Positions 1 through 55,436 of a stretch of 55,436 bases of DNA are shown here, piece by piece. Every line of letters starts with the position of its first letter. The stretch's first letter is position 1. Source of the DNA: Alloascoidea hylecoeti. Lineage: Eukaryota. The position numbers were made by a program, and so were the translations under genes. The stretch covers positions 869,048 through 924,483 of the forward strand of contig BCKZ01000006.1 of NCBI GenBank assembly GCA_001600815.1, in the 5' to 3' direction. Below the pieces are notes generated by a model. It saw only the letters and a program-made list of their open reading frames with translations. It was not told the origin of the DNA and made no database searches.

Positions 1-1857
1 TAATTCAAGGCTCTATATATTTTTAATGCCCTGTAATCGCTATTGTAATTAACGCTCGTGCTAGAAATCTTAAAATAATTCATTAATATGACATATGCAT
101 ATATTTTGGTTTGTACGGCTGGAGTGCGGCTGAATATGCTGCATGAAATAATTTGATTTTAGATCTTTCTTATATTGGGCTAGCGCTAATTAATCAATAA
201 TCAAATAAAATCTCCGATGAGAAAGCTTTTAAAATCGAAAATTAATTAATGAATAATCGCAAAGTTTTGAAGTGCAACAGAACACTCTATATATGCATGG
301 AAGTTTAGCCAACGGTATTTAACTACAGTGCATACATCTAGGTATAAGATCTTATAATTATAAGATTATACCAGTATAGAGTATAAGTTTATACCTTAAG
401 ATTATATCAATTATACCGGCGCCGGATTGTGATTTGAAATGTTAACGCCTGGAAATGAACCAAACTTATAAAGTAATATTTATTATAATTATGACATGAG
501 TAGTTCTAGCTACTAGTTCCTATTATAACTCCTAAGAGTTGGGACTCGGGAGTGTACATGTAATTAATGAGATTATCAAATATAAAGCGGCCATGGCCCA
601 TGATTATAATTATAAATTATCATGCGAAAGGCGTCGGATTCTGATTGAAATTGTTAATGGTAAATGCAGCTTGCGCTATATAAGGCTTATAAGGTCCATA
701 TTGATCAAGTTAAAATTAATATTTGACCCATATATTACATTGTTAATTGGGGCCCAATTTGGGGGTAACCAAGGTTTGTGAATATTAATATAAAACGGTC
801 TAGATCCGAAACTCATATCTGATAACTGTGTTGATGAAGGATATTAAAATACTCTTAACTTATTAATTAACGTTAGTAACTTAGTATGATATCATGATAG
901 TACTGTACATGTATAATCTCTCATTCGAAAAATTTGAATATAAATTGTGTATCTAGTTATACACTATTTGAGAGCAATAAAATATAAATTTTAAATTTAG
1001 CTATGTTTTGTGTTCTATGATTATAATAGTTCTGATCACCCGAAGATGCCTGAGACTAACGATCCCGTGAAGCACCTACAAAAAAGGCTACAATTATTAT
1101 GCATAGTACAATATACCCTATATAATTACCTTGCAATTGGAAGAAAATAAACGTTACCATTAAATACATACGACAATAATGTTTATCAGCTGTGCCATAT
1201 AATTGTAATTCACATATATATATATATACATCGATATCGATTACAAGTACTAATATCTCTATATAATGTTCTAATTAGAAATATATACTAATTATGATAT
1301 TAGTAGCAAGCATATGCATATAACTATTCTTTCAGTTAAGTAATGTAACCTATATAGAAATCAAACATGTGTTTTAATTACAAAAATTCTAGAGATCCTG
1401 AAAGACTGATTGACTGCCTTAAGTTTTCAAATCGTTTATAAGGTCTTAAACCTACAACGAGGGAGCAAAGACAGTATATATACCAGCCACAGGTAGCAAC
1501 TATCGTGCTGTGTAACGGACAATATATAATCTATTATTATTCCTTTGGCTAGAGGAGATGTGTCCCAGTATTAATATTTAATTATAAGCTCAAACTCAAA
1601 AAGCCTGAGATACTGATATCGATGTCGATATTAACATAAAATATTGTCATAAATACAATAGAAAGCCTTTAATTATAAGACAAGTTTAAGAGAACTATAT
1701 ATAGTATGCATATACGTAATTATAAAAGAGTCTCATATCTAAACTCTCATTCCACTTCAACTATATATATTGTTTTATTCTTTTGATATTTTCCTAAACG
1801 TTAACACTTCTTACTCAGATTTGATTTTAAGTTCAAGTGTAGTTAATCTATAAAGAT

Positions 1858-2835
1858 ATGCTCAACATATTTTCTATTTGTACAACTGGCTCGGTTATAT
1901 GCACCATCATCGCAGGAACGTTCCAACCTCGTTTGAACTATGTAAACAAGTCTGTTGCTGGGATAAGCCCCGCATTTCTTTCTTGTTGGATTATTGGAGA
2001 TTTTTTAAACATGGCTGGGTGTTGGATGACAGGAAAGTTGTTCTTTCAAAAAATGGGATCTAGCTACATGTTTTGGGTAGTTGATATAATTTTGGGATCT
2101 CAATATATTTATTACTCAAGATTAGAGTTTCATAAACAACAAGGCCAAAATCAAAATGAAAACCCACGATTGGTATCTCACGGAAAAAAGAGAGACGTTG
2201 ATAATTCTTCAAGTTCTACAACTCCAAGGATAAACACACTAGCAAAAGGCTTAACTATATCAAGTACTTTGGCCTCAACAGCTAGTGCTATGCCTAATAA
2301 CTACTATGGCTCATCATTTGACAGCTCTGTCTCTAATAGTTACAAGCAGTCAATTATCTTTAACTTAGGTACTATCTTTCTGTATCTTTGCACAATGATT
2401 TATATAATGGCTCGAATTCCTCAATTACATCATAATTACAAGAAGAAATCTACGTGGGGTATTTCAAAAAAAATGTTTGGTTGCATTATTGTGGCAAATA
2501 TTTGTAACATGTCTGCTGTGATGTCCTCGCCAATAGCTAGGGCGGGAGGTTCTGATGCTGCTGTATTCTGGAAAGAACAATTTGCCTTTCTGGGTTGTTA
2601 CGTTGGTTGTTTAATATGTGACGTTACACTTATTGGGCAATACCTCTGGTTTGATGTAAAGGGAAAAGGCAAATATCCCCCTGTTATAATTGAAAATAAT
2701 TGCAATGATATCGAAGCAGACCCAATGCCTCATTCAGATACAGCGGCAAGCGGTGATTATTCAAATGAGAGAACACGATTATTAAACGGATCCAATAACT
2801 TCAAATATATACTACCAACTGTTAATTTAAACTAA
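1858..2835 (+). CDS. PQ-loop repeat vacuolar/lysosomal amino-acid transporter (Ypq/PQLC2 family)
   Basis: 325-aa ORF; second PQ loop intact (ARIPQLHHNYKKKSTWGIS); first loop-like segment FQPRLNYVNKSVAGIS followed by WIIGDFLN; hydrophobic helices on both sides of a hydrophilic loop. Confidence 0.85.
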   Translation: MLNIFSICTTGSVICTIIAGTFQPRLNYVNKSVAGISPAFLSCWIIGDFLNMAGCWMTGKLFFQKMGSSYMFWVVDIILGSQYIYYSRLEFHKQQGQNQNENPRLVSHGKKRDVDNSSSSTTPRINTLAKGLTISSTLASTASAMPNNYYGSSFDSSVSNSYKQSIIFNLGTIFLYLCTMIYIMARIPQLHHNYKKKSTWGISKKMFGCIIVANICNMSAVMSSPIARAGGSDAAVFWKEQFAFLGCYVGCLICDVTLIGQYLWFDVKGKGKYPPVIIENNCNDIEADPMPHSDTAASGDYSNERTRLLNGSNNFKYILPTVNLN

Positions 2836-3479
2836 CAATCAAAAAAGTTAAGTACTTACAATTTATGATATATCTCAAAAAACTAGACATTTTTTGATTA
2901 TTTATATTTTTATTTGAGGTTATAAACGTGCACTTTTGTCATCAAAATGGATACCGCTTCGGTTAAAGTGATGCAAGGCATTAATCTAAAACACATAATC
3001 AAATCATCACTTGTGACTATATAACAACAGTTTTTTAGTTCTCACAATCTATGCAGCTAGCAATAGAATACAAGATAGTTACAATTACATTGTTGCAAAG
3101 AAATTTGCCGCATATTTCGTTTATTATCAACCATAACATACAGCTATAAGTTATATAGGTCTAGCTTAGTTACTTACGTAAAACATATAATGCCTGTTCT
3201 TTAAATAAAAACCTCTAAACTCCATAGCTACATTAATTCAGTATAATTGATACTATAGTATAGTAAACTATTCATCAACATCGCCAAACTACAGTGGATT
3301 ACGTGGCGGAATAGTTAACCTAATAGTGGCCGAATTCAAGTAAAAAAACAAAAAAGTTTCAAGGCAATCAAGACATTTGCACACAATATTACCCTACCTT
3401 TTTCTATATCAAAATCAAATCTTCCCCAAGCTTATCACATTCTAAGATCTTATATTTATAGCTATCATATCTTAGAGAA

Positions 3480-6365
3480 ATGACAATTTTTGTTGCTTCT
3501 CTTTTTCTCCCTTACACTGCTAGCTTCAAAGTACCTAAACCAACACCACCGAAAGATGGGACCATTAAAGAAAAGTATGAGAAAGAAAGACCTCGTCTAA
3601 GTTTGTCTGCTTCTGCACAAACAATTCCAACACTCAGTTCTCTACATGTCGCATCGGCTTCATCTCCCCCCATTCCTTCAGAAAGGGCTTATTTTAAACA
3701 ACCTGTGTCAAAAGCTAAAGCAACAGCTCCGGCAAAAAACATTGTTGATGAACGAAAATATATTCCTGGCACGTTCCAAATCCCTTCCTTGAAAATAGCT
3801 AACCCCGCTCATAATAATAGGATATCAAACACTAGAGACAATACATTCATGAATGGAAGGGTTCGTGCTCCTTCAGTAGACAACAATGCTTTTTTAACCG
3901 CGCCATGGGATATTGTTCCTTTCACCAAGGGAAATGGTGGACTGCGAAATGCTGTTTTCACATCGCTAAAAGTCAATGCAATTCCTTCAGACCTGAAATG
4001 GGTCGGAACAATAGGAATGCCTACAGATTCTCTTCCCGAGTCCACCATCAGCTCAATAAATGCTCAATTAAGCAGTGCCTATGATTGTGAAGTTGTAAAC
4101 ACATCGGATTCGAATTTTCAAGGTCATTATAAACACTTTTGCAAGCAAATATTGTGGCCAACCTTACATTATCAGATGAGTGATAAACAAATGGCTAAAG
4201 CCTATGAAGATCATTCGTGGGAAAATTATAAATCTTTGAACCAATTGATTGCTAACAAGATCGTTAAACTGACTTCAAAATCAAACACAGATGATATCAT
4301 ATGGATCCATGATTATCATTTAATGCTTGTCCCTCAAATGATTCGAGAACAACTGCCAAAGGCAAAAATAGGATTTTTTTTACATGTCTCTTTTCCGTCA
4401 AGTGAAGTTTTCCGGTGTTTAGCAGCAAGGGAAAAGATCCTACAAGGCTTACTGGGCGCTAATTGCATCGCTTTTCAAACTACTGAATATGCTACACATT
4501 TTATTCAAACTTGTAATAGATTACTAGCAGTGGATGTATCAGAAGATGGAATCATTGCAGATGGAAACTTGATTAGGGTTATTAGTCATGGTGTTGGGAT
4601 AGACCCTACAAATTTAGAGCTACAACTGCAACAGCCAAAAATTACTCAATATTGCAAAATTTTCAGAGAAAGATGGCCTGATAAGGCCTTAATAGTTGGA
4701 CGTGATAAATTGGATATAGTACGTGGATTGAAACCCAAACTTTTGGCATATGAGGAGTTTTTGAATCGACATCCCGAATGGATCGGAAAAGCTGTCTTGG
4801 TTCAAGCATGTTATAAAAGCAATAAAGATATGGAACTGCAAGGTCAAGTAATGCAGATTGTTGATCGTATCAACTCGTTAAATCAAAATATAGGTGGATC
4901 CCAACCAGTGGTTTTATATCATCAAGATATTGACTTTGAACAGTATCTAGCTTTGATGTGTGAAGCTGATGCATTTGCCGTTACATCTCTAAGAGAAGGT
5001 ATGAATTTAACATGCCACGAATATGTTGTTTGTGCTCAGGAGCGCAAAGGAGTGTTAATTTTATCGGAATTCACAGGTGCTGCTGATGTTATGGGGCCCG
5101 GAGCTTTACTAGTGAATCCATGGGATAAACGAGAAGTTGCTGAAGCGTATCACAAAGCACTGACAATGTCTAAAATAGAAAAAGCTCAAAGATGGAATAA
5201 ATTATACAGCTATGTTACAAAGCATACCGGGGTAAGGTGGTGTACTGAAGTTCTAAACAGTATTGACGAAGCTTGTTCAGAACAATACCAAAGACAGTCA
5301 AGCAATATCCCAAAACTTGATATTGAAAAGTTTCGGAATATATATTTTAAATGTTGTCCATCAAATTCAAGAAACTCTGTAAAACGAGTCTTTTTCTTAA
5401 GTATGAATCCAACGCCAACCGTTGTAAAGGGTGGCACTAATATTTCGAAAACTGTTGCCATTCCATTGACAAGAAGATTAGCGATTATATCTGATTTAGT
5501 GTCAGATCCAATGAATGTTGTTTACATAATGAGCTCGAGTAGTAAATTAACTATGGAAAGAACATACAAAAGAATACCTGGACTTGGATTAATTGCTGAA
5601 AATGGAGGATACCTGAAGCCTGCTAATTCTGGAACTGGTGGGGGTGAATTTTGGATTTCAATTGTTGATGAATCAAAGTTAACCTGGAAAAATTCGGTTA
5701 AAAATGTTATTTTATCTATGGCCGAAAGACTACCTGGCTCTTTTGTGGAAGAATTAGATTGTTCATTACGATTTTATCTTGGTTCTGCTGAGGATGCAGA
5801 ACGTGCTAGAACTACTGCTGGGTCTTGTGTTGGCCAGATCAATAACTTTTATAATGATACACCTATGAACGGTAGCGCTATTCATGCCACATTAGTCGGT
5901 GATGTTGTTGTTGTGCAACCGCATGAAGACTTGAGCGTAAAAGCAACTGGCTTTGCTTTGGATTTAATAACTACGGGAAACTTGCTTACATCACCATCTG
6001 TTAGTTTATCCGCAACTGGATATATAAACGGTTATCAAATATTGCAATCACCACAAGAATCGCCTTTAAGCCAACCAAAAGAGGAAATATTTTCCAATGG
6101 TTATAAACCACTTTCAATCGGTATGATTTTCGTTTCTGGCGGTATAAATCCTTTTGATGAAGCTGTATTTGATTATATAAATAACCGATTTGATGTCAAT
6201 ACCGATTTCGACACAAACAATACCTCTACAAGGTCAGAAGTTGAAAAACAAGGAAATACATATTCTTTAACTGTGTCTATAGCTACGAAGGCGGCTACAT
6301 CTGCTAATGTTTCCGTCAACGGTATTAATGAGTTACTTTCAATTATAAAGGAAGTTTCTGTATAA
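3480..6365 (+). CDS. TPS3: Trehalose-6-phosphate synthase complex regulatory subunit (Tps3/Tsl1 type; GT20 domain plus degenerate TPP domain)
   Basis: N-terminal MTIFVASLFLPYT; GT20 motifs KWVGT, FCKQILWPTLHY, IWIHDYHLMLVP, GFFLHVSFPSSEVFR, REGMNLTCHEY, LILSEF; C-terminal TPP-like domain has GLIAENG but no DxDGT nucleophile motif. Confidence 0.9.
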   Translation: MTIFVASLFLPYTASFKVPKPTPPKDGTIKEKYEKERPRLSLSASAQTIPTLSSLHVASASSPPIPSERAYFKQPVSKAKATAPAKNIVDERKYIPGTFQIPSLKIANPAHNNRISNTRDNTFMNGRVRAPSVDNNAFLTAPWDIVPFTKGNGGLRNAVFTSLKVNAIPSDLKWVGTIGMPTDSLPESTISSINAQLSSAYDCEVVNTSDSNFQGHYKHFCKQILWPTLHYQMSDKQMAKAYEDHSWENYKSLNQLIANKIVKLTSKSNTDDIIWIHDYHLMLVPQMIREQLPKAKIGFFLHVSFPSSEVFRCLAAREKILQGLLGANCIAFQTTEYATHFIQTCNRLLAVDVSEDGIIADGNLIRVISHGVGIDPTNLELQLQQPKITQYCKIFRERWPDKALIVGRDKLDIVRGLKPKLLAYEEFLNRHPEWIGKAVLVQACYKSNKDMELQGQVMQIVDRINSLNQNIGGSQPVVLYHQDIDFEQYLALMCEADAFAVTSLREGMNLTCHEYVVCAQERKGVLILSEFTGAADVMGPGALLVNPWDKREVAEAYHKALTMSKIEKAQRWNKLYSYVTKHTGVRWCTEVLNSIDEACSEQYQRQSSNIPKLDIEKFRNIYFKCCPSNSRNSVKRVFFLSMNPTPTVVKGGTNISKTVAIPLTRRLAIISDLVSDPMNVVYIMSSSSKLTMERTYKRIPGLGLIAENGGYLKPANSGTGGGEFWISIVDESKLTWKNSVKNVILSMAERLPGSFVEELDCSLRFYLGSAEDAERARTTAGSCVGQINNFYNDTPMNGSAIHATLVGDVVVVQPHEDLSVKATGFALDLITTGNLLTSPSVSLSATGYINGYQILQSPQESPLSQPKEEIFSNGYKPLSIGMIFVSGGINPFDEAVFDYINNRFDVNTDFDTNNTSTRSEVEKQGNTYSLTVSIATKAATSANVSVNGINELLSIIKEVSV

Positions 6366-6463
6366 ATAATTTGTACTCGTGATATATTATATGAATGTAC
6401 TATAACCTAATTTATTTATAATTATTTTTATTAATTATAGAGGCCTGGTTGCTTTTTTTGTCA

Positions 6464-7593
6464 TCATACTTTATAACTAAGTTCTGCAATATCGGATAAT
6501 TCTTTAAATTGGATATAGTCAGCTGTCGATAAGTCACCAAACTGTTTCCATGATCTATCGAATTCTCTTGCAAGGCCCTCAGATCCAGATCGAGTCGTAG
6601 TCCAAATGCTTTGGTTGAGGATTTTGTTCTAATAATATATTGGTTAGTTTGTAGAATTTGAAAACAAAAAAACATATTATCTTACCCTTTCCCTATCTTC
6701 TTCCATTCTATGAAGAATTTGTTCTTTTGCAAGGACCATTACCGGCTCGGTTGTTTTTGATGGTGATGGTTTCTTCAGAGCTCTTAATTTCAAGTCAATA
6801 AGAACTTGCCAGGCACCACTAATTCCTTTTAACCCAGAGAGCTTGAGTCCATTGATATCAGCGGTAATTTTGGTATCAATCTTACCTCTATCCACATAAT
6901 CTTTAGTAGCGTCATCTTTTGTTTCATGATCTGTTTCTACATCTATATTCGAAGTATTCAGTTTCCGCCGTTTGAAATCAGTGTTATAATTATTTCCATT
7001 TTGGTAATCATCACCTTTACCATTTGTAATAGACGTGTACTTTATCATCCCATCACAAGAAACACCTAGAGATTTTTCTATATTCTTTAGAACATTCGTT
7101 GAATTTGTTAAATTAACTAATGAGTGTTGCCCTGGGGGAATGACTTTTGAGTAGATTGTAGGTAGGTTCACAATTAAGTTTATTAAATATGGTACATTTT
7201 CTTTCTTGGTTTCACTAATCTCAGTCTCTGAATTTTTCACAGCACCAGATATTGGATCAATAATATTTGAGATCGTTATTTGTTTTGCTATCGTGTGCTG
7301 TTTAATTACTTTAATTAAGGAATCTATAAAATACAAAATATTGAGCCGAGCATTAATTGTTGACTGTTATAATTAGAATTTAGAAGGAAAAGACACTTCT
7401 TCAGTAAAAGAAGCTCACAATTTATTAGACATCATACCTTATCTAAAACTTCCAGTATACATGAAAACAAATCTTCTTCTAGTTCGCCATGTTTCATCGC
7501 GAAAATAATAACTTTGTCATCCAGAGGTGTTGTAGCTGATACCCGTGATAGAAGCTGGGTAAACTGTAGTCTTGCTTCAAAGGGATCCATCAT
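6464..7593 (-). CDS. CTK3: CTD kinase I subunit gamma; exons 7593-7438, 7363-6686, 6628-6464
   Basis: Starts MMDPFEARLQF; phase-0 introns 7437-7364 (GTATGA..TTCTAAT..CAG) and 6685-6629 (GTAAGA..ACTAAC..TAG); spliced product contains INARLNILYFIDSL and HRMEEDRER-NKILNQSIW...EFDRSW, typical of the Ctk3 N- and C-terminal domains. Confidence 0.9.
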
Positions 7594-7845
7594 GAGCTTG
7601 TTAATGACTTGTAAAATTAATTCAGTAGACTTATTGTATTACATAACAATACTGTCAGCAACATTCACGTGCAGATATGGATAATTATTACGTAATAATA
7701 TTGGAAATTTTTTCACGTGTTTAGCTTGTCCGAGATTGTCCCTTGGTATATTTGAGCACACGCGTAGGTTGCAGCCTTCAAACTATAATTCTTATATGGA
7801 TAAAGTTAAGCACAAGACACAAACAAAATTAAAGTAAGAACCTAG
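7594..7845. promoter_or_regulatory. Compact divergent promoter between CTK3 and the PSH1-like gene
   Basis: 252-bp spacer between head-to-head start codons; two CACGTG E-boxes (7666-7671, 7714-7719), an MCB ACGCGT (7760-7765) and a 16-bp palindrome ATTATTACGTAATAAT (7684-7699). Confidence 0.5.
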
Positions 7846-9718
7846 ATGGCTGAGACAAAGGGTCCGGATTTTACATCTACTCAGACTTCAACAAATCTTG
7901 GAATACTAGAAGAAAGTGTTCTGAGCAGAGTTTTGATCTCTGGGAGCGTAAGTATGAGCGTTCTATCAACAATGTTATAATTATTCACTTAAAACATGTT
8001 CTAATAAGAAATAATATCAGGATGACACTATGGATTATAAGCATCTAGTGGAAAAGTTATTTATGGAATCTATCACTTGCCCTATTTGTGTAATGCCGAT
8101 TTATGTTCCGTTCATCACCCCTTGCGGGCACACTTTCTGTTATGAGGTGAGTTGTTATGCCATTGCCTATTATAATAAATAAAAATTATAACTAGCATAT
8201 TTAGTGTCTTTGTGAATGGTTCAAGAAGAATAGAGCATGCCCTCTATGCCGATCTCCTATAAAATCGTGTCCTATATTCAATGTCAAGGTATGCTGAATG
8301 GTGATATTAGTACTTTTGCTTGATTCCATTGATTTTCTAACACTCTAGAACTTCAGATGAAAGAAATTGTTGATACTTTATTTGATCATGCAGAAGCGCA
8401 TTGCGATGAACAAACCAAAAAAAACTTAATTGCTGAACAAGAAGATGCTTCAAAACTATATGAAGAACACTTAGCTTCTGAAAGTGAACTTTTCAATAAC
8501 CAGTTTAATACTCTTATAGCATGCCCACAGTGTGGTAATGATATGGATGGTACATCGTGTAATAGTTGCGGCTATACATTAAGAGCTCGAGGATTACGGA
8601 CTACTGGTATATCTCAAGCTACAGAATTAATAGAATCAAGTTTAAGATTCTTAAATGAAGAGGATTCTGATTTAATATCAGAAAGCGATGATGAAGGTTC
8701 TATAATTTATTCATGGAGGCGTTCTATTGATGGCCCAATTGAAATTAGTGAACCTTCCCATTATCAACCTGAAAGAGAAAATTTTATGGGTTCTTTTAGC
8801 ATTCCATTTAGCACTCCGTCTAGCACCCAATCAATTCCCACGCTATTCAATTTAGATTCACGTTTACATGCTGAGGTAAGAAGAAATAATATTCCAATTT
8901 CAAGTCCCCCATCTTTGAGCTTTATTCAAACACAAACACAACAAGATAATGAAGATGAAATTTCTGATGAGTATGACAATTCAGACATTGATAGAATACA
9001 TTTAGAATATGAGGAAGCAATCGGCCAGTCTTCCGGCCTCCAAAATAATATCACCTTTCGAACTCCAAATAATAAATCTGATAGTGAATCAGAAATAGAT
9101 GATTATGACAGTGATGAAAATGAATTACATACAGCTGATTCCGAAATACATCTAGAGATAAACAATACTAGGCCAATTGTAAGAAGGTTAACAACATACC
9201 TATCAAGTTCACCCTATACCGAGAATAGCATTCCCAATTTAAATTCTCCCGTGTCTCCAGAATCAAATATTCAACCTCTTGAATATATTTCATTTTCAAG
9301 AGAAAGCAATCATATATATAATGAGGAGTCTCAATATTCTAGTTCGTTGGTGGGAACTCCTTCACCAAACAGTCCACAATTGCAATTGCAAAATGAATCG
9401 ACTAGCTTTTATAGTATTATGAGTATGACAAGCACAAATCAACACCCACGACAAACAAGCAGTAGCATCCACTGTGATGAATTTTATGATATTGAAGGTA
9501 GTAGTCCTGAAAGCAATAGATCAGGGGACAGTGAGGGACTAGAAATATTTTATACAAGATCACTTGAAGACTCGGAAGAATTGGATATGGAACAGAGAGA
9601 AGGTCAAGATCATTCATTGAACTTGATACGGAAAAATTACAATGCTGATAATATAGAATATGAAGTGATCAGAAGACAATCCCAATTATTAAACAGAAAC
9701 ACTGTTTTCTTAGATTGA
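7846..9718 (+). CDS. C3HC4 RING E3 ubiquitin ligase, Psh1-like; exons 7846-7947, 8021-8146, 8205-8288, 8357-9718
   Basis: Spliced RING CPICVMPIYVPFITPCGHTFCYE/CLCEWFKKNRACPLCR; phase-0 introns with donors GTAAGT, GTGAGT, GTATGC; second CxxC...CxxC cluster (CPQCG...CNSCG) and long acidic tail, matching Psh1 architecture. Exon 1 is less certain than the RING exons. Confidence 0.8.
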
Positions 9719-9937
9719 AGTCATTCTGGTATATATGCAAGACAGAAATACGTTGGTGCATCTCTATAAACATATATGTTAATGTTATAATATGGGCAAC
9801 GAAGTCCTATAGCTTTTTTATTTTTATTTTAAAGAATCCATATGCATTTTTATACTTCAATATATTCGTATAAAACGTTATCTTTTCCTCTTTTCTATTT
9901 TTGTCATAATTGAAAGTAATAATCCTTGTGTCATTTT

Positions 9938-11072
9938 TTAAAGCTTGGATGGTTCTCCTTTTTCAAAAATAACCTTGTTCTCAATGGTACCGATATTTTC
10001 AATCCCTACTTTGACAATATCGCCATCACGAAGCCAAATAAATGGCTTTTGGAGCATACCGACACCTTTTGGTGTTCCAGTAAATATCAAATCTCCAGGA
10101 TATAAAGTAGCACCTTGAGATAAGAATGAAATGGTTTCTTTGACTCCAAATACTTGATCAGAGGTATTATCGTCTTGTAACAGTTTCCCATTAACTTCTG
10201 TCGTGATCTTTAAATTATTTGGTTCTGGAATTAAGTCGGCGTTAACAATGGCAGGACCAATTGGTGACCATGCATCAAATACTTTGCCATTACTCAATTG
10301 ACCACCAACACGAGCAATCCATGTTCTCTGAGAAACATCATCACCAGCCGTATATCCAAGAACATAGCTTAAAGCATTTTCAACTGATACATCTCTTGCA
10401 ACTTTACCAATGACTATCACCAATTCACACTCATAGTCAACTCGAACGTCTTCAATCTGTGCCATCTTGGGTACTGGGATGGGGTCTGTTGGGCCTGTAA
10501 TAGTCGCCAATGGCTTATAAAATAGAACTGGGTATTTTGGAAGAGGGGATTTAGCCTATTTGGGGTTAGTCTTTAGATCCAATTGATTCATTATGATGAT
10601 AATAGCTTACATCGGCAGCATATCTGTAAATCATATAAAATTATTAGTATATGTAGATTACATTATTCATATCAAATACATACCCCTTGTAATTTAAGCC
10701 AAGTAATCTAATTGTTCCAACCTGGTCAATAGATAGTGGCGATAATAATTTTCTAATGGTCTAATCATGATAATTAGATCTAGTTCTAGATTCGTATTAA
10801 GGCACCAATCCTCTTTTCCACAAAAAACATACTGAAATATGGTTTGAAATAATGTAAGAGCCAAAAATATCCCCAACAATCACTCTAGCTTCTTTCGCGA
10901 ATCTTGCATCCGTTTCTCCATTTGGCAAAATTGCATCACCGAAGTATGTTTGTCCGTCTGTAGCAACAAATCTAACGAGTCTCTAAAACACAATTAGTTA
11001 GATGCTTGTTCATTAAGCCACCTCATCCTTGATCTTGGTAGATTATCATACAGAGAACTTTTCAATAGCCAT
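9938..11072 (-). CDS. Fumarylacetoacetate hydrolase-family protein with C-terminal SKL; exons 11072-11052, 10982-10833, 10760-10684, 10623-10611, 10555-9938
   Basis: Spliced product MAIEKFS-RLVRFVATDGQTYFGDAILP...LLGLNYKGYAAD-AKSPLPKYPVLFYKP...VDYECELVIVIGK...DVSQR...GDLIFTGTPKGVG; four GT-AG introns with CTAAY branch points keep the frame. Confidence 0.9.
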
Positions 11073-11419
11073 TTTTATATTAATATAAATGAAGGGAATT
11101 AAATATAGATGGGTGATTTCAATGGATGTCCTTAGTCTTTATATACTGGTAATAGTGTTGAGGATCTTTTTTGGCAATTCCGAGCCGATGGCTAAGTCAG
11201 CTGAGTTGACGCCACAGTATTTCCTAATATGGCATAATAATGGCTGAGTTTAGTAATATTGCTTTCCACCTCTTAAAATGGATTTTAGTCATCTATTTAA
11301 CATCAAAAATAGAGCAATGAGTATAATAATTTTAGAAACTTATATTTTAACAGTATTGTATTCTATATGTTTTTTTTTTCTGATTACGGAGATTATAAGT
11401 TATAATTAGATAATCATAA

Positions 11420-12640
11420 GTTATATGCTAAATTTCTAACCTTGCTTAATTCTTCAATCATTATTTTCTTTTCTAAATTCAGTTTCTTCCTAACTTTTTT
11501 CAACTCTTTGATCTTCATATTCACAAATAGTTCTGCTAATCTTTTCAAATTCTTCTTGTAAAATCATTAAACTTAATATTAATTCTAGCAATAGTAACTT
11601 TGCACACATAATGAACTATCTTAACTTCATGATCAGTCTGTAATGATCATCACCTTCATACATAACTCCTTCTTTAATTATAACTGTCATAACTTCAACA
11701 TTCTCTTCAATAACTTCTGCTTTATCTGCTTCTTTTGCTTAGAGTTCAAGCAATAAACTCTATTCTTTTAACTTATAATCATCATTTAACTGTAATGTTT
11801 CCGGCTGCAATAATATCTTCAATTTTAGATATTTCACTAATCTCATATGGTTCTCTCTATTATTCTCTTTGTAAAATATCTAAATTATATTTTTCAACTA
11901 TTTACTTGGTTTCTTTCCATAATTTTAATCCTGATGTTTCAACTTCTTCAATTTTTACTTCTTTAATTCTTCGAGAATGTTTATTCAATATCGCATGGTT
12001 TAGGGCAGCTTTCTTATTCTTTTCTTGTAGACCTTCCAGTCAAGTAAAGGCTTGCTTCTATAATCATGAATGAATAGACAAAAAAAAATTTCATGGATTA
12101 AAAATCGGTCATATCTCATTCTTTTCTTTTTTTGTTGCAATTGGATGAAAACCCAATTGTAATTTTGTTCATTAAACTCTGTAATTGTTACTGGTACTTA
12201 TTTCATCTCTATTTTTTTAACAGTTATGATATAATATCTGATTCAATTTATCAATAAACTTTTGTAATATATTAATTAATAATATTTGATAGCATTCTTT
12301 CAGTGTAGTTCTAATAATAAACTCTACCATATACTTTTTATGCAAGAATATTAATAGCTTGAACCCCAAGTTGATAAGAGTTAGAAACTTCTCCTTATAT
12401 CTCCTGGCCCTGCTAATCGAACTTAAATAAACATATTTCCTTAGACATGTTGAAATCCAGATACCCATGAACTAAATACCCTTTCTCACTACTTTTGGTT
12501 ATTCTTAATATCACTTAGCTAATTATTTAATAGGGAATTCCATTCATGTTCTTTCAATTTAATTAAAAACTTTCTCATTGAAAATGTTTTTTTGTATTTA
12601 ACTTTCAACATCAGTATTTCATTAAATTCCATATTGTCTA
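11420..12640 (-). pseudogene. Possible heavily decayed coding relic of unknown origin
   Basis: Minus strand is strongly purine-rich and GAA/AAA-rich over about 1.2 kb, reading as E/K-rich peptide stretches broken by many stops; no recognisable motif. Confidence 0.25.
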
Positions 12641-13372
12641 TAACTTACATCGATTTCATATATTAATTTATAATTATATATAATAAGAATGGTTAATTTT
12701 CCTAATTGATTGGCTTGTAAGGTTAACATCCGAAAAATATTAATATGAACTTTATAAGGCTAGGCCGGCAGCTACAGTATGTCTACCTAATCTCGGCCAC
12801 TTTTGATAAATTATTATCGGACTTCACTATGGAAAAAAGGGATATGCATATATGCAAAAGAATAATTTGAATATTTTATATTAATATTGATTGGATTATG
12901 AAATTCTTCTTTCCTAGAACATCCTATTAGAGCATTGGGAGTTCGCGAAAAGTACAACAAAGACATTATAAGATGTACTGATGACATCTGATCTCATGCC
13001 CATTCGATTTATACATATAATTAACGCTATAGGCCGTTAGGCGGCTACTAACTTAGGCCGGTATGCCACACATTTACTCATATTAATCTTAATTTATAAA
13101 CAAGGGATGTGATTTAATGATTAATGATGGCATATATATGATCTATTACTGGATCTTTCTTGATAGAGTATATAGTATTTAGAGTTTTGAAATGAACATG
13201 AAAAATATGTAACCTGGTATATTAGAATTCCAATTAATTATATGGTTGAAAAATCCGGGTAATAAATAGGTGCGATGAGGTTAAAAAATTTAGAAAAGCA
13301 CTACTTTGATTTATATATACATGAAATTTACTTGCTCATTAAAAATTCTTTCATTAACACAGATTTAATAAG

Positions 13373-14908
13373 ATGTCCAAATCCATAAACGAAGAAACAT
13401 GTCTATTGATCACCAGGTCTAGAGATTCTTCTGAATCCAACTCTTCTGCTTCCAATTCTTCACTTGGGAGGACTGCTAATTATGAAAGTACTGACTCTGA
13501 TCAAGTGAAATTTAACCACAGTACCAGCCAAGATACACTATTTAGTTCGGCGAAAGAAACAACAGAAAAAGCAGAATTGAAATACATGGCGAAAGCAGCA
13601 CCGTCCCTCATTTTTACGTATTTGATGCAATATTCTCTATCTGTGTCTTCTATTTTCTCCGTCAGTCATCTTGGTGAGAAATACCTTGGAGCAGTCTCGT
13701 TAGCGGCGTTAACATATAACATTACTGGATTAGGATTATTTCTTGGTTTAGCCACTTGTTTGGATACTCTATGTTCACAGGCTTATGGATCTGGAAATAA
13801 ACATCTGGTTGGAATATATTTTCAAAGGGGAACTGTAATGATATTGATGCTATATATTCCCCTCTTTATATTTTGGTGGAATTCTAGAGGCTTACTCCTA
13901 TTTCTTATTGAACAGGAAGAAATAGTAGACCTGACGATATCATATTTGAAAGTTTTATCTTTTGGTGCACCTGGTTTTATTCTCTTCGATACGGGGAAAC
14001 GATATCTTCAATCACAAGGAATTTTCAATGCTGGTACATATGTCTTACTTCTTTGTGCCCCGATTAACATGATCCTCAATTATATTTTAGTATGGTGCCC
14101 AAGTATTGGGATGGGATATCTTGGTGCAGGTGTAGCTGTTGTTATCACTTATTGGCTTTCTGCAATCTTACTCTTCTTGTATACCTGCTTCATTGATGGA
14201 TATCAATGTTGGGGAGGATTTGACCTCAAGAATGCGTTCAAAGGATGGAGAACTTTAATTGATCTTGCTATCCCAGGTGTAATTATGTTGGAAGCCGAAA
14301 ATCTAGCCTTCGAAATTTTAACTTTGGCTTCTGCGAGGTTTGGTACAACAGCTTTAGCTGCTCAATCCATTGTATCTACATTTTCCGCGATTATTTTTGA
14401 GATCCCATTTGCAACTAGTATCGTTGCATCAACGAGAATTGGACAATATATCGGAAATGGAAACTTAGGAGCTGCGGAGATTGCTACTAAAGTGGCGTTG
14501 CACGTATCTTTGATCGTTGCTCTACTGTCTTTTTCCGTAGCGTACTTTTTGAAATCTTATATTGCTAAAGCATTCACCTCGGATCCAGAAGTTTTAATGT
14601 CAGCAGTCAAAGTTTTTCCTTTAGTCGCCATCAACCAATTTTTTGACTGTCCTAATATTATTGCAGCTGGGATTCTTCGTGGACAAGGAAGGCAGAAGAT
14701 TGGTGGAATTCTCAATTTAGCTGCTTATTATACAATTGGAATACCACTGGCTTTATTTCTTGCTTTCCAAATGAATCTGGGAATTAGAGGTTTATGGATA
14801 GGTCTTGGGGTTGGAGTATTTACTGTGGCCACGGGCCTGATTTATTGCGTGATTAAGTCTGACTGGGAAAGTATAGTTTCTAAAGCATCAGGAAACATGC
14901 ATGTATGA
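13373..14908 (+). CDS. MATE family efflux transporter (Erc1/Ydr338c-like)
   Basis: 511 aa; GLATCLDTLCSQAYGSG, KRYLQSQG, LAIPGVIMLEAENLAFE, GILRGQGRQKIG motifs; about 12 hydrophobic segments. Confidence 0.92.
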   Translation: MSKSINEETCLLITRSRDSSESNSSASNSSLGRTANYESTDSDQVKFNHSTSQDTLFSSAKETTEKAELKYMAKAAPSLIFTYLMQYSLSVSSIFSVSHLGEKYLGAVSLAALTYNITGLGLFLGLATCLDTLCSQAYGSGNKHLVGIYFQRGTVMILMLYIPLFIFWWNSRGLLLFLIEQEEIVDLTISYLKVLSFGAPGFILFDTGKRYLQSQGIFNAGTYVLLLCAPINMILNYILVWCPSIGMGYLGAGVAVVITYWLSAILLFLYTCFIDGYQCWGGFDLKNAFKGWRTLIDLAIPGVIMLEAENLAFEILTLASARFGTTALAAQSIVSTFSAIIFEIPFATSIVASTRIGQYIGNGNLGAAEIATKVALHVSLIVALLSFSVAYFLKSYIAKAFTSDPEVLMSAVKVFPLVAINQFFDCPNIIAAGILRGQGRQKIGGILNLAAYYTIGIPLALFLAFQMNLGIRGLWIGLGVGVFTVATGLIYCVIKSDWESIVSKASGNMHV

Positions 14909-15235
14909 AGTTACTATGAACTCATTATTTTGCTTCCATAAATGAATTGCTGTTTGTTAAAATTGATTTTATAATTCATATTATTTTTGTGTTTGGTTCT
15001 TTTAGTTAGGAAGGTTTGATATTGATTCCTAGGGTTACATATTCTAGCGCTATATACCAGTCAGCTATACTATAGCTATAGCGCCCTATATATAATAAAC
15101 GTATACATAATAATGTACTCTTAAATGGCTTAAAATTAACCTAAAAATAATAGGCATAACATTTTAAATATGTTGGGTGCTGATGTTTACTCTATGTAAA
15201 CATATACGCGTAAATATCAGAACTTAAGTTTTTAG

Positions 15236-15275
15236 ATTGGTGGTTCCACTTTACATTTTCCGTGTGCTTGATTGG
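15236..15275 (-). promoter_or_regulatory. Two CCAAT boxes upstream of COX7
   Basis: ATTGG at 15236-15240 and 15271-15275, just upstream of a respiratory-chain gene; Hap2/3/5 control of COX genes is established in yeasts. Confidence 0.45.
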
Positions 15276-15350
15276 CTAAAGCCTGTTTGGTCTAAAACTT
15301 CTCCGTTATTTTCTTTTCTCAACTACAAACCACAACATTAAATCTTCATC

Positions 15351-15431
15351 GTATGTCAATAAATAAATCTTGTCTTGATTGCTTTCTTGACCAATTTTTT
15401 CGACTATAATCTAATTATGTTGAAATTTTAG
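15351..15431 (+). other. Putative 5'-UTR intron of COX7 ending immediately before the ATG
   Basis: GTATGT at 15351, ATCTAAT branch-like motif, TTTTAG directly followed by ATG at 15432; no ATG in the sequence immediately upstream of the donor. Confidence 0.65.
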
Positions 15432-15687
15432 ATGGATCCAAAAGGTGTTATTAAATTACAAAGACAGTTTCAAGCTCAAAAGAATGTCCCAATCTACATG
15501 AGGGTATGTTAAATATGGGAAGATGATTTGACTCATTTTTTAAAGAATTTGCCACTAATACCTTGGTTTATAGGGGAGAGGTCCTTACTTTGTTTACCCA
15601 TTCTTTGCCTTATTCACTGTCACTGGTGCTGCCTCCGTTTACTACCTCGGTCGTGCCATTTTGGGTATTAAAGATGAAAAGAAATAG
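15432..15687 (+). CDS. COX7: Cytochrome c oxidase subunit VII; exons 15432-15503 and 15574-15687 (61 aa)
   Basis: Spliced MDPKGVIKLQRQFQAQKNVPIYMR-GRGPYFVYPFFALFTVTGAASVYYLGRAILGIKDEKK, resembling yeast Cox7; intron GTATGT..CACTAAT..TAG; not in the ORF track. Confidence 0.9.
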
Positions 15688-16836
15688 ATCTTCAAATGAA
15701 CATAAACTTACTTTTTATGTCATTTAATGTTTTGAGGAAGCAGGACTTGTATGGATAAAATAGAAATATCAATTGAATAGGAATTTATAAATCTCAAGTT
15801 TGTTTTATGAAGGTTATTAATATACGCTTTCAAAATAAAGACAGAATACTTTTCGTTGTAGATATGTGTTTATCTGATAAACCCACATTTGCATATAAAT
15901 CTTCAAGTAGTATGTTCTCATCTTAATCGTTTTAATATCGTCACATCGGTATAAGAAATCAGCTACTGATATAAGAATTTGATTGCGTTAATCATACTAT
16001 AGGCGTAAGTTTACTCATTTCACCCTTCTTTCGATCGCTAATGAAGATTTAAAGTTCCTGTTACCAATAGGTGATCCAGTGTTTCACATGGACCCCATGA
16101 GCATGTTGCACTAATTCATTTAATGTGTAAAAACAGCGAAAGCACAAAATGAAAATACCAAAAAATTGGCTGTAATTCGCTGACTGCTGATTAGTCGTAC
16201 ACACCTGTGCTTGAATATAATAGAAATAATATAATGCTTGGAGGAAAAATCATTTTTATGAGCTTACTTGTAGCAATTAAGGTGTAGAAAGAAACGAATT
16301 TTGCGGCGAATTAAATTATAAAAATGGTCGAATTTCTCGTAACACGTGACTATGCTGAAATATCCTTCTTAAGATAAATGTATGGGTGTTTAATTTACAT
16401 GCGGTAGGAGCCATCTCCGTCTTTAATTTCAGTTAGCTCAAGATTTAACCGTCATATAAAGCCCATGTTACATAAATATGATCCTTCCATTTCGATATTT
16501 CTCATTCCCGATTTTCATATACAGTTCCTAGTGTATGGGAGAGAAATCCAATTTTTAAAATAATATTTAATGTAAGTAAGTACGGGTGTTTACATATTCG
16601 CCGGATTCATTTGATATCTATTGTGTCTAGCTAGCGCTAAGGCTATAAAGTCTAAGAAGAGTCTATGTTTTTACAAAGATTGAAAACATATAATTATAAG
16701 GTTATAAAATCTTATAGCCAAGTAATCAAACATTAACCTATAATTATAAATATAAAATACATTCTATAAATAAACAACAATTATAACATATAAGTTATAT
16801 CAAGAACTATTTAAATTTTATCATGAAACATGAACA

Positions 16837-18591
16837 TTAACACCATACATTAAACCATCTAACGTAAAATGGTTTAGTTCTCAAATACTCCTTGTCTTCT
16901 TGGATTTCCTGCTTCAAATATTCTAAATCAAACTCTCTTCTGCCACTGTCGATATCAATTTCTTCTACAGGTATATAAAGCCTCCAATTTCTTTTCCAAA
17001 TCTTATGTCCAATGTATAATAATAGAACAACAAAGAGACAGAGATACGCTTTAAAAAATGTTTGTGCATTAGAATCTCCCCCTATTGGGAACAAAGCAAT
17101 CCAAAATTGAGCAATAAGTACTATGATGTTTAGTACCAAACCATAGTATGAGCCATAGACTCCTACCTGAGAAGAAAATGGCAGTTCATCCGTCCCTCTT
17201 CCATGAATATGAAGTGTGTATCTGAAACGAATGTGACAAACGCAAATAGAACCCCACGTAAATATACAGGATAGACCAGTTAAGGCAACTAACCATTCAA
17301 ACACTTGAACTGACTGACCAGATCTGACGACGAAACATAATAAACCAAAAACACCAGAAGTCGCAATCCCAACTAGAGGCCTTCCTCTTCTATCAATATA
17401 ACCAAATATTTTAGGAGCCATTTGCAAATTCGACATAGCAGCGAGAATCCTAGAATTGGCGTAAACGGCTGAATTACCAACAGAAAGAACAGCAAATAAA
17501 ATGATTACATTCATAACTGAGGGTAAACCATTGACACCAGCATTTTTAATAGCTAATACAAATGGCGAGGCAGCTGAATCCCCTGACGATTCTGCAATTA
17601 ACCTTGTTTCAGTGTAAGGGACTAGACATCCAATAACTGTGAGTGATAACATATAAAAGAAGACAATTCTCCAAAATATCTGCTTGGTAGCTCTAGGAAT
17701 GGATTTTCTTGGATTTTCTGCCTCGGCAGCGGTTAATCCCATAAGCTCTGAACCATTGAAGGAGAAGGCTGCAGTAACAAACACACTAGCTAAACCTTTA
17801 AATCCATGGGCAAAGGCTCCTGGATCATTCCAATATTTTCCACCAAAATATTTATGAGTTGGACCACCACCACATATAACAGCAACCCCAAATATAATAA
17901 ATCCAACGATTCCAATAACTTTGATCAAGGAAAGAATGAACTCTGTTTCTCCATATCCTTTTACACCAAAGAAATTTAACACTAGAATGAGGACCAAAAA
18001 AATAGCTACCCAAATTGAGGAATCAATATTTGAATCCCAATAATTTATCACAATTGATGCAGAGACTAATTCTAATGGTAAGACAACACACCATTGAACA
18101 ATATAATTCCAACCCATAGCAAACCCCCAAGATGTATCCATGAATTTTGTCATATAAGTACACATAGCTCCAGGTACGGGGAAAGTAGCAGCTAGTTCAC
18201 CTAAGGCTTGAACAGTACAAAATACCATTGTTCCGACTAATGCCCAGGCAATAATAACAGCGGCTGGTCCACCAGTTCTTAAAGCTCCACCAGATCCAAT
18301 AAATAAACCTGTACCAACGGCAGAACCAATTGCAATCATTTGAATATGCCTACCTTTTAATTGTTTAGAAAGCGGTGATGTTGCAGTGGCAATCATAGCT
18401 TTTTCAGCTTCTGATAGACGAGGGTCAATTTCATCCATTTCAAATCTTTTGAAGGAGTCAACGAAATCTTTCCATTTTGAAGGGTTTTCCCCTCCTGTAC
18501 CAGTAGTATCGTATAAATCTTCATATGGAAGATACCCTGATTCTGGAATAGACTCTCTTGTCGTAAAAGTCTGTGAATTGTCTTTGAACAT
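16837..18591 (-). CDS. Yeast amino-acid permease (YAT/APC family), Gap1-like
   Basis: LKGRHIQMIAIGSAVGTGLFIGSG, GYGETEF, AAFSFNGSEL, FWRIVFFY, ASPFVLAI, C-terminal WFNVWC; first ATG at 18591. Confidence 0.92.
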   Translation of the reverse strand: MFKDNSQTFTTRESIPESGYLPYEDLYDTTGTGGENPSKWKDFVDSFKRFEMDEIDPRLSEAEKAMIATATSPLSKQLKGRHIQMIAIGSAVGTGLFIGSGGALRTGGPAAVIIAWALVGTMVFCTVQALGELAATFPVPGAMCTYMTKFMDTSWGFAMGWNYIVQWCVVLPLELVSASIVINYWDSNIDSSIWVAIFLVLILVLNFFGVKGYGETEFILSLIKVIGIVGFIIFGVAVICGGGPTHKYFGGKYWNDPGAFAHGFKGLASVFVTAAFSFNGSELMGLTAAEAENPRKSIPRATKQIFWRIVFFYMLSLTVIGCLVPYTETRLIAESSGDSAASPFVLAIKNAGVNGLPSVMNVIILFAVLSVGNSAVYANSRILAAMSNLQMAPKIFGYIDRRGRPLVGIATSGVFGLLCFVVRSGQSVQVFEWLVALTGLSCIFTWGSICVCHIRFRYTLHIHGRGTDELPFSSQVGVYGSYYGLVLNIIVLIAQFWIALFPIGGDSNAQTFFKAYLCLFVVLLLYIGHKIWKRNWRLYIPVEEIDIDSGRREFDLEYLKQEIQEDKEYLRTKPFYVRWFNVWC

Positions 18592-21500
18592 CACTAATCA
18601 CTTTGTCACGAACTAAGTGTTCAACGAAAAACGAACGTGGATATGGATATTATTGAATCTAAAAGATACCCAAAATCAGAACTCCAAAGATTTAAATCCC
18701 GGTTAAGGATGCTATGTTTGTTTTATATGTTTTTACAGAAAATATCAATTATAAATTAAACATAGGATGTCATGAATTTATGTCCAAATTATGTACAACT
18801 TTATTTTTTAACTCATTTGAAAATATGCATATGGATAACGTCAAATAATATTTTTCCTCGAATTTCGGCGGGTGATTGAGAATGAGTAAAGAGTTTGTCG
18901 CAGAACATCGATATGTCGCTTCAGAACCGCCTGGCGGTACATCATATGCAAGATGAAATCTTGAGATGCATAAATGTATCCATGCATATTTCCGAATCTT
19001 TGCAATTTGGTATACGCATAGATTCGATCCGTTCATATAAAAATATTATTTAATATTGATTTGAATTTGAAAGTGAATGCATCATGATCAAAATATTGAT
19101 CTTCTACCGGTGTGACAGTCATTGGGACTATGATATTACTGGAAATAAACTATCATTAACAACTTATCAATATTTAAATAAAACTTGATGCACATTTGTG
19201 TGAAAACTGTAACTAGGACTGAGGGTTATGATTATTATACAAAACTAACTTTTTTCTTTAAATTTCGAAATTTCCAATTGCGGACAATACGGAGTCTATT
19301 TTTCTATTAATTAATAATTAAATTTTCTATAAGATTAATTTACACGAATTAATGTTCCAACTTTCAATATTTGCAATAGCTACCTGATTAATCGCAGCCG
19401 TGTATATATTTCAAGAGACTTTCCAAATATTATATGACAATAGATCTAGAATATCTCTAGTTGATAGTTGTTGTTGAAGATTAATAACTCGATTATGCTA
19501 TATTACTTAGTTTAAGCCAAATTATAAATAACATACATTTAGTATCATTTAGTAAATATTATATATACTTATAGTTGACTTATAATTAGATCAGTAGTTG
19601 CAGTTCTAGATATAAAAAAATACGCTTAATTCAATGCTTAAATAAGAGGGAGTCAATTATAAAACTATAAAATAAACAGCGTTGTGTCAATTGCAATTGC
19701 AATTGTTACCCATATTATTAATCAGATTACCAGTTCGAGAAAATCATACCGGTACCGGTAACTCTATATAATATAATATAATATAATATAATATAATGTA
19801 AGTAAGCAAGCTGATACAGACAAAAATATATATCAACTTCCATATTTATTATCTTATTGCTTTTTAATTAATAGTTTTTTATCGTCCATGGTATTCGAAT
19901 TCCTTTATCCTAACAAAAATGTATTACATTTATAAGATATTTTAAGTCTAACTTTTTATATAGGAATTCAATGAAAGTACCTCTAAACTGTATGTAGGAT
20001 ATAAAAACATATAAATGTCTAGAAAAACCATCTCAAATCTTCGAAACTATACACATATAACCTCATAGCAGTATCTACTTTATAAATCAGGATCCAGCTG
20101 TTGCCTACCTATATGATGATTCCGAAAGCTTATAGAGATTTTCTTTCTATTTCCCGGTTATGTACGATCGAATACAATTAAATATTCAGTTGCCAATTGC
20201 AATTACAATTACAATTCAGCTGAAGTAAGTCTACTATGGCCAATAATCATATATGAATCTGTGAAATCTCATGCTATTGCTAATATTAAAAATTGGATAT
20301 AGATCTAGAACTTATGATCAGCAGTTGGTAGAAATTTAATTATAAGATTGGCTAAGTTCATGAGTGATTATATATTTATGTCACATAAATGCTTAAGGTT
20401 AAGCTTATAAATAAGTATGAATTACAATTGTAAATTATAAATTACTAGTATAATTCTATGGCTAAATTTAAGTATGATTCTATATCAGAGTTAGTGCTTT
20501 ACCTCATAGTAGGCTCATACAATTGACAAATGACAACAATTAATGAGATCATAAACAACGGTTTCGGAGCGCGGCTCCATTGTTACGCCGATGTCATTGT
20601 AGCATGTACCTCGCTCGGCATGCAATGTATGCGGATGTCTCGGTTTTCGGCGGTTTCAGTGACAAATCAACTGCTTACATCGAAAGCTTCGCTGGCGGCA
20701 AAAAGAAAATTTTCATGTATGTCATATTCAAATAAGTGTGTAGTTGCGATGTTGTAGAATAATTATATTAATATTAATTCGCCATTAAATCACTAATTAT
20801 AATTATCTATAATTATTCCTATTATGCATATGCATATGCATATTCATTTCACCATAAATATAGCTATAGGATTTTCTTAAATTTAAAATATAGGTGAAAT
20901 TGTTAACATCTATTTCTATACAATACATTGATAGTTACTGGAGCTGGTTATTATGTGCGAATATTTATACAGTTTAATTTAGAAATGATTTGAATTGCTT
21001 TTGTTTAAGGTTCAACTTATTAAGGTGTAGGTTCCTACGCCAGGGGAAACCCGAAAATAAAATAATGCAGCGCTTAAAACTCACCTTCTTTTTAACCAAC
21101 CACCACCAAAAAAACCTCAATTCAAAAGTGGGAAAAGACAATCAATGTTTAAGATTACATAAGGCTTTTTTTGCGTGCAGCTGAACCCTAAAGTACTCCG
21201 TGCCAAGAACCCAAAATATTTCGCCGTTTAGGAATATAAGTTAATTAAATAAAACTCCTCCAATTGAAGAGTTTAATAAAACAAAATGAAAACTCTCTGT
21301 TTTCCAGTAAGATGAAATAGTAGAAAATGTCCACTAAGAAAATTTCCAAACGTGGCTACACTATTGATAGATAATTGTTTATGATTGTATATCCCAACGC
21401 GAGTTAATTCAAGTTTACACAGTTCGAAACGTTTGCAGATATCAATAACAGTGAATGAGCATTAAGCGAGAAACCAACGAGTTGCGGCTTTTTTAGATAG

Positions 21501-21674
21501 ATATGAAAAGATTTCTTACAAGCCGCCTAACTTTCTTGATCCTTATAGACTCTTGGCAAAGGATAAAATAGCATATAAAGCTGGTTCAAATGATACAAGT
21601 GACAAATATAAATACAAACCATGTAACTTTTTACAATGCGGAGAACACTAGCTAGTTGTATTTTTAGCGATGTC

Positions 21675-21767
21675 TGTTAAAGTTCAAAGTGCCTGTTCTC
21701 CCAGTTGCGCCAAAAAGCCAATCGACTCTTTAGTGAACTGTTCTAAGAGTGTAATATATATCCAACA
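21675..21767 (-). repeat. 3' LTR of the TRIM-like element
   Basis: 93 bp, identical base by base to 21958-22050. Confidence 0.95.
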
Positions 21768-21917
21768 CACCCCCCAACCTTAGGCAGGTCACTTTACTAA
21801 TCGCCATATCTGCTCACCCCCGTGATCTTGCGGGTTTCGGACTTCTTGCAGACTGACTCGGACATGCGTTACCCTACTAAGCCTCAACTAGACTGATGTA
21901 AACTACCGTCCTACGGC

Positions 21918-22043
21918 GGACTCGAACCTGATGCCTCTCGTGGCGGCGCCGCTACCATGTTAAAGTTCAAAGTGCCTGTTCTCCCAGTTGCGCCAAAAAG
22001 CCAATCGACTCTTTAGTGAACTGTTCTAAGAGTGTAATATATA
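21918..22043 (-). promoter_or_regulatory. Putative RNA polymerase III promoter in the TRIM-like element (TATA, A-box, B-box)
   Basis: TATATATT at 22043-22036; A-box TGGCGCAACTGG at 21995-21984 (fits TRGCNNARYNGG); B-box GGTTCGAGTCC at 21928-21918 (fits GGTTCGANNCC); 55 nt between the boxes. Confidence 0.6.
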
Positions 22044-22050
22044 TCCAACA
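21958..22050 (-). repeat. 5' LTR of the TRIM-like element
   Basis: 93 bp, TGTTGGATATATATT...CTTTAACA on the minus strand, immediately followed by the PBS. Confidence 0.95.
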
Positions 22051-22259
22051 ATGTCAAGAAGCCCTTAAAGGTGCTGATTCCAGTGGAGTTTCCGTCTATT
22101 CCTCACTCGATTCCTCTTCGAAAGGAACTTGACATATATGTTCAATGGGTGATTCCACTCTCTCCATGATTATTGTTATATCATAAAATGTCCAGGCTCG
22201 TTACTTGTTCACAAAGTGGTTATATATATTGAGAGGATCAAAACTGCTTTCACCCTTCC

Positions 22260-22285
22260 AAAAAAAAAAAAAAAAAAAAAAAAAA
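22260..22285 (+). repeat. Poly(A) tract, 26 nt
   Basis: Uninterrupted A run. Confidence 0.95.
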
Positions 22286-22559
22286 TTAGAAGATTCCCCC
22301 TCAACTTAAAAGAGGGTGAACAATCTTCAATAGTTTTCAAATTTAGAGGAGGAGAAACCTGCTGATTCACTAGAAATACACAAGTCACCTAGCATCAGGC
22401 AGAAGTCATACAAACGAGATAACAACGGATATTATATTTGTTTAAAATGGATTTTCAGTTTTCTTAATAGGATTAAACGGCTCTCACATACTGATTTATC
22501 TGCACCTATTAAGAAGATGAACCGAAATCAACCCAAAACGATTCAGAATAATTGGAGTA

Positions 22560-22930
22560 GGAACTATACACTGCCCTACAGTCCAATGCTGAAATGGATT
22601 CTCATATAACAAAGGTCAAAGGTATGAATTGGGGAGCTCTCAAAAATCCCCGATTAGCTTTCTGAATTGTGCACTAGGAACTAGTCGCGGGGGTAGTAAT
22701 GAAGAGTACTATACGGGTACAGGGAGTATTTGATCTCTATTGTCTCGTAAGAGGAACTTCTTAGGGAAAGACAGAAGATATAAATATAAAAGAGTACCTC
22801 ATGCCACTGACCAACAGAACAGGAAACGTAGGCAGATTGTGATGCAAACACACACTCCAAATGAAGGTCTCTCCGAAGAAGAAAGACTTAAAAACTGTAG
22901 AATACATTGAGGGTAATAAAGAGAATATAC
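22560..22930 (+). pseudogene. Possible degenerate Ty3/gypsy pol (RNase H) relic
   Basis: Across frameshifts, peptides NYTLPY, KSPISFL, EEYYTGT/EYLISIV, NFLGK, ATDQQN and TVEYIEGNKEN occur in the order of gypsy RNase H motifs. Confidence 0.35.
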
Positions 22931-24010
22931 AATGTTAAGTAAAATTTATATTTACATTCTTTAGTTTTCAATTGTTCATTGTGGTGAGATTTTTGGTTGG
23001 GTGGTTCAGAAGGTGTGTCCAAACTAAATTGAAGTCGCCCTATAGATTCCAAGAAGCTTCCAATTAAGAATCCTATGACTAATTATTGGTAGTTTTCCTT
23101 TTTAAATTCAAAATAAAAACTATGGTGCATCGCATTTGGGCATTTGCTAATATAAAACACTAAAATATTATGAATCACCAACAACATGGTCAATTGTAGT
23201 GTTACTTGAATACAAGTATTCTCAATTACATGGAAAAGATGAATCAACACATAACAATCGATAGCTGGTTATATTAATTAGATAGAATTATATAAGGGTT
23301 GTATTTTTATTGGTTTAAATAATGCAGTTAACCCAAAAATAAGTGTTTACTAAAACAACAAAAGAAAAAATCCACTTGAATTCACTAGATATTTTGTATA
23401 GATAAATTACTTATCCCTAATACATTCTACTAACATAATGTATCCATTCTTCTATTAACGTTTTCAGTTCAAAGTTGGAGAGTTTCCTGTTCTTTTTTAC
23501 CATATTTTCCATCGGCATTATTGTTATTTAACTAAATTTATTACTTAATTAGACATTTTATACGTTGTCCCACAATTATGAGTTTGACGCTTTAAATTGC
23601 GATGAAAAAAGTAACTTGAGCTTACTAATTTAAAGCTTACTATATGGTAGATAAAAATTCTTTTTTATTTTATTGCAAGTTTAAAATAGTAATAAATAAA
23701 ATTTTAAGAGTACTAACTATATATTTATTTTACTTTTAACAACTTTTCAATTACAAATTCGAATTGTACCTTTCTAATCAAACATGAAGGCTTAAATTTA
23801 TATATTTAACTCAATTACGCTTTTTATAATTTAGTTATTATGTGGGTATTTATTCAGAATTAATTGTACACATTGTCCTAAAATAGATAAAAGAGATTTG
23901 ATATCATATTTTATAGGATTAAGATCGTTTACAACTTTTCTTTCATCATAAATTCTATTAAAACTATCTTTATACTAAACACGTTAGTACCCAATATGTC
24001 TAAACAGCTA

Positions 24011-24200
24011 AACTTGATTCGTAAACCAGTTGTAAATATATTGAGACACTATTGTATTATATTGTAATAAGAAGAATTAGACCAGATGTATTAAAGAAAT
24101 TTATATCTTATTTATCTCAACTACTGAACTTGATTCGTAGAGCAGCTATAAATAAATGGTGATATACTTGTATTATGTTGTATATTGGATAAGAAGTTAA
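24011..24200. repeat. Degenerate direct duplication, period about 116 bp
   Basis: AACTTGATTCGTA...TTGTATTAT(A/G)TTGTA...TAAGAAG starts at both 24011 and 24127. Confidence 0.65.
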
Positions 24201-25047
24201 TTGAATGGTTATCTTTAGAAAGAGGCGAACATAAGCTATTTAAATGAGTAAAATGAGGTTTAAACTTTAAAACACGCTGACAATAAACAAGTCATAAATA
24301 TAGTTTCGTACTAATGAGTTATACATATAAACCTAAAAGGCCGATAGGTAAGTATGTTGTTACTAAAACGAAATACACAATTGACCGTAGAAAACTCAAT
24401 GGGGGGAATTTTTAATTATCTACTATATCTGATATTAATACATTAAATTTTGGGGCACTTTAACTTATAATTATCATCAATGTTTCAATGGATATATTTA
24501 CATATATAACAGCTGAAATTGAGGCCAAAACGTTTGAGAATAAGTTAATATTATATTATATATTGTAAATTTCACTGTGGTGATTTCCCTTAGCATTCTA
24601 CAACTAGTATTAAAAATTATGATCTCTATAATAGACATTAACGTTAATATCAATACATGTACAATCAGAAAAAGTTTATAACTAGATCTAGTACAACTAC
24701 TATTAGTAAATATAAATAAATCTATAAGTTCATCATAAATTTCTGATGAATAGTATCAGCAAGTGATTTGATTTGTGTATTAACCGGATCCACTGTTGAT
24801 GTCCTGAGTTCGATCAGTAATTATTAAAGCTTATACTGAAAGATGAAGTTAAAGACCAGAAATATCTGTTGATTATAATTCGAATTACTATGTTAACAAA
24901 ACAGGAATGTGATAATCTGTAAAACAAAAACAATCTACATACTATGGACAACTATAAACTTTATTAACATAAAACTCTCCTTATAAATCAAATCAAATCC
25001 TATCTAGTTTAATCTTAATCTTATAGTAAAATAAGTTTAATTAAACA

Positions 25048-25340
25048 TGTTATTAAATCTGTCGTATGATGATGAAGCAAGAAGGTTCCATACTATGAAT
25101 TTCTGGTGTGTCGTCTGCTGAGTGTTTACTCACTGTACTCACTATTCACTCCTCAGTCTAGCAGTGCATTCATGTACATCATTTTTAACAAGCGTTTTCG
25201 TAAACTTTATTTTCCTTTTGACAGCTGCAAGCCTGCAACCTTAAACCTGCTTAGTCATAGGAAAAATCGAAGAATAAATAAATATAAATACAACTCAATA
25301 TTATTGTATCTTCGCGAAGAGGAACGCATGTATGTTAACA
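25048..25340 (+). mobile_element. Candidate old solo LTR
   Basis: About 293 bp bounded by TGTTA...TAACA, GC-richer than its flanks, AATAAA near the 3' end; no TSD found. Confidence 0.25.
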
Positions 25341-25544
25341 TATATAATTTCAAGCTTATTTACAATTGCTGTTAAACGATATGTTAATATTTATCTACTA
25401 ATAATATAAATTTTCATTCCGCAAACATGCATATGTTTAATTTACGTATACCTGAGATTGTTTCTTTGATTTTAATTTTACTTGAAGTACTTATGCCGTG
25501 TATATATTTCGACTCTAAGAACTCATCGCACTCTATATCTCCTG

Positions 25545-25690
25545 TAGCTTGGTTACCGGATGATCCAGTGGAATGGAAATCCCGAATCATAAATGAAAGC
25601 CATGGCCATATCACCGCCATCCACCTGCAGACATATTATCCAGATGGCTGGACTGTGCGGCAACACAAGGGCATATTAAACTTAAGGTCC
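25545..25690 (+). pseudogene. Possible retrotransposon integrase zinc-binding (HHCC) domain relic
   Basis: LPDDPVEWKSRIINESHGHITAIHLQTYY resembles the gypsy integrase pattern P.D.E.R.RII.E.HD...AGH...TY. Confidence 0.3.
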
Positions 25691-28600
25691 AGGTTTCAGG
25701 TTACCGTAACTTTGTTAGACTAGTAAGTATAGACGATGCTACCTAAACTATAGATCTTAAATTCTAAATCCTGTTGCTTTATTTGATATAGTACAACATA
25801 CATATAGTATAAAATTGCTATACGAGATTGCAGACTATATAAAGAGTAGATATTCCCTTTTAATAAAACTTATCGGCTATCAGCCAATAGCTATTCAACT
25901 ACAAAAATGGTGTCGAGAGATATTTTTGAAATTGGATATTTTGTGTTTAGTATTAGTAGTTTGTTATAATAAAAGTTATTACAACAATCCTGACCTATAA
26001 AATGAAGGCAGACCCCTTATACGGGTAGTTAAAGAAACGTCCGTTACCAACGGACACCTTTTTCTACCGTCGTATCCAATTAACAATACTATGATTAATA
26101 TAATATAATTAATATAGAATATAATTAATATTGCCACCAAACCTGAATACTCTGTATATGGCACTTGGCAAATCATCATACACGATACAACTAATAAAAT
26201 TTTATAACAATGGACCAAAGAAACTAGGTTGAAGAGTAGGCCTAGGTGGAAACTTGAAATTGAAGTCATAATCACTATACGTATGCATATTTAATCTCAT
26301 GCAAACTGGATACAAAGAAGTTGAAAGAACTGGTAATAAATTACTAATAATCATATTAATTATATATTATTTCAACTTATTAGATTGATAAAAGTTAATC
26401 CTTGTAATTGGTATATTATTTGAATTTTACGTTATCGTTATGATTGTAATTGGTATTGTTTATGATATTGATTGTTCGTTTGCGTACGTTGCGCCCGTAC
26501 ACGTGGCTGTGTGTAAGTATCAGCTAAAACATGTTAACTGTTTGATTGTTGAGGTTCGGTACGAAGTTGGTATAGGGCTCTTTGTTAGTTAGTTCTAGTT
26601 TTATTTATAAGGCTTATATTAATTGGCTAGACATAAGTTACATGCCTTATTGATGTCAATTACAAACTATACCTGTGCTCCACAAGCGCTTTCAACCATT
26701 TAATATAAACTTTATAAATCACTTATAAAGACAGAGAAAGAGAAAATTAAGCATACGAAGTTATGAACACATAGAACACATAGAACACAATCACAATTAT
26801 AAACATATTTACCCAAGTGCCGGTCTTGAACAAAAATATAACATTATATACTGTATTTAGGCTATAATCTAGATGATTAAGTCCAGCAAGCATAAGGGAA
26901 ATGCGGTGTGTACGAGCAAATTAAAGAAAAAAGAGGTAACTATATAACTAGCTTACAGATAATTTACAATTATAATTATTATATCGGTTTAAAAGCCCAT
27001 AGGGTTCAGATACTCAACCGCTATCGCAGTTATCGGTCTGATCATGAGAAATCATAATTATAACATTAATTAGTAACAGTTATTACGACAAAAAGCGATC
27101 GCGAGTTGCCATAATATATACCAATGCATATAATAAATATTGAGATATTGAGAAGAGAGGATTCTATATATGTGAAATTGTTATAATTTTACAGAGGGTA
27201 ATGGAGAGAAAAGAGTGTGTACCACTGTGCAGGCTCGCATGTTGGTTTTATTTTTCTATAGGCCTAGCTATAGAGTGACGTTAACAATAAAATATATATA
27301 GTAATTAACACAATTCAATACAAATTCACAGCAAAGTGTACGTTCACAACATCCTCCTGAGTCCAAACACAAACATTCTTGAATACTCTCTTACAAAATC
27401 AAATATTCCTTAATTGTTCTGCTAACGGAATGTTTGAAAATTCATTAATAAACCATTTAAAAGATGGTAGGCTTAAGCCCGGGAGGGATTAAGTTGTATT
27501 TTCGGACAGATCTATAGCTAGATAAAACCGATCATTGTGGCAGGAAAAATATGCGACGTTTAATTAATAAATATTGTGTGATTTAGAAGGTGCGCATAAC
27601 TTTTTTAATCAGCCTCGGAATTGAAAACTTAATAAAAAAGCTCAACTGTTATTGTAGGCTTAGTAAATATAAATCATAAGCCTAAGAAAGAATTAGATCT
27701 ATATAGTGATATCAGTTGTTCTTATAATTAGCTTTCGATTGATTTTAAATTTCGTTCGATTTTAATTTTTCTCTTTACTCTTGCTTTTAAAAGAGTGATT
27801 GAAATCAATGGATTATTATTAAGTTATATCAGCACTTGAAAATAGAATTGTCAAATCAAACTATAAAGCATGGTGATACTGATATACTCCTGTGTATCAT
27901 AATTATTATAATTTCTCTAAGCCTTGGGTAATAATAGGAAATGTGTTAAACCTGGGTAAGTATAGTATTTGGCAGTATCTTATACCCTATATACTAGATC
28001 AACACAAATCTAAAACTGTTTATCCCTAACTCGCGAGTCAGTGGTGGCTAAGCTAAGCCTTAGGTAGGGAGAATCAAAACAAATTAGCCTCAGGTAGATA
28101 CTGCAAGATTAATCAAGATATCTTAGCTATTGATTATGATAGTTCATGGGATACTGCAAATATATATATTATGAATTGAATATCAATCCTGTCTCAAAGT
28201 GCATCGAACATCTGCAAGCGATGAATACGGGCGCGTTTATACATAATTATCAATATTGAACATTCTGAATTTCTGAATATTAGATACCAGATAGTAGATA
28301 TACAAAACAAGAGTAATAAAATTTCAAAGGATGTAAGCACTGGTCAGAGAACAATATATCTCCATTTCGACAGCGGGGTTTTTCGGCAATGAAAAGGTAT
28401 GAAAATCCAAAGTTTAAAGAGTATGTAACCAAGAAGTTTTCCCCTTCAGAATCCGATATGAAAAAATGTTGACGCAATATTAATACGTTCTACATGATTA
28501 TATCAATATTAATTTATATGTCAGATTCTAATATTAATTAATATATATATATATATATATATGTATAAGCTTATACATTCCCAGTTCATACCTTATAAAT

Positions 28601-29975
28601 AAGCTAAATAGCGCGCTATAGGCATAATTGTAGGCGATTCTTTTGATCTTCACTATAATTTGTGTAATTCAATCATTTCAATGTCGTTGTATTCTTACAA
28701 TACACAGTATTAATAGAGACGATATGACCCATATATATAACTATTCCTTGATACAACAAAATTTTTGAGCTCAATTGCAATATTGAGAGAGATTATATAA
28801 ACAGTCGAACAGTGAAATTGTACTGTTTATATAGCATTTGAAATAATTATTCTTATTAATTATTAAATAGGGTTCACGCAGTTGTAGATTAATCTAGGTT
28901 GTATACGCACATATGCTTTCCAATCTACTTTGTAGATTTCAATTTTTGAGATTGTCTAACATTTTCAATTATATGCTGATATGAGATCTTTTTTAGACTT
29001 CTGAAGGGGTGATGATTCTGGCAGTAGTGTATTAACCTTAACTCTAAGTTGTTCTTCATTGCTGTATGCAATAATAAATATTTTCATATTACATAGAGTA
29101 AACACATGGGGACAATTATTCAACTCAATTAATATAATTTTATATTATAATAACTATGTTTTGAAGCAAAAGTCTGCCTTCAACGAATAATATGAGTAAT
29201 TTTAGAAACAAATGTTGTAATTGTCAGGTCATCAGCATTAGCCGGAATTATAATTATAATTTAACAATTTAAGCTTTTCCCAAATCATCGATATTATGGA
29301 GTAGGGCTTAAGGTTACAAAATTTGGAAAAATGGAAATGCCAAACTTTTGGAGTAGTTTGGTAAGATAAAAAGGAAAAATATGAAAAGAGAATCATGGAT
29401 TGTGTAAGACCTTGCAAATACAATTAGTGCCTGTAATTAGTAGTAAAGAGTAGAGATACTCAAGGATGAGGGGTAGTGAAGATATCGATATATAACATTT
29501 ATGAAAAGTTTTACTGTAAATTTTTACTAGTCTTATATTTTAAGCCGCCGAATAGCATAAACCGGAACCGTCCAGCAAAAGCAAGCATACAATCGTCCCC
29601 GTGCGAACATCAAAGGAGATCTAGAGTTCGTGAGATGAGTTGTGAGATGAGTCCTGAGATGAGGGAAATGCTATGAGGATAAGACTGTAAAATAAGGGTT
29701 GCCTGAGCAGAAACCTCATGATCAAGTAAGTTATCAGCTGTAGTGAAAAAGCAATGAAAACGCTCAGAGGGAGGCATAATGTTTGTGGAGTTGGGATTAA
29801 CATTTGACGGTTTCCGGGGCATTAGACCTTGGGCTTTTGTTTAAAAATAGAATTTCTCCCTATTTAGTCAAAAGTTGCAGCACTACTTTTTCTGCTTTTT
29901 TCCTGCCTTCTCTCTGCTTTAGCACTCTTTACTACTCCATTCTCTCGCTTATCGTCCGCTGGTTCAGGTAGTAGG

Positions 29976-32900
29976 ATGCCATTAAAACTGTTCTCCCGCA
30001 AAAAGAACCAACAGAACCAGGCCAACGGCCGCCTGGACATGGTCCAACCCCCTTCCGCCGGAAGGAGATTCTTCAAGTCTGGTCACAAACATAATCAGTC
30101 CTGGTCCGAACCTTCGATGCCCACAACTCTGACCTTGCCGGATGCCAAAATGGACGCCAGCTCAAAACGGTCCTCTTTTCTCATCAGATCCAGAAACCGT
30201 CACTCAGATCTTGGGCTGTCAGGTGCTGCAACCAGCCATCCCTATGCTTTTGGAAACAGTTCATCGACAATCGCTTCTTCTGTCAATCCGACCGAAACAA
30301 ACGATTACCCGTTCAACAAGGAGGTTGACGAGGATTGTCTGAGGCCTGCAAAGGAAAGACTTCAGTCCCTTTTTGACCCCAATGGAGCCGAAGGTGCCTC
30401 TGAATATGAACGTTCCAGTGTCATTCGTCATCCTCATAACCGGAACACCTTTCAAAGAGCTTCTAGTTCCACTCCTGCCTTAAATACTGAACTCAATGAT
30501 TCTGAAGGCAATCTCTTTTGGCCCGACTCAGAAGACGACGATGACGACGATAACGGAAGTATAATGCCTTCTCCTGTTTTGCCGAATGGTGAGTTCTCCA
30601 AAATGTCTCAGCCTAATTCAGTTAGATCTGTCCAACCCCCACCAAACGAGAGGTTTCTTAACACCAATAACAACCGTTCAAACACTCAAATTGCAAAATC
30701 TCACGATTCCAATACACTTCCTGTTGCTGCAGTTTCGGATGCATCATTCGTTTTTGAAACCAAACCACCGATTACTACGCTTGCACCATTACCTGCACAC
30801 ACGGCTGCCCCAGCCAAATCCTGCTTGAAATCATCAAGAGGTGAGATGGTTGGATCTGGGCTTGTTGGCATCGCAGAAGCAATATCTGAATCATCTACTA
30901 GTAATCCTAGTCCTACAATTAATAATTTTGAACAACCATTTATCCAGCAACAAGGAATTTTACATCCGCGCCAATCACCGCCCTCACAACCCAATATGCA
31001 AGCAAAGGGACATTCTCCAGCTCCTTCAACTACTTTGGATGATTTTGCAGATCCCTTTTATTCTTTGATTTCAAGATTGTCTTCTGATGAAATTGAACTT
31101 CCTACTAATGTTCATGATCAACGACAAATGCCTACCGATTCTACACACAATATTGAAAATGTTGATGACAAAGTAATATCTGTTGTTGAGTCAATTTCAT
31201 CATCTGGGTCTACCTCATCGAGAGATTCAGATTCAGATTCGAATTCAGGAAGTGATTCTGAGAATCCAAATATTAAAAATAACACTACTCGTTATCATCC
31301 CGACCCCCAATCAAATTCACAAGATGAGCACGATCATTCACTTGATACTGTTCCTGCCCTGATTTCACCTCAGGACTCAACTCCTTACTCTTCTGGTTCA
31401 GGTCTTGGTCCCGAGTCAGCTAGTTCTGCATCAAACAGTTCAGTTTCACCGCCAGATGAACATATTAAGCCACAATTGGCTCCAATTTCCATAACAGATG
31501 CTTATAATTCTTCAAGTGAAGGACCTGTGGCAAACTCCCCACTTGCCTTTGATTTTGATATTGATCATGATAAAGATTATGAACCAAAACCTATACAACC
31601 TAATTATCCTCGTCGAAAGCCTAGACAATTTGTTAAACATCAAAACCCTGGTAACGTTTATACTAGACAATCAAGTGTTAATGGTCCAAAAACTATTTCT
31701 ACTATTGATATTATGAAGTCTCGAAGAGCTGGTATTTATAATAATGCTTCATATATGTCAAATGAACCTGTTTTTGAACCTTCTGGTCAAGCAGAAAATC
31801 CAATGTCACCATCCGTTACATCTCAAGATGATATTGAAACAATTTCTTCTCGTTCAGTTGAACTTGATCCATTGGCTGAAGATGCAGATGCTGAAGATTT
31901 GAAAAAGGACCGTGAAGAAGCAATTGTTTTACGTCGTAGACAACAACAACACTTAGCTTCTTATCGTCAAAGTATGATTAAAATAACAGGAAGTTCAAAT
32001 ACTGGTGAATATTCGAGAACTCTTGAAAGTTTTGAAAATCACGAAGACGAATCTGATAATGTTCCATTAGCAATTATACAAGAACAACAGCAAAAGAGGT
32101 ATTCTGTAGCTTCAAAACTTGACATGCTTAATGATAATCGTTTGCCATTGAATAAACAGAAGAGGAACTCCATCTCAGCTGGTTCAAAATTAAATACATT
32201 TTCAGATGCTTATGATCCAAAAAGAAGTTCATATTTAAATATTGATAATAGTATGAAGAATGCAAATAAAAGGTCATCTCTTGGTTCTAAATTGGATTTG
32301 TATGCTCCACCACAAGCACAATATGATTCAAGATCTCCAAAACGACAATCCCCTCATTCTCGTGAGCAATCTGTTGAATATGATTATAATAATAATTTAT
32401 CAAGTGGTAAGCGAACACCTGCTCCTAGAATGGGTACAAGTCCAGTGAATGTTGATGGGTCTAACGGTGATGCTGCAGAGTCCGGTAGAGGGTTAATGGG
32501 TATTATTGTAAAGGAACAAGATGAAAAGACAAAGGTAAGAAATTCAATTTACAGAGTAGCTGTCAGAAAGAGTGGTGGTGGTGTCCCAGCCTCTGAACCA
32601 GTTCCTTCAAATTACAACAACAATAATAATAATGCAAGACATGATTCGTTTAATGCTTTAAACTCGAATACTGGTTCAGGAAATCATACTAGAAGCGATT
32701 CATTTAATGCTTTAAACGCAAGCACTGGCTCAGGAAATCATACTAGAAGCGATTCATTTAATGCTTTAAACGCAAGCACTGGCTCAGGAAATCATACTGG
32801 AAGCGATTCATTTAATGCTTTAAACGCAAGTACCGGCTCAGGTGGATCTGGAAGTTCTGGATCAGGTAATGAAAATGGAGGATCTAACCAAATGCAGAAT

Positions 32901-33842
32901 TTGATACAAATGCAAATGCAATTACAAATGCTTCAAATTCAACAACTCACCAATAATCAAATTCAAAATGCTCTTCAATCTCAGCAGTCCATGGCAAGTA
33001 TGCCACAGATGAATGGAATGCCATCCACTCTTTCAATGTCAATGCCTGCTCAAAATATGCCTGCTCCACAACCATCTACGATTCCTATGAATTCCATGAC
33101 CCCAATTCCAATGGTCCAGACTCCAATGACCCCAATTCCAATGACTCAGACTCCCATGACCCCAATTCCAATGATTTCACAGCCAGCTCCCATGTCTTAT
33201 CAATTACAACCAACATCTGGACAGATGATGGTACCTAATCCAAACTCAGCCCCTCAAGTTGTCCAAGTTGCCCAAGCTGCTCAACCTCAACCTGTTCAAC
33301 CTTCATATCCTATGGCTATGAGTGGTTATTCTTCAAATTCTTATCAACAACCACAAGGATATACACCATCGATAGCACCTTCTGAGCGCTCTGTTGTTTC
33401 ACATGCTTCCAAAAGATATAGTAGGCAACAAATGCATTATAATCAACCTCCAGCACAACAATATGGACTTAACCAACAACATTCATTTTATTTAAATACA
33501 GGCCATCAATATGGGTCACAACAACATCTCCATTCTCAAAGTTCAGGCCGTTTTTCTCCTGCTTCATATCAACATTACGATAGCAGATCTTTATACAGTA
33601 GACAGCAATCTCCTCAAATTACAAGTCCTGTTCCTCAACATCCAAGATCTGAGCATAATATGTCTTTAGTGAAAGAATATAATAGAAGTAGTGTTCAAGG
33701 TCGACCAAGAGGTCAGAGTTTTGCTGCAACTAGTATGAATGGAGTTGCTACCATTAATGAGGATGAAGAGCTAAATAACATTGCTCAGCAAAAGTCTGTG
33801 TTGAAGAAAAAATGGGCGCAAAGAAAGAGCATATTAATATAA
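29976..33842 (+). CDS. Large, mostly disordered Ser/Asn/Gln-rich protein of unknown function
   Basis: 1288-aa ORF; low complexity with short ordered islands (RRRQQQHLASYRQSMIKITG, DESDNVPLAII, GRGLMGIIVKEQDEK). Confidence 0.85.
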   Translation: MPLKLFSRKKNQQNQANGRLDMVQPPSAGRRFFKSGHKHNQSWSEPSMPTTLTLPDAKMDASSKRSSFLIRSRNRHSDLGLSGAATSHPYAFGNSSSTIASSVNPTETNDYPFNKEVDEDCLRPAKERLQSLFDPNGAEGASEYERSSVIRHPHNRNTFQRASSSTPALNTELNDSEGNLFWPDSEDDDDDDNGSIMPSPVLPNGEFSKMSQPNSVRSVQPPPNERFLNTNNNRSNTQIAKSHDSNTLPVAAVSDASFVFETKPPITTLAPLPAHTAAPAKSCLKSSRGEMVGSGLVGIAEAISESSTSNPSPTINNFEQPFIQQQGILHPRQSPPSQPNMQAKGHSPAPSTTLDDFADPFYSLISRLSSDEIELPTNVHDQRQMPTDSTHNIENVDDKVISVVESISSSGSTSSRDSDSDSNSGSDSENPNIKNNTTRYHPDPQSNSQDEHDHSLDTVPALISPQDSTPYSSGSGLGPESASSASNSSVSPPDEHIKPQLAPISITDAYNSSSEGPVANSPLAFDFDIDHDKDYEPKPIQPNYPRRKPRQFVKHQNPGNVYTRQSSVNGPKTISTIDIMKSRRAGIYNNASYMSNEPVFEPSGQAENPMSPSVTSQDDIETISSRSVELDPLAEDADAEDLKKDREEAIVLRRRQQQHLASYRQSMIKITGSSNTGEYSRTLESFENHEDESDNVPLAIIQEQQQKRYSVASKLDMLNDNRLPLNKQKRNSISAGSKLNTFSDAYDPKRSSYLNIDNSMKNANKRSSLGSKLDLYAPPQAQYDSRSPKRQSPHSREQSVEYDYNNNLSSGKRTPAPRMGTSPVNVDGSNGDAAESGRGLMGIIVKEQDEKTKVRNSIYRVAVRKSGGGVPASEPVPSNYNNNNNNARHDSFNALNSNTGSGNHTRSDSFNALNASTGSGNHTRSDSFNALNASTGSGNHTGSDSFNALNASTGSGGSGSSGSGNENGGSNQMQNLIQMQMQLQMLQIQQLTNNQIQNALQSQQSMASMPQMNGMPSTLSMSMPAQNMPAPQPSTIPMNSMTPIPMVQTPMTPIPMTQTPMTPIPMISQPAPMSYQLQPTSGQMMVPNPNSAPQVVQVAQAAQPQPVQPSYPMAMSGYSSNSYQQPQGYTPSIAPSERSVVSHASKRYSRQQMHYNQPPAQQYGLNQQHSFYLNTGHQYGSQQHLHSQSSGRFSPASYQHYDSRSLYSRQQSPQITSPVPQHPRSEHNMSLVKEYNRSSVQGRPRGQSFAATSMNGVATINEDEELNNIAQQKSVLKKKWAQRKSILI
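32637..32843 (+). repeat. Coding minisatellite, 54-bp unit, about 4 copies (RSDSFNALNASTGSGNHT)
   Basis: Units start at 32637, 32691, 32745 and 32799; the two middle copies are near-identical. Confidence 0.95.
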
Positions 33843-34158
33843 ACTTAATGGATTCCTTTATCTATTACTATTATCTATTTAACAATCAATATTGTTATAG
33901 CTATATGAAGAGCATTTTTATATTTAATTTTGAATAACATCAACTACTTTGTTATTTTTCTATATTATCTTTTATATTGTATTAACCTCATTCATTAAAA
34001 CTATCATAACTCATTTCATTAATAAGTAATCTGTTTCTCACGCCACAGGAGCATCATTTGTTCTGTTTTATTGGTCATTCCTTAATTTCATTTGATTTTG
34101 TTATGTCTTTAATTGGCTTAAGTTAGTATTTTTATTTTCATCTTCATTTCTTCATTTC

Positions 34159-34253
34159 TTATTTTTATTTTTATTTTTATTTTTATTTTTATTTTTATTT
34201 TTATTTTTATTTTTATTTTTATTTTTATTTTTATTTTTTTTATTTTTATTTTT
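34159..34253. repeat. (TTTTTA)n microsatellite
   Basis: About 15 tandem TTTTTA units. Confidence 0.95.
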
Positions 34254-35084
34254 GGTATTTGTTCATTATTATTTTCAAAATTGAGGTTAATCCCTAGTTG
34301 CAGATTAATTTCCCAACATTAAACATATAATTGTCTACTTCATTTCGTTTTAGTTTAAAAAAGAAAACACTTTTTACCTTGTCTTTAAATAAATGCAATG
34401 TATTAAACTGAAAAGAAATAGATTATTAATCAATCGAATCACGTATATTATTATTATGAAAAATTATCTAATGTTGCGTTTCTATTTTTCTCTCTTTTAA
34501 TAAAAGAAAGTTATAGGTTCATATATACCCCTATAGCGCTATAGGCCTATGCAATAACAGCTACTTTACTTTATTAAGTATTTTAAGCATTTTTAGTTGA
34601 GATTGGGATCCCTGAGGAAGTAGCTTGTTTGCAATATTCTCATCAAGTAGTTGTGATTTGAATTTGAGAATCATATATCATTTAATTAAAATTAATTTAG
34701 TTTTTAAAATCGCAATTGATTTTCATTTCAATACTACCAACGTTAAGGTGGAATTTGGTCTATGTATACTAATTTGCTGAATACCGTTCATTGTCTTTAT
34801 TTCACAATGATTGAAAATAGGATCCTCTGTTTCTATTCCTGGTTAAGTTGTAAGCAAACTTGCATTTATTAACATTTCAATGAACCATTTAAATATTTTT
34901 TTTTACGATTTAAGTTCCTAGTGACATGAATACCGGTAATGTAATAATAGATAATCTGTGAATAAAATCTTCTGTTCCAGGGGTTTTCTTACAGGTAAAA
35001 GAATTTGTACTATTTCAACGACTCCGTCGTGGAGACCCATGGATTTTTTTCCTTCCTTGTGGTCACAAAAGAACAAAACAAAAA

Positions 35085-35157
35085 TGCCTCAAGTCGGATT
35101 CGAACCAACGATCTTAACATTACTAGTGTTACGCCTTACCAACTTGGCCATCAAGGC
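35085..35157 (-). tRNA. tRNA-Thr (anticodon AGT), intronless
   Basis: GCCTTGATGGCCAAGTTGGTAAGGCGTAACACTAGTAATGTTAAGATCGTTGGTTCGAATCCGACTTGAGGCA folds as a cloverleaf; anticodon stem TAACA/TGTTA; followed by a T-run terminator. Confidence 0.97.
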
Positions 35158-36630
35158 AATGTCCTACTACTGCTCAGGAACGCATTATTGACTATTCTTG
35201 GTTATGAGTTCTTTCGTTTTTATTACATTTTATTAGTCCTTTGTTACATTTAATACTTCTTTTGACTATTCTATAAATATATTTTGGATTTATCTATATA
35301 AAGCTAAGATAAATCCCTCTTTAAATAGATAACTTAATTCACTAGTTCGAATACACATATTATCTTAATAAGCCATTGCAGCTGATTCCGTCAGTTACTT
35401 TACAATTCCAGGAAGTAAATTGTACTGTGGTGAAGGTTAGTAACTTGGGTGTCCAGCTTTATTCAGAAAATGATAGGTTAAAGATAAAGAGGGGTTGAAT
35501 GTCCACAGTGACTCACACTGTTGTCTTACTAAAGTAAGACTTCGTCCCCGAATAGGATTTCCTCCTAAACTAAAAAAAGTCGATGCTCCTACGCAAACAT
35601 TGCAATTGCAAAGTGGTGCGCATGTCGAATTAGCTACCACCTTTAATTGATTAAGACCCAGGTTCGATTCTGACATTTGGGACACCCAAATAGTCGCATA
35701 GAGACTGCCATACTTGAAATTACTTCTTCGTTAACTTCATTATTCTTGTTGAAGTGCCTTCATTATGTTCTGCGGATTTTTGGAGTATTCCTATCTAATA
35801 TTTAGGATCGGTTATCAGTTTATCTTCTATACGGTATATTAATTACTAGTTATATGATTATTGGTTATCTCAGTTCGTAACATGATTGTTTTAGACAGGT
35901 TCCATCTTTACTAGAACATCATAGCCTCGGACAGATCTATTACATAGGTCAGTCTTCAAATCTTCTTTTCCGGTATGATTAGCTCTAGAGATAAACATAC
36001 AATCTTTTCATCTATTTTTGACGATGTTTTCGACAAATAGTAGCGAAAAATTAGATAGTAGTGGCTAAATATGCAAACAAATAAGCTTATAAAAAGTAAT
36101 CATCAAGTATTCACTTCATTTTATAGGTGCATAACTCGATGTGTAGTGAAGAAAGTCGCCTCACACATACAAAAAAAGCATCACATGTTAATAACAGATT
36201 TTGCACCTCCTGAATTCATTTAGAATTCGAAATAATTGAGCTGATAAAGATTTGGGGTGATAAAGATACGATGCTTTTTTCCCCAAATATTAATTGGGAA
36301 ATTATGAATGGCTCTATTTAAAGACAAACTATTATATTAATGGCTAGTTCCTCGATAAAATATATGTTAAGCAGAGCCTGAGAAGATATATTTATTATTA
36401 ACAAAAGAATAACCCCCATTCTTCGAGCCAAATTTGGTCCACTCAAGGATATTCTTCTGGACGAATGTAATTGCAAAGTCAAGGGTTGAATGCTTTTTAC
36501 TCTAATTGTTCTGTGTTTAAGTTGATGTTAGTTGATATAATTAAGAAGAAAAAAGCAGTTGGATTATTTGAATGTATTATGACATAGTATAAAAGAATTA
36601 AAGAATTTATATGTTGCTAATTAATTATAG

Positions 36631-37995
36631 CTATAGCTGTAGTATCTTTAGATCGTATCTAGACCCTTTTTGTTGTTCGATATTTCTTTTTATTAGCTCA
36701 AATGCCTCTTTATTTGGAAGTTTTTCTAAGATATTGATTGTAATATTACTATTCAAAGGAATATCAAATTTATAACTAGTCTCAATACAATTATCAATTA
36801 AATTTCTTTTTATTTTCTTGGTGGAAACTGCGAATGGGATATCTAAAACCGTTGAGAATAGCACTCCAATAGAATCGCTGAATGTTTTATTTCTTATTGA
36901 GCAAGCTCCTTGATTTATATAGTAATTTCGATGAGCGTTCCTAGTAACCTCTATAAAGCTGGCGTCTTCATATTCTTCCCCAAGTTTCATTAATGATTTC
37001 ACAACCTTAATTACCTGAGACAAATAGCTGCTGTTTCTTTTATAATGAGGACTGTAGACTATAATCTCCGAAGATGATGGCGAAGTATCAACCTTGTTAA
37101 TATAAATTTTCAAGCCACCATGTTGATAGCTTGGAGGTGGGGTATATGGAACAATATCCCCCTTATGCTCATGTCTGATGTTTCCAAAAAGTATCCCTTC
37201 CTGGATTTTACTATAGGAGATGTTAGGGTCAAACATCCCATCTAGATAATTTACAAACTTTGTATTTCCAACTCTTGGAGAACCCCAAGACAAAATCAAA
37301 GGTCTGTACCCTAATAGATCGAGCTCAATTCCAATTAACTGGGAAACTGCACCACCTAAGGAATGGCCAATAACAATTGTTTTATAATCTGAGAAATTTG
37401 AACACATTGCGTCAATTGTCTTATTTACTATATCCCAGGTTTGTTCCGCCGCCTCATAAAATCCACTGTGAACCTTACATCCCTCATATTCTCTGCTATT
37501 CATATTTGAAATGATTCCTTTTTTAATAGAAATAGGTTCGTAGTTGGTCATGCCTAGAGATATATCTACAATCCAATTATTGAATGTTGTTGATCCACGG
37601 AAATTTATTATATTTGCTTTTCGACCATGATCTATATAGAATAACGTAGCAACTCCCGCGGAAAGACTCTCGTTTGGTTTCCAAACTTTATATAGTGTAA
37701 CATTTTCAAAAGTTGTATCATCATTGCAATATAGCGGACAACCAGCATTTGTAGAGGACCATCCATCAGTGAAAAGGCAATATGCTAAACTACTCAGTTT
37801 TGCGAAAAAATACATTTCCTCCATTAAGTACTCACTAACAGCGGATAAAGATACGAGACTCGAGCTTAGACCAGCTATCGTGTCATTTGTACCTTTAACA
37901 CTGGTGCTCGTAGTTTGACAAGCCACAAGCTTGTAAGAACAGATGGTTATAAATGCCAGTGCAAATTTCCCAATATTTGAAAAATGAATGTACAT
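36631..37995 (-). CDS. Secreted class-3 (Lipase_3) lipase, paralogue A
   Basis: Signal peptide; LAYC, FRGSTT..NW, CKVHSGFY, GHSLGGA nucleophile elbow, GSPRVGN, GDIVP, AHRNYY. Confidence 0.92.
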   Translation of the reverse strand: MYIHFSNIGKFALAFITICSYKLVACQTTSTSVKGTNDTIAGLSSSLVSLSAVSEYLMEEMYFFAKLSSLAYCLFTDGWSSTNAGCPLYCNDDTTFENVTLYKVWKPNESLSAGVATLFYIDHGRKANIINFRGSTTFNNWIVDISLGMTNYEPISIKKGIISNMNSREYEGCKVHSGFYEAAEQTWDIVNKTIDAMCSNFSDYKTIVIGHSLGGAVSQLIGIELDLLGYRPLILSWGSPRVGNTKFVNYLDGMFDPNISYSKIQEGILFGNIRHEHKGDIVPYTPPPSYQHGGLKIYINKVDTSPSSSEIIVYSPHYKRNSSYLSQVIKVVKSLMKLGEEYEDASFIEVTRNAHRNYYINQGACSIRNKTFSDSIGVLFSTVLDIPFAVSTKKIKRNLIDNCIETSYKFDIPLNSNITINILEKLPNKEAFELIKRNIEQQKGSRYDLKILQL

Positions 37996-38584
37996 GTATA
38001 GACCTATATGAAGTTGAGAGAATTAATATTTATAGATGTAGTACGTATATGTTTTTCAGTGTCATATATATAGTTTTTTTATTTTTTAACACAAGGTAAG
38101 ATATGATAGCCCTAAACCTATATTATAGAATACCATATCTTCGATCATATGCGAAACAATAGCTTAAATATGTAATATTTTATGTAGTTACATCTGTCTT
38201 TCTATTTTATTCTGTAGCTGTAATGATACATATAGTTAGTTATAATCAAGCAGTTTTCCATGGTAAATTTGTGATTAATATTACTATATTCCCTTAATAA
38301 AACATAATATTAGTATTAATGGGGGTTTCCATTATTTGGAATTGAAAGTTGAAAATTTGTAGATGTAAGCTGAGACTTCAAATAATGATAACTCAGAAAC
38401 TGGTATGTGTGGTATCCATGAATGCATATCTATAGTTGTTCCAATTGCAACGTTGTTTCACTCCGAAAAACATACAATTTATAAACATAAAATCTTGATT
38501 AAAGGACCAAATTTAAGGAAACGTTATACTCAATAAAATCGAAATCACGTTTCATAATATATCTGAATATCAACTAAGTGAATT

Positions 38585-39200
38585 AGAGTAGTCAACCTTC
38601 CCTCCATTTGTTATGACAAAAGGGTATAGTCATTTTATCATGGATGCGATGAATTGGTCAAAAGCTATTGATCTCGGTGATCCCATAAAGTTGGTAGTGC
38701 TTCTTAATAATGATTCTCATTATATTGTCGCCACCTTTTATTAGGACTCTGGGAGTTGGTTTCCTCGATCAATTTTTAGCTTGTGCCACACGTTTTTCAA
38801 TGGAAATTAGGTATAGAGACCTCACAAGTCAACATAGCTGTTCCAATTGAATTTCCTCCTAGTTTTTGGTTTGCATATTGGAGAATTGTCCTATGGATAG
38901 ATTAAACTTTCAAAGACTCGAATGAAAGGTATTTCTACCCGTCGTAATACTTCTTCGATATACACCTCAGAATTAATCTTTCCTTGAAACGTCTATGTAA
39001 CAGCCGAATATCGGGTGTTTATCATCAGATCTTTTTGTAATTCTCTTATTAGACCCCCACAATATCGCGAGGATAACCCACTTCTACCCTTTGGTTTGGT
39101 ATACCCTGAAAGACGCATTAGGCTTCATCACAAAACCAATATCAGTATGGGACCTGTAGATATAAAATTCTCCAACCAAATAGAGAAGATATCACTTTTT
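38585..39200 (-). pseudogene. Tc1/mariner (DDE_3-type) transposase relic
   Basis: Minus-strand peptides in the expected order across stops and frameshifts: WFCDEA (39138-39121), GKINSEVYIEEVL, IYP*DNSPI (QDNAP, ~38890), SLYLIS-IENVWHKLK (SPDLNPIENVW, ~38800), FIASMIK*L...VITNGGKVDY. Confidence 0.8.
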
Positions 39201-40094
39201 CCATATAGTCAGCTGGATTATTAATAATAACTTGTTATATTAATCTTGTTGTCCACCCCACGAATGAATAGTCAAAAATGTTAAGGTTTCGAAGAGATAT
39301 TTTCAAATAAGGTTTATCGAAACAGAATTTAACGGATTGAAATTAATTTTGTAGTGGAAATGTTGTTTCAAGTTTAATATATAACCGTTGATAACGCTCA
39401 GCTTAAATTTTTGTAAATTAGATATAAAAATCAATGCAAAATCAGAAAAGCTTTTGTGTTTTCTTTCCATTGTCACTAGTTTTAAACCTAAATAGGATAT
39501 ACCTTGTTGCTATGAGTATTTGGCATCTGTGAATCCGGAACTATAAATAGTACTAAACGCCCCACTTTAATGCTTTTGTGGTTTGTTTTTATGTGAATCA
39601 TTCAAAGTTGTTAGATTGTAACCATTGTATTGTTTAATTGTAATACCATCGCGTCCTTAGCGTGTTACGTATATTTAGTATTCCTTATGAGTGAAGCTAG
39701 ATTCAATGAAAATTCTATAAATATTAACAATATCGGATACCACAATGCAGCCCCTAAGTTATGCGGCTGTTGGTGACCGCGTATATTTACGACTTACATT
39801 TTTCCTTGAGCGCGGCAACTCCATCTAGTGTCTCCTTAAAATCTTTTAGTAATGTTAGTCTAATGCCAAGTTGAAAAGTGACAATGGATCTATACAAAGA
39901 GATATTTTATTGAATACCCACTGAAAGGTTTAGAGTTCGGTAAATTAGGAGAAAAATTTTCTTTTAGTGAGAAACTTTATATGCAAATCCATTTAAGCGA
40001 ATTAGCAAACTTTATATCAAATCTATATTTAAATTATTTGTCAACCTGCTTCTTCGAGTTTCCTCTTCTTATTTCTCTTCTCTTTATCACATTA

Positions 40095-41429
40095 ATGAGA
40101 CTTCTCTCCTCCTTCATATTTGCTATCTTATTAGCCGTAAATTATGCCCTCGCAGATACTATTGCGTGTGATCTAGAGAACAAGTGCCCGGAAAGTGCTC
40201 CATGCTGTTCACAATACGGAGAATGTGGCACCGGTTCCTATTGCCTTGGTGGATGTGATCCACGGATGTCTTTCAATATGTCCGCTTGTACGCACATGCC
40301 TGTTTGTCGTTCAAAAACCACACAGTTCTCCACTGATGATCTAGTATTAAACACAAAATATCTAGGAAATTCATCTGAATTTGATTGGGTGTATTCTGGT
40401 TTTGTTGCAAACTATCAAGATGGTATTTTAATACAAATGCCAGCGAATTCTGGAGGTACTGTTATTTCATCCACCGATTATGTTTGGTATGGCAAAGTTT
40501 CAGCCAAGTTCAGGACATCTCATTTGAAAGGTGTCGTCACCTCAGTTATTCTTTACTCAAACGTCAAGGATGAATTAGATTATGAATTTGTTGGTGCCGA
40601 CTTAGAAACTGTTCAAACAAATTATTATTGGCAGGGTGTTTTAGATTACACTCATGGTACCAATATCACTGGAGTTTCTGATACTTTCGCTAATTATCAT
40701 ACTTACGAATTAGACTGGACAGAAGATGAAGTAACTTGGAGCGTAGATGGAAAAGTTGGACGTGTTTTGAAAAAGGCAGACACATTCAATGCAACTACAA
40801 AGAAGTATGAATATCCCCAAACGCCCTCGAGGGTACAAATTTCTATTTGGCCTGCAGGTCAAGCTTCAAATGCCCCAGGAACGATTGCCTGGTCAGGTGG
40901 TGAAATTGATTGGAAGTCCCCTGATATCGAAAAAAACGGATACTATTATGCCGTCTTAAATGAGGTTTCCATTGATTGTTACGATCCACCAAAGGGCACT
41001 TCAATTACTGGGTCGAAGTCCTATGTTTTCACGAACTCAAATGCTGAAGAAGGTGATGTTCAAATCACTGATGACAATACTGTTTTAGGATCATTTGATG
41101 CTACTGGATTTAATCTAGATTTTGGCAAGGAAGATGCATCCAAATCTAGTGGTTCATCTACAAAAAGTAGTACTTCTACATCTACCCAGAGCACAAATAC
41201 AAGCACAAATACAAGCACAAATACAAGCACAAATACAAGCACAAATACTGGAAAAACAAAGTCCTCAAATCCAACTGCTGCCCCTACAAGTTCTGGTTCT
41301 TCTAATGACAATAGTGATGGATTTCAACAAAACTCTAAAACAATCACATCATCATCCGGTGCTTCACAATTGAATATTGCAAAAGTAGGACTTATGGCTA
41401 TTATCCTTCCATTATTTAATTTTATATAA
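40095..41429 (+). CDS. UTR2: GH16 chitin transglycosylase with N-terminal CBM18, Ser/Thr stalk and GPI signal (Utr2/Crh2)
   Basis: Probable start MRLLSSFIFAILLAVNYALA at 40095; CPESAPCCSQYGECGTGSYCLGGCDPRMSF; catalytic DELDYE; YPQTPSRVQISIWPAG; hydrophobic C-terminus. Confidence 0.92.
   Translation: MRLLSSFIFAILLAVNYALADTIACDLENKCPESAPCCSQYGECGTGSYCLGGCDPRMSFNMSACTHMPVCRSKTTQFSTDDLVLNTKYLGNSSEFDWVYSGFVANYQDGILIQMPANSGGTVISSTDYVWYGKVSAKFRTSHLKGVVTSVILYSNVKDELDYEFVGADLETVQTNYYWQGVLDYTHGTNITGVSDTFANYHTYELDWTEDEVTWSVDGKVGRVLKKADTFNATTKKYEYPQTPSRVQISIWPAGQASNAPGTIAWSGGEIDWKSPDIEKNGYYYAVLNEVSIDCYDPPKGTSITGSKSYVFTNSNAEEGDVQITDDNTVLGSFDATGFNLDFGKEDASKSSGSSTKSSTSTSTQSTNTSTNTSTNTSTNTSTNTGKTKSSNPTAAPTSSGSSNDNSDGFQQNSKTITSSSGASQLNIAKVGLMAIILPLFNFI
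41190..41248 (+). repeat. Coding 12-bp repeat (AGCACAAATACA, about 5 copies; STNT) in the UTR2 stalk
   Basis: Directly visible tandem units. Confidence 0.95.
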
Positions 41430-41840
41430 AAACCATTTCTCCTTCGATCTAAGTAAATGAATAATACCAACAAAATTACACAAAAAGTATACTCTAGATC
41501 CCTTATCGATCTTAAGTAATTAATTATAAATTAGTAATAGTATATAACAAAACTTGCTAATTGTTTGATGATTATCGTATGCATATTATATATATTAAAT
41601 TGAGCTTTGAATATCGACCCAAGACCATTATAAGTAGTAAGTACCAGTGCTTTAATTTTTTTACAGCTATGGTAAGTTTATCTAAGAGTAAGCCGCAATT
41701 ATAATTTACAATTGAAATATAACTTATATGCAGGTATCAAAAACTTGTTAGACTAAATTAAAATGAAATATTTCTATAATATATAGTCAATCATTATAAG
41801 GTCATCGAACTAGTATAGTGCCTACAATATATAGCATTTA

Positions 41841-43100
41841 TCAAAATTTTTTGTTGGCCTCCATCTCTTCAGAAAGTATCTCTTTGATTTTCTCAAATGC
41901 TTCATAATTTGGTAGCTCTTTAAGATCAGACACCGTCACATTTCTACCCTCAATAGAATCTCTTTTACTAATTAAAGCAGTAAAAGGAATGTTTAGAATA
42001 CTCGAAAAAAGTCCTTCAAGAACATTACCAAATGTTTCAATAATATTAGAACTTGTAACACAACTCGCTTGATTTACGTAGTAAAAAAGATGGCCATAAA
42101 TTGCAACTTCAATAAAGTTGGAATCAGACTCTTCCTTTCCAAACTCAATTAGGGACTCTATTGTTTCAATAAGTGCTGAAAAATACTTTTGAGAATCATC
42201 ATTAGGATTATAGACCACCAACTGTGAAGCACTAGGCGTAAGATCAACCTTGTTGATGAAAAGTCTCATACCGCCATGTTGATATGTTGGAGGGAAAGGA
42301 ACATATGGAACAACATCTCCTTCATGGACTTGTCGGATGTTTCCATAGAGTGTTCCTTGTTGAATCTTATCATATGAGTTCTGGGGATCAAATAATCCAT
42401 TTAAATAACTCACAAATTTTGAATTTCCAATTCTTGGAGACCCCCATGAGAGAACTAAAGGGTCATATCCCAATAAACTCAATTCAATCCCAGCTAACTG
42501 AGCAACAGCACCCCCTAACGAATGGCCCATTATAAATGTTTTATAGTTAGGGTAAATAACATTCATTGCAGTAAAAGTTGCATTTAATCCATCCCATGTT
42601 TGCTGCAATGCCTCATAAAACCCCGAATGAACTTTGGCACCATTGTAACCAGATGAAGAGACAACTCCCTTTCCGACAACTATTGGAGTATAGCTAGTGG
42701 GAACTATAGACAAATCTGCTGCCCAGTCATTTAATGTTGTGGATCCACGAAAATCGATGATCTTAGCTTTCCTTCCATGATCAACATAAAATAGCGTAGG
42801 TATAGCTTCAGAGAGACTACTACTAGGTCTCCAGACATCAAATAATGCAACTTCATCAAAGGTACTATCACCACAATATAGTGGACACCCTGAATCAGTT
42901 GTAGACCAGCCACTAGTAAGAAGGCAATATGAAAGACTGTCTAATTTAGCAAAGAAATATGTGTTGTTTTCCAAAGATTCACTGATTGAACTGGATAAAG
43001 AAGAAAAAGTAAAACTACTACTGGCTAAACACTTTTCAAATATATTGCAGCTGAGAATGATTAATGGTAACATTGCTTTGGGAGTTTTAAAAAACCACAT
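41841..43100 (-). CDS. Secreted class-3 lipase, paralogue B
   Basis: First ATG at 43100; YFFAKLDSLSYCL, FRGSTTLNDW, KVHSGFY, GHSLGGA, GSPRIGN, GDVVP, GHLFYY; colinear with the lipase at 36631-37995. Confidence 0.92.
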   Translation of the reverse strand: MWFFKTPKAMLPLIILSCNIFEKCLASSSFTFSSLSSSISESLENNTYFFAKLDSLSYCLLTSGWSTTDSGCPLYCGDSTFDEVALFDVWRPSSSLSEAIPTLFYVDHGRKAKIIDFRGSTTLNDWAADLSIVPTSYTPIVVGKGVVSSSGYNGAKVHSGFYEALQQTWDGLNATFTAMNVIYPNYKTFIMGHSLGGAVAQLAGIELSLLGYDPLVLSWGSPRIGNSKFVSYLNGLFDPQNSYDKIQQGTLYGNIRQVHEGDVVPYVPFPPTYQHGGMRLFINKVDLTPSASQLVVYNPNDDSQKYFSALIETIESLIEFGKEESDSNFIEVAIYGHLFYYVNQASCVTSSNIIETFGNVLEGLFSSILNIPFTALISKRDSIEGRNVTVSDLKELPNYEAFEKIKEILSEEMEANKKF

Positions 43101-44372
43101 TGCAATTGGTTTATGAAGAATATTGATATAATATATTTGCAATTGATACTATAAGATGTTATACTAGTATCTAATTCTAATGTAACAGTTTTAAATTGAG
43201 GATTAATGCCATAAATATGTAATCAGCCAATTTTCTTTGCACTCATCATAAACAATTGATTATAATGATAAACGTCACTCATTTTTTCCTGTTGAGTATT
43301 TTTAAAACCTATAGACACTTGGTGATTGTGTATAAGCTTGTCGTACGATCAATATAGTATGAATATAGATGGTATATTATTAATATGGCTCAAAATTGTG
43401 TTATAAGCAATGTATCTAATAAATTTTGTACATATGACTATGGCAGTGTAATTAGTATAGACATATCTCTAGATCTATAAATTTAAAGTTAATAAATGTA
43501 GCTTTACCTATTGGAAATAACGCTTATAGTAAAGTAACATCATGATTATAATTATATAAATACCTAAAATAACTGCTTATATAATGATATAATATAATAG
43601 CATTAATATTAATCTTGGTATACGCGTACGTAGAAATAGTTTAACAGACTAATTATAAGAGTACCCCTCTTGATTTAAGTAATCCGGAGTTTTTACTATA
43701 TATTATTAATATCATAAAAAATATTTAAAACGAGAAGTTATTCTGCAAGAGTCTATTACTTCTCATTGTGTATGAAAAAAATGATAACAAGAATATATTT
43801 GTAAGAGTTTGATATAGATGAATGTATTTAAATTATGTAAAACTAGCAAACGGTGGCATAGATGTTTTGACATCAAAAGAGATAATCATAAAATTTTAAT
43901 TGTAAGATTATTTTTTAAAGCATGGACATGTAAGAAATCCTAAAAACAAAAATAAGGCAAAATAAACAAGGGAACTAGGCTTATAAGATTCAATGGAATT
44001 AACAGCAATCGTGAAACATAATTTATCAGAATGTGATTCCATTCAGTTTTTAACTAATGACAAAGAAAACACAACACTTCATAATGATAATCAACTTCAA
44101 CTTCGACAATCAAACCATAAATATTAACATAATAAATTAAAAAAGTTAATTATAAGATGAAATAACATGCATATATGTGTAAACAATGATAGAAACATGA
44201 ACAAATTTGTTTAATACAAGGCTTGAGTTTTGGATATGTAAATACTTTAGATGCTCGTAAAAAGGTTTTAAAGAAACGTTGATAATATCAACGTTAACAT
44301 TGCAATCAATTAGTTGTTATTGGTATCATCTTATCAATTGCAATATACCCTTCATTTTGTTGGGTTCGGCTA

Positions 44373-47300
44373 TTATGACGCATCAACAGATGATGGCAAA
44401 TAATCACGGAAAACACGCTGGACTGGAGGAGCATTTTGACCTGTTCCTGGAATATCAGAATATTGTTGAGTATTTTGAGCTGGAGTCGATTCCAAGTGTT
44501 GGGAACTTTGATATTTATCTGAATCACCCGACCCAGGAATAGGTGCCCCATTCAAATTAGGAGAGACACCAGATTCTACAACACCCGAAGTATCGGAAAT
44601 AACAGTTTTGTCAGTAACATTAATATCAGTAGTCAATGGGTTAATATCCTCTTCTTTTGATTTTTCCTGTTTAACCAAGGATTCTTTTGTAATAATAATT
44701 GGACTTTCAGAAAGAGAATCAAGAGGTGTGCTCTTCGACTGTGGCGCCTGGTGATCACTATAGGTAATATCAGAAATATTGGCAGTATCAGACCCAACAA
44801 TATTCAATCCTTCAGCCAATTGTTTATCATCATGTATGACTGTATCAATAATGTTGGAGACGGGAAGACTTGTGCCTTCTTCTTTATTGTCTGACAATAA
44901 CTCAAGTGGTACAGCTGCTTTAATCGAAGGGTCTTCAGAACTTTTAGTAACATCATTTACAGATTCCGAAACATCCACGGGTAATTTAAATTTTTCATTA
45001 ATACTTTGCGGAATAATACTAGAATCTTTTTCCCCCTTAATTTTAACATCATCTTTTTGAGAGCGCTTAAATTGACTCTCACTTTCTGTAACAAAGGTGG
45101 GGTTATTATTAGATTGAAAGTCTAGACCAGAAGTAGCAACGAGTGATGAAGAAGAATGGGGTAATCTATTAGGTGATTTCAATGGATTAGGAGTAATAGG
45201 TAATATAATCTTTTCAGATGAAGATTTCAATTTTGAAAATTTGGGAGTTCTATAACCTTGTCTACCACCTTGAAGAATTTGATCATAGAATTCTTCCGAT
45301 TCTGAATCAGAACTCGAATCTTCGTATCCTGGGGTTTTATGATTTGCTTGAGATAAAACGTTATTAACATAAGATAGAACACTAGGAATCTGATCCCATG
45401 TATTTTCAGACTTTCTGCTTTTTGAATCAACTAAGGTTGGATTCCGAGTATGTGGGGGATTCCTTGACGAACGGAAGCTGAAAGAGCTCCTCTTTTGTGA
45501 TGATGACTGTGACGTCTGAGAATGTGGAGATCCTGATGATGGAGTTCTAAACTTTGTAGGGGAGGTACCAATAATTTGTGAAGTAGAGTAAGCAATTGGA
45601 TCATTTTCTAACTCATAAACTAATTTCTCCATATATGCATAATCAAGTTCTAGAGGAATATCAGGATCCCTTCCTTCTTCAATTTCGCGTTTTTCCCTCT
45701 CTTTTTCGCTTATCTCTTGGAGCTTTTGATTTCTTCCATCCAAATCATCTCCCGGGAATATTCTCGAAATCTCTGTTCTTGGTCTAAATTCCCAAGGAAA
45801 TAATGGCTTAGGAGGCGGCTCAGGTATATAAGCTGGTTTAACAGTATGATTGACCTGTTCGACCTGTAAAGTTTCTTCCGGATTTGAATCCAATTTAACT
45901 GGAACAGGAACCGGTACCGAAATATGTTTTTCTTTGAGCGATTCCTCATAGTAATGACCGCCGTTCCCATTACCATTCCATTGACCTTGAGCAGCCCATA
46001 CTCTTTCAACATTATTTTTAATCTCAACTTGACCGGGGTAATTGTAATCTACTTCTCTCCCGGGTCTCTGATTGCGGCCATCGCTATAATTTTTCCATTC
46101 ATCATCAGAAATCACACTAGGCAAATTAAAAACTGGTGCGACATAGGGTTTAATTTGTTCTTGAAATGGTTGATCCCAAGCATTGGTGTAAGGTTTACCC
46201 CAGTTTGAATCTTCCGCAGTGGGGTGTGAATGTTGTGGAGCATACGATTGCGTTTCAGGTGGTTGATGGACCTCATGCGGTTGCTGATGATGCACATGTG
46301 GCGGCGCAATGACTGGTGGTTCGTATTTAAGCGGATTCCATGCATAAGGTGATGGTTTAATTGTAGGCAAACTTGCGTATCTTTCTGCCTCATAATATGG
46401 GGGGATAACAGGTAAATCTTTTGGCTCATAATATTCTTCTTTATAATCAGATTTACCCGATGCCGGTTCCGGAGTTGAATGTTGGTCCTTAATGGGGTCT
46501 TGAATAATTTCAACTTCATCTTTAGTGTATAAGGTCTCTTTGTAGTATGGTTCATTGATACGTTGATAATTTGGAGCTGTAGATCTAAATTGTTTTCTGT
46601 TAACACCATCAATATTTGTTCCTGTTGAAAGAAACCAATTTTGCAATAATTGACGGGTCTGATATAAATGGGCGATCAATTCGTGCTTATGCCCATAGGG
46701 ATTAGATAAGAAGGTAGTCCACCATTGCTTATAATAGTCTAAAATCGAAGGATCTTCATTCTTGTCCGGGGTACGGGATAAAGATTCCTCCTTCCACGGT
46801 TCTCCGGTGAAACGAACAATTTTCACATCTTTTTGATAATGGTGTAGAGCTGGAAGATATTGATAGGGTGTTTGGGAAGAGGAGGATTGATCAATTGGTA
46901 CATTATAATTGTAGCTTAGATTGTGCCAAGATGAAGAAAAATAGGTATTCAATATACTTTGACCATTTCTTTCCTTTGTTGTGCCAGTGTAAGGATCAGC
47001 ATTTGGGCCTGACCCTAGCGACGAGGGATGTTCTTCAGTAGGGGTACCATTAGACTTAAATAACAGACTTAATTCATCGAAGACATTTTTCGAAGGCCTA
47101 GTGACAAATACATCAGTGTTGAAAGCATCGGGCCAGTATGAATCAGAACAGGCCGAGATTCCATTGTGTGAGAAGGGAAAAGACTCCAATTCAAATAAAC
47201 CACCAATTTGACCTATCGGAAAACAAGAAGAGTTTAAAAACAAGACTTTATCATATTGTAGTAGATTCCAAATGTTTATCTTGGCTAAATCAGACAATTC

Positions 47301-47501
47301 GTTATCAGAATAGCCATCTGAAGAAATAGTGATGAGCTGATCATAGAAAAAGTTGAGGACTTCAATTGTATTTTTGTTCAGAGTGCCCACCACGAGACAA
47401 ACGAGATTGTGTTCCGAAGTAAGCTGATGAATTTTTTTGGCCAATACTACAGCACCAGGTAGATCTCTGTCCCTGACGAGACAAGTAGCGATAGCGATCA
47501 T
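44373..47501 (-). CDS. Glycogenin-like (GT8) protein with long disordered C-terminus and degenerate catalytic motifs
   Basis: LPGAVVLA, KINIWNLLQYDKVLFL, DSYWPDAFNTDVFVTRPS, QSILNTYF, WHNLSYNYNV, YQYLPA; C-terminal PLFPWE and NTWDQIPSVLSYV motifs as in fungal glycogenins. Confidence 0.85.
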   Translation of the reverse strand: MIAIATCLVRDRDLPGAVVLAKKIHQLTSEHNLVCLVVGTLNKNTIEVLNFFYDQLITISSDGYSDNELSDLAKINIWNLLQYDKVLFLNSSCFPIGQIGGLFELESFPFSHNGISACSDSYWPDAFNTDVFVTRPSKNVFDELSLLFKSNGTPTEEHPSSLGSGPNADPYTGTTKERNGQSILNTYFSSSWHNLSYNYNVPIDQSSSSQTPYQYLPALHHYQKDVKIVRFTGEPWKEESLSRTPDKNEDPSILDYYKQWWTTFLSNPYGHKHELIAHLYQTRQLLQNWFLSTGTNIDGVNRKQFRSTAPNYQRINEPYYKETLYTKDEVEIIQDPIKDQHSTPEPASGKSDYKEEYYEPKDLPVIPPYYEAERYASLPTIKPSPYAWNPLKYEPPVIAPPHVHHQQPHEVHQPPETQSYAPQHSHPTAEDSNWGKPYTNAWDQPFQEQIKPYVAPVFNLPSVISDDEWKNYSDGRNQRPGREVDYNYPGQVEIKNNVERVWAAQGQWNGNGNGGHYYEESLKEKHISVPVPVPVKLDSNPEETLQVEQVNHTVKPAYIPEPPPKPLFPWEFRPRTEISRIFPGDDLDGRNQKLQEISEKEREKREIEEGRDPDIPLELDYAYMEKLVYELENDPIAYSTSQIIGTSPTKFRTPSSGSPHSQTSQSSSQKRSSFSFRSSRNPPHTRNPTLVDSKSRKSENTWDQIPSVLSYVNNVLSQANHKTPGYEDSSSDSESEEFYDQILQGGRQGYRTPKFSKLKSSSEKIILPITPNPLKSPNRLPHSSSSLVATSGLDFQSNNNPTFVTESESQFKRSQKDDVKIKGEKDSSIIPQSINEKFKLPVDVSESVNDVTKSSEDPSIKAAVPLELLSDNKEEGTSLPVSNIIDTVIHDDKQLAEGLNIVGSDTANISDITYSDHQAPQSKSTPLDSLSESPIIITKESLVKQEKSKEEDINPLTTDINVTDKTVISDTSGVVESGVSPNLNGAPIPGSGDSDKYQSSQHLESTPAQNTQQYSDIPGTGQNAPPVQRVFRDYLPSSVDAS

Positions 47502-47703
47502 CAATAGAAAAGAGAAGGAAGTGAAAGAAGTAAAGCCTAATGAAAATTAATAATTAGCAGGATAAGGAGGAGATGTTCTACGGAAGTGTAGGGTTAATAA
47601 TAATATGCATATTTCAATTGATATTACTTGCAAGGTGAAGCTTCTATTATCTAAATATTATTTATTTAAGTAACGCGTTCATGCATATGCACCCGCAAAA
47701 TGA

Positions 47704-49383
47704 TTAATTCGAACCCTTTCGTCTCAAAACAGCAACACTCTCTACATGATGGGTCTGAGGAAAGAAATCAAAGCCCCTAATGCTCTCTATCTGGTAATAT
47801 ATCATGCCGCCATCCTTATTTGGTTTGGTTGCAGCTGTATTTAGTAAGTCCGCCAAATCTCGTGCCTGTGAATGGACATTGCAGCTCACGTAAACAATGA
47901 TCTCTGGTGCGAAAAAAGCAAGTTGCTCCATAAAAGCGCTTCCACAGCCTTTTCGTGGTGGATCAACGATAATCGCAGTTTCTGATGCTGGACTGGTGAT
48001 GCGTGCAAATATTCGTTCTGCATCTCCGACAATGAAATCTGCATTTTTAATTTGGTTGATCTCTGCATTATGGCGAGCACTTGTAACTGACTGTTCTGAT
48101 ATCTCAACACCAAAAACTTGTTCTACAGATTCGGAGCAGGTAACAGCAAAGAGCCCTGATCCACAGTAAGCATCTACTAAAAATCGCATACCTTGGATAT
48201 GTTTTCGGACATAACTGCATACTAGCGGGAGGATCAAATTATTGTTTTGGAAAAATGAACCTGCTGGAAAGTCAAAACGTTTGCCTTCAACGTATTCACT
48301 AATCATTTGTTTTTGATTACTGACACACTCTTGGGTGTATTCTTCAGTACCAACTACTTTTGTTGTATGTTCTCGTAGTAAAATTGTGACTCCCTTTTTA
48401 TATTCGTTGAATTTCTCATGAACTATTGCCCTTTCTCGTGTTAAACCAAGGTTAACTATATCTGTCCCAATACTACATTCCTCGATATCGAGAACTTTAC
48501 TGGATCCTTTCATGCCAAAGCCTATTGGAGGAATTGCTTCTAATTTTCTTTTCCTTGGAACATCGAAATGTGGTGTTAATTTTGTTCGATACTCATATTG
48601 TTTTGGCGATCCAATTGTATCTCCAATATCTAATTGTAATGATTTATCTTGTAATAAAGGATAAAAATAATATTTATATGCATTTTCTATAACCTTTCGT
48701 TTGAATATGAGTTGTGTTTCATAAGGAATCATTTGATATTGACAACCTGAACATTTTCCAAAATAACGACAATTAATAAGGTTGTCATTTCGATGTGGAC
48801 TTGGCTTGACTATTTCTAAAATATCACATTCAACAAATGACGGAAATGTTCGACGTAGTTTGATATTTATAACATCACCAATTATTGAATATGGAATAAT
48901 GACAAATATATGTGAGCTACCAATGTTATCTGGTGAATCTTTAAGGTGTGGATTTTGAATGATCGATATACCATCACCATTTGAAGCTTGATCTAATATC
49001 TCAACATTTTTAACAACACAGTGCCATTCTTCAGGATTTATTTCAGCATTTAAAATCTTGTCAAGATCATTTTTAATGTCAGATGATGTTAAATTTTGAT
49101 GAGATAAAAGGGTTGAAATTTCATGCTCCAAGACACCAGAAGGTGACGTTTCATCAACAGGTTTCTTCTTAAATGTTTTTCGTTTAAATTTTTTACCCTT
49201 TGGTTTTTTGGATGAAATTTTATTAGTTGAATTTAGTGAGTTGTCTGGTTTGGAAATTTCATTGGTTGTAGATACATCTTTAATACCAACGTTAACGGTA
49301 TCAGACTTGAATTTTTTCAAAGGTTGTTCATTATCACTTGAGTTACCCATTTTACGGTCTATATCCTCAATGCTTGGTGGCAT
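47704..49383 (-). CDS. TRM2: tRNA (uracil-54-C5)-methyltransferase
   Basis: CRYFGKCSGCQYQ, YRTKLTPHF, GSFFQNN, DAYCGSGLF, IVDPPRKGC, YVSCNVHSQARDL, GFDFFPQTHHVESV; first ATG at 49383. Confidence 0.95.
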   Translation of the reverse strand: MPPSIEDIDRKMGNSSDNEQPLKKFKSDTVNVGIKDVSTTNEISKPDNSLNSTNKISSKKPKGKKFKRKTFKKKPVDETSPSGVLEHEISTLLSHQNLTSSDIKNDLDKILNAEINPEEWHCVVKNVEILDQASNGDGISIIQNPHLKDSPDNIGSSHIFVIIPYSIIGDVINIKLRRTFPSFVECDILEIVKPSPHRNDNLINCRYFGKCSGCQYQMIPYETQLIFKRKVIENAYKYYFYPLLQDKSLQLDIGDTIGSPKQYEYRTKLTPHFDVPRKRKLEAIPPIGFGMKGSSKVLDIEECSIGTDIVNLGLTRERAIVHEKFNEYKKGVTILLREHTTKVVGTEEYTQECVSNQKQMISEYVEGKRFDFPAGSFFQNNNLILPLVCSYVRKHIQGMRFLVDAYCGSGLFAVTCSESVEQVFGVEISEQSVTSARHNAEINQIKNADFIVGDAERIFARITSPASETAIIVDPPRKGCGSAFMEQLAFFAPEIIVYVSCNVHSQARDLADLLNTAATKPNKDGGMIYYQIESIRGFDFFPQTHHVESVAVLRRKGSN

Positions 49384-50139
49384 TATTATTCGAAACAAAA
49401 TAAATGAAAGTAATCTTTAAAGGAATCTTGGAAGAATATAGGAGTAAATTCAATTTTTGCTCTGCACACTTGCAAAAAAAAAACATTTTTTATATTTTTC
49501 ACTCTCACGTGATTTCATTGGTCATTCTATTTTTCAAGCTTCTATTTGTCAAAAATTAAATTTTTTTAGATTGGTATCTTCAATGATAAGATTATAGTAA
49601 AAATATCTCATTAACAGGTGCTTAAGTCGTATCAGTAAAAAATTGGATGTGGTTTAAATGTATATAATATTGCAATTGGGGGTTTTATTGAGAGTATAAA
49701 GATATAATTAGATCTGATACCTTTATTCAGCATTTCCAATTGCATTCGCAATCATTGTATATGCAGTCTGTAGTTTGGTTCATCAGAAAAAAAGTAACTT
49801 GGATTCAAACATTAAGATAAGTTTCATATACGTGAGAGTCCAGAAGCTGAAGATGATGCAAAGTAAAGAGGTTTACAACGTTAATACCGTTTGTGTCCAA
49901 GACATGTCGAACATGGTCATATCGGAGGAGAATAGGAAAAGTTTATATTAATAGCTATAGCTTAGCATAACTGAAAGAAGCCTCAATACTATCTAGCTAA
50001 TGCCATCGCAAGAAAATAATTTTGCAATTTTATTTAAATTTTTCTATTCATCTTTTTTTGTTTCCCAGGATCGTTTCCTATAGCTAGGATATACTAGCCA
50101 TATAATACTTATACACCCACCCTTATTCACATCCCGCAA

Positions 50140-52789
50140 ATGCATCCGCGTCCCTCACAGTCTCCCCAACTGCCCCGTCCCCCAACTTCATCTCCCCCGG
50201 AACCCAAAAGACAGAGGAAGTCCAACGACAAGGTTTACAAGAACTCCATCATAAAGTTCTCTGCCGTCCCTTCAACAAACCCCTCTCACCATAATCACGC
50301 AGTGCCGATTTCGTCCTCCACGGCCGCTTCTATCTATAGGCCTCTGTCTGCCGGAGGACTGAATTCACCACAATCAAACAACAATAATACTAATCCTCGC
50401 TTATCCAATACCAACATATCCCGCTCTATATCCGCTTGTGTCAGGTGTCGACAGAAAAAAATTAAATGTGACAACCGATTTCCACAATGCACGGCTTGCT
50501 CAAAAGCTCACGTCGAGTGTTTCGGCTATGATAAAGCGACAAGACGAGAGGTTCCTCGGAGTTATGTCGTACATCTAGAAGAAAGAGTAGCAATTTTGGA
50601 AGCACAATTACAGGCACAAGGAATCGCTAATAATGAAAAGTCAATATCTATATCTCCAGGTGGTCCTATTTCTATTCCACAAGGAGGATTTATTCAACCT
50701 TCATTAAATTCCTTGGGTATGGATAAACCAAAGGTAAAGGTGGAACTATCACCAAATCTAGAACATCGTCCAGTTATTAATATTGAAAATAGAACTTCAA
50801 TTAGTAAGACACCCTCGACTGAAGCGGAAGCTGTTGATGATTTGTTATCCTCTGTAGGTATGGTATCTGTGAAGTCTGGTACTGCTGCTCCTTCTTCGTT
50901 TTTAGGTGCTTCATCTGGCTTATCATTTGCTCGATTAATGTTCACAGCCGTTAAATTCAAGTTAAATTCAACTCCTCAAAGAGCAGCGTCACCAAAAATT
51001 GCTACTACATCAAGAGGAGATAGCGTTGATCCTTCTATAGGGAATAATGTCGTCGCCCAATCAAATGTCATACCTGCTACATTACCATCAAAAGAAACTG
51101 CCGAAAAGTTACTATCTTTGTATTTTACCCAATCGAATTCTCAATTACCAATATTTCATAGAGAAGAATTTCTTTCAAGAATTTTCGAACCTATATATGG
51201 AAAATTATCTCCTGATATATCACTTGCTTCAGACTATACGGAAATCCCGATCGGACCACGAGAAACAATCCCCGCCGTTGATACATACTATTATCATTAT
51301 AACCAACGTTCCAAAGCCAATTTAAATCCATATACGAAAGAAGAATTACCAGCTCATATATCACGATCTTTATATTTCTTAAATATAATATTTGCTATCG
51401 CTGCCTCGGTTCATCATCAACAGCATCATGCTTCATTTTCTGAATCTTATAGATTAGAAGCTATGAAATATGTTGATTCTGTGTACTCTTCAACCGATCG
51501 TTTAATGGTACTACAGGCAATCTTATTATTATCTGTTTACTCAACTATGCAACCTGCTGTTCCAGGTGTCTGGTATGTTCTTGGATCTGCTTTACGACTA
51601 TGTGCTGATTTAGGTCTTCATACTGAACTAGGTGTAAGATCCTGGAATTATAAACCAAAAAAGGATTCAATTTTACCATCTGAATATGATTCATATACTT
51701 TAGAAATGAGACGAAGGTTATTTTGGTGCGCTTATTCTATAGATCGACAAGTCTGTGTATATCTTGGGCGTCCTTTTGGTATTCCTGAAGAATCAATTAA
51801 AGTAAGTTTTCCATCAGAATTAGATGATTCAAAAATAATAAGGAATCAAAGTGAAATTAGAGATTATTCAAAAAGGAAAACAAAAGAACCATCATATAAA
51901 TTAATATCACTTAGTATGTTTAAAATTCGAAAATTACAAGCTGAAATTCAAAGAATTATGTATGATTGTTCACCATTATATGGAAAATTTCAAAATTTAG
52001 AAAATTGGAGACAAAATATGACAATGAGATTAGAAAAATGGCACGATGAATGTCCTCAATCACCTAAATTTATGAATTGTAATTTTAATAGAGAATTTTT
52101 TGATTTAAATTATAATCAAACTAGAATTCAATTATATGGTTTATGCCCTTTAAATCCAACACCAAATTTGAAAACTTTTACAATTTTAGCAGATGCAGGA
52201 GAAAATGTTATAAAAGCTTATACTGCTTTATATAAACGAAGGGCAATAAATTATACTTGGGCTTGTGTTCATAATTTATTTATTTCCGGGACTTCTTATC
52301 TTTATTCTTTATATAATTGTCCTGAAGTGAGACATCAATATTCCTTAGAGAAGATTGATTATCATACTTCAAGTTGTATTGGAATTCTAGAGGCAATGAT
52401 TGATAGATGTGATGCTGCAAAAACTTGTCGTGATACTTTTGAGTTATTGACTGCTGCAATTTTAAAACTTTGTTATGAAGAAAAAAATAATATCAATGGA
52501 AATGATGGGGTCAATAATAGAGGGAATGGGGGTAAACAAAGTGAAAATCAACAACAGTCAATTGTAATCCCTCAAACTACAACAAATTCAAAATCTTCAG
52601 CTGCTGTCAGTCTTTCAGAATCACAATCTTTGGATACGTCGTATTTCATACCCACTTCATCGGCAAATCAAAACTCACCTGGAACCAATTTCATAACCTC
52701 TCCGAATAATGATAGTTCAATTTTAATGGCACAACAAAAGCATCAATATCAGACACAACACTCACAACAACAGACGGATAATATATTCC

Positions 52790-52865
<76 letters not shown>

Positions 52866-53649
52866 GCAGCAAACTAATGGTATCTTCCAACCACATTTAT
52901 GGCCATTATCATCAACTTGGAACGATGATCTTGAAAAGTTTTTCGAAGAGGCATCAAGAGAAGAAGGAATTTCTCCAGGGTCTGTTCCTATGAGATCAGG
53001 ATCCCCTTCTGTTTCTTCAGTCGCCAGTATAGGTAGTAATAATATTGGAGGGTATAATCATCAACCAATAAGACAACCATTACACCAGTTATCTTCCAAT
53101 TTTATAGAAGGAAACACTAGCGGATCCATGCTTACTGATAATCGAGACATTTATTCAAATATTATGAACTCACAACCACAGTCAAATTCACTACCGAAAG
53201 AATTGGAGGCTTTTGCAATATCAGCGGAACCACAACCATCAAAACTTGCGGTACCGGACTCACCGAATCCTCACGCATCGTTAGCATATGAATATCAGCG
53301 ACATAATCAATGTCCAATCGATGGTCAAAGAGTTTATGACCTGATTAATGAATTACCTTTAAGTTTGATTTGGGACCAATTTATCTCATTGCCAGGAGGT
53401 AATAATCCTCAACAACCTTTCCTTTTAGCAAATGAGCAGCAACATCATAATGAATTAGGACAAGTTACAACAACGTCTAACTCAAAATCTAGTCAGCCTG
53501 ATAATAGTATCAATGACAATCGATCTATTACAACTAAATCCTTGGAAGAGTCACTCCCAATCTTTCCTTCTAACCTTTATCAACCACTTGAGCAGAATAA
53601 AAATAAGAGACAGCAAAACTTCTTACAGGAATCTAATATTAATTTTTAA
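50140..53649 (+). CDS. Zn(II)2Cys6 transcription factor, Ppr1/UaY type
   Basis: ACVRCRQKKIKCDNRFPQCTACSKAHVECFGYDKATRREVPRSYVVHLEERV (Ppr1/UaY signature); fungal TF middle homology region RRRLFWCAYSIDRQVCVYLGRPFGI. Confidence 0.92.
52789..52872 (+). repeat. (CAA)n polyglutamine tract, 28 Gln
   Basis: Nearly pure CAA run within the transcription-factor ORF. Confidence 0.95.
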
Positions 53650-54868
53650 ATTCTTCTATCAAAAAAGATATTATTGTCATTTATTCTTGAAATATATATA
53701 TTTTTAACAATTCTTATAAAAATTTCTTATACGATTTAAAGTTATGTTATAATTATAACCTTTTTCTTTAGATTTGTTTTCTTATATTATAAATATATAT
53801 CTCCCATTTCATTATATATTATTACTTGTTTTATTACAGTATAGGGATGTCATTGATTATATGTTTCTATTTAGTTTAGATGGGGTTTATTTGGTATTTT
53901 AAACGTTATAATATGTATGTATTTAATATAATTGCATTCGTCAATTTAAAATTAATCACGGTTAATATATTGTATGAAATCTATACCGGTATTGCATTAT
54001 TGTTTGGTCATTTCATCACTCATAAATCATTACCTGATATAAATTTAGTCATATTATGATATTAAACCTTTTGTGTCAAGATGAATAGTATTTCATGAGT
54101 GTTCTCGCTTTCTATCTTGAAATTATTTGGCCTCATAAGTTATACCGTAGAGTAGTTAAAATAAAGGCTTGGCTCAAATTGATGGAATGACGGGCTTATA
54201 CGTATAACAAATTAAGAACAGAAATGTAATATTTTTTTTAAAGATATAAAACTAAATGTATTGTTAAGACTATTTGATTACTATCTAACTATCTAAAACT
54301 TAAACTAAAGGGAAATCTGAAGGGGATTTATATCCATCGATGGGACATACAAATATTACTATAGACCATTCTAACTAGTAGTTTCTAGCTGGTACTTCAA
54401 CATTATTTTGTTATAGAAGGTTCTAATAATCCAATCTTATAATATAATACTCAACTATAATACAAGAAATGATAAGAACTCTAATGTGTTAACTATCCTA
54501 ATTTTTATGAAAGAGCATTGGAATTCCAATAAATATATATTTAATTTGTTTCTATTTATCATAAAAAATCTAATCCTATTCCAGCTTCCCTAGTTTGGCC
54601 TACCAATAAAAAAAATTTTTTTTAGATATATAATTTATATATACTTTAAAGTAAAAAAGAAAGATGAAATGTTAATATTTTGATAACGCTATAAATCTAT
54701 AGACTTGTTCAATATTCCATGAACCTAATCTAAGTAAAATGCAAAAAGATAAAAATAAGCCACTAGTAAAAGATCTGAATAACAAAGAAACAAGTTATAT
54801 CTGAAAACTTTTTCAAAATTATACGGGTATGTCTAATAGTAAGATGAAGATATAAAAGATGAGTCGAA

Positions 54869-55436
54869 TTACAACATAAGAGCACCTAAAGCAAAAATAG
54901 CAGCGACGGCACCGCTAGATGGGATACTTGATCTAAATGCAGCACCAGTTGCAGTAAGGATAGAGGCAGATGCAGATGCGGTACTGGCTGCTTCACTAGC
55001 ACTTCCAGAAACTGAAACTGAACCAGTAGCTTCGGCTTCGGCTTCACTTGCTGAAATAGATGCAGCGGCCTTTTGTAAGACAATGTTATTGTTCGAAGCA
55101 GCATAACTTGAGTTACTAGAATTAGATCCATAATAAGTACCATTAGTACCATTGCTGTATAATCCTGAGGGTAGAGCAGAAGCAGAAGCAGAATTGGCTG
55201 GGCAGTTGGTAACNTCAGCAGCACAAGATGTGATCGTAACATAAACAGTTTCTTCAGCTGGGACACCAGAAGTAACAGTAGAAAGTGTACCTTCAGTGCT
55301 TGTGACAATAACGGCACTAGATATGTAGCTGTTGACACTAGTTGTAACAGCAGTAAAAACACCTGAAGAGGAAGGAACCTCAGAATAAGAGACCTCAGAA
55401 ACAGCAGCAAGTGAACTAGTTGCAGAAGCAGAAGCA
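54869..55436 (-). CDS. 3' part of a Ser/Thr/Ala-rich GPI-anchored cell-wall protein (5' end outside the window)
   Basis: Open minus frame from the window end to TAA at 54871-54869; contains TVYVTITSCAAEXTNCPA and ends TGAAFRSSIPSSGAVAAIFALGALML (GPI-signal-like); the track ORF 54886-55410 is an off-frame shadow. Confidence 0.85.
   Translation of the reverse strand, partial: ASASATSSLAAVSEVSYSEVPSSSGVFTAVTTSVNSYISSAVIVTSTEGTLSTVTSGVPAEETVYVTITSCAAXVTNCPANSASASALPSGLYSNGTNGTYYGSNSSNSSYAASNNNIVLQKAAASISASEAEAEATGSVSVSGSASEAASTASASASILTATGAAFRSSIPSSGAVAAIFALGALML

Follow-up and report, generated by a model that had tools for sequence, protein, structure and literature searches.

The window, that is, the whole stretch of 55,436 nucleotides of Alloascoidea hylecoeti analyzed here, carries a gene for Trm2 whose named matches among the best 120 homologues all come from budding yeasts, at about 43-50% identity. 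It also carries two paralogous ORFs that resemble secreted lipases (36631-37995 and 41841-43100; 71% DNA identity over 300 nt) and flank a glycosidase-like gene, these labels having been given by sequence reading. An 11-kb interval of the window has no ATG-started ORF of 100 aa, and a short element bounded by long terminal repeats (LTRs) has inserted there. The insertion site falls in an old dispersed repeat (21020-21669) with 35 other genome matches at 64-87% identity; the same gene-free interval holds two more dispersed repeats, at 23872-24299 and 25770-25990, of which the former is 93-94% identical to copies on contigs C3 and C37 and is possibly a solo LTR. The features of the element, in window coordinates, are as follows.

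21670..21674, no strand: left copy of the target-site duplication (TSD) ATGTC; a single copy is left at the empty site
21675..21767, minus strand: 3' LTR, same sequence as the 5' LTR
21701..21712, minus strand: A-box copy of the 3' LTR, not followed by a B box
21712..21716, minus strand: T5 run of the 3' LTR, predicted Pol III terminator
21768..21775, minus strand: polypurine tract (PPT) GGGGGGTG, abutting the 3' LTR
21768..21957, minus strand: non-coding interior of 190 nt; the family form has 210 nt, and 20 nt are missing behind 21863
21918..21928, minus strand: predicted B box for Pol III, GGTTCGAGTCC, located in the interior with its start 30 nt past the LTR end
21939..21945, minus strand: CGCCACG, complementary to primer tRNA nt 6-12; also present after the PBS of a second element, L184
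21946..21957, minus strand: primer-binding site (PBS) of 12 nt, TGGTAGCGGCGC, abutting the LTR; complement of the host tRNAiMet 3' end
21958..22050, minus strand: 5' LTR of 93 nt, TGTTGG...TTAACA
21984..21995, minus strand: predicted Pol III A box TGGCGCAACTGG of the 5' LTR, LTR nt 56-67
21993..22016, minus strand: self-complementary stretch of 24 nt (G-U pairs included), LTR nt 35-58, coinciding with the predicted R
21995..21999, minus strand: T5 run of the 5' LTR, directly ahead of its A box; LTR nt 52-56 are invariant among 95 LTRs
22051..22055, no strand: right copy of the TSD ATGTC

The two 93-nt direct repeats (21675-21767 and 21958-22050) are 100% identical and lie 283 apart in an element totaling 376 bp; read on its minus strand it consists of an LTR (TGTTGG...TTAACA), the PBS, the interior, GGGGGGTG and the second LTR. 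The PBS TGGTAGCGGCGC is exactly complementary to the 3' terminus of the host initiator tRNA, for which three genes were found. The longest ATG-started ORF in the element has 22 codons and no mobility protein is encoded; the interior has a GC content of 54% versus 34% for the window, and searches with ARAGORN and Rfam (E up to 10) gave no tRNA, 5S or ribozyme match. The original prediction had described identical 93-bp LTRs, a TSD ATGTC, a 190-bp interior and a 22-codon ORF, all of which proved exact in the sequence; the PBS, the PPT and the TGTTGG start that it named are present as well, with the amendments that the element lies on the minus strand, which makes 21958-22050 the 5' LTR, and that the PBS has 12 nt. 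With a length below 1000 bp, two LTRs, and a PBS and a PPT at the ends of the interior, the element has the build of a TRIM or SMART, the short non-autonomous LTR retrotransposons (PMC10886601).

A 19-nt motif of the LTR has 145 matches in the genome versus none for the reversed control, and the family is therefore not due to chance. The interior has 33 genome matches, 17 of them near full length (33/33 candidates were scored); its commonest form is 210 bp, giving a whole element of 396 bp, and the 20-bp deletion is private to the window copy (1/17 aligned interiors). Seven copies retain two LTRs; they measure 322-396 bp, are flanked by seven different TSDs, and in three of them the LTR pair is identical. 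LTRs were classified over 127 distinct matches within 176 loci of the own genome, with 100 of the 145 motif matches listed: 95 are full length and 32 partial. Among the full-length LTRs, 50 are solo within an exact 5-bp TSD, 3 are solo with one mismatch in it, 6 are solo without a TSD and 36 adjoin a PBS or PPT, the solo count being uncertain in that a short-read draft could collapse young two-LTR copies into apparent solos; the assembly is a draft of 136 contigs with gaps. The LTR sequence of the window recurs unchanged in 15 of the 50 TSD-flanked solo LTRs. Copies of the TRIM often lie within other retroelements or within AT-rich, partly decayed F-box/WD40-like gene copies, as labeled by eye (L005, L023, L006, L010, L022 and L063). 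Targeting to tRNA genes, as in Ty1, was considered and rejected: a tRNA gene is present in only 2 of the LTR-centered loci L001-L126. Separately, a repeat of about 50 nt was seen just upstream of several unrelated tRNA genes (L064-L066, L072, L128, L134, L155 and L160), which suggests another, tRNA-gene-targeting element.

A contig run from another study, a wood-decay metagenome (X3), joins 21669 to 22051; the junction skips 381 letters, five letters fit both sides, and the flanks show one difference from the window in about 2600 letters. Because this is a clean empty site in another study's contig, the window insertion is polymorphic and, as originally predicted, recent. Two further contigs, X1 and X4, enter the LTR and do not count as independent support, since the window may derive from X1, and X4 may come from the same strain. 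The TRIM reading of the original prediction thus stands on 33 interior matches, 17 of them near full length, and on two-LTR copies whose TSDs differ in 7/7 cases; with the 50 TSD-flanked solo LTRs and the empty site attesting dispersal, the element almost certainly represents a young, real TRIM family of a budding yeast.

Exact junctions of an LTR end with the PBS number 43 in the assembly, all 43/43 of them within the loci examined, and each is part of the TRIM or of another LTR family, the others being named B to H. An intact coding element with these 93-bp LTRs was found at none of the 43/43 junctions, nor was the full-length Ty1/copia element sharing the LTR termini to which the original prediction had pointed. 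Comparison of the TRIM LTR and interior with seven coding families yielded nothing in common beyond the 12-nt PBS, which is common to the TRIM and to the copia-type families B, C, D, E and G, and for this reason the TRIM is not a deletion product of one of them. Of 50 matches to RVT_2 (Pfam) in the genome, 42 lie above the cut-off; families B and C carry copia gag and RVT_2 (Pfam), and Gag identity is 33% over 194 aa between D and B, 29% between B and C and 24% between C and D. For family E, a weak resemblance in gag and an end motif that we take to be RNase H-like are the only grounds for its placement. No intact coding copy of these copia families was seen in the loci examined, where some copia stretches read N and may hide an intact helper. 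Two RVT_2 "open frames" of 1933 and 1791 aa were rejected as intact helpers, as the frames run through N; contig C51 was rejected as a 7-kb parent, as it consists of two TRIM halves whose overlap, interior nt 91-149, surrounds an N run and whose partner halves are on contigs C111/C113, two TRIM copies being broken across C51, C111 and C113. The Pfam matches, together with the hybrids between the TRIM and copia-type families described below, nonetheless make it very probable that the TRIM was moved in trans by Ty1/copia machinery, of which no intact helper was seen; in this the originally proposed mobilization is supported, with no single autonomous partner that has this LTR.

Several traits of the coding families may be recorded here. 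Several of them (L060, L057, L030, L051, L052 and L056) resemble Ty1 in starting Gag inside the LTR, and the same frames continue across the PBS, which they translate as H/N-G-S-G; the LTR ends of family D are non-canonical (TA start, AA end) and yet stand at TSD-flanked junctions (L169, L176 and L030). Recombination or nesting among these families also occurs where no TRIM is involved, and many copies are fold-backs or shortened. Fold-back integrants, in which an LTR end is inverted, are frequent both in family C and in the TRIM (L044, L046, L053, L007, L087, L100 and L061), and in L100 and L061 the fold-back point is the 24-nt palindrome.

Fifteen composites of TRIM parts with other families were found (B 6, D 5, E 3, C 1), joined mostly at the PBS. 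Twelve have two definable ends, and 10/12 lie within one 5-bp TSD, with a chance of about 0.0025 each (L009, L089, L031, L169, L171, L176, L173, L170, L175 and L101; the TSD of L101 is counted after a one-base correction and that of L169 sits in a T run). The remaining two of the twelve, L174 and L168, have no enclosing TSD, and L167, L048 and L050 have no definable second end; L113 was rejected as a hybrid, since here a solo LTR of family E, flanked by a TSD of its own (TGGAG), has nested in a TRIM LTR. Three patterns recur. In the first, an inverted and then a forward foreign LTR end is followed by the PBS, the TRIM interior and the TRIM LTR (L009, L169, L170 and L171); the second consists of head-to-head PBS fusions, with D in L176 and with E in L175; and in the third, poly(A) RNA copies are joined to TRIM LTR sequence (L173 and L101). 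The last four bases of the PBS are self-complementary. Since one TSD surrounds the ends of two families, the hybrid existed before integration, which points to TRIM RNA having probably been co-packaged with the RNAs of several copia-type families. What the hybrids reveal is co-packaging, not which family gave the proteins.

A family of orphan ORFs of about 193 aa was noticed among the composites (L030:3592-4170, plus strand; L033:1682-2260, minus strand; L101:518-1018, plus strand; a weak fourth in L046 near 7030-7185). The copies are 80% and 42-44% identical, the genome has five matches in four places, only in or beside LTR-bounded composites, and two copies end in poly(A) fused to TRIM LTR sequence. 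Searches gave no Pfam family, no useful atlas or NCBIfam match and one homologue at 85%; the predicted fold (pLDDT 45.6) was too poor for a structure search, and no parent gene was seen in the genome. Speculatively, these ORFs are possibly captured mRNAs of an RNA virus or another cytoplasmic element.

The identity of the helper admits a second account, a serious contender to which we nevertheless give less than even odds: one promiscuous copia helper may package the TRIM and the RNAs of B, C, D and E alike as passengers. It would fit with the want of an intact coding copy of these families, with their many fold-back or truncated copies and their recombination or nesting with each other apart from the TRIM, and with the non-canonical LTR ends of family D; hybrids with four families at 24-33% Gag identity to one another speak against it, as does the insertion of E into a TRIM LTR with its own TSD (L113), which implies that E ends integrated recently. 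Even a single helper would leave the claims on co-packaging and on the promoter untouched.

Matrices for the Pol III A and B boxes were built from the tRNA genes of the host (12/17 types parsed). The best pair in the element is TGGCGCAACTGG at LTR nt 56 with GGTTCGAGTCC at element nt 123, scoring 29.3 bits versus 16.5-30.2 bits for host tRNA genes and 4.8 bits for the antisense, a score reached in 0/1000 shuffles of either strand. The B box alone scores 17.5 bits (0/1000 shuffles) and is intact in 15/17 interiors, the A box was matched in 4/2000 LTR shuffles, and the A-B spacing of 67 nt is inside the range of host tRNA genes (43-85). Within the LTR alone there is no B box (best score -0.2 bits), nor is there one near the PBS in 7/7 coding families; two TSD-flanked TRIM copies, L006 and L022, are without it. 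General Pol III geometry would place the start near LTR nt 37, and the self-complementarity of LTR nt 35-58 was matched in 2/5000 shuffles, so that the predicted R is the palindrome ending in the terminator. Runs of at least four Ts on the sense strand are confined to the T5 ahead of the A box, one per LTR, and T5 is the commonest terminator of host tRNA genes (20/46). In the 5' LTR this run sits about 15-20 nt after the predicted start, where none of the 46 host tRNA genes has more than three Ts, and a Pol III model therefore requires read-through. A TATA-like stretch at -48 from the A box was rejected as support, since it occurs in 4/46 host tRNA genes, the same as in a control window; a single parent host tRNA for the interior was likewise rejected (best 1/200 shuffles over 40 local-alignment comparisons). 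Going by the sequence, we think it likely, if less so than the co-packaging, that the Pol III promoter is functional.

The combination of a PBS with a B box was searched for as a pattern and recovered at 18 metagenome and 13 viral loci. An LTR repeat was present in 1/31, eight of the loci having in addition been passed through a repeat finder, and the others resemble tRNA genes or chance matches:

L184 (SXGS01568174.1), 1050-1366, minus strand: element of 317 bp with 78-bp LTRs differing at one base

L184 has a TSD TGTCA, a purine tract, an iMet-type PBS and CGCCACG after the PBS; T4 and then an A box stand at LTR nt 53, and the B box has the equal offset of 30 nt. The LTR pair, the A box and CGCCACG lay outside the search pattern, and the LTRs are otherwise unrelated to those of the yeast TRIM. 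Its A box was matched in 2/2000 shuffles in the 3' LTR and is weaker in the 5' LTR (57/2000). The element has two extra T4 runs in the interior and is known from a single contig, and its TSD equals the first 5 nt of its LTR. Against the tRNAiMet of A. hylecoeti it has no excess pairing (1854/2000), a comparison to be read with the caveat that L184's own tRNA may differ. L184 adjoins an intron-rich Rab-like gene on a eukaryotic contig, and its interior repeats the LTR-end motif twice.

Transcription could also follow another course, which we consider unlikely: the element may be an ordinary Pol II TRIM, driven by a TATA-like sequence at LTR nt 8-14, with the A/B-like motifs serving at the RNA level in extended primer-tRNA pairing, in a U5-leader stem or in tRNA mimicry for packaging. 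Interior nt 13-45 indeed pair with the host tRNAiMet (-36.4 kcal/mol, 17/2000 shuffles), and the alignment to the complement of the primer's anticodon arm runs through the B box, which gives the B box a second possible reason; Ty1 has extra primer boxes (PMC5454406), to which CGCCACG may be likened in function, and the proximal T5 is awkward for Pol III. However, at positions not matching the exact complement of the tRNA the sequence shifts to the B-box consensus, the A box, which runs in the sense of the tRNA itself, is unable to pair with the primer, the A-B distance is one found in host tRNA genes, and L184 keeps both boxes at matching places without excess pairing to the tRNA of this yeast.

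We regard it as improbable that the composites are products of chromosomal recombination or of repeat mis-assembly rather than of reverse transcription. The assembly is in pieces and gapped, two TRIM copies are broken across three contigs, and L113 proved to be a plain nested insertion; the joints, however, lie at the 12-nt PBS or at poly(A), neither of them long enough for homologous recombination, and neither process yields one TSD around the ends of two families, as in L009, L089, L169, L171, L176, L170, L175 and L101. Least credible of all is that the element arose by internal deletion from an autonomous one sharing its 93-bp LTRs: assembly gaps could hide such a parent, and in L031 family-B gag and integrase sequence is enclosed by a pair of these LTRs (TSD ATATA), but L031 is 3080 bp long with an inverted gag copy, no RT in the sequence seen and an LTR without the gag start that B's own 349-bp LTR supplies; the seven families and the TRIM have the PBS alone in common, and 43/43 exact PBS junctions and 33/33 interior candidates were covered; nor does an interior common to 33 matches agree with the one-off deletion that the original prediction had named as its refuting case.

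Taken together, a young TRIM with a split Pol III promoter, co-packaged with copia-type RNAs and mobilized in trans by copia machinery, is the account we favor, with a probability of roughly 0.6 for the whole chain. TFIIIC would bind the A box in the 5' LTR and the B box behind the PBS; Pol III would start near LTR nt 37, pass the first T5 and terminate in the 3' LTR, at its T5; the resulting RNA would measure about 320 nt and have a short, self-complementary R of about 16-20 nt. These steps form one proposal, which on balance we find likely. As this promoter would need the LTR plus the interior, solo LTRs and 3' LTRs would be silent. The TRIM RNA would then bind tRNAiMet and be packaged beside the RNAs of several copia-type families; because all strong-stop DNAs would end in one 12-nt PBS, they could anneal across families, and the hybrid cDNA would integrate. 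The putative split Pol III promoter, the palindromic putative R and the hybrids are features beyond the original prediction.

More tentatively, and with the balance tilting somewhat against it, the yeast TRIM and L184 may exemplify an undescribed Pol III TRIM design in distant eukaryotes, in which the promoter spans the LTR-PBS junction and only intact 5' ends fire; on the same reading, a box for primer pairing, and not a captured tRNA or SINE, may have been the origin of the B box. Were solo LTRs silenced by a promoter split in this way between A and B boxes, the regulatory layout would be new, and L184 would be its second example. Under this tentative reading the TRIM would also be a generalist parasite: the initiator-tRNA primer that it has in common with several copia families would be all it requires to enter their particles, and its strong-stop DNA would carry foreign polyadenylated RNAs into the genome as well. 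The genome of this yeast, in which the window insertion is polymorphic between isolates, records the encounters in TSD-flanked hybrids of the TRIM with four divergent LTR families, and both the helper range and the role of the shared primer thereby become testable.

The likeness to TRIMs and SMARTs at large extends to the length of less than 1 kb, the two LTRs, the PBS and PPT bounding a non-coding interior, the 5-bp TSDs and the solo LTRs, and to SMARTs in that the LTR differs from that of the presumed helper; unlike these, the family has a budding-yeast host and an interior without helper homology beyond the PBS. Non-coding LTR elements are known from the yeast Candida albicans, where Tca1 and degenerate families apparently move by trans-activation; to our knowledge they have longer LTRs, and no Pol III boxes have been reported in them. 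The term TRIM reportedly also appears in papers on filamentous fungi. Our literature search, which covered mainly open-access papers, returned no description of a yeast TRIM or of a split-box TRIM; the original remark that such elements were not known to be well described in budding yeasts agrees with the search and is tempered by the C. albicans elements, and any priority for TRIMs in yeasts is provisional. As far as the literature searched goes, the range of TRIMs, whose reported hosts are plants, green algae, hymenoptera, cestodes and bivalves in the text of the survey (PMC10886601), is extended to budding yeasts.

Helenus (TRIMp3; Kojima 2024) has a tRNA-like sequence with boxes A and B inside the LTR, and some of its fungal families prime with the tRNAiMet 3' end (PMC10886601). 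The yeast TRIM resembles it in its tRNA-type A/B boxes, present as internal Pol III promoter motifs (A+B 29.3 bits), in the 5-bp TSD and copia-type priming, and in a size within the Helenus range of 311-1263 bp; it differs in that the LTR has only the A box, the B box standing behind the PBS, and in that no tRNA fold was recognized (ARAGORN, Rfam); with no tRNA-derived pair of A and B boxes inside its LTR, it is not a Helenus. Fungal Helenus is described from Pucciniales and three Agaricomycetes, and a term search of the supplement gave no ascomycete or saccharomycete entry; among 13 supplement passages with the PBS motif, the seven interiors that start with the motif have no B box behind the PBS, and the motif CGCCACGAG has 0 matches there (PMC10886601). 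Cassandra, a 5S-type Pol III TRIM of plants (PMC10886601; PMC7215508), is, according to the survey text, the only TRIM with a validated Pol III promoter, and its R of 18 bp is made by Pol III from the 5' LTR to the terminator of the 3' LTR (PMC10886601). The very short R (about 16-20 predicted here) and the self-complementary folding of the LTR are shared features; in Cassandra, by contrast, the 5S boxes A/IE/C are all in the LTR and transcription has been shown, where here it is inferred, and the 5S rRNA-derived LTR sequence that marks Cassandra and Ajax was not detected in our element (Rfam).

Autonomous Ty1/copia elements differ from the TRIM in the gag-pol that its LTRs do not enclose. Ty1 is primed by tRNAiMet directly behind the LTR and has further boxes complementary to the tRNA as well as palindromes near the 5' end of its RNA, and deleted Ty1 elements of Saccharomyces cerevisiae can move in trans (PMC5454406). 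The TRIM shares with Ty1 and mini-Ty1 the zero-gap tRNAiMet PBS, the boxes behind it and a palindrome that is predicted to lie near the 5' end of the RNA; unlike mini-Ty1 it is natural and non-coding, has no helper similarity and is, judging from its sequence, apparently transcribed by Pol III. Chimeric non-autonomous elements are likewise known between TRIM families in sugar beet (PMC13570524).

What the first reader, a model, noticed from the sequence alone, without database searches (positions are those of the whole stretch)
21918..22050. The miniature retroelement appears to carry its own RNA polymerase III promoter spanning the LTR-PBS junction
Seen on the element strand: TATATATT at LTR position 8, a consensus A-box TGGCGCAACTGG at LTR position 56, and a consensus B-box GGTTCGAGTCC 55 nt further on, just past the PBS. 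The only T-run of 4 or more in the element is T5 at LTR positions 52-56. Established knowledge: yeast SNR6 has TATA near -30 and an A-box near +20, matching the 48-nt TATA-to-A-box offset here. Inference: Pol III would start near LTR position 38 and could terminate at the T5 of the 3' LTR, giving an ~300-nt RNA with a short R redundancy. Only the 5' LTR has a B-box behind it, which would restrict promoter activity to that LTR. This would be a tRNA-type Pol III-driven LTR parasite, analogous to but distinct from 5S-carrying Cassandra TRIMs. Caveat: the T5 in the 5' LTR must be read through.
Basis: partly seen in the sequence, partly recalled or inferred. Interest (0 to 1): 0.92.

Follow-up and report, generated by a model that had tools for sequence, protein, structure and literature searches.

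The report
Mini retroelement with Pol III boxes
A 376-base non-coding jumping gene in a yeast-like fungus carries, in the right order and spacing, the sequence signals that normally drive tRNA-type (RNA polymerase III) transcription; this fits a recently described class of such parasites, but nobody has yet shown that the signals are used.

Summary
On the minus strand, 22050-21675 is an intact 376-nt terminal-repeat retrotransposon in miniature (TRIM). It has identical 93-nt LTRs, a 5-bp target duplication, a PBS and a PPT. The B-box pattern has only one other match in the 55-kb window, inside the real tRNA-Thr gene. A and B boxes in the right order and spacing arose in 2 of 200,000 shuffles of the element. 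The family is recently active: contig depth suggests roughly 18-26 near-identical copies, and one metagenome holds the empty site.

The Pol III reading is coherent but unproven (confidence 0.45). The geometry matches SNR6. The T5 would give an R of about 20 nt, against 18 nt in Cassandra. That predicted R folds as a hairpin.

Against it:
- No RNA run holds the stretch.
- There is no tRNA-like fold.
- The copies are too alike to test conservation.
- The same T5G motif ends the window's own tRNA gene.

The idea is less new than claimed. tRNA-type Pol III TRIMs (Helenus, "TRIMp3") were described in 2024. Two things differ here: the promoter is split across the LTR/PBS junction, and the host is an ascomycete.

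The parts
21675..22050 (-). Whole 376-nt non-autonomous LTR element (TRIM): LTR, PBS, 190-nt non-coding internal region, PPT, LTR
   Evidence: No ORF beyond 15 codons. An empty-site contig in run X3 joins 21669 to 22051.
21958..22050 (-). 5' LTR, 93 nt, starts TGTTGG and ends AACA
   Evidence: 100% identical to the 3' LTR.
21675..21767 (-). 3' LTR, 93 nt
22051..22055 (-). 5' copy of the 5-bp target-site duplication GACAT
   Evidence: flanks. In one search the joint shows 5 letters that fit both sides.
21670..21674 (-). 3' copy of the target-site duplication GACAT
22036..22043 (-). TATATATT (LTR positions 8-15): candidate TFIIIB/TBP site about 30 nt upstream of the predicted start. Equally a candidate Pol II TATA box.
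   Evidence: The (TA)n length varies among copies: 2 nt are left out at 21754 in 4-7 contigs per run.
21995..22014 (-). Predicted R region (el 37-56), running from the predicted Pol III start to the end of T5. Self-complementary hairpin AAAGAGUC/GGCUUUUU.
   Evidence: Fold of -5.2 kcal/mol, z -4.3, 0 of 200 shuffles as good. The boundaries are inferred, not measured.
21995..21999 (-). T5 in the 5' LTR, followed by G: a weak Pol III terminator that must be read through
   Evidence: The same T5G follows the window's tRNA-Thr gene.
21712..21716 (-). T5 in the 3' LTR: proposed termination site of the roughly 302-nt RNA
   Evidence: The function is inference.
21984..21995 (-). A box TGGCGCAACTGG (LTR positions 56-67). 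It fits the tRNA invariant positions 8-21.
   Evidence: It lies in the LTR bins with the highest summed contig depth.
21950..21957 (-). PBS core TGGTAGCG directly after the LTR. It overlaps a 10-nt palindrome at 21943-21952.
   Evidence: The assignment to initiator tRNA-Met is recalled knowledge, not tested here.
21918..21928 (-). B box GGTTCGAGTCC (el 123-133), a full match to GGTTCGANTCC
   Evidence: Unchanged in the major multi-copy contig and in the one diverged copy.
21768..21781 (-). Polypurine tract region AAGGTTGGGGGGTG directly before the 3' LTR
21863..21864 (-). Site where the major family variant carries 20 extra nt. The window copy is the rare short form.
   Evidence: table 4: contig depth with the insertion is 1537.7 in X1, 142.7 in X4, 184.6 in X3 and 9.13 in X5.

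Best explanation
The element is a recently active miniature LTR retrotransposon. Its 5' part carries a split type-2 (tRNA-type) RNA polymerase III promoter.

Proposed mechanism:
1. TFIIIC binds the B box just past the PBS and the A box in U5.
2. TFIIIC, helped by the TATATATT 48 nt upstream of the A box, places TFIIIB.
3. Pol III starts near LTR position 37.
4. Part of the polymerase reads through the weak T5 at +16 to +20.
5. It then copies U5, the PBS, the T-run-free internal region, the PPT and the U3 of the 3' LTR.
6. It stops at the T5 of the 3' LTR. The RNA is about 302 nt, or about 322 nt in the major variant, with a terminal redundancy (R) of about 20 nt.
7. That RNA is reverse-transcribed and integrated in trans by an unknown autonomous Ty1/copia-like element.

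A box, PBS and B box all lie downstream of the start, so the promoter travels with the RNA. Only the 5' LTR has a B box behind it, so only that LTR fires.

Shown: the element's anatomy, the motifs and their geometry, their non-randomness, and multi-copy recent mobility. Inferred: every transcriptional step.
For: - Exact A and B boxes lie in the correct order with a 55-nt gap. This arose in 2 of 200,000 shuffles. The B-box pattern is otherwise found only in the window's tRNA-Thr gene.
- The TATA-to-A-box offset of 48 nt matches SNR6: TATA at -30, box A at +21 (PMC2667510).
- The single T5 lies between the predicted start and the A box. That gives an R of about 20 nt, like the 18-nt duplication of Cassandra RNA. 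Cassandra LTRs also hold both promoter and terminator.
- In S. cerevisiae T5 is the minimal terminator, and T6 is needed for efficient termination (PMC9278858). Partial read-through is therefore expected.
- The a priori predicted R (el 37-56) folds as a complete hairpin, z -4.3, 0 of 200 shuffles as good.
- U3 would be only 36 nt, with just 7 nt upstream of the TATA. That leaves little room for a Pol II upstream promoter (sequence).
- The boxes are perfect while no cloverleaf exists. This is the pattern used to argue function for Helenus.
- The B box is unchanged in a contig about 26, 18 and 20 times as deep as the single-copy flank contig in X1, X4 and X3. These are rough ratios, table 8.
- The B box is also unchanged in the one diverged copy, which has 7 listed substitutions between 21863 and 21945 and none in 21918-21928.
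- A diverged LTR subfamily keeps the T5/A-box part while its upstream part differs (loose end at 21998, 1 contig in each of X1, X4 and X3).
Against: - There is no expression or occupancy evidence of any kind.
- The T5G in the LTR is the same signal that directly follows the window's own tRNA-Thr gene. It may therefore terminate well in this species, only 15-19 nt after the predicted start.
- Conservation is nearly uninformative. The copies are almost identical. An intact 11-nt B box in one copy at about 8% divergence is expected about 40% of the time (my estimate).
- One LTR variant in X3 lacks the 5' half of the A box (loose end at 21988, 1 contig).
- LTR sequence is far more abundant than the B-box-bearing internal part (table 2). 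Most LTR copies thus have no B box, and the LTR may be shared with a Pol II-driven autonomous element that I could not retrieve.
- The absence of other T runs follows from base composition.
- A Pol II reading is also coherent. By recalled knowledge, TATATA serves in yeast both as a TATA box and as a polyadenylation efficiency element.
Confidence: 0.45

Rival explanations
1. It is an ordinary Pol II-transcribed TRIM. The TATATATT in U3 is the Pol II TATA box and, in the 3' LTR RNA, part of the polyadenylation signal. The A- and B-box matches play no part in transcription.
For: - Most TRIMs are assumed to be Pol II-driven, and the autonomous partners must be (PMC10886601 discussion).
- The LTR is much more abundant than the B-box-bearing internal region, so it spreads or persists without a B box.
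- T5G probably terminates Pol III in this species.
- No tRNA-like fold was found.
Against: - It leaves unexplained the joint occurrence of perfect A and B boxes in the right order and spacing (2 of 200,000 shuffles), with the TATA and the T5 in the slots a Pol III unit needs (p about 0.04 and 0.06).
- With only 7 nt upstream of the TATA there is no room in U3 for upstream activating sequences.
- In budding yeasts Pol II usually starts 40-120 nt downstream of the TATA (recalled). That would squeeze R into the last 45 nt of the LTR.
Confidence: 0.28
2. The boxes do bind TFIIIC, with or without TFIIIB, but not to make the transposition template. They act like an 'extra TFIIIC' site: a chromatin boundary, a nucleosome-free landing pad, or a beacon for integration by Pol III-targeting relatives.
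For: - The motif evidence is the same as for the main reading.
- Yeast Ty elements are known to target Pol III complexes (PMC6101501, search listing and abstract only).
- No further LTR copy lies in this 55-kb window, although LTR sequence reaches high summed contig depth in the runs laid. That could mean the copies are clustered.
Against: - It does not explain why the T5 and the TATA sit in the slots that define a start and an R.
- This copy is 13 kb from the nearest Pol III gene.
- Clustering was not shown.
Confidence: 0.1
3. The boxes are a by-product of tRNA-related sequence. They could be a relic of a tRNA or tRNA-derived insertion in the U5-leader region. They could also be leader segments that evolved to pair with the primer tRNA, like the extra tRNA-pairing boxes of Ty1 and Ty3 (recalled). 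Either way they have no promoter role today.
For: - Both boxes coincide with the invariant tRNA positions (sequence).
- They flank the PBS.
- Kojima proposes that TRIMp3 families arise by insertion of a tRNA-derived SINE into a TRIM.
Against: - The boxes are in the sense orientation, whereas pairing with, or read-through copying of, the primer would give antisense sequence.
- Nothing else of a tRNA survives: ARAGORN finds nothing at 80% of its threshold or above, Rfam finds nothing, and there is no similarity to tRNA-Thr beyond the B box.
- A decaying relic should not keep two perfect boxes.
- Complementarity to the primer tRNA was not tested, because no initiator tRNA sequence was available from any tool.
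Confidence: 0.12
4. Pure coincidence in a scan of very many windows.
For: The scan covers about 250,000 windows (tool text), so events of 1 in 100,000 per element can turn up.
Against: The joint probability is about 1e-5. It is then multiplied by the TATA and T5 slot probabilities of 0.04 and 0.06 and by the a priori R hairpin (0 of 200 shuffles).
Confidence: 0.05

Closest known systems
Helenus (tRNA-type TRIMp3; Kojima 2024, PMC10886601)
   Same: - Tiny non-coding LTR element with a PBS and a PPT.
- 5-bp TSD, as in fungal Helenus.
- Its 376 nt falls inside the 311-1263 bp range.
- Conserved tRNA-type A and B boxes without a functional tRNA.
- Presumed mobilisation by a Copia-type element.
   Different: - In Helenus the whole tRNA-like segment, both boxes included, lies inside the LTR, so both LTRs carry it. 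Here the A box is in U5 and the B box lies 30 nt beyond the LTR, past the PBS.
- No tRNA-like sequence is detectable beyond the two boxes.
- The host is an ascomycete. Helenus in fungi is listed only for Pucciniales and a few Agaricomycetes.
- The PBS matches a tRNA 3' end. Most fungal Helenus pair with an anticodon loop.
Cassandra (5S-type TRIM; the only validated TRIMp3)
   Same: - Pol III internal promoter and a T-run terminator within the LTR.
- The RNA starts in the 5' LTR and ends in the 3' LTR with a very short terminal duplication: 18 nt in Cassandra, about 20 nt predicted here.
- The terminator in the 5' LTR must be read through.
   Different: - Cassandra has a type-1 (5S; box A, IE, box C) promoter lying wholly in the LTR. 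Here no 5S similarity was found (Rfam).
- Cassandra occurs in plants and is 565-860 bp long.
S. cerevisiae SNR6 (U6) promoter
   Same: Upstream TATA at about -30, an intragenic A box at about +20, and a B box separated from the A box.
   Different: - In SNR6 the B box lies downstream of the terminator, at +233. Here it is 55 nt after the A box and inside the transcript.
- SNR6 is a cellular gene, not a mobile element.
tRNA-derived SINEs
   Same: An internal A/B-box promoter is carried along in the RNA. The element is a short non-coding parasite of an autonomous retroelement.
   Different: - SINEs are mobilised by LINEs through target-primed reverse transcription.
- SINEs lack LTRs, a PBS and a PPT. 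This element has all three.
Ordinary TRIMs / SMART elements (TRIMp2)
   Same: Size, structure, lack of coding capacity, TSD.
   Different: No Pol III boxes have been reported in them. They are presumed to use Pol II.

Membership tests
TRIM (terminal-repeat retrotransposon in miniature) | Two short direct terminal repeats starting TG and ending CA | tested here: met
   93-nt LTRs, 100% identical, TGTTGG...AACA.
TRIM (terminal-repeat retrotransposon in miniature) | PBS next to the 5' LTR and PPT next to the 3' LTR | tested here: met
   TGGTAGCG at 21957-21950 and AAGGTTGGGGGGTG at 21781-21768. The identity of the primer tRNA is recalled, not tested.
TRIM (terminal-repeat retrotransposon in miniature) | Target-site duplication and evidence of insertion | tested here: met
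   GACAT on both sides. An empty-site contig in X3 skips 381 nt, with 5 shared letters.
TRIM (terminal-repeat retrotransposon in miniature) | No coding capacity, total length well under 1 kb | tested here: met
   376 nt. The longest ORF from the junction ATG is 15 codons.
TRIMp3 (TRIM with a Pol III promoter) | Sequence elements of a Pol III promoter conserved in the element | tested here: met
   A box and B box are full consensus matches in the right order.
TRIMp3 (TRIM with a Pol III promoter) | Transcription by Pol III from that promoter | not testable with these tools
   No RNA data could be laid on the element. This needs RACE or Northern blots, ChIP and mutants.
TRIMp3 (TRIM with a Pol III promoter) | Boxes conserved across copies or families more than neighbouring sequence | tested here: inconclusive
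   The major contig is identical across copies. The one diverged copy keeps the B box. One X3 LTR variant lacks half the A box.
Helenus | tRNA-derived sequence with both boxes inside the LTR | tested here: not met
   The B box is at el 123-133, outside the 93-nt LTR. ARAGORN and Rfam see no tRNA-like sequence.
Cassandra | 5S rRNA-derived sequence in the LTR | tested here: not met
   No 5S hit in an Rfam E-value search of 21000-23000, nor in a gathering-threshold search of the whole window.
tRNA gene or pseudogene | Cloverleaf with acceptor, D, anticodon and T stems | tested here: not met
   ARAGORN finds 0 genes at its default, relaxed and 80% thresholds. At 60% it gives a poor 98-nt model over el 48-145, alongside 4 other junk models in 551 nt.
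Type-2 Pol III promoter | A-to-B box spacing within the range TFIIIC tolerates | tested here: met
   The gap is 55 nt. The tolerated range of about 30-90 nt is recalled knowledge, not taken from a call.

The most novel reading that the evidence does not exclude
This is the first Pol III-driven LTR retroelement of an ascomycete yeast, and a new architecture within TRIMp3. It has a minimal, SINE-like internal promoter split by the LTR/PBS junction: A box in U5, B box behind the PBS. As a result only the 5' LTR fires. A weak T5 terminator both defines a self-complementary R of about 20 nt and is read through at the 5' end because the nascent RNA there is too short to fold.
Probability: 0.4. Interest if true: 0.72.

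Novelty: new variant of a known kind. Interest (0 to 1): 0.58.

Why it matters
- Only one lineage of Pol III-transcribed LTR retroelements (Cassandra, in plants) has transcript evidence. Helenus and Ajax rest on sequence alone.
- A small, recently active family of this type in a yeast would be a tractable system. One could ask how an uncapped, non-polyadenylated Pol III RNA is packaged, primed and reverse-transcribed by a Ty-like machinery.
- It could also show how a terminator is ignored at one LTR and used at the other, and how LTR elements acquire SINE-style promoters.
- The split arrangement would escape screens that look for tRNA similarity inside LTRs. Such elements may therefore be under-counted.
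- If the boxes are not used, the case is a useful warning that perfect A/B boxes can occur without Pol III function.

Tried and rejected
- **Whole genome:** none is held for this window. All-copy alignment and a search for the autonomous partner were therefore impossible.
- **Collection scans:** exact-pattern scans with an LTR/PBS junction stretch found 0 loci in metagenome contigs. Scans with an LTR core stretch found 0 loci in metagenome, viral and prokaryote genome contigs.
- **Other copies in the window:** BLAST and nhmmer found none.
- **RNA runs:** no RNA holder was listed among the 11 runs offered; 6 hold the stretch, all DNA. Expression could not be examined.
- **Rfam and ARAGORN:** Rfam found nothing in or near the element. 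ARAGORN found nothing at usable thresholds.
- **Similarity to tRNA-Thr:** only the 12-nt B-box segment matches. The score of 19 was reached by 19 of 500 shuffles.
- **A 3'-LTR-specific hairpin that could boost the T5** (idea from PMC9278858): candidate stems exist 2-8 nt upstream of the T5 and use bases upstream of the predicted start. They are weak, at -4.3 kcal/mol, and 163 of 200 shuffles fold as well. This is not evidence.
- **Structure of the predicted 302-nt RNA:** z -2.05, with 2 of 100 shuffles as good. Much of this comes from R pairing with R.
- **Decayed retroelement genes in the ORF-poor flank:** 0 Pfam families in 20 of 20 stop-to-stop ORFs tested, out of 47 listed.
- **Earlier findings of the scan:** none for this genome or sequence. 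One note from another genome, on a springtail TRIM with an A-box-like segment, was judged there to be a mere 12-base resemblance.
- **Complementarity of the leader to the primer initiator tRNA:** not tested, because no such tRNA sequence was obtainable from a tool.
- **Literature:** searches of the held library found no report of a Pol III-type TRIM in Saccharomycotina, nor of a promoter split across the LTR/PBS junction. Supplementary tables of PMC10886601, which list the families, were not opened.

Full report
**What is there**

Read on the minus strand, window 22050-21675 is a complete 376-nt LTR element.
- It has two identical 93-nt LTRs, TGTTGG...AACA.
- It is flanked by the 5-bp duplication GACAT.
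- A PBS, TGGTAGCG, sits directly after the 5' LTR.
- A purine tract ending in GGGGGGTG sits directly before the 3' LTR.
- The internal region is 190 nt and 56% G+C, in a window of 34% G+C.
- It has no coding capacity beyond a 15-codon ORF that starts at the ATG formed by the LTR/PBS junction.
- The neighbouring permease gene groups with Ascomycota proteins, so the host is a yeast-like ascomycete.

**The observation**

- TATATATT is at LTR positions 8-15.
- T5 is at positions 52-56.
- The A box TGGCGCAACTGG is at positions 56-67.
- The B box GGTTCGAGTCC is at element positions 123-133. That is 55 nt after the A box and 30 nt after the LTR end.
- The T5 and its 3'-LTR copy are the only T runs of 4 or more.
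- No B box follows the 3' LTR.

The motif set is not chance.
- The B-box pattern occurs twice in the window against 0.03 expected. The other match lies inside the real tRNA-Thr gene at 35084-35158.
- The A-box pattern alone is common: 8 matches against 5.75 expected.
- In 200,000 shuffles of the element's 283 unique bases, a sense-strand B box arose 47 times. A correctly placed A-plus-B pair arose twice.
- A TATA motif and a T5+ run in the slots a Pol III unit needs have window-based probabilities of about 0.04 and 0.06.
- The 'no other T run' argument is weak. Given the element's own composition, the probability of having none is about 0.57.

**It is not a tRNA**
- Rfam gives nothing at or near the element.
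- ARAGORN gives nothing at its default, relaxed or 80% thresholds.
- At the 60% threshold ARAGORN draws a poor 98-nt cloverleaf over el 48-145, alongside four other junk models in the same 551 nt.
- Similarity to the window's tRNA-Thr is limited to the B box.

So two perfect boxes stand without the rest of a tRNA.

**The family**

No genome is held. Four collection scans found no other copy. Six public DNA runs hold the stretch and no RNA run does. I laid the contigs of 4 of these runs.

*Copy number and variants*
- One contig covers the LTR end, the PBS and the B-box leader (21837-21972) with no substitutions.
- Its depth against the single-copy flank contig is 1537.7 to 59.8 in X1, 142.7 to 8.14 in X4 and 184.6 to 9.13 in X3. 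As a rough ratio that is about 26, 18 and 20 copies.
- This major form carries 20 extra nt behind 21863, so the window copy is a rare short variant.
- LTR bins reach far higher summed depths. Overlapping short contigs inflate those sums, so I read them only as 'many more LTRs than internal regions'.

*Recent insertion*
- A 1052-nt contig in metagenome run X3 joins 21669 to 22051, with 5 letters fitting both sides.
- That is the empty site, so this insertion is polymorphic and recent.

*Conservation, as far as it could be seen*
- One diverged single-copy contig has 15 differences and 11 gap positions over 21803-21990. Seven substitutions are listed between 21863 and 21945. None falls in the B box, and two fall in the palindrome next to the PBS. 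At that divergence an intact B box is expected about 40% of the time, so this is weak.
- A diverged LTR subfamily keeps the T5/A-box part while the sequence upstream differs (1 contig in each of 3 runs).
- One X3 variant lacks the 5' half of the A box.
- Overall, conservation neither confirms nor refutes function.

**How it would work**

The geometry fits a Pol III unit.
- SNR6 has its TATA at -30, box A at +21 and a separate box B (PMC2667510, passages). Here the TATA-to-A-box offset is 48 nt.
- Both the TATA and the A box therefore point to a start near LTR position 37.
Any Pol III-driven LTR element needs a terminator downstream of its start inside the LTR, because start and stop together define R.
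- Cassandra LTRs carry both the promoter and the terminator. Its RNA has an 18-nt terminal duplication (PMC7215508 and PMC10886601, passages). Here R would be about 20 nt.
- In S. cerevisiae T5 is the minimal terminator, and six Ts are needed for efficient termination. Nearby RNA structure boosts weak T tracts (PMC9278858, passages and one section). Partial read-through at the 5' LTR is therefore plausible.
- Taken a priori, the predicted R (el 37-56) folds end to end as a hairpin, z -4.3, with 0 of 200 shuffles as good.
- In the predicted 302-nt RNA the two R copies pair with each other.
- A box, PBS and B box all lie downstream of the start. The promoter would therefore be inherited through the RNA, as in SINEs, and only the 5' LTR context would be active.

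**What speaks against it**
- No RNA, cap, poly(A) or occupancy data exist.
- The window's own tRNA-Thr gene is followed directly by the same T5G, then by two T4 runs. T5G is thus probably a working terminator in this species.
- I found no convincing 3'-LTR-specific structure that would explain differential use. Candidate stems are no better than shuffles.
- Most LTR copies lack a B box.
- The autonomous partner, and whether it shares this LTR and leader, is unknown.
- A Pol II reading is also self-consistent. By recalled knowledge, TATATA acts in yeast both as a TATA box and as a polyadenylation efficiency element. It does leave the box pair unexplained.
- A primer-tRNA-pairing origin of the leader could not be tested, for want of the initiator tRNA sequence.

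**Comparison with what is known**
- Kojima (2024, PMC10886601; I read the abstract, results 3.1-3.6, the discussion, the legends and the tables) described Helenus and the umbrella class TRIMp3.
- Helenus elements are TRIMs with tRNA-type A and B boxes in their LTRs. They occur in Pucciniales, a few Agaricomycetes, animals and Selaginella.
- Only Cassandra has transcript evidence.
- This element meets the TRIM criteria and the sequence criterion of TRIMp3.
- It fails the Helenus definition, because the B box lies outside the LTR and no tRNA-like segment is present. It fails the Cassandra definition, because there is no 5S sequence.
- No ascomycete appears in Kojima's Table 1.
- Six searches of the held library found no report of such an element in budding yeasts, or of a promoter split by the LTR/PBS junction.
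- I did not open that paper's supplementary family tables.

**Verdict**
It is a coherent, statistically non-random design with close precedents, but every transcriptional step is inferred.
- I put 0.45 on a working Pol III promoter that makes the transposition template.
- I put 0.28 on an ordinary Pol II TRIM, and the rest on TFIIIC binding without template function, a tRNA-related by-product, or chance.
- If true, it is a new variant of a known kind, in a tractable host.

Noticed in passing
window 21863/21864: The window's copy lacks 20 nt that the major family variant carries. Contig depth with the extra 20 nt is about 26 times the flank in X1. The short form appears to be present in only one or two copies.
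   Followed up: partly
window 21669-22051: A contig in a wood-decay metagenome run (X3) holds the empty target site with a single GACAT. The two isolate runs (X1, X4) hold the filled site. The insertion is therefore polymorphic.
   Followed up: partly
window 21943-21952 (element 99-108): A perfect 10-nt G+C palindrome overlaps the 3' part of the PBS. It could be a dimerisation or hairpin site. Its right half is changed at two positions in the one diverged copy.
   Followed up: no
window 18592-29975: An 11.4-kb stretch has no ORF of 120 aa or more and is 22-45% G+C. It contains an A30 run near 22262-22291. No Pfam match was found in 20 stop-to-stop ORFs tested. It may be a gene desert or a centromere-like region, and the element sits inside it.
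   Followed up: partly
window 23973-24066 and 24089-24182: Two adjacent 94-nt direct repeats, 71% identical and 22 nt apart, of unknown nature.
   Followed up: no
window 35020-35158 (minus strand): tRNA-Thr(AGT) gene. Its 3' end is followed at once by TTTTTG, then by two T4 runs. This is a weak primary terminator with back-ups, and the only native Pol III gene in the window.
   Followed up: yes
window 21519-21614: In three runs a second contig, at about the same depth as the flank contig, matches this 96-nt flank segment with 16 differences. It suggests a diverged allele or a paralogous copy of the flank.
   Followed up: no
window 21913-21958 (element 93-138): The ATG formed by the LTR end plus the PBS opens a 15-codon ORF that runs through the B box. 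It could be a remnant of a parent element's gag start.
   Followed up: no
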